A stretch of DNA of 64,000 bases from an uncultured bacterium. Lineage in GTDB: Bacteria > Zixibacteria > MSB-5A5 > UBA10806. The notes under the pieces are model-generated. The model was not told the origin of the DNA. It did not search any database and saw only the letters and a list, made by a program, of their open reading frames with translations. The stretch is from the NCBI GenBank assembly GCA_965541585.1, contig CBEUCH010000005.1, positions 64,001-128,000 on the forward strand, given 5' to 3'. The position numbers and the translations under genes are program-made. Shown here in pieces: positions 1 through 64,000 of this stretch (positions are counted from its first letter, which is position 1; each line of letters opens with the position of its first letter).

Positions 1-163
1 CTATCAGATAATCACCCAGCTTGCGTGCGGTATCCAGATAGATCGCATGGCCGGCATGAATCAGATCGAAACAGCCATTGGTGAAGACGACTTTTTTTCC
101 CTGGCGCCTTAGTCTTTCGCGGATCCTGGCGGCTCCGGCCTGGGTTACGATTCTGGTGTTCAT
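1..163 (-). CDS. rfaE2: D-glycero-beta-D-manno-heptose 1-phosphate adenylyltransferase (5' part; runs off window)
   Basis: Manual translation [43 protein letters not shown] contains the FTNGCFD..HxGH cytidylyltransferase-family motif. Its ATG overlaps the upstream stop (ATGA). Not in the ORF track. Confidence 0.9.
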
Positions 164-1143
164 TCTCTCTCGAGCAGCACCTTTCTCAATTCCACTTGCG
201 TTATCCTGGCGGTTCCGAATTTGGCGACGGCCAATCCGGCGGCGACATTCGATATAAAAGCCGCCTCCTGCATGGTCGCTCCGGCCAATCGCGCCACACT
301 CAGGGTGGCAATGACCGTATCCCCTGCACCCGTGACATCGTAGACCGTCCTGGCTTCTACCGGAATATCTGTCCTGATACGATCCTTCTCGAACAGAGTC
401 ATGCCCTTCTCTCCCAATGTGATCAGAAGAGATTCCAGGTGAAGCGAATCTATCAGATCCCAGCCCACCTCCTCGAGTATCTTATCGCTGGTAATCCGCC
501 TCCCGGAAACGAAACCGGCCTCATGATGGTTGGGCGTGATTACCGAGACATTCCGGTAATTCCTGAAATGAATCTCCTTGGGATCCACTGCTATGAACTT
601 ACCGGCATCATTGGCCAGGGATATCAGTTCGGAGAGCAGTTGGTAGGTTATCACGCCTTTCCCGTAATCCGAAATAATGACCCCATCGACCCTGGCCATC
701 TGTTTTCTAATCTTCTCCAGTAAAGCTTCAATAACACCATCGCCGATCTCGGAGGTTACTTCCCGGTCTATCCGGACCACCTGCTGGCTGTGTGCAACTA
801 TCCGGGTTTTAACTGTCGTCGAACGATTTGAATCAACCACCAGATGCTCAGGTTGAATCTTACATGCGGATATGTTTCTTTTAAACATCTCCGCAAACGA
901 GTCATCGCCCACGACCCCTATCAGGGTAGCTTTGGCGCCGAGGGCGCTGACATTGGCGGCAACGTTGGCGGCGCCGCCGGGATTTGACGTCTCCTTATGC
1001 ACCTGAACGACCGGCACCGGTGCCTCCGGGGAGATGCGATCGACATTTCCCCACAGGTAGCGGTCGAGCATCAGATCCCCCAGCACCATTACGTTAACGC
1101 CCTGAAAACTGCCTGTTATTCTTTCAACTGTCTCTTTGTTCAT
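160..1143 (-). CDS. rfaE1: D-glycero-beta-D-manno-heptose-7-phosphate kinase (PfkB family)
   Basis: [26 protein letters not shown] and DVTGAGDTV motifs. Likely start MNKET at 1143; the ORF extends to 1212. Confidence 0.92.
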
Positions 1144-1258
1144 AACCACCGAGTTCGCTCTAAATACCTTGACACGAAAGGGAATTATATTAAAATTGAA
1201 GTCTTTAGGCAATAGGTATTGGCGCTATTTGCTAACGCCATCGGGTAAAGGAGAAGTG

Positions 1259-1573
1259 ATGCAACAAAAGCCGCGGCAATTAAACATAGAACTGGGCGAA
1301 AAAGAATCGGAGGGGATCTATTCTAACCTGGCTTTGATCGTCCACTCCCCGCAAGAGATGATCATTGATTTTGCCCGGGTGATGCCGGGAGCTCAAAAAA
1401 CAAAGGTTCTGGCACGAATAATAATGACGCCGGCCCATGCCAAGATGCTGCACAAAGCCCTGGAGGAGAATATAAAAAAATACGAGGGTCAATTCGGCCA
1501 GATTAAGATTCAGGGCGATGCCGGTAAAAGCATAGGTTTCCAGGCCACCGACAAGGATAGTCCCCGGAAATGA
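1259..1573 (+). CDS. DUF3467-like small conserved protein
   Basis: EGIYSNLALIVHSPQEMIIDF...ARIIMTPAHAKML..AL.ENI..YE..FG.I pattern. RBS AAGGAG precedes ATG 1259. Confidence 0.8.
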   Translation: MQQKPRQLNIELGEKESEGIYSNLALIVHSPQEMIIDFARVMPGAQKTKVLARIIMTPAHAKMLHKALEENIKKYEGQFGQIKIQGDAGKSIGFQATDKDSPRK

Positions 1574-3285
1574 TCAGGGGATATTTTACCTTTGTCTTAC
1601 ATTCTCATCTTCCTTACGTACTCGGTCACGGGAGATGGCCTCACGGCACGGACTGGCTCAATGAAGCATCGGCGGAAACATATATTCCTCTGCTTCAAAC
1701 CTGCGACAGTCTGATAGAACAGGGCATATCGCCAAAATTCACCATTGGGATTTCTCCGGTACTCTGCGAGCAGCTTGCGCATGATGCTTTCAAAACGAAT
1801 TTCGTCGATTACCTGAGGCATCGGATTGAGGCGGCCGCAGGCGATGCCGAGGAGTTTTATCGTACTGGTCAGGACGATTTTTTGAAACTCGCCCACAACT
1901 GGGAGGATTTTTACAAACGGGCGCTGAGCACCTTTACCGAGACTTACAACCAGGATATAGTCGCGCAGTTTCGCCGGCTACAGGATGCCGGGCATATCGA
2001 GATTATAACCTGTGCTGCCACTCATGGCTACCTGCCGCTTCTTTCGCAGGATGAATCATGCCAGGCGCAGATAAAGCAGGCTATTGCATCGTACCGCCGG
2101 AATTTCGGAAAAGACCCCAGAGGCATCTGGCTTCCCGAGTGCGCATACAGGCCCTCCTACGACTGGAGCGCTCCGGTTAAGGTTGAAGGCCTGCCTGACG
2201 GCTATAAGAGAAAGGGAATCGAGGAGTTTCTCTCGGAAAACGGGATTGAATATTTCTTCATAGATAGCGCGACCCTCAGGGGCGGAAAAGCTATCGGTGT
2301 CTATATGGACAGGTTTGACGCCCTGAGAACGCTCTGGGGAAAGTTCGAAAAGCAGTATGAACCACGCTCCGAAGAGCAGGAGAAAACTCCGCTCTCGGTC
2401 TATCTTGTCGGCGACAAGGACGGTCAGCAACCTGTGGGAGTATTCACACGTCATCCGGAAACCAGCCTTCAGGTATGGTCCGGAGAATGGGGATATCCCG
2501 GTGATAGTCACTACCTCGACTTTCATAAGAAAAGATTTCCCGGAGGACATCGCTATTGGAAAGTGACATCATCCAAGTCGGACCTGGCGGATAAATCCAT
2601 CTACGATCCTGCTCCGATTTCAGATAGGCTGGAGGAGAACTCCTCGCATTTCGCAAATCTGGTGGCGCATCAGCTCCTGGATCACCATGAAAAAACAGGG
2701 GAGCCAGGGATCGTTGTAGCGCCATTCGATTCAGAGTTGTTCGGTCACTGGTGGTTCGAGGGTCCTTTATTTCTTCGAAAGGCCATGGAGAAAATAGCGG
2801 CCTCGAGTGAAATAGGCCTTTGCACGGCCGGCGAGTACTACGACATGTCCAGACCGTCGAACGTAATCACACTTCCGGAAGGCTCCTGGGGTGAGGGTGG
2901 ATTTCATTATATCTGGCTTAACGAGTGGACCGACTGGACCTGGAAGCATGTGTACGAAGATGAATTAAAGATGAAAGAGCTCGCCGGTCGATATAAAAAA
3001 GGCAAAGAGCTCGAGAAACGTATCATAACCCAGGCAGCACGAGAGCTGATGCTTTTGTCCTCTTCCGATTGGCAATTTCTAATTTCAACCTGGGCCGCCA
3101 GGGATTATGCCGAGGCCAGGATCGCCGCCCACCATGAGGCCTTTCAGCGACTGGCGCAGATGGCCGATAAGGCTGATAACCTCTCCCCCGGAGAATTGTC
3201 TTATCTTGTCGACCTGGAACAGAGGGATGATATATTTCCCGATTTAGACCCAACGTGGTTTGAAAAGGTGGAATTCCCGGCATAA
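1570..3285 (+). CDS. GH57 family 1,4-alpha-glucan branching enzyme (DUF1957 C-terminus)
   Basis: HSHLPY, ETYIPLL, CAATHGYLPL, GIWLPECAY, PFDSELFGHWWFEG and SSDWQF conserved regions. Confidence 0.92.
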   Translation: MIRGYFTFVLHSHLPYVLGHGRWPHGTDWLNEASAETYIPLLQTCDSLIEQGISPKFTIGISPVLCEQLAHDAFKTNFVDYLRHRIEAAAGDAEEFYRTGQDDFLKLAHNWEDFYKRALSTFTETYNQDIVAQFRRLQDAGHIEIITCAATHGYLPLLSQDESCQAQIKQAIASYRRNFGKDPRGIWLPECAYRPSYDWSAPVKVEGLPDGYKRKGIEEFLSENGIEYFFIDSATLRGGKAIGVYMDRFDALRTLWGKFEKQYEPRSEEQEKTPLSVYLVGDKDGQQPVGVFTRHPETSLQVWSGEWGYPGDSHYLDFHKKRFPGGHRYWKVTSSKSDLADKSIYDPAPISDRLEENSSHFANLVAHQLLDHHEKTGEPGIVVAPFDSELFGHWWFEGPLFLRKAMEKIAASSEIGLCTAGEYYDMSRPSNVITLPEGSWGEGGFHYIWLNEWTDWTWKHVYEDELKMKELAGRYKKGKELEKRIITQAARELMLLSSSDWQFLISTWAARDYAEARIAAHHEAFQRLAQMADKADNLSPGELSYLVDLEQRDDIFPDLDPTWFEKVEFPA

Positions 3286-3291
3286 TCCAGC

Positions 3292-3852
3292 ATGGATTTT
3301 TCCATGAAAAAGCGAGCGACGCGATTTATTAGTATTATCGGATCATCTGTTTGCCTGGCCGCGATTCTGGCTTCATTCTGCGGTACCGCAAACGATCACG
3401 AGCAAATAAAGAAAAAGAAGATGCCTGATCTGCATTATGCCTATGCGGATTTCGATAGCGCCATGTTCAGTATCGATGAGTCTATTGCCTGCACCATGGA
3501 GCTTTACGCGTTGAACCCGCAGGTTTTTGGAGATCCTGTAGGAATCATATTCACATTTACAGATTCGCTATACCTTTCTCCCTCCGGCCGGCAGACAGCC
3601 TTGATTCTAGCAGATGAGTCCTGGGAACCGCCCCCGGGCATTATCATAGAGACCATATCAGGGGGTGAAGCGCTGGTATACGATTGCTATCGTCACTACG
3701 ACAGCCTCGATGCCTGCTGGAGAGAAATAGCTGATCTCGCCCGCGGACAGAAGCTTTCCTGCATCCCGCCGGGAATCGAAATTTATAGGGGATTCGGAAC
3801 CGAATCATCGGTCGATTCCTCCTCGGCGCAATTAATCATACGTATACGATAA
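3292..3852 (+). CDS. Exported hypothetical protein, possibly GyrI-like ligand-binding domain
   Basis: N-terminal hydrophobic segment. HYDSLDACWREI and EIY segments loosely resemble the GyrI-like fold. Confidence 0.45.
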   Translation: MDFSMKKRATRFISIIGSSVCLAAILASFCGTANDHEQIKKKKMPDLHYAYADFDSAMFSIDESIACTMELYALNPQVFGDPVGIIFTFTDSLYLSPSGRQTALILADESWEPPPGIIIETISGGEALVYDCYRHYDSLDACWREIADLARGQKLSCIPPGIEIYRGFGTESSVDSSSAQLIIRIR

Positions 3853-3874
3853 GGGGCGGTCAAAAAACCGCCCC
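3853..3874. terminator. Hairpin between convergent genes
   Basis: GGGGCGGT-caaaaa-ACCGCCCC perfect inverted repeat. Confidence 0.6.
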
Positions 3875-3912
3875 GAGTCACCGAGCCGTTTATAAAAGGA
3901 GAGTATTACTGC

Positions 3913-5652
3913 CTAAAATTCCTCAACCAGGCTAACAGTTATGCCCCAGCTTGCCGGATCGCGCGGCTTGGCGGCGTTCCAGTCATTGAAGGAGTGTGAA
4001 CCGTCGGTTACGAAAATCACTTCGTATTTTCCTGGTTCCAGGATAATAGTATCATCGTATAATCTGTTCTTTCTGGCGCCGCCGGCAGGCTCGGTATTCC
4101 TCCATGTCATTTCCCAGACCGATCTTCCGGTTCTGTCGTCGGCTATCCACCCATAATCCCACATTTCTTCGCGATCACCCTCACCGATTGCATAGATCCG
4201 GATTTTGGTTCTCTTATCGAAATCAAATTTCCCGCGTCGCCGTTGGTTATCTCGCAGGCCCGTCATCTTAGCCACGATATCGGCGCCTCTCTTTATCTCA
4301 GATTCGTCCAGAAGCTTAAATTTGGAATTATCAAAATCCCTGCCGGGGTAAATGGATAATCCCCAGGACCGGAGTTCATAAGGCGAAGATGCATTCCAAT
4401 CGCGGAAGGAATGGGAACCGTCCGTTATATAATGCGCAATATAGTAACCCTTCGGCAACGTAATGAGACCGTCGAATTGCCTGTTTTTGGAGGCGCCGCC
4501 CGCATGATCCGTGTTGCGGCGAGTCATTTCCCATACGATTTTGCCTGTCGAGGCATTCTCTATCCAGCCGTAGTCGACGAAATCCCGGCCCCCCGAGCTG
4601 TATTCGCCGATGGCAAAAATTCTCAATGATTGGTCTTTTTCAAGCTGAAATGCCTGAGAGATAAATTCATCGTTGCCGGCTCTTGTCAGATCGACAAGAA
4701 CATCTCCTCGCCCTTCGGGTGTGAATGTTTGAAACGCCTTTTTATCCGATTCCTTTTCCGCCAGAAGAGCGACGCCCCAGTTGAGAGGATCATAGGGAGG
4801 TAATACATTGAAATCATCATGTGAATGGGAACCGTCCGTAACATAATATACTAAGTAATTGCCTTTTTTGAAATCCACTACCTCATTGGAATATCTATTT
4901 TTCCTGCCGCCGCCGGCTGGATCGGTATTCCAGCGATCCATCTCCCAGATCTTGTTTCCGCTTTCGGCTTCAGTTATCCAGGCGTGATCAACCGGGCTTT
5001 TGTAGTTCGATGGATATTCAGAAAGCGCGTATATCCTGATTTTCATCGGCCTATCGAGAGAGAAACCTCGCCGGAGATATTCGGAATCTCCGACCCTGTT
5101 GACCTGAAGAAGGGCACCCGTAATCTCGCCGTCGGGATCGAACAGCTTATAATCCTGAAAACCATCCTCAGGGGGGTGAACCGCTATATAGAATTCATCG
5201 ATGTAATCTTCGGTATCCTCATCCAGGTCGCCTTCGAACAGATCTCCCAGGAACTCAAATATGTTCCTGCCATTGATATATAGCTTGCCGCTCCAGCGCC
5301 CGGCGGCATAATAGTAAAGTTCATATCTTCCCGGTTTGAGAAAGACTGTTTTCTCTGCGCTACGCAATCCCTTCCGCCCCTTGCGATCGGATTTGCCTCT
5401 TTCCATCACCCAGATCGGTTCCCTGGTCGCTCCATCCAGCAGCCACCCGTAGGCGTTGAGATCATCATTCCGAACAGATCGCCCGACAGCCTTAACCGTA
5501 AATTCGGCCCCTTTCTTAATCTCGAAGCCGGCTGATTCGACCCTATCTGCTCTTATATTATCGATTTTCACTATTGGTTCACCGGCGAAGATCCAAGCCG
5601 CTGTGCCCGCCAGAATCACTGCGGTTGCTGCTATCGTTTCTCGGGTATTCAT
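3913..5652 (-). CDS. Secreted hypothetical protein of four tandem ~130-aa repeats
   Basis: Signal peptide. Repeated YGWI..WEM..NT..AGG..KNR..G.Y..Y.TDGSHS..DWN..P..P..WG motif. Confidence 0.85.
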   Translation of the reverse strand: MNTRETIAATAVILAGTAAWIFAGEPIVKIDNIRADRVESAGFEIKKGAEFTVKAVGRSVRNDDLNAYGWLLDGATREPIWVMERGKSDRKGRKGLRSAEKTVFLKPGRYELYYYAAGRWSGKLYINGRNIFEFLGDLFEGDLDEDTEDYIDEFYIAVHPPEDGFQDYKLFDPDGEITGALLQVNRVGDSEYLRRGFSLDRPMKIRIYALSEYPSNYKSPVDHAWITEAESGNKIWEMDRWNTDPAGGGRKNRYSNEVVDFKKGNYLVYYVTDGSHSHDDFNVLPPYDPLNWGVALLAEKESDKKAFQTFTPEGRGDVLVDLTRAGNDEFISQAFQLEKDQSLRIFAIGEYSSGGRDFVDYGWIENASTGKIVWEMTRRNTDHAGGASKNRQFDGLITLPKGYYIAHYITDGSHSFRDWNASSPYELRSWGLSIYPGRDFDNSKFKLLDESEIKRGADIVAKMTGLRDNQRRRGKFDFDKRTKIRIYAIGEGDREEMWDYGWIADDRTGRSVWEMTWRNTEPAGGARKNRLYDDTIILEPGKYEVIFVTDGSHSFNDWNAAKPRDPASWGITVSLVEEF

Positions 5653-5749
5653 ATTAACCTCCCCGCAAATTCCGATACTCTATACCCCAATATTGATTAC
5701 GAGAAGTATGCTGGAATGTTTCATTGATAAAGAGTTTACATAAAACGAA

Positions 5750-5773
5750 GGGCCGAGGCAGATGCCTCGGCCC
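5750..5773 (-). terminator. Hairpin downstream of the sigma-70 gene
   Basis: GGGCCGAGGCA-ga-TGCCTCGGCCC, followed by TTCGTTTT on the minus strand. Confidence 0.75.
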
Positions 5774-5795
5774 GATCCGCTAAATTTCGAAACGC

Positions 5796-7295
5796 TCAGA
5801 GCATATCCACGCACTCTCGAAGTTTTGTCGATCTCGTTTTATGCCTGAGTTTTTTGAGGGCTTTGGCCTCGATCTGCCTGATCCGCTCCCGGGTTAGATC
5901 GAATATAAGCCCGACTTCCTCCAGTGTTCTCGGAAGGCCGTCCGACATACCGAAACGCAATCGGATAACCTCCTCCTCCCTGTCGGTAAGAGTGCTCAGC
6001 ACTTTTTCAACTTGATCCTGCAGGTAAACGAATGAAGCCTTCCCGCTTGTCGTTGAGAACTGGGGATCGGCGATAAGATTGGACATCTGGTTGTCCTCGT
6101 CATCGCCTATGGGCTTTGAAAGGGATACCGTCTGCGGTATGATGCTCAATATATCTTCGATCTTGTCGGTGGCCAGCCCCACCTTTGCAGAGAGTTCAGG
6201 GATGCTTGGCCTGCGGCCGAGCTTCTGAAATAGGGCCTGAGAGGCCTTTGCAACCCTCCCGTACTGGCTGTTCAAATACATCGGTGTCCGTATGGTCTTT
6301 GCCTGTTCGGACAGAGCCCTCGTTATCGCCTGCCTTATCCACCAGGAGGCGTAGGTTCCGAATTTGAATCCCTTCCGATAGTCAAACTTATCCACGGCCT
6401 TGACCAGTCCGGAATTGCCTTCCTGTATAAGGTCTAAGAACTCCATTCCGCGGCCGATATATTTTCTGGCTATTGAGATGACCAATCGCATATTGGCCTC
6501 TATCATGATCCGTTTGGCCTTGGCTAACTCCGACTCTAAGAATTCCAGTCGCCTTTTGAGGATCTCCAACTCCGATTGCGGCATCTCCTCGGCAAAGAGA
6601 TACTCCGAGAGATCCGAGTCCATTTTTTTGGTTATGGTGTTAAGGGGCCGATGATATCGGCGGCTTCCGTCAACCTGAATTTTGAAGTCCAGAACCAATT
6701 TTTCCAAAAACTCGAGATTGAAATTGAACTTCTCAATCTCTTTGAACAATTTTTGGCGGTTTTTTAGCCGCTTTTCGAGTATCCTGTCGATACCCTCGCC
6801 CGTGAAATCCAGATTATCACATTTGCTGCCCTCCAGAAGATCCTGGATCTTCTTCAATCTCGTGACAACCTTCTGTCTTTCGCGCTTGATGTTTTCAGGG
6901 GCAAACCAGCGGCAAGTCTCCGGTGAAACAATATCCTCCAGCCGGGATTCTTTCGAAGCCAACTTTCCCTGACAGGAAATCAGCGTATCCAGAACTACTG
7001 TTGAGGAAAAAACAATCTTCTTTATACCTATCTTGTGCCCCTCGATTCTTCGAGCGACTTTCACCTCCTGTTCTCTGGATAGAATCTTATAACGTCCCAG
7101 GTCTCTGAAGTAAACGTAGGCCGGATCCGCGCCGGTGTCGGCCGGATCGACTATGCCGTGCCCCACAACTAATCGTTTTCTCTCCGGTTTCTCCGGACTT
7201 AAATCCCCTCCGGAATCCCGGTCGATTTTTCCTCTGGCGGCACTGATGCTCTTCGTACGTCCGCCTTTATCAGACTCTCGCGTCATTTGCCTCAA
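5796..7295 (-). CDS. rpoD: RNA polymerase sigma-70 factor, RpoD-like (divergent)
   Basis: [47 protein letters not shown] and [17 protein letters not shown] motifs. Lies directly after dnaG. Confidence 0.8.
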
Positions 7296-9015
7296 CCTCG
7301 AGTTTTAGGTTTTGAAACTCCCGGGTTAAAATCTCTATTCTATTTTTATCAGACATTCTCTCCGCCTCTCCAATCTGTCCTTTCAGCTCATCCAGACGTT
7401 TTCTGAGAGAGATCAGTCTGAATTTCTTTAGATATTCCTCAAATTCCGGCTCCCAGTCGGAAGTCAATTGCTCCTGAAGGGCTATTTCCCGCAGCCGGCG
7501 GCTGGCTCCGTTATCGCCAATCTTTTCGGATAAATCGGATATATCCAGCTCTGTCTCATCAGCACAGGCACCCACCATAGCAGCGAATATTTTGCCGTAG
7601 CTGCTCTCTGCAAACAACGACTTCTCCACCAGTCCATCGCTTCTGAGAATCAATTCCGGATGCGCCAGAAGAAGTGCCAGAAACTTCCTTTCAAATCGAT
7701 CCCTTCCCGATGATAGTTGCTCCTCGGCACCAGTTCTCACGACCCGGCCGGTGTCGCTGATGATGCCGAGGGTTTTCAGATCGATGCCCAGCCTTTCGAA
7801 CATCTTTTTCGAAAGCAACTCCCTCGTCAGTTTATCCTCAACGGGAGCCGTTAGCTCTGTCAGAACGCCGATTATCCTTTTTTGCCTCGACAGCGTCTGC
7901 TCAGAAAAACGTCCTTCTATAGTCTGTTCTATGAAGTCTATAATATCCACTGCCCCGGCAATCAATCCGGAGAGCTCCCCGGCCCCTCTGTCTCTGACGA
8001 AGCTATCGGGATCGAAGCCTCTGGGTAATCTGACCAACCGCGGCTCCAGACCCGAGTTATATAGAATTCCGCAGGCCCTGAAAGCGGCCTTGACGCCGGC
8101 GGAATCCGAATCATAGAGAAGGACTACTCTTTCGCAGAAACGTGCTAATAGAGCCGCCTGCCCGGCGGTGAAGCCAGTGCCGCTGGCGGCAACCACGTTT
8201 TTTATGCCGGCTTGGTGCAACGTTATTAAATCAAAATATCCTTCGACGACGACTGCCTCATTTTTGGTGCGCACTTCGTTCTTCGAAACCTCAAGGCCAT
8301 ACAATAATCGGCCTTTCTTATATACCTCCGTTTCGGGTGAGTTAATATATTTGGGAGAATCATCCCCGGGCAAAACGCGGCCACCGAAGCCAACGATTCT
8401 TCCCGCAATGGTCCTGATCGGGATCATTAATCTGTTACGAAAACGATCGTAATATCCCTCCTTTTTAATCGCCAGACCTGCCCTCTCCAAGTCTGAGGGT
8501 TTGATACCTTTCGGGGACACCGCCTTTATAAGACCATCCCAGCCGGGAGGCGCAAAGCCGATACCGAATATTTGCGCAATTGACTTTTCAATCCCCCGCG
8601 ATTTAAGATATCTTATCGCGGTCACCGAGGATCTACTCCATAACGAGTTTTCGAAATAACCTGCTGCATGGGACAGAGCATTATACAGCTGGTCGCTATC
8701 CGATTTCAAATTCCCGGTTTCCGGGATAGAAATGCCTGCTTTGGCCGCCAGATATCTTAAAGCTCCGGGATAATCAAAACGCTCATGCTCCATAATGAAG
8801 TTGATAACGTTTCCGCCCTTGCTGCATCCGAAACAATGATAGAATCCTCTGGAGGGAACCACGTAGAACGAGGGCGTTTTCTCCTGGTGGAACGGACAGA
8901 GACCCTTATAATCCTTGCCGCTTTTTTTTAAGTTTACAAACTCGGTAATGACAGCAACGATGTCGGATTCGTTTGTAATCCGCTCGACAATATCTTTCGG
9001 GATCAAAGCCGCCAT
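7270..9015 (-). CDS. dnaG: DNA primase
   Basis: [15 protein letters not shown] zinc finger, [26 protein letters not shown]. Confidence 0.97.
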
Positions 9016-11367
9016 TCACTCCGCCTTAAGCGTTAAGACCGAAACCCCGGTCGAACCCTCATTCCAGTTACCCAGTCTGAAAGATGCCACCCGTTGATTT
9101 TGCCCCAGGAAATCCTGCACCTTCTTTCGCAATGCACCGGTGCCCTTTCCGTGAATGATCGTAACTTGCTCCAGGCCAGCATTGCAGGCATCGTCGATAT
9201 ACCGCTGAATCAACGGTTCGGCTTCCTCAAATGTCATACCTCTTATATCCAGATCGAGACCCGGCTCAGGAGAATAGTCCGATATTACCTTTGATTTAAG
9301 CGCCGATTTCCCATCCACGTTTTTGCGAAGCAGCCTGTCAAGCTCGGTGACCATATTGACATTTCCGATGCGAACTTTGACGCGCCCCATGGAATCGGCC
9401 GGTTCCAGGACTTCACCTTCCGCCTCGATGCCTATTATACGGACCTTTTCTCCGGGCAATCCTCGAGCCTGTTCTCCAGCCGGCACGGGGGACAGTTTCT
9501 GGATACTCTTCCTGGTCTTTTCAAGCTTTTCGGAGACCTCTTTTCGAATTTTCCTCAAGGTCTCCTCTTCCTTCGACTTTTCTTTGGCGACTTTGATCAA
9601 ATCGTCAAGCTCATCCTTCGCTTCCTTGACGATCTCCGCCGTTTTCTTGAGTTGATTCTTGCGTAATTCTTTTTCAGCCTTCTTCAGGGCTTCAAATTTC
9701 TCCTCGAATATTTTCACCAGCGATCCGTACTTCAGTCTGTCGGCTCTGGCGTTTTCCAATTGATTCGTAAGCTCGACCGATTTCTGGTTGAGTTCTGTTA
9801 CCAGGCGAGTAACATCCCTTTCTCTGCTGTCACGCAATTCCCAGGCACGATCGGTTACCTCCTCCGGAATTCCCAACCTTTTAGCAATCTCGACAGCGTA
9901 AGACGAGCCTGGAATGCCAGGCCGGAAATTGAAGGTCGGCTTCAGCTGTTCGGCGTCGAATTCCACGGAACCATTAACGACCCCTTCTACTTCGCCGGCA
10001 AGCGCCTTCAGCCTGCCGTGATGAGTCGTGATTACAGCGAAGCACGCCTTGCGCGATAGCAACTCCACCACCGCCTGCCCGATGGCGGAACCTTCGTCCG
10101 GGTCGGTACCGGCGCCAAGTTCATCGAGCAGCACAAGCGATTGAGAATCCGATCCCTCGATCGCTGTCTTGATATGACTGAGATGCGACGAATACGTGGA
10201 AAGAGAGCTGTCTATGGACTGTTCATCGCCTATATCAGCAAACATCTTCTCAAACAAGATGAATGTGGATTCTTCGTCCGCCGGAACGAAAAGACCGCTG
10301 GCCGCCATCAAAGATAGCAAACCGATCGCTTTTAACGCCACCGTTTTGCCGCCTGTATTCGGGCCGGTTATGATCAGGATATTGGAACCCTTGACCATTT
10401 CCACACTTAAAGGGACTACTGTATTTTCATTGTCTCTGGCGGCGTTCAAGACCAGGATCGGATGTCGGCCGTTTTTGATATTCAGCTCGCGAGAGTCCGA
10501 GAAGAGGGGACGCGATCCATTCAGTTCCTTGCTCAGACGGGAGCACCCGGCGATAAGATCAAGCCGGGATAGCAACTCGACATCCTCCTTAACCACGTCC
10601 AGATTAATATAAAGCATCTCGGAGAGATAACGAAGAATCCGGTTTACCTCTTCCCGTTCCCCGGTTTCGAGTTCGCGGTGGCGATTGTTCATTTCAACTG
10701 TCTCGGCAGGTTCAATGAAGAAAGTGGCTCCCGATGAGGACCTGTCATGGATGATGCCGGCAACATTGCCTTTATCCGTTTCGCGAACCGGCAGAACATA
10801 TCGACCCTCCCTGACCGTGAACAAATTGTCGGATAGAAATGATGCCGTTTCCGAATAAAGATATTTCTCGAACTTTTCATTGAGCTTTTCTTTTACCTGA
10901 TGGAGTTCACGACGGATTCGTTTGAGCTCCGGCGATGCAGAATCCTTTATATTGCCCGATTCATCAATAGACCTTTCTATTTCATGATGAAGATCCTGCG
11001 GATAGACCAACCTGGATGAGATTTCGCTCAACTTTTTGTATTTTTCCTTCAGACGCTGGCATTCAAACACCGTTTTGAAAAACGATGAATAATCCAATAA
11101 CTCCTTTGGCTCGAAAATCTCACCGGATGATGCCGCCTGCTCGAGTCTCCTGGCAAGATCTCCGAACTCCAGATCAGGCGGGCCGCCATCGAACCTGAAG
11201 AGATCGTTCATCTCCGAAATTAGATCCAACCTGGAGTCCAACGATTCAACATCGGTAATCGGATGAAGACCGGTGGCTTTACGTTTCCCAGGAGCGGAAC
11301 GGCAATGATACGCCAACCTGTCCAGAACCGTGGGATATTCCAGGATCTTGAGGGTATGGCCGGTCAC
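9016..11367 (-). CDS. mutS2: Endonuclease MutS2
   Basis: ITGPNTGGKT Walker A, DIGDEQSI..SLSTYS, LLDELGAGTDPDEG and C-terminal Smr domain (IIHGKGTGAL). Confidence 0.95.
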   Translation of the reverse strand: MTGHTLKILEYPTVLDRLAYHCRSAPGKRKATGLHPITDVESLDSRLDLISEMNDLFRFDGGPPDLEFGDLARRLEQAASSGEIFEPKELLDYSSFFKTVFECQRLKEKYKKLSEISSRLVYPQDLHHEIERSIDESGNIKDSASPELKRIRRELHQVKEKLNEKFEKYLYSETASFLSDNLFTVREGRYVLPVRETDKGNVAGIIHDRSSSGATFFIEPAETVEMNNRHRELETGEREEVNRILRYLSEMLYINLDVVKEDVELLSRLDLIAGCSRLSKELNGSRPLFSDSRELNIKNGRHPILVLNAARDNENTVVPLSVEMVKGSNILIITGPNTGGKTVALKAIGLLSLMAASGLFVPADEESTFILFEKMFADIGDEQSIDSSLSTYSSHLSHIKTAIEGSDSQSLVLLDELGAGTDPDEGSAIGQAVVELLSRKACFAVITTHHGRLKALAGEVEGVVNGSVEFDAEQLKPTFNFRPGIPGSSYAVEIAKRLGIPEEVTDRAWELRDSRERDVTRLVTELNQKSVELTNQLENARADRLKYGSLVKIFEEKFEALKKAEKELRKNQLKKTAEIVKEAKDELDDLIKVAKEKSKEEETLRKIRKEVSEKLEKTRKSIQKLSPVPAGEQARGLPGEKVRIIGIEAEGEVLEPADSMGRVKVRIGNVNMVTELDRLLRKNVDGKSALKSKVISDYSPEPGLDLDIRGMTFEEAEPLIQRYIDDACNAGLEQVTIIHGKGTGALRKKVQDFLGQNQRVASFRLGNWNEGSTGVSVLTLKAE

Positions 11368-11390
11368 GGGAAAGAAAATCCCCTCAGCAC

Positions 11391-12053
11391 CTATTCAAGC
11401 TCTTTCTTTGTTTTACTGAAGTACTCGTTTAACTTGTCTAGGGTCTCGACATCGTCGTCGGACATCCCTATCATCACTTTGTTTCTCAAAGCCTCTTCCG
11501 GATCATCGGCATACTGTGAAGCACTGGAAAGCAGAATGCCTTTCTGCAACTCCACCAGAAACTCGCCGGACCCAGGATGAAGATAAGTCGTATTGTCATA
11601 AATTAACGGCACGAAACCGCGGATCGGTTTGGCTAACGCGGAACCTTCAATGGCGCTGTCGAAAGTTTTGAAAGGTGTCGGGAATATAAACAGCAGGAAT
11701 AAGAGAGAAAGAAGAACCAGGCCCTTAATTACGCCAAAAGTGCTCCCGCCAATCTTGTTGGATGCTCTCAATGGAGTAATCTTCACCATCTTGTAGAAGT
11801 ATCTACCCAGGATTCGTAGAACGATAAGGCTACTTCCGAGGACTAAAACGAAACTGGCCACGTACAGGATACTGGGGGAAAAATTAAGTTTTCCCTCCAA
11901 TTGCATGGCCACCCAGTCGGAGTTACTTACGGCGAAAATAACGCCGACAATCAGCCCGAGGAAGGTCGATATCTCCTTGAAAATCCCGCGCCTGTAGCCG
12001 TTTATTAAGGCTAGAAACAATACGAACAGGATAAAAAAATCTATCCAGTTCAT
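11391..12053 (-). CDS. cvpA: CvpA family membrane protein
   Basis: MNWID..L....GYRRG..KE signature, four hydrophobic segments, GG.FG..KG. Confidence 0.85.
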   Translation of the reverse strand: MNWIDFFILFVLFLALINGYRRGIFKEISTFLGLIVGVIFAVSNSDWVAMQLEGKLNFSPSILYVASFVLVLGSSLIVLRILGRYFYKMVKITPLRASNKIGGSTFGVIKGLVLLSLLFLLFIFPTPFKTFDSAIEGSALAKPIRGFVPLIYDNTTYLHPGSGEFLVELQKGILLSSASQYADDPEEALRNKVMIGMSDDDVETLDKLNEYFSKTKKELE

Positions 12054-12064
12054 AACCCCTCCAG

Positions 12065-12517
12065 TTATTTTGCAAGCTTTGCTCTTACAGCGATATTAAC
12101 TGTTTTGCCATCCGCTCGCCCCCTCACCCGGGGCATCAAAACTTTCATCACTTCACCGATATCCTTCATAGAGGACGCCCCTGATTCGGCGATGGCTTCA
12201 TCAATCAGACCCTCGAGCTCTACCGACGTAGATTGTCCGGGCAAGAACTCTTTAATAATATCATATTCGGCGCGCTCCTTTTCTTCAAGGTCCTGCCTGC
12301 CGCCTTTGGAGTATTCCTCGATCGCTTCCGATCGCTTACTGGCGGCAGAACCTAAAACGGCGATGATCTCATCGTCTGATAACTCATGGCACAACTCTAT
12401 CTGCTTGTACTGAAGATCGGATTTCAACATCCGCAGGGTCTGCAGACGCTCATCGTCCCCGGCTTTTAACGCCACTTTCAAGTGGGTGTCGATCTCCTCC
12501 CTCAACGCCAATATCAA
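12065..12517 (-). CDS. yqeY: GatB/YqeY domain protein
   Basis: LK.A.KA.D..RL..LRM, EAIEEY..GGR.DL and MKDIG.VM...RADG motifs. Follows rpsU. Confidence 0.9.
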
Positions 12518-12705
12518 CGCCTTACTCTGGAACGACGTGATTTTTGCCTGGCCGCATTCATCTTCCGCTTGCGCCTGTCGGATGGTTTCTCAAAATGCTG
12601 ATGTCTTTTGATATCCGATAAAATACCGGCCTTCTCACAGGTTTTAGTGAAGCGCCTGAGAGCCTTTTCAAACGATTCATCGTCACGGACTCTTACTCCG
12701 GTCAT
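12514..12705 (-). CDS. rpsU: 30S ribosomal protein S21
   Basis: [10 protein letters not shown]...[19 protein letters not shown]. Confidence 0.96.
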
Positions 12706-12790
12706 TACATTATCAACCCCCTCTCCTGACTGTCTAATCGGTTAAGCTGCAACGTTTGATTTTCCCCTAACTTTCCTCTTAACTTGGGGT

Positions 12791-12819
12791 AAGCTAAAGA
12801 ATTAACAAATACGTGTCAA
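12791..12819 (-). promoter_or_regulatory. Sigma-70 promoter of the rpsU operon
   Basis: TTGACA-17 bp-TAGCTT on the minus strand. Confidence 0.6.
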
Positions 12820-13010
12820 GGGATTTTTTCATGGGTCTATTAATTTACCTTGCATACGTAACTCTCTTCATAACATAGGATTACAAGTCGGACATCGATG
12901 TCGTTCGGGATCTCGATAAACGATTATATCATAACCGGTTGCAAAATTACCTTTTTAAACGCTTTTTGGTCCGGAGAATTCCGGATCAAGAATATGGTTG
13001 CGGGCGATGA

Positions 13011-13931
13011 TTACCGTTTAAGACTTGCATGAATACGAAGATAACTCTGGTATCGAAATTCCGCCACTATTCCATCAGCGATTTCGACCGAGCGCTTCAC
13101 GGCGCAGGATGGCTCATCTATATGCATACAATCGTTGAACCGGCATTGAGAAGCACAGCGTTCGAATTCAGGGAAATATAAATGCAATGTTTTGATATCT
13201 ACTCCTGCCAGGCCGAAAACTTTCAGGCCGGGCGTATCCGCAACCCAGCCGTCAGGGAATAGTCGATAAAGACTGACCCGGCTGGTGGTATGCACACCCC
13301 TGCTGGAATAAGAAGACACTTTTTTCGTTCTCAATTTCAGGCCCGGGGAGATGCGGTTCAGAAGAGCCGATTTCCCCACCCCCGAATGGCCGGCTATGAT
13401 CGAGGTTCCTTCCGTCAATATTCTTATTAGTTTATCGATACCCTCGCCGGTTTTGGCGCTGGTGAAAACAGTCTCGCACGAGATACGTTCCCAGGCATCG
13501 AAATATCCTTCGAACTCTTCAGGATCCTGCAAGTCGATCTTATTCAAAACCACCACCGGTTTTATCCCTTCTTTAAAGGCCGTTACCAGAAACCGATCAA
13601 CCAGTCCAGCTTTAAATTTCGGCTCCCTGGTTGATGTTACCACGATCAGCCGGTCAACGTTGGAAACCATGATTTGAAGAAGGCCCTCTTTCTCCGTGGC
13701 CGGTTTGGAGATGACAGATTGTCTTTGTGATACACTCTCTATCGCCGCCAGCTTGTCGGTTTTCAAAGAATACTCCACAAAATCGCCGACCGCTACAGGC
13801 GAGATCCCGGTATTTCCATATTTCAGCTTGCCCTTAACGACGGCATCGATCGTGCCGTTTTCAGTAAAGAGCTTCGCTCTCTGGCCATGCAGCTCAACAA
13901 CACGGGCTATCATTTTCGGATCATCTTTCAC
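13011..13931 (-). CDS. rsgA: Ribosome small subunit-dependent GTPase A
   Basis: NKID, GHSGVGKS, RGVHTT, DTPG and C.F.DC.H..EP.C zinc motif. Confidence 0.95.
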   Translation of the reverse strand: MKDDPKMIARVVELHGQRAKLFTENGTIDAVVKGKLKYGNTGISPVAVGDFVEYSLKTDKLAAIESVSQRQSVISKPATEKEGLLQIMVSNVDRLIVVTSTREPKFKAGLVDRFLVTAFKEGIKPVVVLNKIDLQDPEEFEGYFDAWERISCETVFTSAKTGEGIDKLIRILTEGTSIIAGHSGVGKSALLNRISPGLKLRTKKVSSYSSRGVHTTSRVSLYRLFPDGWVADTPGLKVFGLAGVDIKTLHLYFPEFERCASQCRFNDCMHIDEPSCAVKRSVEIADGIVAEFRYQSYLRIHASLKR

Positions 13932-14100
13932 GGTTTATCCGATCTACGCATATCATTGCCTAATATACATTCAATCGAGATGAAAGTAATATACTTTATC
14001 GATCGATAAACATCGCAATCCTCTGAATGCGTAACTTCAACATCCCATAATTCTTGACATTCGGGAGGTATCCCGCCATATTCGCCGCGATGGAGGAGAA

Positions 14101-14664
14101 GTGAAAAAAGACTACCTGATATTGATACTGTTTCTGGCGATAACGTTGATTTCCGGAGGGTTTATTTTCATGATAAAGGCCCCTCAGCCGGAGTTTATTT
14201 CTCAGCAACAGAGCATCGGGGATCCAGGCGCAGATCTGCAGAATCAGGTAGACCACCTGGAAACTCTTCTGGCGGACGATCCGAACAACGTCGATATTCT
14301 GGTGAGCCTGGGGAATGTTTATTACGATGTCAGCGAGCCGGAGATGTCGATCGAATATTACGAAAGGGCGCTGGCAATCAAACCCGATGTTCCCTTCGTA
14401 CTGGTGGATTGCGGCGCCATGTATCGCAAGCTGGGCCAGGCTGATAAAGCGATAGAGTTATTCAGAAAGGCAATCGAAATAGATCCTCAATTACCCCAGG
14501 CTTACTTTAATCTGGGCGCCGTATTGCGCATGGAGAAAGGTGATGCCATGGGCGCCGCTCTGGTCTGGAAAAAATACTTAGAACTTGATCCCAATCCTGA
14601 TCCGCAGATAAGGAACTTAATCGAAAATGAGATAAAGGCCGCCTTGGGACCGCCTTCAGAGTAA
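14101..14664 (+). CDS. Membrane-anchored TPR protein
   Basis: N-terminal TM followed by TPRs (LGNVYYD, YYERALAIKP, AYFNLG). Upstream TTGACA-17-CATATT at 14054-14082. Confidence 0.85.
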   Translation: MKKDYLILILFLAITLISGGFIFMIKAPQPEFISQQQSIGDPGADLQNQVDHLETLLADDPNNVDILVSLGNVYYDVSEPEMSIEYYERALAIKPDVPFVLVDCGAMYRKLGQADKAIELFRKAIEIDPQLPQAYFNLGAVLRMEKGDAMGAALVWKKYLELDPNPDPQIRNLIENEIKAALGPPSE

Positions 14665-14750
14665 TATAGGACTTTCAGAATTTTTCGCTGGTGGCAAGCT
14701 GCCCTCCTGTCGATAAGGAGATAGGAGGTTAATATTATGCGGCCCATCAT

Positions 14751-14786
14751 CCGATACTCGCTACCAAGCGGCGCCTGGTAACCAAT
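14751..14786. repeat. 36-bp palindromic (REP-like) direct repeat, copy A
   Basis: CCGATACTCGCTACCAAGCGGCGCCTGGTAACCAAT; 32/36 identical to copy B. Confidence 0.85.
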
Positions 14787-14814
14787 GGTAAACCTGGACA
14801 GAGAGGATAAGGAG

Positions 14815-15219
14815 ATGAAAAAAACATCAAAGATAATTGCAATTTTGACTTTGGTTGTTATTTTTCCTGTTTGCTCGAAAAATGTAGATCGGTCTATGGT
14901 TGCAGGCACATATATTGGCAACTACGATAAACTTAAAAGCACATTAGTAATGAAAGAAGATGGAACATATGATTACTATTTGGAGACAGAAGACGGAGCA
15001 AAATATTTCAACTCTAATGATTGGCTATATGATGATGATAGCGGTAGATCGATAATACAATTTTATGATTTCAAATATTCTTTAAGGCCTTTTTCTTATT
15101 CTAAAGAAACGTTAGTAGAAGAACCGGTTTTCATGGGACTTCCAGTTGTCTCTGATGAGAGAGGGCGAATTAAGATAATAATTAGTGGAGATATGGATTT
15201 ATACTATTTAAAACAATAA
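14815..15219 (+). CDS. AT-rich exported/lipoprotein-like orphan protein
   Basis: RBS AAGGAG before ATG 14815, signal-like MKKTSKIIAILTLVVIFPVC. Visibly more AT-rich than the flanking genes. Confidence 0.7.
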   Translation: MKKTSKIIAILTLVVIFPVCSKNVDRSMVAGTYIGNYDKLKSTLVMKEDGTYDYYLETEDGAKYFNSNDWLYDDDSGRSIIQFYDFKYSLRPFSYSKETLVEEPVFMGLPVVSDERGRIKIIISGDMDLYYLKQ

Positions 15220-15228
15220 AGACAATTT

Positions 15229-15264
15229 CCAATACTCGTTACCCAGCGGCGCTTGGTAACCAAT
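15229..15264. repeat. 36-bp palindromic (REP-like) direct repeat, copy B
   Basis: CCAATACTCGTTACCCAGCGGCGCTTGGTAACCAAT. The consensus core GTTACCAAGCG-G-CGCTTGGTAAC is a perfect inverted repeat. Confidence 0.85.
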
Positions 15265-15394
15265 AGAGAGCGAGTTCGGGCTTTACTGTTACCGCGCCCG
15301 CTACACCAACACAGGCGTCCTACCGATAAGTCAACCTTTATTTAGTCCATTTTTTAGCCTTGACCTAATCTGGCCGCGCTGCTAATCTTAGCTT

Positions 15395-15700
15395 ATGGAA
15401 AATCTTATCTCGTACCTTTCATTTATCGCCCTAATCCTGGTTGTAATTCTCCTGATCTGGTCGCTGATCCTCACCCGCAGGGAGCGGGCAAAAAAGGTCA
15501 CCGCCAAAAGCCGTCTGGCCCGCCTCCGCAACAAGATCGAGGCTCTGCCGGAAGACACGGACGAGGAGAGGTTAAAAAAGGATTCCCTCTACAGGGAGCT
15601 CACCGTGGAGTATCTGGATAATATACTCGGCGGAGTGGAGAAGCTCAGCGCCAGACCATCGGAAAAGAAAGAGAAGAAAAAAACAAAAAAGAAAAAATAG
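15395..15700 (+). CDS. Small single-TM hypothetical protein with basic tail
   Basis: N-terminal TM helix, charged helical region, Lys-rich end. Confidence 0.65.
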   Translation: MENLISYLSFIALILVVILLIWSLILTRRERAKKVTAKSRLARLRNKIEALPEDTDEERLKKDSLYRELTVEYLDNILGGVEKLSARPSEKKEKKKTKKKK

Positions 15701-15773
15701 CCTTGTTCCGGTTGCCATATCTCGATTAAGCATTATATTACCTGCGATGGCTTCTGACCATGAAGGGAGAATT

Positions 15774-16910
15774 ATGCGCAATACGATATTTTTGGCCGCA
15801 GCATTTCTTTTAGTTGCTGGATGCGGCGAGGATAACGCCACCGACAGCGGCGACCAGGGAACCGAAATCTCTGTGACCGTAAGCCCGGCAAGGGAGATTG
15901 TCGCCCTGAATGATGCCCTGCAGTTCACGGTCTTCGTTTTTGGAACTACAAATACGACCGTATCATGGGAGGTTGAGGATATTGCCAGCGGTAACGCCGA
16001 GTTCGGGACAATCGACGTATTCGGATTATATGAAGCTCCGGTGGCTGAACCCGACATCGATTCGGTAAAAATCTCTGCTATCTCGGAGGAGAATCCCTCG
16101 AAATTCGGAACGTCGTGGGTGATTCTGGTGGACCCGGCGAAAGTGTATGTCAGCACCTCAGGTTCGGACTCCGAGGGAACGGGTTCCAGAAACAATCCTT
16201 ACCGTACCATAACTTTCGCCTTATCACAGGCGGAGACCAACCAGATAGTCACATTAGGCTCCGGCGAATATGATCAGGAAGGGGGCGAGACATTCCCTAT
16301 CCAGGTCGGATTTGGCGCTAAGATAAGGGGAGCGGGGCGAGACTCGACATTTGTGATCGGGCCGGGCGGAGGCCATGATGAACCCGGTGCGGTTTTCTCA
16401 GTCAACGGCGATGCTATCACAATTGAGCGACTTAATATTTCCACCGCCGATTTGAATGGCGTCGGTGTCTGGCTTTTGCCGGGAATACAGACAAAAATAA
16501 AAGACAATCATATCGTCTCCAACTATATCGGTATCTACGCCGATGGTTCTTTTGCGCCGCGACCCTTTATAATAGAATCCAACGTCATCACAGGCGATTC
16601 AATCGGCATTGCCACCGGCGATTCCGCGGAGCCGATTATCAGGGATAACCAGATCACGGATTGCGGGATATATGGGCTGCATATCCTCGATTTAAGCAAG
16701 CCGGATCTGGGAACGAACGACACGACAGGAGCCGGCGGAAATACAATCCAGAATTGCAGCCAATATCTGATCCGAAACGAATCCCCGGACACAATCTGGG
16801 CCGTCGGGAATACCTGGCAATTCGAGCCTCCCGGCGCAAATGATGACCTTATCTATGATGATGAGGAATCATCTGGAGAATCGGGGCCTGTTATTCTGGA
16901 AAACCAGTAG
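15774..16910 (+). CDS. Lipoprotein with Ig-like and DUF1565/parallel beta-helix domains
   Basis: Lipobox VAGC, YVS..GSD..G.GS...PYRTIT.AL and G.Y....GETFPI motif, beta-helix repeats. Alternative start 15747. Confidence 0.8.
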   Translation: MRNTIFLAAAFLLVAGCGEDNATDSGDQGTEISVTVSPAREIVALNDALQFTVFVFGTTNTTVSWEVEDIASGNAEFGTIDVFGLYEAPVAEPDIDSVKISAISEENPSKFGTSWVILVDPAKVYVSTSGSDSEGTGSRNNPYRTITFALSQAETNQIVTLGSGEYDQEGGETFPIQVGFGAKIRGAGRDSTFVIGPGGGHDEPGAVFSVNGDAITIERLNISTADLNGVGVWLLPGIQTKIKDNHIVSNYIGIYADGSFAPRPFIIESNVITGDSIGIATGDSAEPIIRDNQITDCGIYGLHILDLSKPDLGTNDTTGAGGNTIQNCSQYLIRNESPDTIWAVGNTWQFEPPGANDDLIYDDEESSGESGPVILENQ

Positions 16911-16933
16911 TTTATTAAGAAGAAAATCTTGAT

Positions 16934-16960
16934 GGCGTCGGTCAGATGCGGCCGACGCCC
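16934..16960. terminator. Hairpin between convergent genes
   Basis: GGCGTCGG..CCGACGCC followed by TTTT. Confidence 0.6.
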
Positions 16961-16962
16961 TT

Positions 16963-18183
16963 TTATATTGAAGATGTTTTCTTTAGAAGTCTGCTCCGTC
17001 TCCTCTTTATCGAAGACTGGATATTAGCATATGAAATGCCGGAGGCGAATTCCCGCTCGAACTCCACAAGCCTGAGAGCCTTATTAGTCAAGTTCAGTGC
17101 GGTCTCCGGGTTTTTCTGTCGATGCTCGAGGTGCTTGGCCAATTCAATATAAGGATAACATCCGAACCTGCCTGATACTATCATATGATTCCAGATGGCC
17201 TGGGCCGTTTCCCAGTCCCTTGCCTTTTTCGCCAGAAGCGATTTATACATGATCGTCTCATCCGCTATCTCCTCAGAGGCAAATTGAGGTTTGATCGAAT
17301 CCAGCAAAACCCGGGATCGCTCATATTCTCTGGATCGATATAGAATTTGACCTAAAGACAGCAGAAGGCGGTCGTCCTCGCAAACGCCCGAAAGCGCCAG
17401 ATCTATTCGGCGGGCAGTTTCCTGCGCCAGGAGATACAGACTGACTATATCATCACGGTTATGATTTAAGATCGGGATGAGAAGGTTGTCATCCCGGTTC
17501 TGCAGGTAATCGAAATAAATGCCCGGGATGAGATGGGACGGCACATCATCTACACGTTCGAACCCTACGATCATGGCCTCCAGCAAGGACAGGTTGAACG
17601 ATTCAAAATGCTTCTTATAGATTCGGCGGCAGGGATGAACCATATCTATGTGGGGGTATCCTGTAAAAGGGATCGCCAGACGATTGATGCGATACCTGGT
17701 GCGAAGAAGCGGTATATCGAATGATTTTCCGTTATAGGTTAATAGAAAGGAGGTGTTACTCAGATCATCCGATAACGCCAGAAGCTGTGCGGGTTCTTCG
17801 CAGAAATCGCGCAATATGTATTGCCGCACCACGAATCTGCCATCGGACCAGAATCCGATACCGACGATGAAAGGATATGTACCCGTCCCCCCTGCCAGGC
17901 CGGTGGTCTCGGTATCGATTACCGCAATCCGGCTGAAATCGAGGTTACGTTCTTCACCGGATGAATTGAAAAATTCCAGAGCGGATCGAGGGATACTGCA
18001 TGACAATTCGATCCGGCCGTGCAGATAACCTTCATCATAAACGGTCTCCACGCCCCAGACCGGCCCCAGCTCGGTTTTTCGTATATGGCCAACGGAAGGT
18101 CTTTTAAAGAGATCCGGTTTGGGTGTAGCCAAATTCGTCTTATGATGCTTTAGCGCTTCGTATAGACGCTTTTCGAGGTCCAT
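16963..18183 (-). CDS. YprB-like RNase H-fold (DEDD) exonuclease with C-terminal TPR-like region
   Basis: IDTETTGLAGGTGT, TYNGKSFDIP, HIDM, HNRDD. Likely start MDLEK at 18183. Confidence 0.88.
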   Translation of the reverse strand: MDLEKRLYEALKHHKTNLATPKPDLFKRPSVGHIRKTELGPVWGVETVYDEGYLHGRIELSCSIPRSALEFFNSSGEERNLDFSRIAVIDTETTGLAGGTGTYPFIVGIGFWSDGRFVVRQYILRDFCEEPAQLLALSDDLSNTSFLLTYNGKSFDIPLLRTRYRINRLAIPFTGYPHIDMVHPCRRIYKKHFESFNLSLLEAMIVGFERVDDVPSHLIPGIYFDYLQNRDDNLLIPILNHNRDDIVSLYLLAQETARRIDLALSGVCEDDRLLLSLGQILYRSREYERSRVLLDSIKPQFASEEIADETIMYKSLLAKKARDWETAQAIWNHMIVSGRFGCYPYIELAKHLEHRQKNPETALNLTNKALRLVEFEREFASGISYANIQSSIKRRRSRLLKKTSSI

Positions 18184-18187
18184 ATTC

Positions 18188-19099
18188 CTAATCCGGTTCG
18201 ATTGATGCCAGCTTGCCCAGCACGAATGGATGAGTCTCTTTAGTCTTTCTTTTCCGTAGAATCTTTTTTGCTTTCTTCGTATCGATTTTAGCAAGCGCCT
18301 CTACCGCAAAAGCCCGGGCCAGGGGATCCTCCGAGATAAGAATTCCGGCCAGCGGTTTGATTAGCTTTTTATCCTTCAGATTTCCGGCCACTTCGATCAG
18401 CAAATAAAATGCTACTGTATCATCAACATTTTTCAGCGATTCTTTCACAGTGATTATCGATGGTTCTCCTATATTCCAGAGTGCCTCCGCCGCTTTGTAA
18501 CGAACTCCGTAATACGGATCAGCAAGAGATTCCATTAAGACGCCTATTGTCGACGAATCCGCCAAAAGAGAAAGCGATACGACCGCTGCAGTACGAACCA
18601 GATAATCTACGTCTCTTAAAGCCGCAGCTGATGGCGCCACGCCGCGCGGGTCACCAATCTTCCCCAGCGCCCTGATTACACCGGCTCTGATGCGGTAATC
18701 GGGATCATCGGTATATTGCAGCAGGCCATCTACCGCCGTCGAGTCTTTCATATCGCCCAGCGCTCGTGCCGCCAGCCGCCTTTTATACGGATCTTCCGCT
18801 CCCAGAGCCTTAACAATGCGGGGCACCGCGGGGCGGCCGATCAGTTTGAAGATATCGACCAGAGCATGCATGGAGCGGGCATCCTGGGTATCCATATTCT
18901 CCACAAGCCGGGGTACCGCCGCCGCCCCCATCTCCCCAAGCGCTTCTTTCGACGGTTGCACCTGGTCCTGGTAGTTGATGTTTTTAGTTGTGGCTTGAAT
19001 AAAAAGAGAATCTACGATTTGATTGATGGAATCGGCCTTGGTTTGAGCGAAGCTGGCTGTCGATAATACAAGTACTATAAATAGACTGATCTTTTTCAT
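18188..19099 (-). CDS. Secreted HEAT-repeat protein
   Basis: Signal peptide and repeated VR..AA.ALG..GD units. Confidence 0.85.
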   Translation of the reverse strand: MKKISLFIVLVLSTASFAQTKADSINQIVDSLFIQATTKNINYQDQVQPSKEALGEMGAAAVPRLVENMDTQDARSMHALVDIFKLIGRPAVPRIVKALGAEDPYKRRLAARALGDMKDSTAVDGLLQYTDDPDYRIRAGVIRALGKIGDPRGVAPSAAALRDVDYLVRTAAVVSLSLLADSSTIGVLMESLADPYYGVRYKAAEALWNIGEPSIITVKESLKNVDDTVAFYLLIEVAGNLKDKKLIKPLAGILISEDPLARAFAVEALAKIDTKKAKKILRKRKTKETHPFVLGKLASIEPD

Positions 19100-20958
19100 T
19101 TATCGATTCCCACTCCCCATTTCGAATATGTCCACCAGTGAGAGTTCCTACCTATCCCCCCGGAGTAACCATCCTCACCGCTCAGGTCGAGGAAGATGCC
19201 GATCGAACCGTAATCACGGCGTGGGTTGCCATAACCCTGGGTATTCTTATCTGATCTGACTATATAGACATCTTTCCCTCTAACATCAGCAAGAATGCCA
19301 AGACCGTTGGCCGAGCCCGCTCCCTGGCACAGATCATAGGCATTGTAATTGTCATCACCGTCGAGATCGATAAGCATCCCCACCGCCCGATCGTGGCCGC
19401 AGCCCTGGGAAACACCTCTTGCAGAATAGACATCATCGCCAGAGACATCATAGAGGATGCCCAGCGACATATGAGTACCGTTCCCCTGCGCATACTGAAA
19501 TGATATATACTGATCGTTTCCGCCGCCGTCGGCCAACATGCCCAGCCCGTACCAGTATGATGACCCCTGCCCGAAAATATCGGAGACATAAACATCGTTA
19601 CCAGATTTATCGATCAACATTCCCACGCCGCCCGACATCTTGGGACGGATACCGTATGCGAATCCCTGCGAAAGCGACAGGTAGTGATCGTTATAACGGA
19701 TAAAATCCTTGTACTTCCCCCCGGCGAAGTAATTATCGTTGCCGGAGTTGTCCATCAGTATCCCGATACCCTCCACAAACCCAAACCCCTGCGAATACAA
19801 CGCCGCCTGATATGAATCGTTCCCTTCATCATCCCGGAGGATGCCGACCCCGAAACATCCCGCACCCTGAGTGAACGTATCGCCGAAATAGCGGTCGTTA
19901 CCCTTCATATCCCAGAGGAGACCAACCCCGAACAGCCCCGCGCCGAGAGTCCACGAGCCAGCGTTATAGCTGTCATCGCCGTCGTAATCAACAATCATAT
20001 TCGAACCGAAGAAATATGGACTGATCCGGTTTTTCGGCATGTTGTAAGTATCATTGCCGTCGTAATCGATAATGTAGGTATGATGCCCCGTCCCCTCGAA
20101 CTCAATATCGTATGTATCATCGCCACTGGGATCGATGACGATGAAAAGATCGCCGGTGTAATGGTTATCTGAAGTATCGCCGATGATGATCTGGCCGAAC
20201 TCGGTATTCCATGAAGCGTACGAACTTCTAAAATGGGCTTTTTCGGAATATATCTTCTCGACTACGTAAATAAACCTGCTTAGATCATTTGAGATGGCTC
20301 TTATTCTTCTACAATTTTCGCCCAAATTCGAGAGCCTCTCGGCCCAGACGTCCTCATAAGCCTCCAGGCTATCAAGTTCGGCGGCAGACAAGAATTCGCT
20401 TTCTACCGTCTCCTCCAACAAAAGAGTAAATCCATCCCTAAGTGAATCAAGCTGGGCCTCAGAGTATTTCGAAAGTTCGTAGGAGTTTCGGATATCAATA
20501 TTCTCAATAAATTCTGTCATCTCTTTTAGAAGAGAAATAGACTTATCCGGCAGAATCTTCTCAATCTTCTCCGAACTAACGATCTTCCTGATTTCCTCAA
20601 ATTCCGGGATATTCTCCTGCAGAAATGAATATAGCCAGGATCCTGGGAATCGAGCATATTCTCCCGCTGATGAGATGTTTACATATTTAAGATTTGATCC
20701 AGCCTCGTTTATCAGCTTCAGTGGCTCCTGCATAAAATGATCTACTTCCCCCAGCCTGTAAGCATCCGGCTCCAGATAATCCCCTCGAAATGTCAAATCA
20801 CCCCGCTTCATCTTCAATGCGCTCAGTGCCAGATCCAGACCTGCATCTAAGCTGTCTAAGGGAGCATAAACCGTATCAACTGAATCTGGCGTAATTTCTT
20901 GCGCAGATAAAGAGGCGAATTGACCCGAGATCAGAAGTGAAATCAGGATGATTCTCAT
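19096..20958 (-). CDS. Secreted protein with tandem D..GDD.Y / QG.G glycine-aspartate repeats
   Basis: Signal peptide MRIILISLLISG. More than 10 copies of G.G.L.D..G.D.Y....QG in the C-terminal half. Likely start 20958. Confidence 0.8.
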   Translation of the reverse strand: MRIILISLLISGQFASLSAQEITPDSVDTVYAPLDSLDAGLDLALSALKMKRGDLTFRGDYLEPDAYRLGEVDHFMQEPLKLINEAGSNLKYVNISSAGEYARFPGSWLYSFLQENIPEFEEIRKIVSSEKIEKILPDKSISLLKEMTEFIENIDIRNSYELSKYSEAQLDSLRDGFTLLLEETVESEFLSAAELDSLEAYEDVWAERLSNLGENCRRIRAISNDLSRFIYVVEKIYSEKAHFRSSYASWNTEFGQIIIGDTSDNHYTGDLFIVIDPSGDDTYDIEFEGTGHHTYIIDYDGNDTYNMPKNRISPYFFGSNMIVDYDGDDSYNAGSWTLGAGLFGVGLLWDMKGNDRYFGDTFTQGAGCFGVGILRDDEGNDSYQAALYSQGFGFVEGIGILMDNSGNDNYFAGGKYKDFIRYNDHYLSLSQGFAYGIRPKMSGGVGMLIDKSGNDVYVSDIFGQGSSYWYGLGMLADGGGNDQYISFQYAQGNGTHMSLGILYDVSGDDVYSARGVSQGCGHDRAVGMLIDLDGDDNYNAYDLCQGAGSANGLGILADVRGKDVYIVRSDKNTQGYGNPRRDYGSIGIFLDLSGEDGYSGGIGRNSHWWTYSKWGVGIDK

Positions 20959-21022
20959 GGGCGTTATGATATTACAGGCAGTGAATCCGGTCAACAGATA
21001 TCTGAAAATTTGTGCAGATGAG

Positions 21023-21192
21023 GATTGCCTCTTCCGACCAATCGGTCGGAAGAGCAATGACAATTGCGCGGTCGGACATTTTCGGCCGACCGCCTGCGCC
21101 GACAGATTGCAGGGCAGACATTATATGGCTATCTGACGGCACTGGTGATGCAATTGTCATTGCCGGTCCGGCAGTAGGCGGACCGGGCAATC
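21023..21192. repeat. Nested palindromic element (REP/MITE-like or structured RNA)
   Basis: Two inverted GATTGC-[hairpin]-GCAATGACA units, a perfect 14-bp IR (21054-21067 / 21150-21163) and internal hairpins. Confidence 0.7.
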
Positions 21193-21201
21193 GAGCCCAA
21201 C

Positions 21202-21232
21202 AAAAAAGCGGACACTGGTTCCGCCTTTCTTG
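21202..21232. terminator. Bidirectional-looking intrinsic terminator after the NtrC-family gene
   Basis: AAAAAA-GCGGA..TCCGC-CTTTCTT. Confidence 0.6.
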
Positions 21233-21253
21233 TTTTCATTATTGTTGCGATCC

Positions 21254-22681
21254 TCAGTATAGACCGTATTTGCTGATTCTATCTCTGAGTGTATTGCGAG
21301 AAATTCCCAATAATATCGAGGCTTTAACCTGATTTGAGCCTGTGTGTTTTAAAGCGGCCGAAATCAACGCCCTCTCAAAGCCAGATTGGAGGTGAGAATA
21401 AACATGGTTATTAGAAACGGCCACCAGCCTGTCAAAATTGGGGGAAATCAATTGAGAGAACATCTGGGCGTAGTCTTTCTCTATTTCCTCAAGATCGATA
21501 TGTACCATCTCCGACTTTTCGGATAGAACCGGGAAATGCTCCGGCAGAAGAACCTCACGTTTAGACATGACGATCGCAGTGTGAATGTTGTTTTCAAGCT
21601 CACGGATATTGCCCGGCCATGGATATTTCTTGAGGTCGTCGAGAGCCTCTTTGGAGATGCCCTCGATTCTTTTGCCAGTTTCCTGGGAGTACATCTTGAT
21701 AAAATGGTCGATTAGAAGCGGGACGTCGGTGCGCCTTTCCCTCAGCGGTGGCAGATGGATCGATACCACTTTCAGCCGGTAGAACAGATCAACGCGAAAT
21801 TTTCCCTCTTTTATCAGATTCACCAGCGATTTATTTGTGGCCGCGATCATTCGGACGTCGACTTTTATGGTGTCAGTCCCTCCGACCCTCTCGAACTCCT
21901 GCTCCTGCAGGATTCGCAAGACCTTAGACTGAGTAAGAGGGGACATATCTGCAATCTCATCAAGTAGTATGGTGCCTCCGCTGCAGACTTCAAATTTTCC
22001 CAGCTTGCGGGTATAGGCGCCCGTAAACGCCCCCTTTTCATGGCCAAATAACTCGGATTCCAAGAGCGTATCCGGGAGGGCCGCGCAGTTGACCGATAGA
22101 AACGGTTTATCCTTTCTCAACGAATTCTTATAGATGGATCTCGCTACCATTTCTTTCCCGGTGCCGGATTCGCCCTGAATCAGCACGGTGGCATCGCTGG
22201 TAGCCACCTTCCCGATTACCTTGGCGATCTCGACCATTTCCGAGGAATGCCCTATTATATCTCCAGGAATCAGGTCTTTTTCTTTGGAAAACGTTTCCAG
22301 GCCACGGAGGTGTGAGGATTCCTGCATAACCCGGTTTACCAGGCTCACCACTTTGTCAATATCGAATGGTTTAGTAATAAATTCATAGGCCCCCAGCTTC
22401 ATTGCCTCGATTGCGGCCTCGGTGGAGACATAGCCGGTCATGATGACAACCGGGATTGATGAATCCATTTCCTTGATTTTGCCCAGAATATCGAATCCCG
22501 AGAAATCCGGCAGATTGATATCGAGCATGACCAGAGCAATATCTGATTCTTTTACCTTCGCCAGGGCCTCTGCACCGGTACCGGCAACCTCAAAATCATA
22601 TTTGAAACTCTCCAGACACTCGACAAGGGTGCTCGTCACCTGTGAGTCATCATCGACAACCAGAACAGATTTTCTATTCAT
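21254..22681 (-). CDS. Sigma-54-dependent response regulator (NtrC family)
   Basis: Receiver (VVDDD, LDINLPD, KPF), GESGTGKE, ESELFGHEKGAFTGA and C-terminal HTH (LGISRNTL). Confidence 0.95.
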   Translation of the reverse strand: MNRKSVLVVDDDSQVTSTLVECLESFKYDFEVAGTGAEALAKVKESDIALVMLDINLPDFSGFDILGKIKEMDSSIPVVIMTGYVSTEAAIEAMKLGAYEFITKPFDIDKVVSLVNRVMQESSHLRGLETFSKEKDLIPGDIIGHSSEMVEIAKVIGKVATSDATVLIQGESGTGKEMVARSIYKNSLRKDKPFLSVNCAALPDTLLESELFGHEKGAFTGAYTRKLGKFEVCSGGTILLDEIADMSPLTQSKVLRILQEQEFERVGGTDTIKVDVRMIAATNKSLVNLIKEGKFRVDLFYRLKVVSIHLPPLRERRTDVPLLIDHFIKMYSQETGKRIEGISKEALDDLKKYPWPGNIRELENNIHTAIVMSKREVLLPEHFPVLSEKSEMVHIDLEEIEKDYAQMFSQLISPNFDRLVAVSNNHVYSHLQSGFERALISAALKHTGSNQVKASILLGISRNTLRDRISKYGLY

Positions 22682-22939
22682 ATCTTCCCAGATTCTCGCA
22701 AATATTCCAGTTCAATGGGCGCAAAAGCGCCTTCTCTACCCGAAGCATGCTTGAGGATCACTGCCTGGGCCAGCTTATTCCCCATTTCATAAATCGGCAG
22801 ATTGATTGAACTTATTAACGAAAACCGGGATCATCCGTTTCGACGTAACCGACCGCCGTTCCTCTCCCAATGAACAGGTTATGACCGGGCCAGGTATACT
22901 AATTTCAACAGACTGTGAAAAAATCAAAAAGATTGATAT

Positions 22940-25786
22940 CTAGGAATCCGGGTTCAGCCAATTTCTTATAACGCTGGTTATTTCTTCGGGAGATCTACAC
23001 TTAAACTTCGTTCCCCCGACCGACTTGAGAAATACTGAACCGAACGAGCTTTTTTCTATTCTGCTGTCGAGAGCCACGACGCACCCCCTATCAGCGGCGG
23101 TTCGGATTAACCTTCCGAATCCTTGCCTGAATTTCACCACGGCGTCCGGCAGGGATAGCTGCGAAAATGGACTCCGGCCGCTTTGCTCGATTTTTTCAAG
23201 ATTGGCCTTAAACCAAGGCCTATCCGGAACAGTAAAGGGGAGTTTGAAGAGAATCAACAGTTCAAGTAGCGCCCCCGGCAGGTCTATTCCCTCCCAGAAA
23301 GTATCTGTGCCGAACAGAACGGCCTTTTTTGATGATTTGAACCGTCGCAATATCCTCTCGGCGTTATAAAAACCTTCCTGGGAAAACAGGTCTATTCCAT
23401 CCGAACTCAACCGTTGACCTAATTGCTCAACCGCCGCTTTCAATGAACGATGAGATGTGAAAAGCACCATAGACTTTTTTGCTCCGGAGGCAAGGATCTC
23501 CGAAAGCGTCCGGAATGCCTCCTGTTCGAACTCGGGCCGCTTGGGCGATGGCAGATAGCCCGCGGTCACGACTGCCACCTCGGAATCAATGTCAAATGGC
23601 GAGTCCAGGCATATCGAAAGAGTCCTTTCGCCCGATCTGAGATCCAAGCCGAGCCTTTGAATGAAAAAATCAAAGTTCCGATTCACAGCCATGGTGGCCG
23701 ATGTAAACACGGCCGTCTTCAAGTGGTCATAGAACTCTCTATCCAGAAGCTTACCTACCTCAAGAGGCGCCGATAGCAATCTCGGAGAATGCTTTGCAGA
23801 TGATGGCACCTCAATCCAGTAGACATAATCAGGGTCCTCCGCATAAAGCAAATTGGATATCATCTCTCCGAAGCCTCTAAGATCGCTGCCAAAGGCCTCC
23901 AATCTGATAATTGATTCTCTCCTTTTCGGCAGGCCGTCGGCCTCTCGCACCAATCCAATCAAATGGTCAAGACGATCGGCCAGATTCTTAAGGGCGATTA
24001 AAAGCTCTTCTCGTGAGGGCAAATCGCAAAGGTTAGCATCTGATTTATAAGGTATTTCGCGGGCATCGCTGTCGCCGATCCTGGCGCCCAGGTTTTCGGA
24101 AAGTTCTGCAAAAAAATCACCTGAACTGTGATTCAACGACGTCGCAGAATCGATCACCGAATTGACTGCGCCCTCGAGTTTACCATTTGATTCGTGCAGA
24201 GATATTGAAAATCTCAAACCGACCAGAAAACCGGATTGTGTGGGACGTGAGGTATACATATCTGCCAGGAGGTTATCCAGGGAACGCTTATCCAATTTAT
24301 ATCCCAGGTACGATGCGGCAACCTTTTCGAGATTATGAGCCTCGTCGAAAATTATATGGCCGGCATCACGAACGAGATCGCCCCCCGAGGCGAAATCCGC
24401 AAAGGTAAGATAATGGTTGACGATAACCACCTGGGCCTTTTGAGATTCTCTTCTTATCTTAAGTAGAAAGCATTCATTTGCAAGCCGGCATGCCTGCCCC
24501 AGACAAAAACTCCCCTCGCATGATATGCGGCTCCAGATATAATAATTTCTCGCAGGATTAAAACCGTGGCATTCAGAGATATCACCGGTCCTGGTATGTT
24601 TCGCCCAGAGTATCAGAGAACCAAGAGCCTCTCTATCCTGCTTATTGTATGAGACCTCCGCCTCTGCCAGAAGCTCGCGATATTTCAAGAGGCACAGATA
24701 ATTGCCACGGCCTTTCAGCAATGCAGCCTTGAATTCGAAACCGACCGCATTTTGAATCTGTGGAATATCTTTATAGAAAAGCTGAGACTGCAGATTCTTA
24801 GTCTGGGTGGAGATAATCAAACGTTCGCGGTTTAGCGACGTCCACCAGCTCGCTGGTAGAAGATAGGCTAATGATTTTCCGATCCCGGTTGGCGCCTCGG
24901 CCAACAAAAATTCAGACCTGTTAAAAGCCCGGGCGATCTCGATAGACATACGCGCCTGTTGAGGACGGTATTCGAATGAGGAAATCGCATTGGAGAGAAT
25001 GCCTCCGGGAAGGAAATGATTTTCTACCGCGGCCGTATCCACTTCGATATAATCTTCGTAGGAGTCTGGAGGAGATGTCCCGATGACGTTATCCGGATAT
25101 TTCTCAAGAGACCCGCCAGTCTCCACTGATTTTTTCGTCGGATATTCAGCCATGATAGGCTTATCCGAGGATACCGGTTCAATCGGGCTTAGCGCCGCGC
25201 GGAAAATGTCTATATCCTGATTCCCGACCAGTATCCGCCCAATGGATTCCTTCGACGATACTGGTAAGGATGCCAGATATGATATTAACTTGAGATAGAC
25301 CTGACCGGTCGCCAGGCAGTCATCTAAAGCTCGATGGGCATTGACACGGTCAACATTGAAATATTTGATAAGAGTTCCCAGGCTGTAACGTGGCAGCCGG
25401 GGAAACAGTATCCTGGCCAGAATACCGGTATCCAGAACTCGCTGCGCCAGTTTGGCAGCTGCCTTTTTATCTTGATGGGACCTCAAGAAACCTAAATCGA
25501 ATGATATGTTATGTCCCACAATCCAGGTCGAGCTTTCTAAACGATCCTGAAAATCCTCGAATACGGATTCAATGGACGGTGCCGCCTTGACCATATTATC
25601 ATCTATCCCCGTGAGGCGTGTTATCTCATCCGGTATCGGGGCTGACGGTTTGACAAGCTGCGAAAATTTCTCACTCAGTTTCCCCTCTTCATAGCGGGCA
25701 GCGCCGAGTTCAATAATTTCGCAACTCCCGGGATCCAACCCGGTGGTTTCGAGATCTATGACTGTAAAGCTGTCAAATCTGCTCAT
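22940..25786 (-). CDS. dinG: DnaQ-exonuclease-DinG helicase fusion
   Basis: DLETTG / HRALDD DEDDh domain, EAPTGIGKS, DEAH, FWEGID, QGFGRLIR and Fe-S cysteines. Confidence 0.92.
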   Translation of the reverse strand: MSRFDSFTVIDLETTGLDPGSCEIIELGAARYEEGKLSEKFSQLVKPSAPIPDEITRLTGIDDNMVKAAPSIESVFEDFQDRLESSTWIVGHNISFDLGFLRSHQDKKAAAKLAQRVLDTGILARILFPRLPRYSLGTLIKYFNVDRVNAHRALDDCLATGQVYLKLISYLASLPVSSKESIGRILVGNQDIDIFRAALSPIEPVSSDKPIMAEYPTKKSVETGGSLEKYPDNVIGTSPPDSYEDYIEVDTAAVENHFLPGGILSNAISSFEYRPQQARMSIEIARAFNRSEFLLAEAPTGIGKSLAYLLPASWWTSLNRERLIISTQTKNLQSQLFYKDIPQIQNAVGFEFKAALLKGRGNYLCLLKYRELLAEAEVSYNKQDREALGSLILWAKHTRTGDISECHGFNPARNYYIWSRISCEGSFCLGQACRLANECFLLKIRRESQKAQVVIVNHYLTFADFASGGDLVRDAGHIIFDEAHNLEKVAASYLGYKLDKRSLDNLLADMYTSRPTQSGFLVGLRFSISLHESNGKLEGAVNSVIDSATSLNHSSGDFFAELSENLGARIGDSDAREIPYKSDANLCDLPSREELLIALKNLADRLDHLIGLVREADGLPKRRESIIRLEAFGSDLRGFGEMISNLLYAEDPDYVYWIEVPSSAKHSPRLLSAPLEVGKLLDREFYDHLKTAVFTSATMAVNRNFDFFIQRLGLDLRSGERTLSICLDSPFDIDSEVAVVTAGYLPSPKRPEFEQEAFRTLSEILASGAKKSMVLFTSHRSLKAAVEQLGQRLSSDGIDLFSQEGFYNAERILRRFKSSKKAVLFGTDTFWEGIDLPGALLELLILFKLPFTVPDRPWFKANLEKIEQSGRSPFSQLSLPDAVVKFRQGFGRLIRTAADRGCVVALDSRIEKSSFGSVFLKSVGGTKFKCRSPEEITSVIRNWLNPDS

Positions 25787-25929
25787 AGAACGATAATTTG
25801 TATAATTATAAGCGGGATTCCTCTTTCTATCCTCATTCGATCATTATATCGATGATCGATTCCTATGGCAAGCGTATTCGGATTCTGCTGTCAATTCGCG
25901 TGATCCGACACCATGCACGCACTCGAGCG

Positions 25930-26973
25930 CTATGGGGACTTCGCCCGTAGCTTACTGTAATATTCCTCGAGCGATTTATTAGACGATATCCTCAACATGG
26001 CAGCCTTCACCAGACGTGCTACATCCTTGCGTGAAAGCTTTATCGGCGGGCCGGCCATGGATTGCAAAGGATTGCTTTTGATCAGATTCAATGTCTCCAT
26101 GGCCAGAAATATCGGGACCGTCAGAAACATCCGCACCCCGCGGTAACGATGAGGGATGAGGGTGGTGTAGAGTATGGCATCGTCAAGATGAATGGTAGTC
26201 AGATCTGATAATTCGTTTACAAAATTCTTGATCGCCCGAGTATTTTTAGGATTTACAAGTGCGGAGGGCTTCAAGCCATGCTTCTCCATCACATCCAGAG
26301 GCAGGTAACAGATTCCCCTTTCACGATCGACCGGAACGTCTTTTATGACGTTGACCTTTTGTAGGGCGAGACCAAAGGAATTACCCAATCTCAGCAATTC
26401 TGATGCTATGTCTCCGTCGAGGCTATAATGCTGGATAAACAGCTCCGTCAGCATATGCCCGACGGTACCCGCCACATAATAGCAGTACCGGTTCCAATCC
26501 TCTATATCCTTTAGGGCTGCAACGGTCTCATCTTTCGAGGGTTTGAGGCGCGAATACTCCGCCATTCCTTTAGCCATCTCTCCCGCCCAGCGATATATAA
26601 TCGGTCTGTGAGCGGCAGGGAGCGACGCCAATATCTCAAACAGCTTCGATGATTCTGCAAGCAGCCGGTGATCGTCACCGAATCCGGGATCAATGGAATC
26701 ATATAGAGATGCTGTGGCCGTCTCTGAGATGCCTTCGCCTCTATATGCTCTTTCGAGTAGTTCTTTTAGAGAAGACAATCGTGCATATTTTTCTTCGCTT
26801 CCAAGATGCGGTGAATCCTCCAGCGTATCTGCAACCCGGCATAGCAGGTACGACGTGTATACCGAATCCCTCAGGCCCCGTGGCAAAAACCTGATTGTAA
26901 GGGCGAACGTTCGGCTGACCTTTGGGATAAAGTCCTTTATAAAGAGATCGTTTTTATCCGGTTTGGAGCGCAT
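25930..26973 (-). CDS. Squalene/phytoene synthase family protein (squalene synthase-like)
   Basis: KVSRTF, YLLCRVADTLED, YCYYVAGTVG and GLALQKVNVIKD..D...G.CYLP. Likely start MRSKP at 26973. Confidence 0.88.
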   Translation of the reverse strand: MRSKPDKNDLFIKDFIPKVSRTFALTIRFLPRGLRDSVYTSYLLCRVADTLEDSPHLGSEEKYARLSSLKELLERAYRGEGISETATASLYDSIDPGFGDDHRLLAESSKLFEILASLPAAHRPIIYRWAGEMAKGMAEYSRLKPSKDETVAALKDIEDWNRYCYYVAGTVGHMLTELFIQHYSLDGDIASELLRLGNSFGLALQKVNVIKDVPVDRERGICYLPLDVMEKHGLKPSALVNPKNTRAIKNFVNELSDLTTIHLDDAILYTTLIPHRYRGVRMFLTVPIFLAMETLNLIKSNPLQSMAGPPIKLSRKDVARLVKAAMLRISSNKSLEEYYSKLRAKSP

Positions 26974-27224
26974 TTCTTCTAATTTAAGCAGAATTGGCTG
27001 CCAAATCCACATCATTATCGAATTACCTGAAATGCTCAGATCGGAGATCAAATCTCTGTTTTTTTCGTCGGCAAAATTGAAACCAAATGTCCTTGCATGG
27101 AGTTATATGTATATATGCTGGATAATCTGTCCGGACTCATGTAACTGTGCAAGAATGCGCTATTCGGGAATCCCCGGAGATTTCCAACCCTTTTAAATCA
27201 AGACAACAGAAGGAGAACGCTGCA

Positions 27225-28511
27225 ATGAAGAAAGCGACAACAATCCTGGCTTTCGCTATAACATTCTTTATTTGCATGGCTGGATGGCAGTGCCTTTCGG
27301 CAACGGAGCTTACGACCGTTCGTGTAGCCTCGGGTCTTTCGGCGCCGATATTTGTCATTTCGCCCCCGGGGGATATGCAACGGGTTTTCATTGTCGAACA
27401 GCCCGGCCGCATAAAGATTCTGCAAGACGGGGAGATATTGCCGGTTCCGTTTCTGGACATAACCGGTGATGTCTCCTATGGAGGCGAACGCGGCCTGCTG
27501 GGGCTAGCCTTCCATCCGAATTACGGAAATAACGGTTATTTCTTCGTTAACTACACGAATAATTCAGGCAATACTGTCATTTCCAGATTTTCAGTCACCG
27601 CCGATCCTGACGTGGCCGATCCCGGGAGTGAATTTATCGTTCTTACGATCTGGCAACCGTTCGGCAATCATAACGGCGGCATGCTGGCCTTCGGGCCGAA
27701 TGACGGCTATCTGTATATCGGTATGGGTGACGGCGGATCGGGGGGCGATCCCGGCAACAGATCGCAGGACGATGGCGAACTGCTGGGAAAGATGCTCAGA
27801 ATTGATATAGATGGAGATCCGCCCTACGGTATACCTGATGATAATCCTTTTGAGGGGCCGGGTGATCCGCTCGATGAAATATGGGCCAAAGGGCTTCGTA
27901 ATCCCTGGCGCTTCAGTTTCGACAGGTCATCAGGAGATATGTATATCGCTGACGTCGGTCAGGGTACCTGGGAGGAGATCGATTTTCAGCCGGCATCGAG
28001 CGCCGGTGGGGAAAACTACGGCTGGCGCCTTATGGAGGGCAACCATTGTTACAATCCACCGAGCGATTGCGATCCCGGAGGTCTTACCTATCCGATTTAT
28101 GAATACAGTCACGGCGGCAATCCTTTTCGATGCTCCGTTACCGGTGGCTACGTATATAGAGGCGCTGCCATCCCGGATCTTCAGGGCATATACTTTTTTG
28201 CGGATTACTGCAGCGACCAGATATGGTCATTCCGTTACGACGGTAACGTCCCCGAAGTCACTGATCGAACCAACGAACTGGATCCGGGAAATGGCTTGTC
28301 GATTGATAACATCTCTTCTTTCGGTGAAGATGGTTCCGGCGAGATTTACATCGTCGATCTGGGCGGAGAGGTTTTCAAGATAGTACCGGTTCTCGACCCT
28401 GTTCCCACGCTCTCCGAATGGGGTATGATCATCCTGGCACTGATGCTATTAGCTTTGGGCACGGTCTGCATTATTGGGAGACGTAGGGCTGTCGCTATAA
28501 GTACTAACTAG
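27225..28511 (+). CDS. PQQ-dependent sugar (glucose/sorbosone) dehydrogenase-like beta-propeller with IPTL-CTERM tail
   Basis: GERGLLGLAFHP, NHNGG, GDGG, GLRNPWRFSFD. C-terminus VPTLSEWGMIILALMLL...RRR. RBS AGGAG. Confidence 0.9.
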   Translation: MKKATTILAFAITFFICMAGWQCLSATELTTVRVASGLSAPIFVISPPGDMQRVFIVEQPGRIKILQDGEILPVPFLDITGDVSYGGERGLLGLAFHPNYGNNGYFFVNYTNNSGNTVISRFSVTADPDVADPGSEFIVLTIWQPFGNHNGGMLAFGPNDGYLYIGMGDGGSGGDPGNRSQDDGELLGKMLRIDIDGDPPYGIPDDNPFEGPGDPLDEIWAKGLRNPWRFSFDRSSGDMYIADVGQGTWEEIDFQPASSAGGENYGWRLMEGNHCYNPPSDCDPGGLTYPIYEYSHGGNPFRCSVTGGYVYRGAAIPDLQGIYFFADYCSDQIWSFRYDGNVPEVTDRTNELDPGNGLSIDNISSFGEDGSGEIYIVDLGGEVFKIVPVLDPVPTLSEWGMIILALMLLALGTVCIIGRRRAVAISTN

Positions 28512-28527
28512 AATCTTACCGAAAAAA

Positions 28528-28552
28528 AGGCGATTCCGAATAGGAATCGCCT
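28528..28552. terminator. Terminator between convergent genes
   Basis: AGGCGATTCC-gaata-GGAATCGCCT, preceded by an A-run (T-run on the minus strand). Confidence 0.75.
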
Positions 28553-28574
28553 GCATCATTCAATTCAGAGCGTT

Positions 28575-29858
28575 TCAATCGATAAGCACCTTCTCCAGCC
28601 TCTCAACAAGATAATCTATTTCGTTATCGCTTATGATTAACGGCGGCGAAATTCTGATTGTATGGCCATGACTGTCGTTGGCCAGCATCCCCAGATCGAG
28701 CAGTTTGCGGCAGTATGAGATGGCATCGCCGCCTTTCATCTCTATACCTATGAAAAGGCCCCGCCCTCGCACTTCTTTAACATGCGGCGAACGGCCGGCT
28801 ATCTCCATGATCTTCTTTTTCAAAATCTTGCCGTTCTCAGCAGACCTGGCAGGCAGTTTTTCTTCGACGATAACATCCAGAGCAGCGTTGCCTGCCACAC
28901 AGGCGAGTGGATATCCGCCGAACGTCGAGCCGTCGGAGCCGGGCTGGAATGCCATATCCATTAGATTGGAATTGGCAACGAAAACCGACAACGGCAGCAC
29001 TCCCCCTGATATGGCTTTACCCAATACCAGGCCATCCGGGATTATGTTCTCATGCTCGAAACAAAACATCTTGCCTGTACGCCCCAGCCCCACCTGGATC
29101 TCATCGAATACAAGCAGCATATCATGTTTGTCCGCAATCTCCCTCAACCGTTTTAGAAAACCATCCGGCGGGATATACATACCGCCCTCTCCCTGCATCG
29201 GCTCCACCAGGATGCCGCAGGTGTTATTATTAATTGCCTTCTCAACCGCGTCCGAATCGCCGTAATCAACCGTAACGAAACCCGGGGTGAGCGGCCCGAA
29301 ACCGGTTTTATACTTAGGCGTGCTGGAAAACGACACCTCGGTTATCATCCGACCGTGGAAATTGTTCCCGAATACGATTATCTCCTGTTTGCCATCGGGG
29401 ATACCCTTCTCTTTGTACCCGTAGAAACGCATCATCTTGATAGCCGTCTCGACCGACTCCACGCCGCCGTTTTTGGGCAGGACCTTATTGCCGTTCTTAT
29501 CGAAACGAAGCCCCAGCTGAGGCACGAGGGTGGCTACCTTTTTCAAGAAAATGCCCATCGCATCAGTATAAACCATATTGGAAACGACCGAGCCATAGCC
29601 GCCCAGCAAAGCGTCAACAACCGCCCTGACGATCTTCGGATGGTGATGCCCCTGGTTTGCCGCGGAATAAGCAGCCAGGCAATCCAGATACTTTTTATCC
29701 TCGATATCGGTGAGCCAGGCGCCCTCGGCTTTACGAACCACCAGGTTCAGACGGTCGTAGTGGCCCGCCCCGTAAGTCTTGACAAATTCCAGGATCTCAT
29801 TATCGCTGGTCTGTGAGAAACCGCTCATATTTTTATCTTTAACGCTGATCTCAGCCAT
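28575..29858 (-). CDS. rocD: Ornithine aminotransferase (class III PLP)
   Basis: YLDCLAAYSA.NQGH.HP, NFHGR, EPMQGEGG, DEIQVGLGRTG, GKA.SGG, STFGG.P. Confidence 0.85.
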   Translation of the reverse strand: MAEISVKDKNMSGFSQTSDNEILEFVKTYGAGHYDRLNLVVRKAEGAWLTDIEDKKYLDCLAAYSAANQGHHHPKIVRAVVDALLGGYGSVVSNMVYTDAMGIFLKKVATLVPQLGLRFDKNGNKVLPKNGGVESVETAIKMMRFYGYKEKGIPDGKQEIIVFGNNFHGRMITEVSFSSTPKYKTGFGPLTPGFVTVDYGDSDAVEKAINNNTCGILVEPMQGEGGMYIPPDGFLKRLREIADKHDMLLVFDEIQVGLGRTGKMFCFEHENIIPDGLVLGKAISGGVLPLSVFVANSNLMDMAFQPGSDGSTFGGYPLACVAGNAALDVIVEEKLPARSAENGKILKKKIMEIAGRSPHVKEVRGRGLFIGIEMKGGDAISYCRKLLDLGMLANDSHGHTIRISPPLIISDNEIDYLVERLEKVLID

Positions 29859-30126
29859 GGTCAACTCCTTATTTTAATGCCATTATCTATGATACGTTGT
29901 CTTTTCTGAAAAAGCAAGATGTGAGAGAATAGACTTAAAGCTTTTTCGGGCTGAAAGATGTTCAGCCCCTGTGATTATTACCGTTATTACTATATGGTTG
30001 GTGTACGACCCCGCGCACCAGGCGGATTAATAGATAAGCAACACACAAGTGCGCTCAAACGTTTCATAGCAACTCCCCTTCCTTGCGATTCCTCGTTTGC
30101 GATCCCGTGATCAGGATTTCAGATCA

Positions 30127-30945
30127 TTATGTCGTGCCAATGACGACGTCAACCGATGCACCTTCTGAAATTGTTGAACCGGCGGGTGGCTCCTGTTTGA
30201 TTACTCTGCCGACCTTATCCGGGTCTTTAGTGACTTCATGCTTTACCTTGCCCAGCTTTAGATTGAGCATTTTTAATAATTCATCTGCTTTTGTTTCGGT
30301 CTTATCATTCAATTCAGGTACTATTACTTTGCCCGATGGGATTGTGCGGTCTATTTTGAATAGCTTGTTGACCTTATCATCCAGCCAAATGAAAACCTGC
30401 GGGGAACCGTATCCTGAGAGCGCGCCAATAGCAAAAGCCGCGAAGGCCTGGGTTGAGAGATACCCATTTGCTGTGAAACCCCCTCCTGAAAGAGCAGCAA
30501 TGCCGCCACTGGTGATGGCGTATACAATGGCCGCCAAGATGGCTCCGACCAGAGGCAGGGTTAAGTACTTCCACATAAAGCGCCAGCTGGAAGCCCTTTT
30601 TTCAGGATGCCAGAGGACAAAGGTGCGGATTCCATTCATAACGCCCCCCAAAGCTCCGCCGATAACCGTGAATGCCAATAGCTTTATTAGGGAAGATTCT
30701 TGGAAATCTACGCTCTCCCGGATGATGCAGCTCAGTAATATGTTATTCCCGATGAACATATCAATAAGCTGCCAGCAAAGGAAAACAAGCATGGCAATCA
30801 AATATAATATGCTGACTGTTGCAGAAGCGATATCCAGAAGTCCCTCGGTTTCCAGTTCATAGGCCTTGCCGGTCTGCTCATCTACGGCATACTCACCGGT
30901 CTTTTCTCCCCATAGAAGTTTTGATAGAGGTTTTGAATTTTTCAT
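30127..30945 (-). CDS. Multi-pass membrane protein with C-terminal PASTA domain
   Basis: About four TM helices. C-terminal VPEL...A..LL...NLK.G..GRVIKQEPPAG..I..G..V PASTA pattern. Confidence 0.7.
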   Translation of the reverse strand: MKNSKPLSKLLWGEKTGEYAVDEQTGKAYELETEGLLDIASATVSILYLIAMLVFLCWQLIDMFIGNNILLSCIIRESVDFQESSLIKLLAFTVIGGALGGVMNGIRTFVLWHPEKRASSWRFMWKYLTLPLVGAILAAIVYAITSGGIAALSGGGFTANGYLSTQAFAAFAIGALSGYGSPQVFIWLDDKVNKLFKIDRTIPSGKVIVPELNDKTETKADELLKMLNLKLGKVKHEVTKDPDKVGRVIKQEPPAGSTISEGASVDVVIGTT

Positions 30946-31076
30946 TTTACGTCCTTTCCGCCTTTTAATTAATCAAAATACGTCTTTTACTTCAAGATCC
31001 CCTGCCTGTCCGAATTTATCTGAACCGATATAATATGGTACCCGGTTCTAGGGCAAACTGATATCAGGAGAAGACT

Positions 31077-31436
31077 CTACTTTGTCGATGCACCCCCATT
31101 GGAAATTGTAAATCCTGCTATCATTGCTGCAGTATCTTCCCCATTTTCAAAAGTCACTACCGAACCATTGTCATTTCCGTAAACAATCGTCTGCGAAATA
31201 TACGTCGTATCCCCTGTAGTCAAAAACAGCGAGCCTGACACTATGTTATGCCCGTTGAAATTGATGTTCTCCACATAGGTCCCCGGCTGAACCAGCACGG
31301 TGTCGCCGTCGTTGGTAGCATCTATTCCCTCTTGAATGGTGGCGTAAACGTCAGGAATGTTTATAATCGTAGCTAAAGCAGACAAAAAGGTCGTGGCAAC
31401 GAAAACCGAGGCAAGAACAATAACAAATCTCATCAT
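31077..31436 (-). pseudogene. Probably truncated 5' fragment of a large secreted beta-helix protein
   Basis: IINIP..YATIQEGID....GDTVLVQPGTYVENINF.G...GSVVTFENGE...GFTI.NG is normally the start of much longer proteins. Here it stops right after that motif. Confidence 0.6.
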
Positions 31437-31548
31437 ATCCTCCCAGCGAGGTATTTATCCTTGATGCAGATCGCAGATGAAAATTACACTTATACAACAT
31501 AGATACAAAATTCCATGTAAATGTCAAGGGGTTTTGAGCAATAAAAAA

Positions 31549-31621
<73 letters not shown>

Positions 31622-31679
31622 GTCTCAGGTCTCTATTTTGGCATCAATATATGGGTCATTTAAGCGGCGGTCAAGATAT

Positions 31680-32450
31680 TCATTCCCGGAAGTAATGAGG
31701 CGGATAGAAAGCATATTCGATAGTGGCACTAACCTCAGAATCGAGGCGATTGATTCTCCTAACCGTCAACACCCCCGTACCATGCTTGGCGTTGACCGCA
31801 ATTTCGATTCCCTCCCTGATCCCGATCGTATCGTCAGTAATTGCCGGATCGCCGCTTCTGGTAAATAATGTCTTTCGCAGCCCTGCACCAAGCCTGCTGG
31901 GTGATGATAACCCCACAACATTGTCTCTTGAATAAAGATAAAGATCGCATCGACGGTCCCTGGCGGGAACCGATATCTCATGGTCGAAGCTGAAACCTCC
32001 GTTGTCGGCCGAATGGTTATCGGAAATTATAAACTCACCTTTTGCCAGAGGCATAAATTCCATCTCGTTGGACTGCTTCGATTCCGAACCATCGGGGGCC
32101 ACCGTGCGGACGGTCAGATGGTAGGTCCATCCATTCTCCAGGCCGGTGATCTCGAATGATTCCCTGGTAATGTCGCCATCGGTATCACCTGGATAGGGAG
32201 TGCTATTGTAGAGCTCCGCATGAGATTTATGCCAGTCCGGGAATCTTCCATTCAGGGGTTTCCGGGATAGATATACATTATAGCCTGAAATTAATTGCCC
32301 TTCCCTGCGGTTCACCGACCAGCGTATGATCGCCCCTTTGCTGATCGTATGGACCTTCAAATCATATGGCGATGGAATACGCCCCGATTCTCTCGGTCCG
32401 GGAATACAGCTCAGGGAGGCAATGGTCAACCAGAGGCCGACAATCGTCAA
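31680..32450 (-). CDS. Lipoprotein with fibronectin type III-like domain
   Basis: Lipobox LSC; GYNVY, ITGLENG.TY..VR.V..DG.ES..SNE. Confidence 0.7.
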   Translation of the reverse strand: MTIVGLWLTIASLSCIPGPRESGRIPSPYDLKVHTISKGAIIRWSVNRREGQLISGYNVYLSRKPLNGRFPDWHKSHAELYNSTPYPGDTDGDITRESFEITGLENGWTYHLTVRTVAPDGSESKQSNEMEFMPLAKGEFIISDNHSADNGGFSFDHEISVPARDRRCDLYLYSRDNVVGLSSPSRLGAGLRKTLFTRSGDPAITDDTIGIREGIEIAVNAKHGTGVLTVRRINRLDSEVSATIEYAFYPPHYFRE

Positions 32451-32454
32451 CTTC

Positions 32455-33180
32455 CTAACGGAAATAATAGACCACTCCTGCGCTCAACTGCGAGATATCA
32501 TGTTCGATCCTGAATTTGCTTAAGAATCTCGGGGGCTCAAAAGCTCGCAGGTTCCCGGAGCCTTTATACCATCTACCCTTGATATTGATCCAGATTTTGC
32601 GTGTCACCCTGACAAAAGTCCCGGCCTCAAAATGGCCTCCGACGGACGATCCCGTATCGCGATAAGCATCCTGACGAAAACCGTCGTTTATAAAATCGTC
32701 CAGCCGCATTGCGAAAATCGATATCCCGATCCCCACGTAGGGAACGACAGGCTGCCGGACTGAGAAATCGAGGAGAACGGGGATGGTGGCGGAGAATATG
32801 CCCACCTGGTATTCTAACTCATGCTGCAGGAGTGGCGTGCCCTGAGTCGGATAATTATTATTGACTATATCGCCGCTGGATTTTAGCCGGTAGACCGAAA
32901 AACCGACGTCCAGAGCAAAGTTCGGATAAAAGCGGTAAAAATATCCGGCCCCCATAACTGGCGCACTGCCGAATCTGTCTATCTTATCGACGGTATTATT
33001 AAACCGCACACTGTATGTGTCATTGATGAAGTCGAAGAAATCGGCGAAAGCGGGGCCGTTTACCACGCCGATGTTTCCATAGAATCCCTCGGTGAACACT
33101 CTTTCTCTGGTAGATTCAGGCTGGCTGGCCGCGGAAGCCACAAAAAAGAAAAAACTCGCAATCAGCACCAAGCTCTTCAT
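32455..33180 (-). CDS. Outer-membrane beta-barrel protein (OmpW-like)
   Basis: Signal peptide MKSLVLIAS, PYVGIG strand, C-terminal GVVYYF. Likely start 33180. Confidence 0.7.
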   Translation of the reverse strand: MKSLVLIASFFFFVASAASQPESTRERVFTEGFYGNIGVVNGPAFADFFDFINDTYSVRFNNTVDKIDRFGSAPVMGAGYFYRFYPNFALDVGFSVYRLKSSGDIVNNNYPTQGTPLLQHELEYQVGIFSATIPVLLDFSVRQPVVPYVGIGISIFAMRLDDFINDGFRQDAYRDTGSSVGGHFEAGTFVRVTRKIWINIKGRWYKGSGNLRAFEPPRFLSKFRIEHDISQLSAGVVYYFR

Positions 33181-33402
33181 GCGGGGGAATCTATCGGATA
33201 TGTTTTTGAAAATCAACTTAAAAAATCTTGATGATGCACAGACATAAAGCGAGATTCTCTCGGAAAATATCCAGAATAAAAGAGGGAACATGGAAGAATT
33301 AAGAGAATGACTACAGGTCAAATAGTCTATCCATTGCTATTGCTGAAGAGAGACGACTATTAGAACAAAACAGTCGCCTAACAAACCTGATGCATTATCA
33401 AA

Positions 33403-36246
33403 TCAGCGCAAGAGGATCATCCGTCGCGAGATCGAATCCTCATCGAGCATAAGGCGGTAGAAATAGACACCCGATGGCAGGTCGCTGCCGCCCCAGGTGA
33501 CGAAATGATTGCCCGCCGGGTATTCGCCGTCGGCCAGGACCTCGACCTTCTGGCCCAGAACATTGTACACAGCCAGATGTATTCGAGCATTTCCGTTAAG
33601 CCTGAACCTGATTTTAGTCTCAGCATTGAAGGGATTGGGGTAATTCTGAGAGAGAAACGCCGAGGGCAGGGAACTTGCCCCGCCGATCTCCACTATTTCG
33701 GTCCTCTGCTCGCCAAACATATCCATGGCCGTGATAAACAGATCTCTGGCGGGGGTATCACCCATAGGGTAGATTGGAAACGTCAGGTAAACCGTTTTAG
33801 AATTATCATACTCGACATAAATCCCGACCGGCCGGCCGTCGAAAAGCGTATCCCCGGAGGCCGATATATATTCGTAGATCGGTGCGGAGCCCTCATTCAG
33901 ATCCATGACATCAATTGCGATCAGGAGCCCATCCCATGCCGGTAACACTCTTTCGGGGATGATGTTTAGATCCGGCCATCCCTCAACACCCCTGGCTCCG
34001 GAAAAATCGGGGCTCAAAGTGGTATTGACACTGTTAATCGATAGATATTCGAAAGGAAAGCTCCCTTCCTCAAAATCCAGCGGTCGCCCCATGCCGTAAC
34101 CGATAAAAGAGCGCCATCCGGCGAAGAATAAATTGCCTCCAGCCTCCAGGTAATCAGCCAGATGCCGATCGATTTCGGCCAGATACTGGTTGGTCGGATC
34201 ATCATCCACCCAGACCAGCGTCGAATAGGGGCCCAGATCGTTGATCCTCAACAGCCCTTCGTCAGCGACATCATGGAAGGTTATCTGGTACCCCTCCGAT
34301 ATAAACTCATAAAACAGATTCTGTTCCTCGTCGGTGGGATTTCCCTGACCTCCTGAGAAATCACGGGTCTCGTCGACAAAGAGAATACCCGAATCAAGAC
34401 TGATTATCTTGCCATAATCATCTGGCGAGGGCTCGCTTTCAAGCCCCGTGGTATCTACCTGCGTGACGTAGTAGTAATAGCGCAAATTCGACTGGAGGTC
34501 CTCATCGACATATTCCTCGCCGTCATATACCTGATGATATGCTTGATAATCGCCCTCCTGACCGATTCTCCTGTATACCTGATAGTAATCGAAATCGAGT
34601 TCGGGGGTAGTAACCCACTGGATTCGCAATTGCTCCGGCTCGGGTATCACGAACAGTGTATCCGGTCTTATGGGAACGCTGCTTGTGGTAAGCTGCACAA
34701 ATTCATCTATCAGGCTCCGGCCACCGTCGGCCGTAAAACCGGCGATCCCGAAATAATAGGTGGTGCTCTCATCGAGATTAAAGACGGTGTCAGCAGCCGC
34801 ATAGGAGGTATCATAAAGCGAAACGTCGTCCTCGGATGTTCCGAGGTACACCTCGTATCCTATAATCTCCACATCGGGCGATGGATCCCACTGAAGGTAA
34901 ACTGTATGGCCATCACCCGCGTTGAACGCTTCCAGACCCGTTATGGGAGCAGGCGCCTCCAGTGCTATGAGAAGCATGCCCAGATTGGACCTTGCGATCT
35001 CGGTCGCGTACTCCACGTCAATATTATCAATTATGTCGGTTTGCTGATGCCAGTTGGGTGAAAAATCGCTTTCCGCCGAATACACCGTCCGAATTCCTGC
35101 CTGATCGAATGGAAAATGATCCGAGCCGGAGAAATGACCAACATAGATCTCCGGTATCAGATACGTATATTCTTCGGCGATCTCCTCCAGGACTCTCCCA
35201 TAGGCAAGTCCGCCCTCGTTGCAATTTATATCGAAATTCAGGTAGCCGTCCGCTACATTGCCGATCATGTCGGCGTTTATCATCAATCCGATATCCTCTC
35301 CCCTCTGGAGAGCATCCGCAACATAAGCCCAGCTTCCTATCAGCCCTTGCTCTTCGGCCCCAAAGGTAATGAAGCGGACCGATTGCTTGAAAGGCGTATC
35401 GGCCAGCACCCGGGCTATTTCCATAGTCATAGCAGTGCCGCTGCCATTGTCATCGGCCCCGGGAGCAAATACGTTGGGGTCGCCGCCGTCATAGACCACT
35501 GCATCGCAATGGCCTCCCAGAATCAAAAACCTGTCAGGGTGAATCTCACCGACCTTGCTGGCGATCACATTGCGGGAATAGTTGCATTGCCATCCGGTAG
35601 GAAATTCTTGAAACGCTACGTCCTCGTATCCCCAGGATACAAATCTATCGTAAATCCACTGGCTGGCGGTCCAGAATGAATCGGTGCAGGTATACCGCGT
35701 ATGAAAATCCTGTAATCGTTGAATATATGCCCTGACCGAATCGACCGAGACGAGCGCCATTAGAGAATCTATATCGGTTGTTAGCGACTCCCGCGACCGC
35801 GGTTTCGCAGGGACGAAAAATGGCGGATCAGAAGGCAGGTCAATTCTCTGACATCTGGACAGACTGATCCCCGAGGCCATGAGATTTTGCGCCTCCCCGT
35901 ACGATAATTTAAGAAGCCGGAAATTGGGAGTACTCAATAGCAGGCCCGGCGGCTGGGATCGATCCTCGTCCCGTCCGCTCACCCACAACTTTTCGATATC
36001 GGGCGATCGATCAACCAGCACGGCCGAATCATCTATAGACTTTAAGCGATCCAGATTACCGTCTCTTAGCAGAGCTACAGCCCGATTATCCAATTTTGCA
36101 ATTACAATAAGATCGCATACGTTTCTTGCCGCCGATATCTTCGCCCTGTCGAATGCGATGAGATTCTCGGCAGCCCGACCGGGAGCCGCTACAACACAAA
36201 CCCCGACTGTGGCCAGCAACAAGTAAAGACCAAGCCTTCTAATCAT
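33403..36246 (-). CDS. Secreted M28 family metallopeptidase with FN3 domains and NYPNPFN-type C-terminal domain
   Basis: GGHCD, GADDNGSG, AEEQGLIGS, DMIG, SDH, WHQ..D; C-terminal SQNYPNPFNAET...SGVYFYRL. Confidence 0.9.
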   Translation of the reverse strand: MIRRLGLYLLLATVGVCVVAAPGRAAENLIAFDRAKISAARNVCDLIVIAKLDNRAVALLRDGNLDRLKSIDDSAVLVDRSPDIEKLWVSGRDEDRSQPPGLLLSTPNFRLLKLSYGEAQNLMASGISLSRCQRIDLPSDPPFFVPAKPRSRESLTTDIDSLMALVSVDSVRAYIQRLQDFHTRYTCTDSFWTASQWIYDRFVSWGYEDVAFQEFPTGWQCNYSRNVIASKVGEIHPDRFLILGGHCDAVVYDGGDPNVFAPGADDNGSGTAMTMEIARVLADTPFKQSVRFITFGAEEQGLIGSWAYVADALQRGEDIGLMINADMIGNVADGYLNFDINCNEGGLAYGRVLEEIAEEYTYLIPEIYVGHFSGSDHFPFDQAGIRTVYSAESDFSPNWHQQTDIIDNIDVEYATEIARSNLGMLLIALEAPAPITGLEAFNAGDGHTVYLQWDPSPDVEIIGYEVYLGTSEDDVSLYDTSYAAADTVFNLDESTTYYFGIAGFTADGGRSLIDEFVQLTTSSVPIRPDTLFVIPEPEQLRIQWVTTPELDFDYYQVYRRIGQEGDYQAYHQVYDGEEYVDEDLQSNLRYYYYVTQVDTTGLESEPSPDDYGKIISLDSGILFVDETRDFSGGQGNPTDEEQNLFYEFISEGYQITFHDVADEGLLRINDLGPYSTLVWVDDDPTNQYLAEIDRHLADYLEAGGNLFFAGWRSFIGYGMGRPLDFEEGSFPFEYLSINSVNTTLSPDFSGARGVEGWPDLNIIPERVLPAWDGLLIAIDVMDLNEGSAPIYEYISASGDTLFDGRPVGIYVEYDNSKTVYLTFPIYPMGDTPARDLFITAMDMFGEQRTEIVEIGGASSLPSAFLSQNYPNPFNAETKIRFRLNGNARIHLAVYNVLGQKVEVLADGEYPAGNHFVTWGGSDLPSGVYFYRLMLDEDSISRRMILLR

Positions 36247-36483
36247 TGTATATCCTTTTTTCAGCACAAATCCTTAGCTTTTGCGCTCGATAAATCCCCC
36301 TTAACGTTTGTCAACCTCGGCCCATCAGAATCCAGCCATTTTTCGCCGGCGGGCCGCTAATTACACTTTACAATTAGATAATATAATAGGTTTCCAGATT
36401 TGTCAAACAAAAATGATCACTTGGACCTATATCATATCGGCGAATATCCATGTTGTCTCGGTTTTTGAAAATATCTGATTTTT

Positions 36484-36511
36484 AAATCCCGGGATTTGTC
36501 TCCCGGGATTT
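36484..36511. terminator. Hairpin downstream of the ArsR microprotein cluster
   Basis: AAATCCCGGGA-tttgtc-TCCCGGGATTT perfect IR. Confidence 0.6.
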
Positions 36512-36578
36512 GGATGACTATTTGCGGGGAAATTATCCAACGAATAACCGTGGGGGCAGTTTTGCGTCATGCCCGGGA

Positions 36579-36638
36579 CTAAGGACTGCAGCCTTCGCTG
36601 CAATGAGCGATTCTGGGAATGCCAAATCTACGCATCAT
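36579..36638 (-). CDS. Putative 19-aa peptide MMRRFGIPRIAHCSEGCSP
   Basis: Strong RBS GAGGAGG just upstream and an HCxxxC motif. Very short and not in the ORF track. Confidence 0.35.
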   Translation of the reverse strand: MMRRFGIPRIAHCSEGCSP

Positions 36639-36693
36639 ATCCTCCTCGTTAAAGGGTGATCTCCACTGAACATACCAGCTTCCGGAGATTACC

Positions 36694-36864
36694 TCAGTCT
36701 TTCTTCTCCTTCTCAGGGGGACAGCAATCCATTTTGACCGTCTTCCCCGCTCCAAACATCGGCATGCAGCATGAAAACGAATCCTTCAATTTTTTGCCGG
36801 TCACCTCGATCCGAAAACCGTCATCGGTTTCGGTAACTTTGATTTGTCCGTGTTCCTTCTCCAT
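36694..36864 (-). CDS. 56-aa protein with two CC pairs (putative metal-binding)
   Basis: RBS AAGGAGGTG; MEKEHGQIKVTETDDGFRIEVTGKKLKDSFSCCMPMFGAGKTVKMDCCPPEKEKKD. Not in the ORF track. Confidence 0.75.
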   Translation of the reverse strand: MEKEHGQIKVTETDDGFRIEVTGKKLKDSFSCCMPMFGAGKTVKMDCCPPEKEKKD

Positions 36865-36892
36865 CCAATTCACCTCCTTTTATTACCGCTCT

Positions 36893-36910
36893 TGCATATA
36901 TATATATGCA
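36893..36910. promoter_or_regulatory. Palindrome, possible ArsR operator
   Basis: TGCATATATATATATGCA perfect 18-bp palindrome upstream of the CC protein; low complexity. Confidence 0.4.
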
Positions 36911-36940
36911 CATATAACGATAAATGTTCCAAAAAAATAA

Positions 36941-37252
36941 CTATTTTTTGCTTTTTTTTCGCTTTCCGGCCCTCGGTACCGGAATATCCAGGCAATCGCA
37001 GAAGCCGATACAGCATATTTCCACATTCTTCTTTATCAGGCTATAGTACACTTTTTGCTTATCGCGGCGGTCAATGACGATTCCCGCTTCCCTGAGGATG
37101 GCGAGATGACGGCTCACGGTCGGTTGAGACAGCCCGATGGCACTGGTTATGTCGTTGACTGTCATCTCCTTAGATGATAAAAGCGTGACGATCCGCAGCC
37201 GCGAAAGATCGCCGAAAGCTTTGAAATATTTGCTGAATACCTTTTCGTCCAT
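36941..37252 (-). CDS. ArsR/SmtB family transcriptional repressor with Cys-rich C-terminus
   Basis: FKAFGD.SRLRIV.LL, LSQPTVSRHLAILREAG, VYYSL; CC..FCDC tail. Confidence 0.92.
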   Translation of the reverse strand: MDEKVFSKYFKAFGDLSRLRIVTLLSSKEMTVNDITSAIGLSQPTVSRHLAILREAGIVIDRRDKQKVYYSLIKKNVEICCIGFCDCLDIPVPRAGKRKKSKK

Positions 37253-37305
37253 CTCAAAAACCGTCTGCCACGTTTAAAGTGATCTCCGCCCAATTAATTA
37301 CATCT

Positions 37306-37321
37306 ACATATAATTATATGT
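37306..37321. promoter_or_regulatory. Palindrome upstream of the ArsR gene, possible autoregulatory operator
   Basis: ACATATAATTATATGT perfect 16-bp palindrome downstream of a minus-strand TTGACA. Confidence 0.5.
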
Positions 37322-37398
37322 GTATAGGCAAATGTTCCCGATGTCAAAGAGTTTTTCGGTTGTTAACGGAAATTGAAATGTCGTCCCGCGAGCCGGAA

Positions 37399-38109
37399 TC
37401 AAAACTCATAGCCCAGACCTAATCTCAGAGAGGTGCCGCCGATATTCAAATCCCGCAGTTCAAGACTCCTGTCTGAATCGGATATTGCCAACTCCCAGTC
37501 CGATTCGGCATATTCATATCCTAGTTCGCCGTTGAGAAAAATATTTCCGATCAGAGCATAATCGAAGCCGGCTAAGAAACTAATAGTGATAGGAGTTGTC
37601 GTTTCATCCCGCAGAGATTCCCCCAGGGGCGGACTCCACCCGCCGGTCGTCTCCTGTTCCCATTCCGCAATATATAGCCCCGGTCCTATTCCAATGTAAG
37701 GGGCGAAACTCGAATTATTCCCCGCAAGTTTATGGATTAGAATCAGCTCGATCGAGTAGACTTTAAGCTCACCTTTATACTCCAATATCTCCCAGATTTG
37801 TCCCCGGATTTGGGCTTCCCTGGTAAGCGAGCGCGTCCCCAGACCCAATCGAAGCCCCCACCGGGGGAAACAATATGCAGCCTGCAGGCCGAAATCGATT
37901 CCGTCGCCGAAACCCATACTCCCGCCGTACCATTGCCAACGGTATGGCTGCCCTGGCGTTTCCGCCGGTCCCTGAATAAGCCAGTCCTGTGGCGCGAAAT
38001 GACCTATTCGAATACCGATCCTCATACGCCCCTCTGATGCAGAAGCGCTCAATGCTGATACTGACAGCAAAAGCAGTACCGGAATAATAAAGCGCGACAA
38101 TTTATTCAT
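37399..38109 (-). CDS. Outer-membrane beta-barrel protein (paralog 1)
   Basis: Signal peptide, PYIGIG, terminal LRLGLGYEF. Confidence 0.75.
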   Translation of the reverse strand: MNKLSRFIIPVLLLLSVSALSASASEGRMRIGIRIGHFAPQDWLIQGPAETPGQPYRWQWYGGSMGFGDGIDFGLQAAYCFPRWGLRLGLGTRSLTREAQIRGQIWEILEYKGELKVYSIELILIHKLAGNNSSFAPYIGIGPGLYIAEWEQETTGGWSPPLGESLRDETTTPITISFLAGFDYALIGNIFLNGELGYEYAESDWELAISDSDRSLELRDLNIGGTSLRLGLGYEF

Positions 38110-38152
38110 ATTATTAACCTCGTTATCATAGAGCCTATCACATCCCGGAATC

Positions 38153-38863
38153 CTAAAAACTATATCCCAGCCCCAGTTTCAAGGAAGTGCCCCCGATATC
38201 GAGATCTCTTATCTTCTCCCTCGCGTCCGTATCCTGGTTTTTCAGCTCCCAATTCAATTCTGCGTAGCTATAGCGGTATTCGAACTGAAGATAAAGATTC
38301 CGCCAGAGATCATAATCGATACCGGTTAGAAAATGGACGCCGAATGGAGCGGACGACCCTTTAAGCCACACTCTGCTATATGAGTAGCTAGACGAATAAC
38401 TGTATTTTTCATCCCAATCGGCAAAATATATTCCGCCGCCGATCCCGAAATAGGGAGAGAAAAAGGTGTTCAGGATATCTGTACGCCGGATAAAACTCAA
38501 CGTAAATGGATTTACTACAAGCCTGTTCTCGTAGCGTGTTTCGGAAGTCTCTGTAATTATATCCAGTTTTCTTTTTATCATCAGGCGCCCGCCGGCGTCG
38601 AATCTCAGTTCCCATTGGCCGAGCCGATATTGGCCATAGAGAATTATATCTATCCCGTTGCCAAAACCCTCAAGATGACCTGAGGAGATTGAGCCATCCT
38701 GATCGCGCGAAATAGAAGTCCATCCCTGAATCTGCCAATGATGCGGGATAAAAGGGCCTATCTGCAGCCCGAATCGATAGAGATTCTCACCCGCAGACAC
38801 ACCGCCGAACGATATGACCATAAAAAATAGACAGAATGACAGGACTGCAAAAGTCTTTCTCAT
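38153..38863 (-). CDS. Outer-membrane beta-barrel protein (paralog 2)
   Basis: Signal peptide, PYFGIG, terminal LKLGLGYSF. Same length (236 aa) as its neighbour. Confidence 0.75.
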   Translation of the reverse strand: MRKTFAVLSFCLFFMVISFGGVSAGENLYRFGLQIGPFIPHHWQIQGWTSISRDQDGSISSGHLEGFGNGIDIILYGQYRLGQWELRFDAGGRLMIKRKLDIITETSETRYENRLVVNPFTLSFIRRTDILNTFFSPYFGIGGGIYFADWDEKYSYSSSYSYSRVWLKGSSAPFGVHFLTGIDYDLWRNLYLQFEYRYSYAELNWELKNQDTDAREKIRDLDIGGTSLKLGLGYSF

Positions 38864-39000
38864 TACTCCCTCCCGCGAGATACCGGGTTTAAAAAAACTG
38901 ACTAATGATGCGTATCAAAGATGTGCTTTTGCACTTCAGCCTAATATATATTACTTATACAAGCCCAACCAGATATTATTCCATATGATACAAAAGAAAA

Positions 39001-39027
39001 GGGGCCGGCGATCAGACCGCCAGCCCC
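39001..39027 (-). terminator. Terminator after citrate synthase
   Basis: GGGGCCGGCG..CGCCAGCCCC followed by TTTTCTTTT on the minus strand. Confidence 0.7.
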
Positions 39028-39053
39028 ATATGAAGCTAAAATGATACGGTCGG

Positions 39054-40334
39054 CTACGCCTGAGGCACCTGCGCCTTGATCCACTTGGTGGTCACGGACT
39101 TCGGACGTTCGATCGCGGTTCCTATGGCGCGGTTGACAATCAACTGCGAGCACATACCCATGGCACGCGAAACCGAGAACAAAACCGTGTAGTATGAGAA
39201 TTCCTTCATACCGAAGTGATACAAGAGGGCACCGGAACCGGCATCGACATTCGGCCACGGATTCTTGGCCTTGCCCTGTTCTCTTAAGACATCGGGAACG
39301 ATGTTGAATACCTTATCCATGATCTGGAAAACCGGATCGTCCGGCATAACCTTTTGACCAAAGGCCCGGAAAGCAACAAAACGGGGGTCGGTTACCCTGA
39401 GTACCGCATGACCATAACCGGGGATGACTTTACCGGAATTCAGGGTATCCCAGGTGAACTTAAGGATCTGATCGTCAGTGGGAACACCTTTGAACTTCTC
39501 ATGTACCATCAGAACCCAGCCTAAGCATTCCTGGTTGGCCAGGCCATGGAGAGGACCCGCCAGGCCGTTCAATCCCGCCGAGACTGCGTAGTATGCATCG
39601 GAAAGAGCCGAGCCGACGCAATGACATGTATGCGCGGAGACATTGCCACCCTCGTGATCGGAATGCAAAACCATATACAACCGCATCAGATCGGCAAACT
39701 TTCCGGTTGGGTCTTTAATACCGAGCATCCGCGCAAAGTTGCCGGCCCAGTCGAGATCCTTTTTTAGCGGGATCCTGTTGCCCTTTTTGAAACGAAGCTT
39801 GTACACCCCTGCCGCCAATCCGGGGAGCCTGGCGATGAGGTTTAATGAGTCCTCTAACGTCGGCATCCAGTAATCGGTCTTTTTCATTCCCTCGGTGTAC
39901 TGTTTTCGAAAAACCGATTCGCGCTCCATAACCAGGATACCGGTATCGAACATAGCCATCGGGTGCGAATCTTTCGGCATCGCCTCCAGGACTTTCCAGA
40001 CGTATGCCGGAACCCGGCCGCGCTCGGCCAGTTCTTTCTGAAGCGATTTCAAACTCGATTCGTCCGGTGATTCTCCCGTTACGAGAAGATAGAAGATCTC
40101 CTCGGGGAGCTTTTCGGTCAATTCGCCAATCGGTATTCCTCTTATCAACAAGCCTTTATCAGGAGGAACCTCAGAGGTATCGCAGACCATGCCCTTAACC
40201 CCCCGCATACCGCCATAGGCCTGGGTTACTGAAACATCGGAAATCTTAAAATCGCCATGAGCTTTTGCAAGAGTCCCGATCTCTTCTCGCCAAGCGGGAA
40301 TAAGAGACGCTAACTTGCTCTTTAACGTCGCCAT
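39054..40334 (-). CDS. gltA: Citrate (Si)-synthase, eukaryote-type
   Basis: YGGMRG, HSDHEGGNVSAH, NGLAGPLHGLANQE, PGYGHAVLR.TDPR, NPWPNVDA.SG, IERPKS. Confidence 0.95.
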   Translation of the reverse strand: MATLKSKLASLIPAWREEIGTLAKAHGDFKISDVSVTQAYGGMRGVKGMVCDTSEVPPDKGLLIRGIPIGELTEKLPEEIFYLLVTGESPDESSLKSLQKELAERGRVPAYVWKVLEAMPKDSHPMAMFDTGILVMERESVFRKQYTEGMKKTDYWMPTLEDSLNLIARLPGLAAGVYKLRFKKGNRIPLKKDLDWAGNFARMLGIKDPTGKFADLMRLYMVLHSDHEGGNVSAHTCHCVGSALSDAYYAVSAGLNGLAGPLHGLANQECLGWVLMVHEKFKGVPTDDQILKFTWDTLNSGKVIPGYGHAVLRVTDPRFVAFRAFGQKVMPDDPVFQIMDKVFNIVPDVLREQGKAKNPWPNVDAGSGALLYHFGMKEFSYYTVLFSVSRAMGMCSQLIVNRAIGTAIERPKSVTTKWIKAQVPQA

Positions 40335-40539
40335 TCGGGTTCTCCTCTCTTTTCTTGTCCGATATCGGGATGTAGAATCTCCTGATTACTTCCCGGACAT
40401 TTCTTGTGATTTATTTCACTTTTAATCGCCAAAAATAATCCGCTGAGCGGATATCCATCAACTACAAATATAAATATTCGGTGAAGTTGATGTCAACAAA
40501 AAACGTGAGCTTCATCCAGAAATGGCCGGGGATCGCAGA

Positions 40540-41394
40540 TTACCGGATCAGCGCCATTTTGCTGGTTTGGGCGAAATTGTCAGTAGTCAGCCGGTAAAAG
40601 TAGATCCCCGAAGGGACATCGGCCTTGCTGTCATTTGTCCCGTTCCACGCCACCGTATGAATCCCCGCCTCGCTAAAATCCCTTAAAAGCGTTCTAATCC
40701 GCTGGCCCAATATGTTGTAGATTTCAATAGTTACCGTCTGCCCCTCCGGAAGGGCAAATTCGATCATAGTCACCGGATTAAAAGGATTGGGATAATTCTG
40801 CTTTAAGGAAAAGATGGTTGGAATCGCCTCTGCCAGATCGTCAATGCCGGTGGGATCGCCATAGGTAATAGTGCCCGTCACAAAATCGGGCGCAAAACCT
40901 GTAACTCCATCCGTGAGGCCGAATCTCGACGGGCCCCCGACCGGATCAACCGCCGCATCGATCGTCACGTATTGGTCGGGCGTGTCCGGTTCGATTCTGA
41001 AAACAAGGTTCATGATATGTGCCCGCTCATATCCGGTTATCAGAGGCGGATTGTCCTCACCACCGGTATCCCAGAATCCGAACAGTCTCAAAAATCCGCC
41101 TTCATCTATGAAATCGTAATAGATTTCATCCCAGAGTGCCAGATAGGGGGGATCGGGAACCGCATAAACCATGTCGATAGCGAAACCGCCCTCGGGGGCT
41201 TCGAACATTAAGGGCAGGTTGAAGTATGCAACGGAGTCATCGGTAACGGCATATATGGGCACTGTCACAAGGGTATCACCTGAATTCGAGACTACATCTC
41301 CGATAATGATACTATCGGGCGCTCCAGGATCCTGAGCAAGAACCACTCCGCTGGCAATAAAGAATAGGCTATTGATGGAAATCAGAAACTTCAT
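40540..41394 (-). CDS. Secreted protein with cohesin-like domain and NYPNPFN/FlgD-Ig C-terminal domain
   Basis: Signal peptide; QNYPNPFNP.T.I.F, IYNILGQ, WNG, SGIYFYRL. Confidence 0.8.
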   Translation of the reverse strand: MKFLISINSLFFIASGVVLAQDPGAPDSIIIGDVVSNSGDTLVTVPIYAVTDDSVAYFNLPLMFEAPEGGFAIDMVYAVPDPPYLALWDEIYYDFIDEGGFLRLFGFWDTGGEDNPPLITGYERAHIMNLVFRIEPDTPDQYVTIDAAVDPVGGPSRFGLTDGVTGFAPDFVTGTITYGDPTGIDDLAEAIPTIFSLKQNYPNPFNPVTMIEFALPEGQTVTIEIYNILGQRIRTLLRDFSEAGIHTVAWNGTNDSKADVPSGIYFYRLTTDNFAQTSKMALIR

Positions 41395-41557
41395 TGCACG
41401 TTTCTCCTTCGATAACGAAAACCGATGCCTTCGCCAAGGCTACATTCAATTTCGTCATTTGTATCTGATTTGTCAAGTGAATTATACAACAGCGAGACGG
41501 CCCTATCCCGCTATTCTATGACGCTATGCTCTATGAATAATTGGGGTGCTGAGAACC

Positions 41558-42955
41558 TCAGACAGGTTCAGCGATCTCTTCGGAGACCTCTTTTTTGGTC
41601 TGGAGACCATATTTTTTTAGTTTCTCAAAGAGGGTAGTATAATCAATTTTTAAGATCTCGGCGCTTTTTTTCTTATTCCCCCTGCATTGCGATAAGACTC
41701 TCTTTATCAATGATTTTTCGGCCTCGGCCTGAGCGTGGGCGGCAACCTCCTTCAAGCCGGCTCCTTCCCTTATCCTGATTTCAGCCGTCGTCGCCAGACG
41801 GATGGCCAGATGATCCGGGGTGATGGTCTTTGCCTCACAGAGTATTATAGCCCGCTCGACGGTGTTTTCCAGCTCTCTGACGTTCCCTGGCCAGTGATAT
41901 TTGTCCATCAAAGCCAATGAATCGACCGAGAGTCTCTTTTTACTTTTGTTCATTTCGGTACAGAACCGCTCCACGAAATAATTCGCGAGCGCGGGAATAT
42001 CCTCACGTCGATCTCTCAACGGCGGAATCGTTATTGGAAAAACCGAAAGGCGATAAAAGAGATCCTCACGGAATCTCTTTTTTTGAATGGCTTCCTTAAG
42101 ATCTATATTGGTGGCCGCTATCACCCGTACATTGACCTTAATGGTCTTTGTCCCGCCGAGCCTTTCGAATCGCTTTTCCTGCAGGACGCGGAGGAGCTTG
42201 GCCTGTAACGAGACGTCCATATCTGAAATTTCGTCTAAGAATACGGTACCGCTCTCGGCAATCTCGAATTTACCCATCTTGCGGGCCGTACTGGAGGTGA
42301 AAGCGCCCCTCTCCGAACCGAATAGCTCGTTCTCCAGCAACTCCCGGGGTATGGCCGCACAGTTGATCGGCATAAACGGCCCATCTTTCCTCGGCGATAG
42401 ATAATGGATGGCTCGCGCAAAGAGCTCCTTGCCGGTGCCGGACTCGCCAAGCAAAAGTACGCTCGTACTCGATGCAGCAACCTTCTGAACCAGTTCAGTG
42501 GCGTCCTTCATCCTGCCCGATTTGCCTATTATCTCGGTCAGACTCAGATTTTGCGCCAGTTCCTCCCGCAGGAGGATATTCTCAGCCTTCAGGCGCCTGT
42601 TTTCGAGTGCCCGTTTTATGAGAAGTGTTAAACGGTCTGTATCGAACGGCTTGGTAAGGAAATCAAATGCCCCTATCTTCATAGCCTGAACCGCCGATTC
42701 AACGGTGCCGAATGCCGTCATGACTATGACAGAGGCCTCGGGATCGGCCTCCTTTACCTCCGAGAGGACTTTTATACCATCGGCGCCGGGCAGCTTGAGA
42801 TCAGTGAGAACCAGATCGTAGCGCTTATCCCTGGCCTTATTTATGCCTTCCTGCCCATCGGATGCGACATCAACCTCATAACCCTCTTCCGTCAGGGTAG
42901 CAGAGAGCATCTGCTGTAGGGCACCCTTGTCTTCAACTACCAGAATAGAAGCCAA
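41558..42955 (-). CDS. Sigma-54-type response regulator (NtrC/PilR family), GAFTSS variant
   Basis: Receiver (TDLKLP), GESGTGKE, ENELFGSERGAFTSS, FREDLFYRL, WPGNVREL and HTH. TTG start with RBS AAGGAG. Confidence 0.92.
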   Translation of the reverse strand: MASILVVEDKGALQQMLSATLTEEGYEVDVASDGQEGINKARDKRYDLVLTDLKLPGADGIKVLSEVKEADPEASVIVMTAFGTVESAVQAMKIGAFDFLTKPFDTDRLTLLIKRALENRRLKAENILLREELAQNLSLTEIIGKSGRMKDATELVQKVAASSTSVLLLGESGTGKELFARAIHYLSPRKDGPFMPINCAAIPRELLENELFGSERGAFTSSTARKMGKFEIAESGTVFLDEISDMDVSLQAKLLRVLQEKRFERLGGTKTIKVNVRVIAATNIDLKEAIQKKRFREDLFYRLSVFPITIPPLRDRREDIPALANYFVERFCTEMNKSKKRLSVDSLALMDKYHWPGNVRELENTVERAIILCEAKTITPDHLAIRLATTAEIRIREGAGLKEVAAHAQAEAEKSLIKRVLSQCRGNKKKSAEILKIDYTTLFEKLKKYGLQTKKEVSEEIAEPV

Positions 42956-43012
42956 ACCACTCTCCTTAAAATAATGCTGTTCATATTGGATATCGGCAGA
43001 ATGCGAAGGCTC

Positions 43013-43687
43013 TTAAGGCTGGCAGGTCCTGCAGGATGATAAGCCTATATCCAGTGGTTCCCCCCGCGTTTTAAACCGTCTGGCGCGAGAAAGATCGGTG
43101 GTTTTTATATTAGGACAGAGAGGTCTGTGAAAACGAAATGACCCGAAAGGACTTATATAGTGATCCTCGGGTGTCGGATCCGGCAAAGACCATATTCCGA
43201 CTTTCGATAATCTGGCATCCCTCTGTGCCAGAATCAGTTGCCCTGCAATCCTTTGATTCTTTTCAAACAGGTACACCGAGGCGAAACCCGAGTCGATCAC
43301 AAGTTTGTTGTAAAGAATCGAATCAACGTACAGGTAAACTAATCGGCGACCATAACGATCAACAGGCTCCGTATCATATTCAATCCGGACCTCTTCTCCC
43401 AGCAGCATCGATTCGGCGAAAACCCTCGCCCCCTTGAAAAACGGCCGTCCCTCCTCCGGCGTGTCAACGCCTATTAATCTGATCTGACCGCCGTCTGAAA
43501 GGAGAAACGTATCTCCGTCCAGAACCTGCTCGACAATTATCGCAGGCCTCACTCTTCCCTCAGTCAATTCGCGGTCATCCCGGCCTTTTCGTCCCCTTTC
43601 CTTGGTTGGAAGCAATAGCAGGATTATCGACAGTGCGACAAGAACGGCTGCCAGCCAGAGCCACCTTTTTGAAGATCTCTCTGTCAT
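43013..43687 (-). CDS. Thermonuclease (SNase) family protein with C-terminal Ada-like Zn module
   Basis: LDGDT, RLIGVDTPE, DRYGRRL.Y; FHRPLC...CRTCQP. N-terminal TM. Confidence 0.88.
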   Translation of the reverse strand: MTERSSKRWLWLAAVLVALSIILLLLPTKERGRKGRDDRELTEGRVRPAIIVEQVLDGDTFLLSDGGQIRLIGVDTPEEGRPFFKGARVFAESMLLGEEVRIEYDTEPVDRYGRRLVYLYVDSILYNKLVIDSGFASVYLFEKNQRIAGQLILAQRDARLSKVGIWSLPDPTPEDHYISPFGSFRFHRPLCPNIKTTDLSRARRFKTRGEPLDIGLSSCRTCQP

Positions 43688-44025
43688 TCTAATTCTCCTT
43701 TAATCTCTATATTACCGCCACCCACCGGCCAATTCTCTGTGCGATGACTCGTCCTATCGATCTGCAGGAATCTGCAGGGTTTTCTCCTGCGGAGGAAATG
43801 CTCGAGGTGAATGATCTAATTTACTCTGACCGATTCTGCGCGTTTATAATTCCAACGGAGCCGTCAAGCCCCTGAACGGCTCAAAATAGGATTGAATCCC
43901 GGCTTTATCCTTGATTGATCGATGAGAACAACACCCTGAAATCGCACTGATTCGCTGAATTCTGATTCGTTTTAGAAATAAAAGATGATTCTCTCATGGC
44001 CTGCTATATATATCTTTTGAGTTTT

Positions 44026-45063
44026 TCAAAAATCCCGCTCGACAACGAAATCCACCAGTTCGACTATTACCGATTTCCATTCATCGTCAATAGAGCCGTC
44101 GAGAGAATCCATAAACGTCGCCCGGGCATTCATGGCGAGCTTCTGCGATACCTCGATCGCATACTTTATAGACCCATATTTTCTCATCAGCAATAAGATA
44201 TCATCGATCATTCGAATGTTTTTATCGTCTCTATCTCTATCGAGGGAGTCTATTATATAACGTTTTTCATCACCGGTGCATTTGCCCAGGAGGCTGATCA
44301 AAATCAAGGTTCTTTTCCCCTCCAGAATATCTCCACCGATCTCCTTACCGTATTTTTCTTTGTCGCCGATGAGGTTTAAGACATCATCTTGAATCTGGAA
44401 TGCCACTCCAAGATCCATCCCGAATTTCACTATCGTTTCCCTTACATTCCCCGGCGCGCCTGCAATAAAGCATCCTGTCCAGGACGGCGTGATACAGGTA
44501 TACCAGGCGGTTTTGCGCCGACACATATCAAAATAATCATCTTGGCTGATATCCCAGCGGTGATTCTTCGCCCAGGCGAGTTCTATATGCTGTCCGGAGG
44601 TCGTCTGCGAATACATGTACAAGAACTCTTCGAATATGGACAGGGCTTTTTCGGCTCCAAGTATGTCCTTATTCTTAAGTATTAATTCCCACATTTTACC
44701 CGCCAGCGCGTCGCCGGCGTTCAGCGCCAGAGGAATGCCATATTTCACGTGAAGAGCCGGAAGCCCTCGCCTCAGGTCGGATTGATCCTCTATATCGTCG
44801 TGAATAACAATCCAGTTCTGAAATAGCTCCATCGCCGCTGCTGTGTTCAGAGCAATCTCGTCACTACCGCCAAAAGCGCGATTAAATATCAGTAGAAGCC
44901 CCGGTCGTAATCCCTTTCCGGATCGGGACGGATAATCGCGCATCATGGTATACAGAAGGTCGATCTCGGGAGTCTCATGAGTGGATGGCACTTCCTCGAA
45001 GATGTATTCATCCACTCGATTCTTGAAGGATTTCAATAGATCAAGAACCCCGGGAGCATTCAT
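44026..45063 (-). CDS. Polyprenyl diphosphate synthase (GGPP synthase-like)
   Basis: GK.LRP, IHDDIEDQSDLRRG, NAGD, GQ, KTA.Y, FQIQDD.L, GK..GGD..EGK.T. Confidence 0.92.
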   Translation of the reverse strand: MNAPGVLDLLKSFKNRVDEYIFEEVPSTHETPEIDLLYTMMRDYPSRSGKGLRPGLLLIFNRAFGGSDEIALNTAAAMELFQNWIVIHDDIEDQSDLRRGLPALHVKYGIPLALNAGDALAGKMWELILKNKDILGAEKALSIFEEFLYMYSQTTSGQHIELAWAKNHRWDISQDDYFDMCRRKTAWYTCITPSWTGCFIAGAPGNVRETIVKFGMDLGVAFQIQDDVLNLIGDKEKYGKEIGGDILEGKRTLILISLLGKCTGDEKRYIIDSLDRDRDDKNIRMIDDILLLMRKYGSIKYAIEVSQKLAMNARATFMDSLDGSIDDEWKSVIVELVDFVVERDF

Positions 45064-45112
45064 AACTTATGTTAATAAATGAAATACTTTTTTTAAGTCA
45101 ACTCATTATTGT

Positions 45113-47245
45113 TCAGGGAACTGAAAGGTTCTGCTTTCGCTTTGATACCACCGAGTTAATTGTTTCCTCAAATTCCTCCATACTGAACGGTTTGGATAAA
45201 ACGGCATCGACCCGTTGTAAGGCTTCTTCTCCATCGAGTTGCGCCCCCCATCCTGAAATCAGAATGACGGGCATACTGGGATATTTATTTCGGCAGAATT
45301 GGGCTACCTCCCATCCTCCAACCTCGGGCATGCCGAGATCAGTGACAACCAGATCAAATTTCTCTTTCTCTAATATTTCGAGCGCCACCCGACCGCCGTC
45401 AGCTTTGCGGCAGCTGTGCTCCATGTAATCTATCATGTCTCCAACCACGTCAAGCAAGGGCACCTCATCATCAACCAGCAAGATTTTGAGATCGGATGGT
45501 TTGGCTGAGGTCTCATCAACATGTTGATCTAGCTCCGTTTCGTCCGCCGGACTGAATTTGAAAGTGAATTCAGCGCCCTCACCGGGCGATGATTTTACCG
45601 AAATATCAACCTGGCTGCGGAACATAATACCGTAAACCATGGACAGTCCCATCCCCGAACCTTTCTTGCCCCTTGTAGAGAAGAATGGGAAAAACATCTT
45701 GTTCTTGGTGTTTTCATCCATTCCAACCCCATCATCAGCTATTCGCAAGAAAACATCTCCGTCCGACACGCGGGTAGTTATCCAGATATTTCCACCTTCA
45801 GGAAGGGCGTCCACGGAGTTCAGTATCACATTCGAAACCGCCTCTCTCAACTCGTCATGGCTCCCCTTAACCATCGGGATCGATTTCAGATCGGATTGGA
45901 GATTGATAGTAATCCCCGCTCTCTGGGCTGTACTTTTCCAGGCCGGACTGGTATTCTCAATCGCCTCTCGGATCACCTTATTCAAATCGGCCTTCGCGTC
46001 TTGTGATCTGCGTGAAAGGTGAGTGAAATCCTGAAGCCTGAGGACCGTAGTCCTGCCCTCGAGTGTAGCGACCTCTATCGTCTCCAGTTCCCGTCTTAAT
46101 CCGGGGTCATCAATCCTCTTCTGAAGCAGTTGCACGCGACCCAGAATGGTTCCCAGGATATTATTGAAATCGTGGGCCACTCCGCCCGCCATATCGCCAA
46201 GTACTTTTAGCCTTTCGGCCATGATGAGACGGTCCTGTGTTGACCGCAACTCTTCATAGGCTTTTTCGAGTTTTTCGTAAAGCTTGGCGTTTTCGATGGC
46301 GTCGGCCGTCTGTCGAGCGAAGATCGTGAGAATTTCAAGATCTTCCTGAACGAAAATCTTGCCAACGTTATTCCGCAGGGTTATTACTCCTATCACGTCG
46401 CCGGACCATGTGAGTGGAACGCTTATTATGGATTCCGGCTCTACCGGCGTCCCCGGGACCTGAATGGATCGTGGATCGCTCTCGGATTGATTCGAGATCA
46501 TACCGACACCTGTCTGCGCCACACAACCGGTCAATCCCTGGCCCGGCCTGAGACGCATGGAGTTGATGGCATCCACATGCGATTCATCGATAGTCAGAAG
46601 GGGGATCAGGACATTTTCTTCTTTTTCGAGAATGAAAATCGTCCCGCCGGTGGCCCCGACGATCTCCATAGATAGTTTTACCGCTTTTTGAAGAACCTCT
46701 TTATAATTCAGGGATGAATATATGTGAGTGGAGAGATCCAGAAGCGCCGCCAGCTTCTCGCCCTGCTCTTTTGATCTTATTTCGCTCATCGATGCTGAGA
46801 GTGAAAGAGCAATCTGTTCGCCTATGAGCTCCGCCCGTGAGATATATTCCTGAGAGTCGGATATCCTCTCCTTCCATCCCCAGATAGCGTATCCGAATCC
46901 TATGTCCTCTATGAAGAAAGGCGAAATAATAATAGATTGGGTGTCGAACATGCTCATCAGCTTTTCTATAATTCGATCATTATTGCCCTGCTTGAAGAAG
47001 GTAGGCCCGGAAATAGACCGCATGGCGATCCAGTTATCCGGGTCTATTCCGCGCAATTCGTAATATACTCCGGACGTATCATCAATACAGCTCTCGTTCT
47101 CTACGTGCAGGTCAAAATGACGATGATCAACGTCCATCAGCAGAACCACAAATACATCGGCATCGAGAACCCTCTTCGCCCTGCTGGATGTAACCTTGAA
47201 AAGCGGTCCCGCGGCATTGAATCGTGTGGAGTCAAACCTGCTCAA
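45113..47245 (-). CDS. GAF-containing hybrid histidine kinase
   Basis: GAF; GVAHDFNNIL H-box; NS.DA, D.G.GM, PFFST..G.G.GL; C-terminal receiver (TDLGMP). Confidence 0.92.
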   Translation of the reverse strand: MSRFDSTRFNAAGPLFKVTSSRAKRVLDADVFVVLLMDVDHRHFDLHVENESCIDDTSGVYYELRGIDPDNWIAMRSISGPTFFKQGNNDRIIEKLMSMFDTQSIIISPFFIEDIGFGYAIWGWKERISDSQEYISRAELIGEQIALSLSASMSEIRSKEQGEKLAALLDLSTHIYSSLNYKEVLQKAVKLSMEIVGATGGTIFILEKEENVLIPLLTIDESHVDAINSMRLRPGQGLTGCVAQTGVGMISNQSESDPRSIQVPGTPVEPESIISVPLTWSGDVIGVITLRNNVGKIFVQEDLEILTIFARQTADAIENAKLYEKLEKAYEELRSTQDRLIMAERLKVLGDMAGGVAHDFNNILGTILGRVQLLQKRIDDPGLRRELETIEVATLEGRTTVLRLQDFTHLSRRSQDAKADLNKVIREAIENTSPAWKSTAQRAGITINLQSDLKSIPMVKGSHDELREAVSNVILNSVDALPEGGNIWITTRVSDGDVFLRIADDGVGMDENTKNKMFFPFFSTRGKKGSGMGLSMVYGIMFRSQVDISVKSSPGEGAEFTFKFSPADETELDQHVDETSAKPSDLKILLVDDEVPLLDVVGDMIDYMEHSCRKADGGRVALEILEKEKFDLVVTDLGMPEVGGWEVAQFCRNKYPSMPVILISGWGAQLDGEEALQRVDAVLSKPFSMEEFEETINSVVSKRKQNLSVP

Positions 47246-50200
47246 TCAGCACCTCGTCTCTGCCACATTTGAGGACATCGCTTAGAATCTGCAGAATTTC
47301 GTTAATCTTGAACGGCTTTTTGATAAGGCCGTTGACGTGATGCGCAGAGAGATTCCCCGGCTCAACCTGCGCACCCCAGCCTGTGGCGACAACAACTTTC
47401 ATATCGCGGTATGTTTCGTAAACGGCATCTGCCAGATCCCAGCCAGAAATACCGTCCATGCCAAGATCGGTGATCAGCAGATCATACCTTTTCCTGGCCA
47501 TAACCTCCAGAGCTGCGGCCCCGCTGGCAACGGCTTCGACCTGATAACCGGTCGATTCGAGAATCTCGGTCAGGACTTCCACCAAACCCTCCTCGTCATC
47601 AACGATCAGAATTGAGCTATTAGCAGTCTGGTCATTATCATCTTGAAGCATCATTGGTTTCTCCGGCGAATCGCTGCGGCGTGGAATAGTTATGGTGATT
47701 GTGGTACCCCGGCCCGCGGAGGATTCCACATCGATCTTGCCACCATGACGGTTGACTATCCCATAGGTTACCGACAATCCCAATCCTGTACCGTGTTCAC
47801 CCTTGGTGGTGAAAAACGGCTCAAATATCTTCTTCTTCGTCTCATCCGACATCCCCTGACCGTTGTCCTCCACAACAATCCTGATAAGATTCTCATTCTC
47901 TATCGACGCATCTATCGAGATTTTGCCCTCCTGCGGAATCGCATCAACGGCATTGATGATGAGATTCGTGAAAACCTCCCTGAGTTCGGATGGACTACCG
48001 GTCGTTTGTAAGGATCCGCTGCGATGAAATTCTACGGCGATTTTCTTCCCCGATGCCCGCGCATGATCGTGCCACCGGGGCCTCGTCAATTCGATGACGT
48101 CGGCTATAATCTGGTCTATAAAGAGGTCTACAAACTTTTCAGTCGGCTTCTTCTTCGTGAACTCGCTTATACGTGACAATATATGTGAGCCGTCCATGGC
48201 CGCTTTTTCGATAACATCGAGGTTCTTACCAAAGGATTTCTTATAGGGATGATCCTCTGCGGTGTCCATCTTCCTTATCATCAACTGGACTCTTCCCAGA
48301 ATGGCGGCCAATATATTATTAAAATCATGAACCACGCCGGATGACATTTCACCCAGCGCCCTCAACTTCTCCGTTTGCACCATACGTTCCTGGGCATCCT
48401 GCAATTGCCTGTAAGCGGTTTTCAGTTGTTTATATAAATGAGCGTTTTGCCAGGCGATCCTCAGATGTACCGCCAGATCGTTCAATAAAGAAAGCTCCTG
48501 TGGAGTGAAACCGTCGCTCCGCGAGCCCCCTACGGTGAGAATGGCCTCCGATTTATCATTATTGCCAATCGGCAACAGCGCCAGATGTCGGATTCCAGCA
48601 TCTACAACGGGCTGTAACTTCTCGGGTCCGCCCAATCCTGTTAGTTCCTTAAAGGAAACAAATTCCGGTTTGCCGCTTGAGAAGACCTGGTGCAACTTAT
48701 CGCTGAGAATTTCTAAAACCGGGCCAGGAAAAATGTCCCCCAGCGATCTCGGCGAATAACCTGCCTTGCAGGAAAATGTATCGCCGTCGGGCACAACGAG
48801 AAGCGTCCATTTATATCCGGCGTTATCCGCAACCGCTTTAGCGACAACGTTGAAAAAGCTATCGAGATCGAGGGCAGCTGAAATGGCCGTATTGATCTTA
48901 TCTATTAGTCCGAGTCGCTCCGCTTTCTCCATAGTCTCCTTGAATAGATATGAATTGTCAATCGCCACGGCCAGAATATCCGCGAGTGTTTCTAAAATGT
49001 TGATATCGTCCGCTGCGAAATTATCAGCATACATTGATTCCACGTCCAGAACGCCCAGCACGTTGTCGGCTGCGATTATCGGAATACAGACCTCGCTTCG
49101 GACTTCATCAATGGCAAGTATATAATTGGGGTCGGTTCTCACATCGGCACAATAGAGGGTCTTCCTGGCACCTACGGCCCTCCCGAGAAGGCCATTATCC
49201 AGATCCACTGTAAAATCGGACGGCACCTTCTTCTCAGTTGCCGCCGCCTGCTGGGCCACAAAAAACCGTCCGCAATCATTATCAATCAAGAATATCGCTA
49301 CCAGATGATAGCCAAACGCCGCCTGAATCGAGTCGACGGCGAGTTTCAGAACTTCCTGAAGATTCAAAGATTCGGACGTTTTTCTGGAGAATTCAAATAT
49401 AGTCTTGAGCCTATGGCTGCGTTTCCGTTCCTGCTCGAAAAGCCTTGCCTTTTCCATGGCCACGGCGATCTGGGCCGCCAACGACTGAAGAAAATCCTCG
49501 TCGCGACTTGAAAAATTATTCCTGGCTTCTGAACCGACGCTGAATACGCCAATTACCTTCTCACCGATCTTTATGGGAACCGCCAGTTCCGATAACGTCT
49601 CCGGAAAAGACGATTTTAAATGCGAATCGAGACGAGTGTCATCGATGATTACTGCCTCTCCCGTGGATGCAGCCAATCCTGGAATGGTATCGCTTTTTAC
49701 AGGCAATCCGCTTTCGGTCCCGGCAACCGGATTCAACCCTCTAAAAGACAGTGGCTTGAGAGTCCTCTTCCCTTCATCGACTCCAAAAATCACTGAGGAG
49801 GTATTGTCGAGAAAGTCGCCCGTGGCCTCCAGAACCTTGGCTAACATGGAATCCACATCGATTTCCGAGTTGATCGCTGCACTGACATTAAAGGAAGCCG
49901 TCAATTGATCTACTTTTTGCCTTATAAACCCGTACAGGCGCGCATTTTCAATAGCTGACGCAGCCTGCGAGGCTAAGGCCTGAATGAAGTTCAACTCCTC
50001 ACTGCTTGTGGCGCCGCGAGCTCCCGATCGCTCCTCGCCCAGTATTATGGAGCCTATGAATTTCGCCGAATGGGAGATGGGAAGTATGGTAAGACTTTTG
50101 ATCGTATCGGTGCAGAAGAATGCTCTCTCTTCAGATGAGAGTTCAGCGATATCTTGCGATCCCAGGACGGTGGCCCGCTTGGTGCGAATAACTTCGGCCA

Positions 50201-51947
50201 AACGAGGAAATTCCGCTAAATTAATTCTGGAAACATCGGGGGCATGAACTCCCTCTCGCCTCCTGCTATAAAACGAGGCCAGTTCTGTATCACCACTTTC
50301 GTTAATATTCAATAGTATCATGCAATAAGTAGCACCCGCATAATCGGTCAACCGGTGAGCTACAATCGACAGGACCGATGGCAGATCGAGAGTAGACGAT
50401 ATTGCTACCGATATTTCCTGCAGAATACCGCTTCCTTCTGAGCGGGTGCGCTTTTCCTTCTCGAGCAGGGCGCCGTAGGCAAGGATTGCCAGCAACTCCA
50501 GAGACAGACCGCTGAGGCTTTCCAGAAATCGATCGCTGGACTCCTCTTCAGTAGAAGCCAATACTAATGTGGCAACATCCTGCGCCTTAAATCTGAGGGG
50601 GAAGGCATAGATGCTTCTATAGATCGAAGAAATACCCGCTATGTTTTTTTCCGCAGATTGCCCCAGAAAATCCCCGAGGCTCACCCCGGATCCCTGCTTC
50701 TGGGCAGCTTTGAGGAGCCCTGAGCCTTTCGGGTTATTCGTCAGCGTATGAATCAATTCCTTATTCACATTGTATTTGCCAAGCAAAATAGACGAGCCGT
50801 CTGACGGTTCAGGCGCCAGCACAATCCCTCCGCAACCCGGGATGCCCCGCAGAAGCACCTCTAATATCTCATTGAGAGACCTCCCCTCGAAGCCTTTCTC
50901 CTCAATCACTTCCAGCGTCATGCCTATCTGCTCGAGGTTTTTCCTGAGATTCACCCTGTCAGCCACGTTATCCTCGGCGAGATTGAATAATTCCGCCATT
51001 TCCGGCATATACTTTTCAACGATCTGTTGGTCGCGGCGGAAAATCTCAACGCCGGATTTTTCTTTTTTAAGCAATCTGCATAACGCATCGGAATGATTGG
51101 AAAAGGACTCGAAATACCTGACGAGCAAATAGCCGAATATTAATATGCCCAGAAGAGGTAAAAAGACCAATACTGTTACCTCCCACCTCCAGATGTCCAG
51201 GTATACAGAAGATCGGGGAGCTTTTTTGATATCTACCAGGCCGACCTCGGTATTATCGGAGGTGATCAATGGTATGGAGAATGTGGACTCTGATTCGGTT
51301 CTAGTCAGGCCTGCGCCGGCTGAGCTATATAGTTCTATATCGACAATTCGTTTATCCTGATCCAGAACCTCATAGATGTATTCTCTGGGAAAGGCCAATA
51401 TCAAATAGCCCATATCGTCCCTTCTGCCCGTCAGATGTTTGAGATCACCATAAATCAACGTATATAACCTGTTTCTATAGAGGATCTGACTTGAATTGCT
51501 CCCGGAATTTTCGAATCTTCGAAATTCCTCCGGAATCAGAGCTTCGATACGATTATGGTTATATGAGTATATCCTTCCGCTCTCATCCTGATACCAGATT
51601 CGCGTCTTATCGAGGCCGGCTCGGCTCAATCCGCTGCCGATGTATGAAATTGCCTCCGAATAGCCTGATCCGGCCTCAATCCTGTCGGAAAAGGCCGAGG
51701 CGAGATCGTTGATGATACTATCCGCATATATCGCGGCAAGCTCGTCCAGCCCCTCAAGATATTGTACCGTTTCTTTCCTCGATTGATCTTCAATCCTCTC
51801 CAGGACTGACATACCGTATTGCAGAAACGTTACAATCGAGGTGGCCGCAATTATAAAACCAACAATGATAACCTTTTTGAAAAGGGTCTTGTGCGATCGT
51901 ATGATCTTCATAAATATCTGCGGGAGGCTGCTACCTGTTTCCGGCAT
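47232..51947 (-). CDS. Membrane-bound multi-GAF hybrid histidine kinase
   Basis: Two TMs, about five GAF repeats (QAASAIENARLY, QIAVAMEKARLF, ILAVAIDNSYLF, IAWQNAHLY), VVHDFNNIL, HATPase and receiver. Start may be ~51910. Confidence 0.92.
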   Translation of the reverse strand: MPETGSSLPQIFMKIIRSHKTLFKKVIIVGFIIAATSIVTFLQYGMSVLERIEDQSRKETVQYLEGLDELAAIYADSIINDLASAFSDRIEAGSGYSEAISYIGSGLSRAGLDKTRIWYQDESGRIYSYNHNRIEALIPEEFRRFENSGSNSSQILYRNRLYTLIYGDLKHLTGRRDDMGYLILAFPREYIYEVLDQDKRIVDIELYSSAGAGLTRTESESTFSIPLITSDNTEVGLVDIKKAPRSSVYLDIWRWEVTVLVFLPLLGILIFGYLLVRYFESFSNHSDALCRLLKKEKSGVEIFRRDQQIVEKYMPEMAELFNLAEDNVADRVNLRKNLEQIGMTLEVIEEKGFEGRSLNEILEVLLRGIPGCGGIVLAPEPSDGSSILLGKYNVNKELIHTLTNNPKGSGLLKAAQKQGSGVSLGDFLGQSAEKNIAGISSIYRSIYAFPLRFKAQDVATLVLASTEEESSDRFLESLSGLSLELLAILAYGALLEKEKRTRSEGSGILQEISVAISSTLDLPSVLSIVAHRLTDYAGATYCMILLNINESGDTELASFYSRRREGVHAPDVSRINLAEFPRLAEVIRTKRATVLGSQDIAELSSEERAFFCTDTIKSLTILPISHSAKFIGSIILGEERSGARGATSSEELNFIQALASQAASAIENARLYGFIRQKVDQLTASFNVSAAINSEIDVDSMLAKVLEATGDFLDNTSSVIFGVDEGKRTLKPLSFRGLNPVAGTESGLPVKSDTIPGLAASTGEAVIIDDTRLDSHLKSSFPETLSELAVPIKIGEKVIGVFSVGSEARNNFSSRDEDFLQSLAAQIAVAMEKARLFEQERKRSHRLKTIFEFSRKTSESLNLQEVLKLAVDSIQAAFGYHLVAIFLIDNDCGRFFVAQQAAATEKKVPSDFTVDLDNGLLGRAVGARKTLYCADVRTDPNYILAIDEVRSEVCIPIIAADNVLGVLDVESMYADNFAADDINILETLADILAVAIDNSYLFKETMEKAERLGLIDKINTAISAALDLDSFFNVVAKAVADNAGYKWTLLVVPDGDTFSCKAGYSPRSLGDIFPGPVLEILSDKLHQVFSSGKPEFVSFKELTGLGGPEKLQPVVDAGIRHLALLPIGNNDKSEAILTVGGSRSDGFTPQELSLLNDLAVHLRIAWQNAHLYKQLKTAYRQLQDAQERMVQTEKLRALGEMSSGVVHDFNNILAAILGRVQLMIRKMDTAEDHPYKKSFGKNLDVIEKAAMDGSHILSRISEFTKKKPTEKFVDLFIDQIIADVIELTRPRWHDHARASGKKIAVEFHRSGSLQTTGSPSELREVFTNLIINAVDAIPQEGKISIDASIENENLIRIVVEDNGQGMSDETKKKIFEPFFTTKGEHGTGLGLSVTYGIVNRHGGKIDVESSAGRGTTITITIPRRSDSPEKPMMLQDDNDQTANSSILIVDDEEGLVEVLTEILESTGYQVEAVASGAAALEVMARKRYDLLITDLGMDGISGWDLADAVYETYRDMKVVVATGWGAQVEPGNLSAHHVNGLIKKPFKINEILQILSDVLKCGRDEVLIEQV

Positions 51948-54012
51948 CCACTCCCGCGGTTATGTTATGTATCTTATTGGCGTTGCGCTGGATTATATCG
52001 ACAAAACGATCAACCTCGGAAATATCTTCGGGAGGGCAGCTCTTAAGATATTCACATGATGCTATAATGCCGGCCAATGGCCCGTTTACTCTAGATTTAA
52101 CGCTAAGACTCCCGCCCTTCCGGGCGGAGGCTTGTGAAGCAACGTTTTGCCGCAAAGTGAGCTTTCGGCTCCCCGCTGAGCTGGCCCTGGACATCCATTT
52201 TTCCTTGTGCAGGGTCAGGGCCATGGAGATCAATCCCGCAATGGATAAGACGAACATCGAAGGGCCTCCTGCCAGCGACGATCTCTCCATCTGCCGTGAT
52301 TCCCCGACAGTCAACAGTCCAACCACCCTCTCCCCCATGTTTAGAGGAATTATCAAACCATGTTTGATACCGGACGGCAATATCATGGCATTCTCTTCAG
52401 ACGAGATCTTGTCCTTTGAATCTCCACAGCCGAATCTGATGCTTTTGCCTTCAAAAAGCGCTTTGCGGTGTAATGGGACATCAGTTAATGAGATCGCGGG
52501 GATTTTCGCTGCCAGCCACCTGAGGTCCCGGGCCTGGGCCCATGCAGCGGTCTTAAAGATCTTGCGGTCTCGATCGACAAGCATTACCCGGCAAAAGGTC
52601 GACGGCGTTAGACCAGCTATCAGCCAGGCTAACTCCTTGAGCAACTCAGGAAGATCCTTCGATGATATGGCCTTTTCCTGATAATACTGCAGCGCTCCGA
52701 GCCATTGCCCCGACTGATCTTCGAGTTTCGCCGCCCGTTCCTTTTCGAGACACTCAGAAACTTTCTGCCTTATAGCTGCTCCCAACAAAGGAAGATACGA
52801 TGATCTGCTGGCTGGCGATAATAGCTCGATCTTTAGATGAGCGAGCGGATCTTTGCCGTCGCAGATCGGAAGCAGATAGGATCTTTGATCATCATGAATC
52901 AAGATATCCTTTGATATATTTCTATATCCGCCCGGTTTGGTGGCGCCCGAATGGAACTCTGGATATTCATTCTCCGGAAAATGTCCGGTTCTCACCGTTA
53001 CGGTTCCCCCGGTGGGAAGATTAAAATCGAGTGAGTGTGGTTTGCCGTTATCGTGGATATATAGACAAATCTGCCTGAAAGGAACGTAGCTGTGTATAAG
53101 TTTGGCGGACTTGACCAAGGCCGAGATAAGCGATTCTCCGTTATCGAAAGGCTTGGCGGCCAGGAGGAGCATCTCCTTATACCGGGCTTCGAGACGGTAA
53201 TTCTTTTCTGCTATATCCCCCTTCAGCGTCGCACCGAGACCATTGCAGACTATCCCTGCAAGATCTAAATCATCGCTGTTGAAATCTCGCTGGAAAGTCC
53301 TGTAGACCGTGAGTATGGCTAACGTTTCACTGCCGGATCTAACGGGTACGCAGATGGCGGTGACCACCGGGCCGCTCAACGTTTCCAGCTTAGCTCCTGC
53401 GGACAATTCATGATCGCCGTCGAGGATCATAGCCTGGGCGGATCTTTTTGATGCGCAGTAAAGGTTATCCTCGCCCTTCGGATTCTCAATGGCGTTTGCT
53501 GAGGCGGACGCAAAACCTCGCTCGAAAATGAGGTTAAGACAACCATCCTCCCACACTTGATGGAGGCTTATGGCCTGGCATGATAATATGCTCAACAAAT
53601 CCTCGGTCACGTCTTCCAATAACCGATTCGGCCCCCGGTTTTCTATCAGCGATGACGATACTTTTCCACTAATCCACTTTCCACTGGTCGTCGGCAAGAG
53701 ATTGCCGCGATGATCGAAATAGTCTCTTGCCCATTGAATCGTTCCCCAGATTATCAAAACCGAACCGAGCACGTAGCCCAGCAAGGTCTCAAGATAAAAA
53801 GCGATTCCGGACTCTGAAAACGAGCCGATTGAAAAACCAATCCTGTGGGTGATACCTACTGCGGCCCCGGCAATAATTAATATGAATCCTGCTCGTAGCT
53901 TATTGAGAGCGGCCAAACCGATACCAGCATGGCGAAGGTCAAGCCTGAAAAACAGCAATAAGGCTGCCCCGCCGGCCATAAACCAAACCAACTTTTGCTG
54001 AATGATATCCAT
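51931..54012 (-). CDS. Membrane GAF-domain protein ending in a degenerate HisKA helix
   Basis: Three N-terminal TMs and GAF domains. C-terminal SRVNGPLAGIIASCEYL lacks the His, and there is no HATPase domain. Confidence 0.75.
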   Translation of the reverse strand: MDIIQQKLVWFMAGGAALLLFFRLDLRHAGIGLAALNKLRAGFILIIAGAAVGITHRIGFSIGSFSESGIAFYLETLLGYVLGSVLIIWGTIQWARDYFDHRGNLLPTTSGKWISGKVSSSLIENRGPNRLLEDVTEDLLSILSCQAISLHQVWEDGCLNLIFERGFASASANAIENPKGEDNLYCASKRSAQAMILDGDHELSAGAKLETLSGPVVTAICVPVRSGSETLAILTVYRTFQRDFNSDDLDLAGIVCNGLGATLKGDIAEKNYRLEARYKEMLLLAAKPFDNGESLISALVKSAKLIHSYVPFRQICLYIHDNGKPHSLDFNLPTGGTVTVRTGHFPENEYPEFHSGATKPGGYRNISKDILIHDDQRSYLLPICDGKDPLAHLKIELLSPASRSSYLPLLGAAIRQKVSECLEKERAAKLEDQSGQWLGALQYYQEKAISSKDLPELLKELAWLIAGLTPSTFCRVMLVDRDRKIFKTAAWAQARDLRWLAAKIPAISLTDVPLHRKALFEGKSIRFGCGDSKDKISSEENAMILPSGIKHGLIIPLNMGERVVGLLTVGESRQMERSSLAGGPSMFVLSIAGLISMALTLHKEKWMSRASSAGSRKLTLRQNVASQASARKGGSLSVKSRVNGPLAGIIASCEYLKSCPPEDISEVDRFVDIIQRNANKIHNITAGVDAGNR

Positions 54013-54130
54013 ATCTTACCTCGAACTGATCCTCTATGCCGATCTTTTTATTCAGATTATCGACCTTTTCAGGGCATTATTAAGGGGCTTTGATCTTGAC
54101 TTCTAATGATCTATGGGGTAATATTGAGCC

Positions 54131-55096
54131 GTGATTTCGGGTAGATTTCCGCTTCTTTTTATTCTCGCACCGGCCCTGATAGCAATTTCCTGCACAGATC
54201 CGCTTAAAGAACCACCGGGAGGCATTTCGGGTAAGGTATTCCTCGAACCTGACCTTCCCCCCGGCGAAGGCTGGGCCTACGTTCGGCTCTTCAATGATTT
54301 TGCCGATGATACAACCAGATCTGACCCCGACACTCATGAATTCGCATTCGACGATCTGAGAGTGGGGGATCTTGTAACCGAATACAATATAGAAGCTTTC
54401 AGGGAGGGATACATAACCCACCGTAATATAGTCCTGATACGGGCCGGGGCTACCCTCGTCAATTATGACATAACTTTGCTTCGAGGATCAAAAAGAGATA
54501 CTACATTTCAGGATGGCGTTGATCCCGATCCGAATTACGCAGGATGCCTTGATACTTATATTTCCACTCCCGATTCAACTGCGGTACACGGACTGGAGGA
54601 TCAATTGATTATAGCCGGAGGTCATCCTGATTCATTAGGTAGGGGATTGATCTATTTCGCTTTCTTCTGGCCCCAGTATTATCCTCCAATGGATACGCTG
54701 GAAATGGCAATTGATTCTGCTGTGCTGAGTCTTTTTGTTGATTCGGTAGAGACGGCTGCGCTTGTGAATGTTGCCATTTTCAATCTGGAGCATTTTTTCG
54801 ATGAGGATGCTGCCAGCTGGGCCTCAAACGGCGGTAACCCGTGGCCCGACGGTCCCGGTGGATCCTCTGGTGGGCTTTCCTCCGATACCCTGATTTTGAG
54901 ATCTTCGTCATTTGGTTGGCGTGATTTCTCTATCGAAGGAATTGCGGATGAATGGCTCGCATCAACTCGCCCGGCCGCCATGATGATCAAGCTGGTCGAT
55001 GAATCCGGGCGTGGTACCGTTTTCTTCCGGTCATCCGACAGCGATTCATTAGCGCTTCGCCCCAGGTTACGTTTAGCGATAAATTATTTGCAATAA
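54131..55096 (+). CDS. Lipoprotein with DNRLRE-like C-terminal domain
   Basis: Lipobox AISC; FQDG...Y.G..DTYI, A.L.L, F.SSD....RPRL pattern. Confidence 0.7.
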   Translation: MISGRFPLLFILAPALIAISCTDPLKEPPGGISGKVFLEPDLPPGEGWAYVRLFNDFADDTTRSDPDTHEFAFDDLRVGDLVTEYNIEAFREGYITHRNIVLIRAGATLVNYDITLLRGSKRDTTFQDGVDPDPNYAGCLDTYISTPDSTAVHGLEDQLIIAGGHPDSLGRGLIYFAFFWPQYYPPMDTLEMAIDSAVLSLFVDSVETAALVNVAIFNLEHFFDEDAASWASNGGNPWPDGPGGSSGGLSSDTLILRSSSFGWRDFSIEGIADEWLASTRPAAMMIKLVDESGRGTVFFRSSDSDSLALRPRLRLAINYLQ

Positions 55097-55119
55097 CAAT
55101 ATTCCATCAGGGAGTCTGT

Positions 55120-57135
55120 ATGGCGGAACAAAACTTCGAACCGTATATCAAGCACGATCAGCAATTACCGGAGATTACCTGGAAGTCGGTGATTATAGGC
55201 ACGCTCCTGGGAATCGTATTCGCCTGGGCCAACGCCTATGTAGGATTGATCTCGGGACTAACGATATCGGCTTCGATTCCGGTTTCGGTGATGTCGGTTG
55301 CCCTGTTCGCCCTTTTGCACAAGGTTTTCAAAACCAGTAAAGGTTCGCCGCTCGAAACGAATATGTCGCAGACGATAGGCTCAGCCGGAGAGTCACTGGC
55401 CGCAGGCGTTATCTTCACGATCCCGGCAATGTTTATGCTGGGATGGAATCCGGAATACGGCATGCAGGTCATCACCATAACCATAATCGCTGCCATCGGG
55501 GGAATCCTGGGCGTTACGTTTATGATCCCTCTGAGGAAATATCTTATCAAGAAGGAACATAAAGTTCTGCCGTTTCCGGAAGGCACCGCCTGCGCCGAAG
55601 TAATAAAGTCGGCTGACATTGGCGGAGCATCGGCGGGGTATGTTTTCGGCGGGCTTGGAGTGGGCGCGCTTATCGAGCTATTGAGAAACGGATTTTCGGC
55701 CTTTGCGGGAACGATCGAGTTACCCATCATATTCTTTAAAAACATGCTCGTTACCCTGGAAACCAATCCGGCCCTGCTGGGAGTCGGATATATCCTGAAG
55801 CGACGAATTTCGTCAATCATGGTGGCCGGCGGCGCAATTGCCTGGATAATCCTGATCCCTGTAATAGCCGCTTTCGGGGACAGCTGGGGGATGTTTCGAT
55901 TCTTAAACGAAAATGCCGTAAGCGCTCTCGCTGCCAACGGTATTGCCAGTATCGGCGATATGGCCGCCGGGGACATCTGGAACCACTTCATCCGCTATAT
56001 CGGCGCCGGCGCAGTGGCGTTTGGAGGAATTATCACATTAATCCGTTCCATCCCCACGATCGTGGAATCATTCAGACTCGGCTCCAGAGAGCTCATGGCC
56101 GGCTCCAGGGGATCCGAAAGTCTCAGAACTGACAGAGATCTCTCCATCAAGCTTGTGATGTGGATATCGATCGGCATGGTTGTGATCCTCGGTATCGGGA
56201 TCGCATTCGGATTGGAACAGATTTCGGGCCTCACTGCTGCTTTGGCTGCTCTTCTGGTGGTCATATTCTCGTTTTTCTTTGTCACGGTCGCCTCAAGAAT
56301 AGTGGGACTCGTAGGTTCGACATCGTCACCCGTATCAGGTATGACAATCGCCACTCTGCTGGGGACATCGATAATCTTCGTCCTCTTCGGGTTGACGTCG
56401 GGGCCGGCAAAAATCGCCGCCCTGACGATCGGCGCCGTGGTCTGCATGGCGGCCTGCACATCGGGAGACGCCTCGCAGGATCTGAAAACCGGTTTTCTTA
56501 TAGGCGCTACGCCGCGACGGCAGCAGTTAGGGGAGATGCTGGGAGTCCTGACCTCAGCGGCAGTGCTTGGATTTACGTTGATCATGCTGTATAACGCCTA
56601 CGGATTCGCAGAGGCACCATCGCCCATAACCGGCAAGGCGGAATTGCCCGCCCCGCAGGCTACGTTGATGAGCTTTGTGGTTAGAGGAGTTATAGATCAG
56701 AACATTCCATGGGCCCTGGTGGCAATCGGCGCCATTATCGCCGCCATCTTCGAACTGTTCAAGATACCGTCGCTGCCGGCAGCGGTGGGGCTCTATCTTC
56801 CGCTGGAAACCACCACGCCAATTTTCCTGGGCGGGCTCTTGCGGCATTTCCGCGACAAGGCTTCCGGCGAAAAAGCATCGGAGACCGATAACGGTGTGTT
56901 GTTCTCATCGGGATTGGTGGCCGGCGTTGGCGTCATTGGGATCCTTCTGGCGGTGACGGCTATTATCCCGATGGCCGGCGGGAACTTCCTGCTCGATGCC
57001 ATGCGTCTTCCCCTGGCAGCCATGTGGGAGTTTCTCCCCCTCGGCGAGCCTCTCTCGATGGTGCTAGCAACAATAATTTTCGCAATACTGTCCGTATCTT
57101 TGTTTAGATTAGCCAAACCTCGAATGAAAAAATAA
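55120..57135 (+). CDS. OPT family oligopeptide transporter
   Basis: NAYVGL..G.T.SASIP, QTIGSAGE, FPEGTACAEV, SSPVSG, QDLKTG, APQA.LM. Confidence 0.93.
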   Translation: MAEQNFEPYIKHDQQLPEITWKSVIIGTLLGIVFAWANAYVGLISGLTISASIPVSVMSVALFALLHKVFKTSKGSPLETNMSQTIGSAGESLAAGVIFTIPAMFMLGWNPEYGMQVITITIIAAIGGILGVTFMIPLRKYLIKKEHKVLPFPEGTACAEVIKSADIGGASAGYVFGGLGVGALIELLRNGFSAFAGTIELPIIFFKNMLVTLETNPALLGVGYILKRRISSIMVAGGAIAWIILIPVIAAFGDSWGMFRFLNENAVSALAANGIASIGDMAAGDIWNHFIRYIGAGAVAFGGIITLIRSIPTIVESFRLGSRELMAGSRGSESLRTDRDLSIKLVMWISIGMVVILGIGIAFGLEQISGLTAALAALLVVIFSFFFVTVASRIVGLVGSTSSPVSGMTIATLLGTSIIFVLFGLTSGPAKIAALTIGAVVCMAACTSGDASQDLKTGFLIGATPRRQQLGEMLGVLTSAAVLGFTLIMLYNAYGFAEAPSPITGKAELPAPQATLMSFVVRGVIDQNIPWALVAIGAIIAAIFELFKIPSLPAAVGLYLPLETTTPIFLGGLLRHFRDKASGEKASETDNGVLFSSGLVAGVGVIGILLAVTAIIPMAGGNFLLDAMRLPLAAMWEFLPLGEPLSMVLATIIFAILSVSLFRLAKPRMKK

Positions 57136-57156
57136 TCGAATAAACAGGTAACGCTT

Positions 57157-58449
57157 ATGCGCAACAAAACAATTGTTTTAACGATTCTATTCTTCGGGAT
57201 ATTCCTATCCCGGCCGCTCGCCGCATCTCAACCCATACTCATAAAAGGCGGCACTGTCATCACTGTCTCTGACGGCATCATCGAAAACGGCGATGTGCTT
57301 TTAAAGGACGGCAAAATCGAGAAGGTCGGGAAAAACATTAAACCGCCCGGGAATGCACGGGTTATTGACGCTGCGGGTAAATTTGTCATGCCCGGTATCA
57401 TTGATGCCCATTCTCATATAGGAGTCTACTCATGGCCGGGCGTTCCTGCGCACAGGGATGGCAACGAAGCCACCGATCCGATTACGCCGCAGGTCAGAGC
57501 CGAGGATTCCTTCAATGCCGATGATCCCGCCATCAAGCGCGCCGTTGCGGGCGGAGTGACCACCATACAGTCGCTGCCAGGTTCGGCCAACCTGATCGGA
57601 GGACAGACGTTCGTTCTGAAATTGAAACCCGGTCTCACCGCCCAGCAGATGAAAATAAAAAACGCTCCTCCGGGAATGAAAATGGCTCTGGGTGAGAATC
57701 CCAAGCGGGTCTATGGGCGCCGCAATAAGATGCCATCGACCAGGATGGGCAATTTCGCCATGATGAGAGAGTGGTTCACTAAAGCGAACAATTACATGCG
57801 AAAATTGGAACGAGCCGAAAGAAAGAAAAATAGCAAAGAGAGAGAAGACGAGCCCCCGGACCGCAATCTCAGGCTGGAGGCTTTAAGCGATGTTCTCAAG
57901 GGAAAAGTTCTGGTTCATGTGCACTGCTATACGAAAGATGAGATGCTGAAGATGATTGAAATAGCCGATGAATTCGGATTCGAGATTAGAACCTTCGAGC
58001 ATACTCTCGAGGGTTATAAGATCGCCGATACCCTGGCTGCTCGTGGCATAGCCGCCTGCACCTGGACCGATTGGTGGGGTTTCAAGATCGAGGCCTTCGA
58101 TGGCATCCCGCATTCCCCCGGCATAATGGCTTCCAAAGGGGTCCGCGTGGTTTTTCATTCGGATTCGGGCAACCAGATTCAGAGGCTATGGCTGGATGCT
58201 GCCAAAGCCGTAAGATACGGCATGGACAGGCAGAAAGCTTTCGAGGCGTTGACCATCAATCCTGCTTGGGCTCTGGGGCTTGAAGACCGGATTGGCTCGA
58301 TCGAGAAAGGCAAGGACGCCGATATCGCCATATTCTCCGGTCACCCTTTCAACATCTATACATTAGTCGAGATGACTATCGTCGATGGCGAAATCGTTTT
58401 CGACAGGGCAGAGGAGCCATCTTTGCTGGAGGCCGGTTATGAGAACTAA
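57157..58449 (+). CDS. Secreted amidohydrolase family protein
   Basis: PGIIDAHSH, KMALGENPK, HCY, EH, HSD, GSIE.GKDAD. Confidence 0.92.
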   Translation: MRNKTIVLTILFFGIFLSRPLAASQPILIKGGTVITVSDGIIENGDVLLKDGKIEKVGKNIKPPGNARVIDAAGKFVMPGIIDAHSHIGVYSWPGVPAHRDGNEATDPITPQVRAEDSFNADDPAIKRAVAGGVTTIQSLPGSANLIGGQTFVLKLKPGLTAQQMKIKNAPPGMKMALGENPKRVYGRRNKMPSTRMGNFAMMREWFTKANNYMRKLERAERKKNSKEREDEPPDRNLRLEALSDVLKGKVLVHVHCYTKDEMLKMIEIADEFGFEIRTFEHTLEGYKIADTLAARGIAACTWTDWWGFKIEAFDGIPHSPGIMASKGVRVVFHSDSGNQIQRLWLDAAKAVRYGMDRQKAFEALTINPAWALGLEDRIGSIEKGKDADIAIFSGHPFNIYTLVEMTIVDGEIVFDRAEEPSLLEAGYEN

Positions 58450-59749
58450 GATTATTTTAGCAATATCTCTGGTGCTGACTCTTGCAGTTGGCGCCCAGGC
58501 CTGGATTCTGGCGATTAAGGGCGGAAAAATCTTCACCATGTCTAATGGCATTATTGAGGACGGTATCATTATCATCGAGAACAATCGCATTGCGGATGTC
58601 GGTAAGGATATCGAGATACCGCCGGGAGCGGAGATAATCGATGCCGCGGAAAGTATCATCACACCGGGTTTATTTGATGCTTACAACCAGCTTGGGCTAA
58701 TCGAGATCAGCCTGACAGAGTCAACGGTTGATACCGAGGAAAAATCCAAACCGCTTACGCCGGAAGTCAGAGTCATCGACGCCATCAACACTCAATCCAA
58801 ACTTATCCCGATTACCCGGATCGAGGGAGTGACAACCGTCCTCTCGGCTCCCGGAACCGGCAACGTTATAGCAGGTCAGAGCGCTGTTATCGATCTATTC
58901 GGTTCAACCGTGAAAGAAATGATCGTAAAGGAGCCGGCCGCCCTGCATTTCAATTTCGGCGAGAGCCCAACCAGCAACTGGCGCAACCGGAAAAAGATCG
59001 ATACCAGAATGGGATTGGTAGCCATGCTCAGGCAAGCACTTATCGCTGCCCAGGAATACAAAAATGAATGGACCGAATATGAAACTGAGTTGAAGGAATA
59101 CAAAGACAACCAGAATCTTCCGAAAAAGAAAAGAAAAAAAGACCTGAAAGAACCCGAATTACCGGAACGCGATCTCGGTAAAGAAGCGATCGTTTTAGCC
59201 CTTAACCAGACCATACCGGCTATTGCCTCGGCCAGGAGAAAAGATGACATCCTGGCTGCCGTCAGCGTGGCCGAGGAATTCGGCCTTGAGCTTATCGTTC
59301 TGCACGGGACGGAAGCCTACAAGGTTGCTGATATCCTTAGAAAAAAGGATATACATGTCCTGCTTGGTCCGATCACTACACAGCCATCGTCCATGGAGAA
59401 TCTCGGAGCTATCTACGAGAATGCCGCCCTGCTTGACAAAGCGGGTGTGAAGTTTGCGATAATTTCGGGCAGCACTCACAATTCCAGAGATCTGAGATTC
59501 CAGGCGGGGATTGCGGCCCAGTATGGACTCTCCTTTTCCACGGCCCTGAAGGCCATAACCATCTATCCGGCGCAGATCCTCGGTGTTGATCCGGAGCTGG
59601 GCTCAATTGAGCCGGGCAAGATCGCTAATATAGCTATCTTCGATGGCGATCCGTTGCAGCCCCTGACCAGAGTCACCGATGTCATAATAGAGGGCCGCCG
59701 GATACCGATGAAATCGCATCAGACCGAGTTATTTGAGAAATACCGCTGA
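58439..59749 (+). CDS. Secreted amidohydrolase-like protein lacking most metal ligands
   Basis: Paralog of the upstream gene; PGLFDAYNQ replaces DAHSH. Start MRTKII at 58439. Confidence 0.88.
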   Translation: MRTKIILAISLVLTLAVGAQAWILAIKGGKIFTMSNGIIEDGIIIIENNRIADVGKDIEIPPGAEIIDAAESIITPGLFDAYNQLGLIEISLTESTVDTEEKSKPLTPEVRVIDAINTQSKLIPITRIEGVTTVLSAPGTGNVIAGQSAVIDLFGSTVKEMIVKEPAALHFNFGESPTSNWRNRKKIDTRMGLVAMLRQALIAAQEYKNEWTEYETELKEYKDNQNLPKKKRKKDLKEPELPERDLGKEAIVLALNQTIPAIASARRKDDILAAVSVAEEFGLELIVLHGTEAYKVADILRKKDIHVLLGPITTQPSSMENLGAIYENAALLDKAGVKFAIISGSTHNSRDLRFQAGIAAQYGLSFSTALKAITIYPAQILGVDPELGSIEPGKIANIAIFDGDPLQPLTRVTDVIIEGRRIPMKSHQTELFEKYR

Positions 59750-59816
59750 TCGAGCGTTTCTCTGAAAAAAATCGAATTTTGAGCGAATAAAACCGCTACT
59801 GACGGGTATCTGCGTC

Positions 59817-60470
59817 GTGGAAGGGACAAAGGATTTTGCGATGAATGGATACCCGCTAAAAATAGCCGGAATGAGTGTTCAGGAAATGATCCGATCCTCG
59901 ACCGCTGAAATAGAAATCAGCGATAACGCTCTGATTCGCCAGACGCTTGGCGGTAAAGTTAAATCCTTCAGGAAACTCGTTCAGAAGTATCAGAGACAAG
60001 CCGTTCTATTCGCTCGCGGCATGGTCGGCAATCCCGATGACGCTTACGATCTGTCGCAGGAAGCGTTTGTCAGAGTTTATAAACACCTGAACAGATTCGA
60101 TTCGTCGTATCCGTTCAAAGTATGGTTTTTTCATATACTCTCCAATCTCTGCAAGAATCACTTAAGACAGAGAAAGAACCGTCAGGCGGTGACAACGTCG
60201 ACAGAGATGACTGAGACGGCGGCGGCGCCGGAATCCCGGAGACCGGATATAGCATTCCAGAAAACCGAGGTTCAGCAAAAGGTATGGGAGGGGATCGGGG
60301 AGCTCCCTGAGAAGTTCAGGGAAATCATCATCCTCTGCCATTTCCAGGATATGTCATATGAGCAGATGGCCAACGTCCTTGATATTCCCCGGGGTTCGGT
60401 CATGTCGAGACTTTATTACGCGCGGCAGAAGCTACGAAAGATCCTGGAAAACAAGGGGGTGGCGTTATGA
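59817..60470 (+). CDS. ECF RNA polymerase sigma factor
   Basis: DAYDLSQEAF, F..W...I..N.C, LP...R.....SYEQMA..L.IP.GSVMSRL..AR. Exact start uncertain. Confidence 0.92.
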   Translation: MEGTKDFAMNGYPLKIAGMSVQEMIRSSTAEIEISDNALIRQTLGGKVKSFRKLVQKYQRQAVLFARGMVGNPDDAYDLSQEAFVRVYKHLNRFDSSYPFKVWFFHILSNLCKNHLRQRKNRQAVTTSTEMTETAAAPESRRPDIAFQKTEVQQKVWEGIGELPEKFREIIILCHFQDMSYEQMANVLDIPRGSVMSRLYYARQKLRKILENKGVAL

Positions 60471-60913
60471 ATTGTGAGCAGGCCAGAATCCTCCTCTCCG
60501 GATTGATCGATGGCGAGCTTAATCCAGAGGAGAAAAAGATAGCTGGCGAGCATATTGCCTCCTGCCCCGACTGCAGGAAAGAATATGCCAGGTTGAAGAA
60601 TTTGAAGGAGGTTACCGACGATATGAAATATTTCGACCTTCCCGACAAGCTCTGGGCGGGCTACTGGCGGGAAATTTATAATCGTGTGGAAAGAGGCATC
60701 GGATGGATCTTTCTTTCCATCGGCGCCATAATTCTGCTGGCATTCATCGGCTGGCAGATACTCGACAATTTCTTCCTTAACCCCGCAGAACCCCTGTATT
60801 TGAAACTGGGGGTGGGGTTGCTTCTCCTGGGGTTGATAATCCTGCTGATATCGATTATCAGGGAGCGACTCTTTTCCCGCAAACACGATAGATACGACGA
60901 GGTGGAGATATGA
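60467..60913 (+). CDS. Zinc-finger (zf-HC2) anti-sigma factor with two TMs
   Basis: MNCEQAR.LLS..IDGEL...HIASCPDC; overlaps the sigma gene (ATGA). Confidence 0.9.
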   Translation: MNCEQARILLSGLIDGELNPEEKKIAGEHIASCPDCRKEYARLKNLKEVTDDMKYFDLPDKLWAGYWREIYNRVERGIGWIFLSIGAIILLAFIGWQILDNFFLNPAEPLYLKLGVGLLLLGLIILLISIIRERLFSRKHDRYDEVEI

Positions 60914-61230
60914 TTCTTGCGACTACCAATGAATTCCCCGCAAAGGAAATCACCGAGGTTCTCGGCTTGGTTCGGGGAAACACGATCCGGGCCAGACACT
61001 TAGGGCGCGATATAATGGCTCTTTTGAGAGGTATCGTGGGGGGAGAAGTCAAGGACTACACCAAGATGATGGCTGAGGCAAGAGAACAGGCCTTAGACCG
61101 GATGATTGCAGAAGCCGAAGCCCTGGGTGCGAATGCCATCACCGGTATCAGGTTTTCCACATCCTTCGTTATGCAAGGAGCTGCAGAGTTTTTGGTTTAC
61201 GGGACAGCCGTAAAGGTATCCGGCTCATAA
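60910..61230 (+). CDS. YbjQ/UPF0145 family protein
   Basis: G.VGGE...YT.....AREQAL.RM..EA..LGANA..G.RF...YGTAV. Confidence 0.92.
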   Translation: MILATTNEFPAKEITEVLGLVRGNTIRARHLGRDIMALLRGIVGGEVKDYTKMMAEAREQALDRMIAEAEALGANAITGIRFSTSFVMQGAAEFLVYGTAVKVSGS

Positions 61231-61308
61231 CGAATCATCCAGTTATCTATTCTCAGGCAGCTGAACAGGGCCTATAGGCCCCCATATTCATAATACCCAT
61301 AATTTCTT

Positions 61309-61323
61309 CGGCATCATAATTGC
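61309..61323 (+). promoter_or_regulatory. Putative sigma-54 (-24/-12) promoter
   Basis: CGGCATCATAATTGC: GG-N10-GC with TTGC, upstream of 61442. Confidence 0.55.
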
Positions 61324-61441
61324 AGTTATATGATACAGAATATGCTGTATCTTCTTTTAATTCAAGGCGTTAAGGACAGGGAATTGACGAAAAAAGACGA
61401 GATGTCTGCAGAGTATTGCATATTATGTAAAGGGGTTTAGC

Positions 61442-61924
61442 GTGTCAAAGCGGGCCGAAATCAAATTAGATTCGATTGTATTGTTAACTTCGGTGTTGGC
61501 TGTACTGGTGGCGGGAACCTTGACCATGGCTACCATTACAAGAAATTCCGATAAATCTGAGCAGCGGAGCGAAATCTTCTATGACTCACCGGATCCTATG
61601 AAGAGAGCTGAGCAGGCGGCTAAAGCGGGCATGGATGCTGCAAAGTGGCATATAGAGTGCCATGGCCGGATCGAGGCCGGAGGCCTATCGCCAAAATTCT
61701 TTGCCAATGGCGCAATATACACGGTCGCCTGGGACGATGTGGATATGTTCGATTCGACCGTGGTAGTCAGGAGCATAGGGGAATTTTCCTGGGGAGGCCA
61801 AAGACAATACCAGGTCGATGTCGAATCGAAAATAAAAATTGAATTTCTTCCCTCACGCGGGCAGGAAATATTAAGCGCATATTATTCGCGAAACTCCTCT
61901 ATGAATATAGAGCAGACAGAATAG
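61442..61924 (+). CDS. Hypothetical single-TM protein (weakly PilX N-terminal-like)
   Basis: N-terminal TM followed by RAEQAAKAGMDAA and VVRSIG, loosely like PilX-type proteins. Confidence 0.55.
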   Translation: MSKRAEIKLDSIVLLTSVLAVLVAGTLTMATITRNSDKSEQRSEIFYDSPDPMKRAEQAAKAGMDAAKWHIECHGRIEAGGLSPKFFANGAIYTVAWDDVDMFDSTVVVRSIGEFSWGGQRQYQVDVESKIKIEFLPSRGQEILSAYYSRNSSMNIEQTE

Positions 61925-62081
61925 GGATATGAAGTAATATTTCACGTTCCGGCCATCAGCTTTTCCTAGGTAGCAAGCTGCCTGCCGACATTTCTATCCA
62001 ACAAGACAGTTTCCTTGACATGGCCGCTGCGGATACGAGCCTTGCGATCAAAAAAGATCACGACCCGGGTTGAAGCAACTC

Positions 62082-63083
62082 TCAAAGATGCATTCCGTAA
62101 CTCAGGCCGAATCTGGCCGTCCAGTCCTCTGTCAACTGGCTGCCATTGACATTCTGATAAATTGGTATCTCCAGATTGCTCCACAATTGCAACCCATGAA
62201 TGCCCCTGCCAAGAATGCTATAAGTAATCCCCGGCGAGACATAAATCCAGTCTCCCCCGCTGCTTGCGAAAACCTGACCGTCTCGTTTGTCTTTAGCTCT
62301 GTGGAGCGCATTCATGCGGAAGGAAAAATCCAGCCCGGATTGATTAGAGAAGATTAGCGAGTAAGCTGTGCCTATTCCGTATAGGAAAAAGGTTCCTGAT
62401 TTCGTTCCGTCATCTGATTCACTTAAGATAGGGCGGGCATACAGATTGGCGTTCGCGCTCCACGGTCCCTGAAGCGAGAAAACCATAGAGGCCAGAAAAA
62501 CCGGATCAACCGTCCCGCTGATGAAATTCTTATCGGAGCTAATCGGATTCTCAATGCCTTCTCCTACAGGGATATTGGTGCCGGCCCCCGCAGACAGCAT
62601 GGTCGGGGCGGCGAAATAGCCGAAGGACCAGAAGTATTGCGCTACCAGGGTCAGATCGCCAAATTTCGTGTCACTGTCCTGGACGCTGCCAAGATTAATG
62701 AAGTCCACGCTCAGAAGCGGAAGGGTAGCCTGCAAGGCCAGGCGGTTTGTGAGACCGTAATCAAGTTGCCCGGTATAGACCCGGGCGCGGGTAGCCTGAT
62801 CCATCGGGTTGCTCACAACTTCCGTGCCAGCGCGAAGATCAGCCCGCTTGCTGTAACTTCCCGTGAAGCCGAATTGAATATGTCCCTTGTGCAGGGCGCT
62901 CGATTCGGTCCTGCCGACCGGCAGGTGCGGTGAGCTTCAAAGGCCTCATTGACCTATGGCGACCTTAGCCAGCGGGATACTCAAGGCGATGGATGCCGCC
63001 AAGAACCATGCGGCTAAGTTTGTTGCCTTATTCTTCATTGAGAATCCCCCCGAAACTGCCCCCGATGCTGATTGCTGATGCAT
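62082..63083 (-). CDS. Putative UxxU selenoprotein, secreted outer-membrane beta-barrel/transporter-like
   Basis: Continuous frame from ATG 63083 (RBS AAGGAG) or ATG 63038 through a signal peptide, CAA-TGA-GGC-CTT-TGA-AGC (TGA 62946-62948 and 62937-62939) into track ORF 62082-62816. LDYG, FGD, PIYQNVNG.QL and GLSY barrel features. Confidence 0.8.
62910..62925 (-). promoter_or_regulatory. Bacterial SECIS-like hairpin
   Basis: CCUGCC-GGUC-GGCAGG starting 11 nt after the second in-frame UGA. Confidence 0.75.
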
Positions 63084-63244
63084 AATCTGATCTCCTTAAA
63101 TGTCCCATAGTGTGTCACAGTCCATCACTGCCGAACCTTGATGGCTTGCTGTGACCACCTCAATCTTCGGAGCTACAGGCCGCCCGCGGACGGCCATTTC
63201 CAAGTTGTCAGTTTTGTGGATAGCAGTTTCAGCCAAAAGGTTCC

Positions 63245-63283
63245 CCTACGCCGGCGGCCCTCAGGGTGGTTTCATCCGGTCCG
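63245..63283 (-). repeat. Diverged second copy of the thioredoxin-like gene 3' end
   Basis: Encodes GPDETTLRAAGVG versus GPDEAALKAAGLG in the gene itself (63319-63358). Confidence 0.75.
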
Positions 63284-63293
63284 AGAGCTTCTT

Positions 63294-63572
63294 TCAGGAT
63301 GAGCCGGTTATTGGTCGCCCGAGACCGGCCGCTTTCAGGGCGGCTTCATCCGGTCCGCTATTAACGCAACAATCTGCTATCTTGCCATCAATCAAAACCG
63401 CCGGCACGGTGCGTATCCCCAGGCTCCTGGCCGCTTTCGCTACCCTGTCATCATTCATGTCATGCACGGTCACCTCGCATGACGGGCATGCCAGCCTGTT
63501 GACCATTTGAATTACCTCATTGCATGGGGGGCATCCGGCGCTGAAAATCTCTACTTTTCTTCTGGTGGCCAT
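63294..63572 (-). CDS. Small thioredoxin/glutaredoxin-fold protein with CPPC, CPSC and CC motifs
   Basis: VEIFSAGCPPC, GIRTVPAVLIDG, DCC...GPDE..L.AAG; RBS AAGGAG. Confidence 0.88.
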   Translation of the reverse strand: MATRRKVEIFSAGCPPCNEVIQMVNRLACPSCEVTVHDMNDDRVAKAARSLGIRTVPAVLIDGKIADCCVNSGPDEAALKAAGLGRPITGSS

Positions 63573-63668
63573 AACTTTCTTCTCCTTCTATGGTTTGAAT
63601 CCCGATGCCGTGCGCGGCGAGCGACCTGGCCGATCGTTAGTGGTTTCATTTCAAGACCTCCACCCTGA

Positions 63669-63700
63669 ATAATACACCCTGTAGTATACTACAGGGTCAA
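63669..63700 (-). promoter_or_regulatory. MerR-family operator/promoter
   Basis: TTGACC-20 bp-TATTAT with a perfect 22-bp palindrome ACCCTGTAGTA|TACTACAGGGT (63676-63697) over the spacer. Confidence 0.85.
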
Positions 63701-63747
63701 GAGTTTTTTTACGGTCTTTTGTATTTTCGACGAAAATTATCCTGTCA

Positions 63748-64000
63748 CTAATACTTCTTGCGCCGCTCTATCATATAATTGGAGCCGTGCAGCGTTTTGG
63801 TGTATTTCTTCAGATCCGCCATCATATGGCTCATCTCCCCCGGATGCTGGAACATTCTTTTCTGATTGTTAAGTACCGCGATCGATATTGTGATGATCTC
63901 GAAACGCTCCATTTCGCCCCTGCGGTTCGGAACATCGATCCATCCCCTCTCCCGGTCGACCTCGGCATAGCGAAATGGCGCCATACGATCAAAAGTAGCT
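63748..64000 (-). CDS. C-terminal end of a GGDEF-type (diguanylate cyclase-like) protein; runs off window
   Basis: FD..AP..Y...DRERG.I...NRRG....F.I.TISIAV...ADLKKY.K...GSNY..ERR is typical of GGDEF C-termini. The active-site motif lies outside the window. Confidence 0.7.
   Translation of the reverse strand, partial: ATFDRMAPFRYAEVDRERGWIDVPNRRGEMERFEIITISIAVLNNQKRMFQHPGEMSHMMADLKKYTKTLHGSNYMIERRKKY

Follow-up and report, generated by a model that had tools for sequence, protein, structure and literature searches.

The window, the whole stretch of DNA analysed here, is 64,000 nucleotides from an uncultured bacterium (GCA_965541585.1, CBEUCH010000005.1:64001-128000), and relatives of its genome are labelled Zixibacteria. 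On balance, we believe that the operon at positions 62,082 to 63,700 is probably an Hg(II)-inducible mer-type module without merA, controlled in trans by a MerR encoded on contig C1, with an outer-membrane barrel that likely binds metal via two selenolates. The basis for this reading is the promoter geometry, a stub of merR behind the promoter, the regulator in trans, a conserved pair of in-frame UGA codons followed by a SECIS, the selenocysteine (Sec) machinery of the genome, the mer-type neighbors of related barrels, and the lack of merA.

The promoter had the spacing and dyad of a MerR-controlled promoter. On the minus strand, a -35 box (TTGACC, 63695..63700) and a -10 box (TATTAT, 63669..63674) are 20 nt apart, and a perfect 22-bp MerR-class operator (an 11+11 dyad, 63676..63697, with arms that pair at 11 of 11 positions) is centered 8 nt from the 3' end of the -35 box. 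The original prediction had described these boxes and a perfect dyad, and we found them as described at 63700-63669; its placement of the dyad entirely in the spacer had to be corrected, since the dyad starts inside the -35 box and hence lies partly outside the spacer. The congener G001 has the same -35 box, a -10 box of TATAAT, and, like two related barrel loci (L026 and L029), a spacer of 20 bp. Sites of MerR/HMRTR regulators are 22 bp and centered 8 bp from the -35 box, those of CueR and CadR-PbrR are 21 bp with a 7-bp offset (PMC5045206), and MerR promoters follow a rule of 19-20-bp spacers (PMC11672702, PMC4551924). The window site agrees with the MerR/HMRTR length and offset and with the spacer rule. 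An identity as a CadR/PbrR or CueR operator was disfavored by length and offset, which are 22/8 and not 21/7.

This site was exceptional in the genome. A genome-wide scan for a -35 box, 19-20 nt, and a -10 box with a dyad in the same register found 8 or more of the 11 pairs at 21 sites. The one at 63697-63676 alone had 11, and the others had at most 9. Perfect zero-loop palindromes with arms of at least 11 bp occur only 8 times in the 3.5-Mb genome. A sigma-70 scan with spacers of 16-18 nt did not list the promoter, as expected, and mislabeled the dyad as terminator-like.

The dyad resembles mer-type operators, as had been claimed. We compared it with DNA upstream of merR at 20 of 22 merR loci, and it was identical at 17-21 of 22 positions in 13 of the 20 and at 14-16 positions in the other 7, compared to 15 of 22 for the best of 2000 random windows. 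The operators of L026 and L029 were alike at just 14 of 22 positions. Between G001 and the window, identity was 29/32 from the -35 to the -10 box (boxes and operator), 44/61 in the merR stub, 221/276 in the thioredoxin gene, and 52/59 upstream of the -35 box; these figures point weakly to selection on the operator, since the upstream DNA is nearly as conserved. Loose ends at 63669-63675 in sequencing runs X2, X6 and X9 come from other contigs that have a similar operator and ribosome site and a different start, i.e., apparently further loci with an operator of this type.

We read the window promoter as the autoregulatory promoter of a lost merR, and the operon as a mer-type operon minus its regulator, because a frameshifted merR stub lies right behind the promoter. 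A GGAGG ribosome site (63661-63657) precedes an ATG at 63649 and a merR 5' remnant of about 20 codons (63589..63649, minus strand). Thirteen codons match the start of the MerR helix-turn-helix, the frame slips after codon 13, 7 more codons match in the neighboring frame, and the thioredoxin ribosome site follows; nothing else of the gene is left. Four MerR proteins compared with the leader by tblastn gave only non-significant pieces (E 0.15-1.7), which called for a profile scan. With a profile of 17 MerR N-termini run against both genome strands, one slip allowed, the stub scored 24.9 bits and ranked second in the whole genome, below the intact C1 merR (30.7 bits, and 26.2 at a one-base offset) and above the next site (18.9 bits). 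The stub in G001 is also degenerate, was broken differently, and was not among the best 25 sites of the scan. No intact merR was seen at the window site, and in contigs checked from 8 of 13 sequencing runs, those that bridge the leader (runs X1, X4, X6 and X9) were about equally short. The claim that no merR is adjacent was therefore right for an intact gene and wrong for the broken 5' end that follows the -10 box and precedes the thioredoxin gene; neither merA nor a metal ATPase gene lies beside the locus, as had also been stated.

The operon is probably switched on by a regulator of similar type encoded at another locus of the genome, which has two MerR-domain genes. The one on C1 (C1:103313-103726) encodes a protein that scored 155.9 bits on the Hg-MerR model TIGR02051 (cut-off 150.85) and fell short of that by at least 39 bits on the CadR/PbrR, ZntR and CueR models. 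Its Cys80, Cys115 and Cys124 make an Hg-type Cys triad with an 8-residue loop, equivalent to Cys79, Cys114 and Cys123 of B. megaterium MerR (PMC4551924); a three-Cys site is used by Cd/Pb sensors as well (PMC11672702). The second protein, on C3, was rejected as a metal sensor at 31.5 bits. The operator of the C1 merR was identical to the window operator at 19 of 22 positions. We found it by direct match; the fixed-register promoter scan and the best-dyad picker had both missed it, its -35 box being out of register. The C1 operon runs merR, a DF-family gene, a thioredoxin-like gene and a MerTP-like gene (112.9 bits, below the cut-off of 180). A search of the genome for a MerR-family gene, suggested with the original prediction, thus found an Hg-type regulator with a near-identical operator. 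That prediction's proposal of regulation in trans gains from this regulator and loses in one respect: the promoter was the decayed merR's own, so control in trans would be secondary. The regulatory logic, a MerR promoter with a decayed merR, is ordinary, and neither the promoter nor the regulator is of a new kind.

Downstream of these C1 genes is a second, distant barrel (27%; L004:1727-2677, that is, C1:100226-101176 of the window genome, G000, minus strand) with a CC tip, next to a lipoprotein gene. The trio of lipoprotein, barrel and SagB-like genes found at C1 also occurs in G007 and G011, and in G011 mer-type genes lie about 3 kb upstream.

The barrel gene is polymorphic at this site, by gain or by loss, judging from the alignments. 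A blastn alignment of G001 with the window extended to 61887 and resumed at 63292 with no barrel between, so that an accessory segment comprising the barrel and its flanks (61888..63291) is missing from G001 at the site where it has the operator, the stub and the thioredoxin gene. Loose ends of run X1 are at 61887 and 63319, and X1 has barrel-bearing contigs as well. At the junction, the 3' end of the thioredoxin gene is repeated in a diverged form (78%; 63239..63283, minus strand, with a 74-nt period), likely a mark left when the barrel arrived or by recombination; contigs of X1, X2 and X4, from two studies, have the barrel-side leader without the 74-nt duplication. We infer that the unit of operator, stub and thioredoxin gene is the older one in the window lineage and that the barrel was added to it as an accessory. 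A check for transcription ending between the two genes found no intrinsic terminator there. None of the sequencing runs listed for this sequence is from RNA, which has no bearing on expression. A GC-rich hairpin without a U tract lies between them (63167-63184, minus strand), and relatives have a 17-nt insertion at this hairpin. Converging on the operon from 59817-61230 (plus strand) are genes for an ECF sigma factor, a zf-HC2 anti-sigma factor and a YbjQ 'putative heavy-metal-binding' protein (PF01906); these are probably unrelated host genes because they are conserved in G001 and G007.

The same comparisons bear on whether the operon is a relic. According to this explanation, without merR the 20-bp promoter is weak and has no effective regulation in trans, and the barrel and thioredoxin genes are basal in expression or being lost. 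The merR gene is broken in both the window and G001, and G001, which keeps operator and stub, had no match to TIGR02051 in a genome that is 89% complete. In G007 the thioredoxin gene is at the same site and an operator-like site was not found. G001 lacks the barrel there, and the window barrel subfamily was found in 0 of 13 members of the family at E<=1e-14. However, the dyad is perfect, neither open reading frame is broken, the TGA pair and SECIS are also intact, divergence is greater in the stub than in the operator, and a MerR whose operator matches at 19 of 22 positions is present in the same genome. We consider a relic unlikely.

The first gene encodes a 92-aa six-Cys thioredoxin-fold protein (63294..63572, minus strand) with CPPC, CPSC and CC motifs (CxxC, CxxC, CC). 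The original prediction of a redox-type protein with these motifs, encoded in the same orientation as the barrel, agreed with this open reading frame at 63572-63294. The protein scored 31.6 bits on PF13192 (Thioredoxin_3; gathering cut-off 24.8), with which the Atlas clusters agree, and fell below the cut-off of TIGR00412; no signal peptide was seen in it. By the Pfam cut-off it belongs to the PF13192 proteins of heavy-metal loci, and its homologs are in the same context, but it has six conserved Cys and not one CxxC. The closest solved structure was not close (best E 4e-5). There are at least 1005 homologs, and among the best 120 the three Cys motifs were kept in 119, 120 and 120.

The six-Cys protein is a general accessory of soft-metal operons and not a dedicated partner of the barrel. 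It was found in 28 of 285 genomes of the phylum. At the 27 other loci, merR was within 2.5 kb in 16, a CsoR-type gene was directly upstream in 5, and the window barrel subfamily was adjoining in only 2. Among plasmids there were 28 matches, and all 3 of the annotated loci examined were among heavy-metal genes (heavy-metal regulators, merT/merP, a metal ATPase or ars genes). The proposal of a dedicated pair of six-Cys protein and barrel was not supported by these counts, by the G001 site without a barrel, or by the 5 genomes in which the barrel has no metal regulator beside it.

The second gene encodes a predicted 12-stranded outer-membrane barrel of the COG4313 type, 318 aa long (62082..63038, minus strand; ATG at 63038, with an alternative ATG at 63083). 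It starts with a likely signal peptide of 29 aa (62952..63038, minus strand) that we read from the sequence, homologs having A-x-A/G before Q/G-U-x-L-U; the mature barrel would likely begin Q-U-G-L-U. The window protein had no matches at E<=0.01 among 18,950 NCBIfam models and none in Pfam, including PF13557, the gathering score of which was passed by 5 of 22 barrel relatives. A search of PDB sequences with the barrel profile gave no matches at E<=1, and a plasmid search gave only 2 distant 'transporter' matches at 24%. Among 285 genomes of the phylum there were 25 matches at E<=1e-14, 15 of them at E<=2.5e-32. Gene callers shorten the barrel: 32 of the 33 best representatives were shorter than 295 aa, and signal peptide plus motif stood at the start of none of the 21 representatives with E<1e-26.

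The fold was predicted with AlphaFold2 from 131 sequences at a pLDDT of 91, except for residues 1-17, which include both Sec and were below 50. The best structural match of the model was the solved COG4313 channel Pput2725 (4RL8; Z 26.3, rmsd 2.4 A over 257 residues; Foldseek E 6e-10), and the match to FapF (5O65) had Z 23.5. The predicted 12-stranded barrel is common to these COG4313/PF13557 channels and the window protein, whereas sequence identity is 16-18%, the window barrel has U-x-L-U at its mature N-terminus, and its context is a metal operon in place of aromatic or lipid uptake. The first 14 residues of 4RL8 are folded inside the lumen, on its periplasmic side, and the channel was argued to carry hydrophobic and not ionic cargo (PMC4493636). 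The word 'cysteine' does not occur in the available text of that paper, in contrast to the U-x-L-U tip of the window barrel.

The barrel likely bears two selenocysteines. In-frame TGA codons at mature residues 2 (62946..62948, minus strand; U-x-L-U is conserved in homologs) and 5 (62937..62939, minus strand; Cys at the same place in P0035) are followed by a bacterial SECIS with a 6-bp stem and a GGUC loop (62910..62925, minus strand), the loop being 26 and 17 nt behind them. Its folding energy was -12.8 kcal/mol. The published consensus is a SECIS 16-37 nt behind the UGA, with a G at the start of the loop and at most -7.5 kcal/mol (PMC13188914), and the window element fits it in distance, loop G and energy. 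Across 8 related sequences the stem had 2 compensatory pairs, a result that none of the slid controls equaled, although the independent events are few and the codons are constrained. The U-x-L-U motif followed an A-x-A/G site in 14 of the 14 subfamily genomes that have the N-terminus (of 15 at E<=2.5e-32), and the in-frame UGA was also in L029, L030, L032 and L033. Among six metagenome barrel loci, four had U-x-L-U, one was cut, and one was of the distant CC type. The genome has selA, selB and tRNA-Sec together on contig C11, and selA was found in 3 of 3 other barrel genomes tested. Table 1 of PMC13188914, with 119 families, does not include this one, as far as the available part of that source goes.

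More distant relatives have other tips. Six N-termini were examined among the 10 weaker matches, and five had CC or CxC and one a single Sec; the CC and CxC tips are not in strict register with the Sec positions. Among 88 sequences of at least 295 aa, 43 had a close pair of Cys and 29 had one Cys. A distant barrel at L114 (G048:C2:96037-96963) has the second Sec only (Q-V-R-U) and a longer C-terminal part (424 aa), and is downstream of a gene with a DYCCGG motif. At L030:420-565, a short Cys-rich open reading frame (CPDSDCGC...CCC) lies between a CsoR-like gene and a UxxU barrel.

Related barrels are often in mer-type operons. With loci that appear under two ids counted once, an intact, co-oriented merR was within about 1.2 kb upstream of the barrel in 7 of the 14 other subfamily genomes, from four genera only (G077, G175, G159, G177, G133, G134 and G135), with MerTP-like, MerC-like, DF, HMA or six-Cys genes in between. 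The association of barrel homologs with metal genes that the original prediction had asked about is thus present in half of the other genomes. Of the four refutation tests proposed with that prediction, three were run here, and it withstood each of them. Two of the 14 loci were cut by contig ends, and in 5 (G197, G167, G089, G199 and G200) the barrel was without merR or merT in the loci examined. MerR control of the barrel is not obligatory, because no Hg-type MerR was found at E<=1e-15 in G167 and G089 (98% and 95% complete). In a tree of 22 rows, the window barrel grouped with L026 (merR, six-Cys thioredoxin, barrel, CsoR, MerTP-like) and L029 (merR, thioredoxin-like, barrel) with support of 97/91. 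The MerR proteins of relatives (8 scanned) scored best on the Hg model, yet at 119-148 bits were below the TIGR02051 cut-off.

These operons were without merA. No MerA above the cut-off was found in the 8 of 8 MerR-linked genomes tested or in G001; G199 has one, on a different contig from its barrel. In the window genome (98% complete), the best match was 381 bits (cut-off 454) and lacked the C-terminal Cys pair. This protein, on contig C6, was ruled out as MerA on both counts; it is a flavoprotein disulfide reductase (G000 C6:42808-44202, L084) and a candidate MerA-like partner for the six-Cys protein, which might feed it in the way that glutaredoxin feeds the MerA-like enzyme of Synechocystis. 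There is no MerT, MerC or MerF inner-membrane Hg transporter at the window locus. Uptake linked to hgcA for methylation was rejected, with hgcA in 0 of 5 genomes.

We consider it quite improbable that the operon is inducible by some other metal (Cd, Zn, Pb, Cu, Ag, Au or an arsenical), with Hg incidental. Such a role would go with the absence of merA from 8 of 8 linked genomes and of hgcA from 5 of 5, with six-Cys homologs behind CsoR-type repressors at 5 of 27 loci or beside metal ATPase or ars genes on plasmids, and with the heavy-metal ATPase gene that converges on the barrel in L119. It fits poorly with a C1 MerR that passes the Hg-MerR equivalog and scores so much lower on the models for other metals, with the MerR-type length and offset of the operator, and with the MerT-, MerP- and MerC-like neighbors in relatives.

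The distribution of the barrel also allows a role as a redox gate, in which a diselenide tip is the site of redox or thiol/selenol exchange in a channel for neutral S, Se or organometallic solutes, and the barrel is linked to mer genes because mobile metal-stress islands captured it repeatedly, with no Hg-specific role of its own. The stand-alone copies in 5 genomes are on three tree branches, distant tips are CC, CxC or a single Cys, COG4313 channels are thought to carry hydrophobic cargo, and uncharacterized selenoproteins are mostly assumed to be redox proteins. We nevertheless rate this explanation as rather unlikely, slightly below that of a relic. The mer-type context recurs on three separate, well-supported branches, both positions are Sec and not the U/C pair usual in redox motifs, and the catalogued UxxU family NF041115 is named as metal-binding.

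If the operon is the Hg(II)-inducible module that we favor, it could work as follows. The apo-MerR from C1 would bind the window dyad and repress the promoter, and Hg(II) would convert it into an activator of this 20-bp promoter. After export, the U-x-x-U tip would sit at the mature N-terminus of the barrel, at or in its periplasmic mouth or lumen. Selenols bind Hg more tightly than thiols. By analogy to the C-x-x-C of MerP, the tip would bind Hg(II) or neutral Hg species linearly; linear coordination of this type is cited in PMC4551924. In the cytoplasm, the six-Cys protein would buffer metal or repair thiols. Lacking MerA, the module would capture the metal and hand it over instead of reducing it, and for this reason we regard capture as more plausible than uptake for reduction. 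Routes that do not use MerA are described in PMC8261052, including a glutaredoxin-dependent, MerA-like enzyme.

A more specific version is possible but tentative, and we would doubt it as it stands: a merA-independent, selenium-based defense against Hg, in which a channel induced by Hg-MerR carries a di-Sec plug that captures Hg at the envelope. The plug would take up Hg(II) itself or a neutral sulfide, chloride or methyl form of Hg, and the downstream sinks would be MerT/MerC and thioredoxin-fold proteins rich in Cys. Haft and Gwadz (10.1101/2022.07.06.499078) argued that a need for selenium would be a strange basis for resistance to Hg, and this doubt cuts both ways for our reading of the window.

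The window operon shares several properties with mer operons controlled by Hg(II)-MerR (TIGR02051). The 19-20-bp spacer and 22-bp dyad are common to its promoter, a regulator with a Cys triad and 8-residue loop is encoded on contig C1 and in relatives, and related loci have MerT-, MerP- or MerC-like genes. In contrast, the merR of the window is a stub, there is no merT at the locus and no merA above the cut-off in 8 of 8 linked genomes, and the operon adds a selenoprotein outer-membrane barrel and a six-Cys protein, neither of which is a textbook mer gene. Catalogued selenoproteins linked to metals include NF041115 (UxxU metal-binding), NF045683 (MerT/CopZ selenoprotein), NF049942 (DF), NF049945 (TonB receptor FCYXU) and NF041027 (GSU2204 barrel). 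They have in common with the window barrel the replacement by Sec of a metal-binding Cys pair, a heavy-metal context, and DF genes in the same operons, but the barrel has a different fold and no NCBIfam model match.

In the libraries and literature searched, we found no description of a di-Sec COG4313 barrel in merA-less mer-type operons; survey supplements and the PGAP internal reference set lay outside this search and could list the barrel. The 2022 survey (10.1101/2022.07.06.499078) found no selenoprotein among the characterized mercury-resistance families, and how cells with mer genes minus merA cope is stated, for merB, to be an open question (PMC8261052).

Based on these results, we believe that the barrel represents a family absent from the catalogs we checked, with two likely Sec at the tip of an outer-membrane channel, in Hg-MerR operons of genomes without merA. 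A regulator and a second operator with which to test it are at hand in the same genome. If the more specific version, a selenium-based defense against Hg, is true, the family would include a selenoprotein that acts directly in Hg resistance and would give mer systems an outer-membrane component.

Follow-up and report, generated by a model that had tools for sequence, protein, structure and literature searches.

The channels of the outer membrane that belong to COG4313/PF13557, such as Pput2725 (4RL8) and FapF (5O65), consist of a 12-stranded barrel that follows a short N-terminal segment. In Pput2725, the 14 N-terminal residues enter from the periplasmic side and fill the lumen, and the substrates proposed for the channel are hydrophobic organic compounds (PMC4493636, accessible text). 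Selenoproteins are also listed for the outer membrane, namely the GSU2204 family (NF041027, an MtrB/PioB barrel) and the TonB-dependent receptor FCYXU (NF049945, CxxU; PMC13188914, Table 1). Both place selenocysteine (Sec) in an outer-membrane barrel, as does the protein described below, but they belong to other barrel families and have one Sec each. The UxxU motif, which the preliminary description of the locus had associated chiefly with SelL, is also listed for three prokaryotic families: the Prx-like PF00578, the metal-binding, HMA-like NF041115 and the FmdB-like TIGR02605 (PMC13188914). These families likewise carry two Sec three residues apart, but in small soluble folds and not in exported barrels; NF041115 is also linked to metal binding of the mercury type, as we propose for the barrel. 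Similarly, ExtI of Geobacter sulfurreducens is a predicted 12-strand porin tied to selenium biology. However, it belongs to a phosphate-porin Pfam family, contains one Cys, and is not described as a selenoprotein in the accessible part of the report, in which the neighboring ExtKL is the selenoprotein (PMC5877670).

The mer operons provide a second term of comparison. With them, the Zixibacteria loci described here share a firmicute-type operator, a co-oriented merR with three Cys, and MerTP/MerC transporters; in the Zixibacteria loci, however, merA is mostly absent, and thioredoxin-like genes and an outer-membrane barrel are added. To our knowledge, the classical mer operons do not include an outer-membrane channel of their own. 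Outside mer-resistant aerobes, the passage of Hg(II) across bacterial membranes is poorly understood (PMC12915048, accessible text).

The window, i.e., the whole stretch of 64,000 nucleotides that was analyzed, contains a gene (Table 1) that is a real, uncatalogued di-selenocysteine variant of this known channel fold and is tied to a merA-free mer-like regulon. We are highly confident that both UGA codons of the gene at 63038-62082 encode Sec. We hold with the same confidence the fuller reading that SelB decodes both codons by means of one hairpin and that the product is an exported, COG4313-type 12-stranded outer-membrane barrel starting Q-U-G-L-U.

Table 1. Features of the di-selenocysteine barrel gene and of the region upstream of it (window coordinates).
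Feature	Position	Strand	Remarks
Predicted selenoprotein gene, 318 aa	62082..63038	-	Signal peptide, Q-U-G-L-U and COG4313-like 12-stranded barrel; alternative start 63083
Predicted signal peptide, 29 aa	62952..63038	-	Predicted helix 2-19
Proposed Sec codon 1 (UGA), TGA1, mature residue 2	62948-62946	-	TGA in 14/14 UxxU rows of alignment A2
Proposed Sec codon 2 (UGA), TGA2, mature residue 5	62939-62937	-	TGA in 16/16 rows
SECIS-type hairpin, 6-bp stem, GGUC loop	62910..62925	-	-10.1 kcal/mol alone
Predicted barrel, 12 strands, mature residues about 24-289	62085..62882	-	pLDDT mostly above 90
About 74-nt repeat of the 3' end of the glutaredoxin-like gene	63261..63335	-	Absent from contigs of runs X1 and X2
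Glutaredoxin/thioredoxin-like gene (CPPC, CPSC, CC), without signal peptide	63294..63572	-	Recurs in related mer-like operons
merR 5'-end remnant, about 20 codons, frameshifted, rest deleted	63589..63649	-	Compared with MerR alignment
MerR-family promoter	63669..63700	-	-35 TTGACC, 20-bp spacer, -10 TATTAT, perfect 9-4-9 palindrome 63697-63676

On the minus strand, the frame 63083-62082 has stops at codons 46 and 49 and at its end only, and all three are TGA. The ORF called with table 11 (62082-62816, 244 aa) starts with GTG and lacks both a signal peptide and the first barrel strand; the earlier view that this frame continues upstream to 63038 or 63083, interrupted by two TGAs only, agrees with the translation. 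From the ATG at 63038, a 29-aa leader resembling those of the orthologues (roughly 17-33 aa) precedes Q-U-G-L-U-S-S-P-H-L-P-V-G-R and then a strand-rich body. The family pattern A-x-A/G followed by Q suggests cleavage after A-I-G, and we infer that the protein is exported and its leader removed. The alternative start, ATG 63083, has a better Shine-Dalgarno sequence than ATG 63038. The database relatives found in a first search are all N-terminally short (212-280 aa). Among contigs from four sequencing runs, some span the TGA positions, and no difference was seen among the rows listed, which leave out 110 others; no conclusion here draws on this comparison.

Close homologues bear labels that place the genome in the phylum Zixibacteria. 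A sequence search of 285 genomes of the phylum gave matches to the barrel in 69. In 14 of the 15 best phylum matches, this genome (G000) included, exactly two TGAs stand in the same place and read [QG]-U-[AG]-L-U; the fifteenth is interrupted by a contig end. These matches span four families and nine genera at 24-61% identity, in genomes that are related to one another and are thus not independent samples. Three weaker paralogues have one TGA each, in the register of the second Sec. In metagenomes, a scan with a DNA pattern that permitted TGC or TGT at the first Sec site returned 17 matches, of which two were due to chance and 15 were family members, all 15 with TGA at that site. A separate phylum scan with narrow peptide patterns recovered just three loci. 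The leader, both TGAs and the hairpin are also kept in a second lineage, a marine clade that accounts for seven of the 15 metagenome members and whose homology extends over 137 columns (hhalign 96%, E 4e-9). This clade probably represents Marinimicrobia/Fidelibacterota, judging from labels on one neighbor cluster and one homologue only. The clade is plentiful in marine contigs; it comprises 283 clusters at 90% identity, and all 120 listed entries start downstream of the motif.

In G154, a further divergent UxxU barrel lies behind an exported HMA-thioredoxin. A subfamily with a single Sec (L020, L026 and L050, from G276, G157 and G155) has the same hairpin with a compensatory C-G/G-C swap; in L020, which lies near a di-haem peroxidase gene, a thioredoxin domain is fused to the C-terminus of the barrel.

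Among 107 distant representatives (270-365 aa), 63 carry a Cys pair within five residues directly behind the leader, seven have a single Cys there and 37 have none. The column of the second Sec holds Cys in 61 of 103 database proteins, and a Cys partner for the first Sec exists in a handful only, e.g., P0100 (C-T-G-C-A-N-P-H-L-P), in the same register. According to the preliminary description, homologues with CxxC, CxxU or UxxC at these positions would lend support. An exact CxxC is present in a few (P0100, P0117, P0096, P0087 and P0137, by eye); in the majority of Cys homologues, a CC, CxC or CxxxC begins at the column of the second Sec. The database entry of P0036, which falls in the core clade, opens with M-C-S-S-R at the position of the second Sec and may point to a UxxC variant. 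In the tree (quick mode, midpoint root), which we use for this point only, the core clade has a support of 99 and no full-length di-Cys members. The tree does not show a single origin of UxxU; seven changes were counted, at least five of them forced by starred branches, in part through N-terminally short database rows within the clade.

The Sec machinery, whose absence would have told against the first interpretation, is present in G000 (98% complete): selA, selB and selD score over the cut-off in one cluster on contig C11, and a tRNA-Sec, i.e., selC, lies about 6 kb from it. The selD gene itself has an in-frame TGA. Because selA occurs in 264 of the 285 Zixibacteria genomes, all carriers of the di-Sec barrel included, co-occurrence with the machinery discriminates little. 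A second TGA, in frame with selD and ahead of its predicted start (L110:8627-8875 region, C11), is probably the stop of an upstream frame, and the single TGA inside the selA match of G130 (C64:9741-11075) may be a terminal stop or mark a broken gene. In G000, TGA is a normal stop that ends 561 of 1582 long open frames, which, together with the Cys found in homologues, rules out decoding as Trp. As a check on chance, 2483 in-frame TGA-N6-TGA pairs were counted in G000; in four of them, an ATG lies 20 or more codons upstream and 150 or more codons stay open downstream, and by eye only the one in the 62082-63038 gene has a GGTC hairpin.

The hairpin noticed at the outset behind the two TGAs is conserved. 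The consensus model of the bacterial SECIS has a loop of 3-9 nt, a stem of 4-16 bp, a spacing of 16-37 nt and an MFE <= -7.5, and also asks for a G within the first two loop positions (PMC13188914, accessible text). The structure at 62925-62910 agrees with all four criteria of this model, and both UGA spacings (17 nt behind UGA2 and 26 nt behind UGA1) fall within its range. Its folding beats shuffled sequences only modestly (z -1.8 to -2.4; 3-13 of 200 shuffles equally good), so the evidence comes from conservation. Across 16 sequences, 92.4% of cells are paired, with double changes at three pairs; none of 500 shuffles reached the pairing or the covariation score, 28 of 500 reached the pair count and slid controls were 26-57% paired, in a comparison that the relatedness of the 16 sequences can inflate. 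Independently of that comparison, the codons within the hairpin are frozen (Val GTC in 16/16, Pro CCG in 15/16), whereas a Pro three codons upstream uses four codons; in L014, Pro is changed to Ser and a G-U pair is retained. Two HdrA selenoproteins of G000, members of a listed CxxU family (PMC13188914, table), have a GGUC hairpin that resembles this one, at 27 nt, which places the 26-nt spacing within local use. One hairpin appears to serve both UGA codons. Rfam returned no SECIS family for positions 62000-64000, with two chance matches only. Across the phylum, the UGA-plus-hairpin pattern gave 32 matches, 14 of them seemingly chance or unrelated, and controls gave seven.

The barrel proposed in the preliminary description was recovered by structure prediction. 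A model built from a 14-row alignment had a pLDDT of 76; from 123 rows, with the leader removed, the values were pLDDT 90.8 and pTM 0.87, with 12 strands and with residues 1-17 under 50. The top structure match is 4rl8_C (Z 26.4, rmsd 2.4, 257 aligned residues, model 9-287 on chain 1-268, 16% identity), and FapF follows at Z 23.9. The protein has no Pfam match, and thus lies below the PF13557 threshold; among orthologues, L018 scores 24.7 (cut-off 22) and L006 21.1, and 34 of 123 aligned family members match PF13557 at E<=0.001. When PDB sequences were searched with the profile of the family, the single match was weak and unrelated. In comparison with 4RL8 and FapF, the N-terminal segment is eight residues longer and carries UxxU. 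Residue 9 of the model aligns with residue 1 of 4RL8, and the Sec pair is among the low-pLDDT residues 1-17; by analogy with Pput2725, it plausibly lies further along the N-terminal segment, in the barrel lumen.

The setting of the gene is related to metals, in contrast to aromatic uptake for COG4313 or amyloid export for FapF. The operator of the window agrees at 15 of 18 positions with the firmicute MerR consensus, which likewise has a 20-bp spacer, whereas the CueR (19-bp spacer) and ZntR consensus sites differ (PMC1526738, accessible text, the comparison leaving aside CadR/PbrR). The promoter was missed by a sigma-70 scan, which is blind to 20-bp spacers. No transporter genes are found in the mer-like locus of the window, and merR is represented by the remnant only. 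The one intact merR of G000, on contig C1 (TIGR02051 155.9, cut-off 150.85), has an operator near-identical to that of the window, which makes regulation in trans plausible; the window gene is probably under this MerR. The C1 gene heads a second mer-like operon (C1:100.2-103.7 kb; L051:8227-11727), with a DF-family thioredoxin, a small Grx-like ORF, MerTP, a lipoprotein, a Cys-pair paralogue of the barrel and a SagB-like gene; merA is absent from it. At C4:7674 and C10:98074, G000 has two more sites that differ from the MerR-type palindrome at no more than one position and are possible members of the regulon.

A mer-like context (merR, merT/merC and thioredoxin-like genes), mostly without merA, surrounds the barrel gene in 9 of 14 orthologues. 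Seven of the 14 follow an intact merR at a distance of no more than 1.2 kb, in the company of merTP or merC and of a thioredoxin that is DF-family or Grx-like; in G000 and G087 (contig end) the context is partial, and in the other five (G153, G155, G156, G122 and G043) adjacent mer genes are absent. All nine aligned MerRs retain three Cys with CX8C, a pattern that we take to mark divalent-metal sensors and to exclude CueR. TIGR02051 is the top model for the seven MerRs scanned, and the G000 copy is over its cut-off. MerR-like genes occur in 37 of the 285 genomes. A family barrel lies within 5 kb downstream of 13 of the 45 merR matches (seven UxxU, two Cys-pair and four Cys-free), and the other 32 have no listed barrel nearby, in a count that took in 39 barrel matches only, chiefly from merR-bearing genomes. 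Three barrel subfamilies therefore share the slot in the merR operon, and Sec is not required to fill it. The four Cys-free barrels are each followed by an HMA protein. They form a third, COG4313-like subfamily (L112-L115; G089, G090, G153 and G156) with the mature start QGPPINT, and the HMA protein next to them is exported. In many Zixibacteria, further merR loci (L116-L128) hold merR, a DF-family thioredoxin, merC and a Grx-like gene; the stretches examined contain no merA and no barrel, which suggests a common reductase-free metal module. Among 17 carrier genomes, merA is over the cut-off in two, not beside the barrel; the best merA match of G000 is below the cut-off and lacks the C-terminal Cys pair. 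No hgcA was over the cut-off in 18 genomes. The scarcity of merA and the hgcA result both tell against a classical mercury role. A merB search was silent in the same number of genomes, as was its control search, so that this zero does not show absence. A plasmid search gave two distant "transporter" matches for the barrel and none for the marine protein.

As a function, we give an even chance to a soft-metal capture channel, with Hg as the first candidate, whose lumen-facing N-terminus binds the metal by two selenolates. If, as in Pput2725, the N-terminal segment lay in the barrel lumen, both selenolates would be in the pore. A soft divalent metal, with Hg(II) or organomercury as the first candidates, could then be held by the Sec pair in a two-coordinate Se-M-Se site. 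It might be exchanged with periplasmic Cys-pair carriers, either the HMA domains found in MerT-MerP fusions or HMA proteins that stand alone. With the barrel gene presumably under a MerR-type switch, and because merA is usually missing, such a system would more likely capture, buffer or hand on the metal than volatilize it. Recoding signals, fold and regulon association are shown by the computation; the lumen position, the metal binding, the hand-over to HMA domains and the identity of the metal are proposals. Against this function stand the five orthologues with no mer genes next to them, the 32 merR matches that lack a listed barrel, the Cys-free barrels in the same slot, the broken merR of the window and the hydrophobic substrates proposed for Pput2725. 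A bolder version, in which the barrel is a dedicated outer-membrane mercury receptor or channel with a di-selenolate lumen plug in a merA-free Zixibacteria system and its marine Marinimicrobia relatives form an ocean-wide, selenium-based surface trap for soft metals, seems doubtful to us.

The spacing of UxxU and CxxC is that of a classic redox motif, and the pair might instead be a redox-active diselenide, acting as a gate or in thiol/selenol exchange and cycled by a periplasmic thioredoxin, in a barrel that moves thiol, S/Se or organic compounds and for which metals are incidental. Genes of thioredoxin fold do stand beside most operon copies, a thioredoxin is fused to the C-terminus of both the single-Sec L020 and the Cys homologue P0060, the UxxU barrel of G154 follows an HMA-thioredoxin that is exported, and a DsbD-like gene lies upstream of the barrel in G025. 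However, in the mer-like operons the Grx-like and DF-family partners have no visible signal peptide and hence no direct reach to a site in the outer membrane, the CC, CxC or CxxxC of most Cys homologues would fit metal ligation better than catalysis, and the operator belongs to the MerR class, which senses metals. On balance, this redox role is rather unlikely.

It is unlikely as well that the barrel serves as channel or receptor for a nutrient soft metal such as copper or silver, in which case the mer-like setting in Zixibacteria would be a local recruitment and the marine clade would use the barrel to scavenge trace metals. CsoR/RicR-like repressors adjoin two of the closest orthologues (L037 and L065) and a CopA-type ATPase adjoins the G130 copy. 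The marine clade has no mer genes: in its seven loci and in L072, no metal genes were found nearby, and the marine barrels lie among housekeeping genes, which also tells against a classical mercury role. Against copper, the regulators of the window gene and of seven orthologues are three-Cys and MerR-like, not CueR-like, the operator fits the MerR consensus and not that of CueR, and the transporters are MerT/MerC-like.

Finally, it is very improbable that the TGAs are true stops or are rarely read, be it in a pseudogene, in an attenuator that senses selenium or with the second UGA alone decoded, so that the shorter ORF or nothing would be made. The window does show decay upstream of the gene (merR remnant and local duplication), and two UGAs three codons apart that both need decoding should lower the yield. 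However, the TGAs, signal peptide and hairpin are kept at such low identities and in a second lineage, both spacings suit the 16-37 nt rule, termination at UGA1 would yield a mere 30 aa, and the shorter ORF is devoid of export signal and first strand.

The di-Sec barrel is absent from the published inventories that were consulted, in keeping with the initial impression of an unrecognized type of selenoprotein. The 2026 table of 119 prokaryotic selenoprotein families has no COG4313-type entry (PMC13188914), and no NCBIfam model (June 2026) matches the window protein or eight relatives. The barrel is also absent from the accessible passages of the 2022 review, of BSepDB, with part of its supplement covered, and of deep-Sep. 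A literature search, with subscription papers and the full Haft and Tolstoy 2025 outside its scope, returned no description of a di-Sec COG4313-type barrel. The gene adds a large and systematically mis-annotated selenoprotein family, and the combination of two Sec with an outer-membrane barrel is one that the 2026 inventory lacks. One SECIS apparently serving two UGAs 9 nt apart offers a testable case of the spacing tolerance of SelB. For soft-metal capture, the gene is a concrete candidate for an outer-membrane component of Hg(II) passage and comes with a merA-free mer-like operon.

Other genes with in-frame TGAs were encountered as well. In G000, two Ser/Thr kinase-TPR-like genes, L107 (C9:95927-98617, plus strand) and L108 (C25:23911-26553, minus strand), each contain an in-frame TGA that is spaced as CxxU and lies some 70 aa from the end, and GGUC-loop hairpins follow at 17 and 23 nt; this type is absent from the 119-family table (PMC13188914). 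In L040, L041 and L043, the gene after the barrel is an exported DUF3887-like ORF in which TLLSPT directly precedes the terminal TGA. A short ORF comes next, and the gene may be another hidden Sec protein, of a redoxin-like kind.
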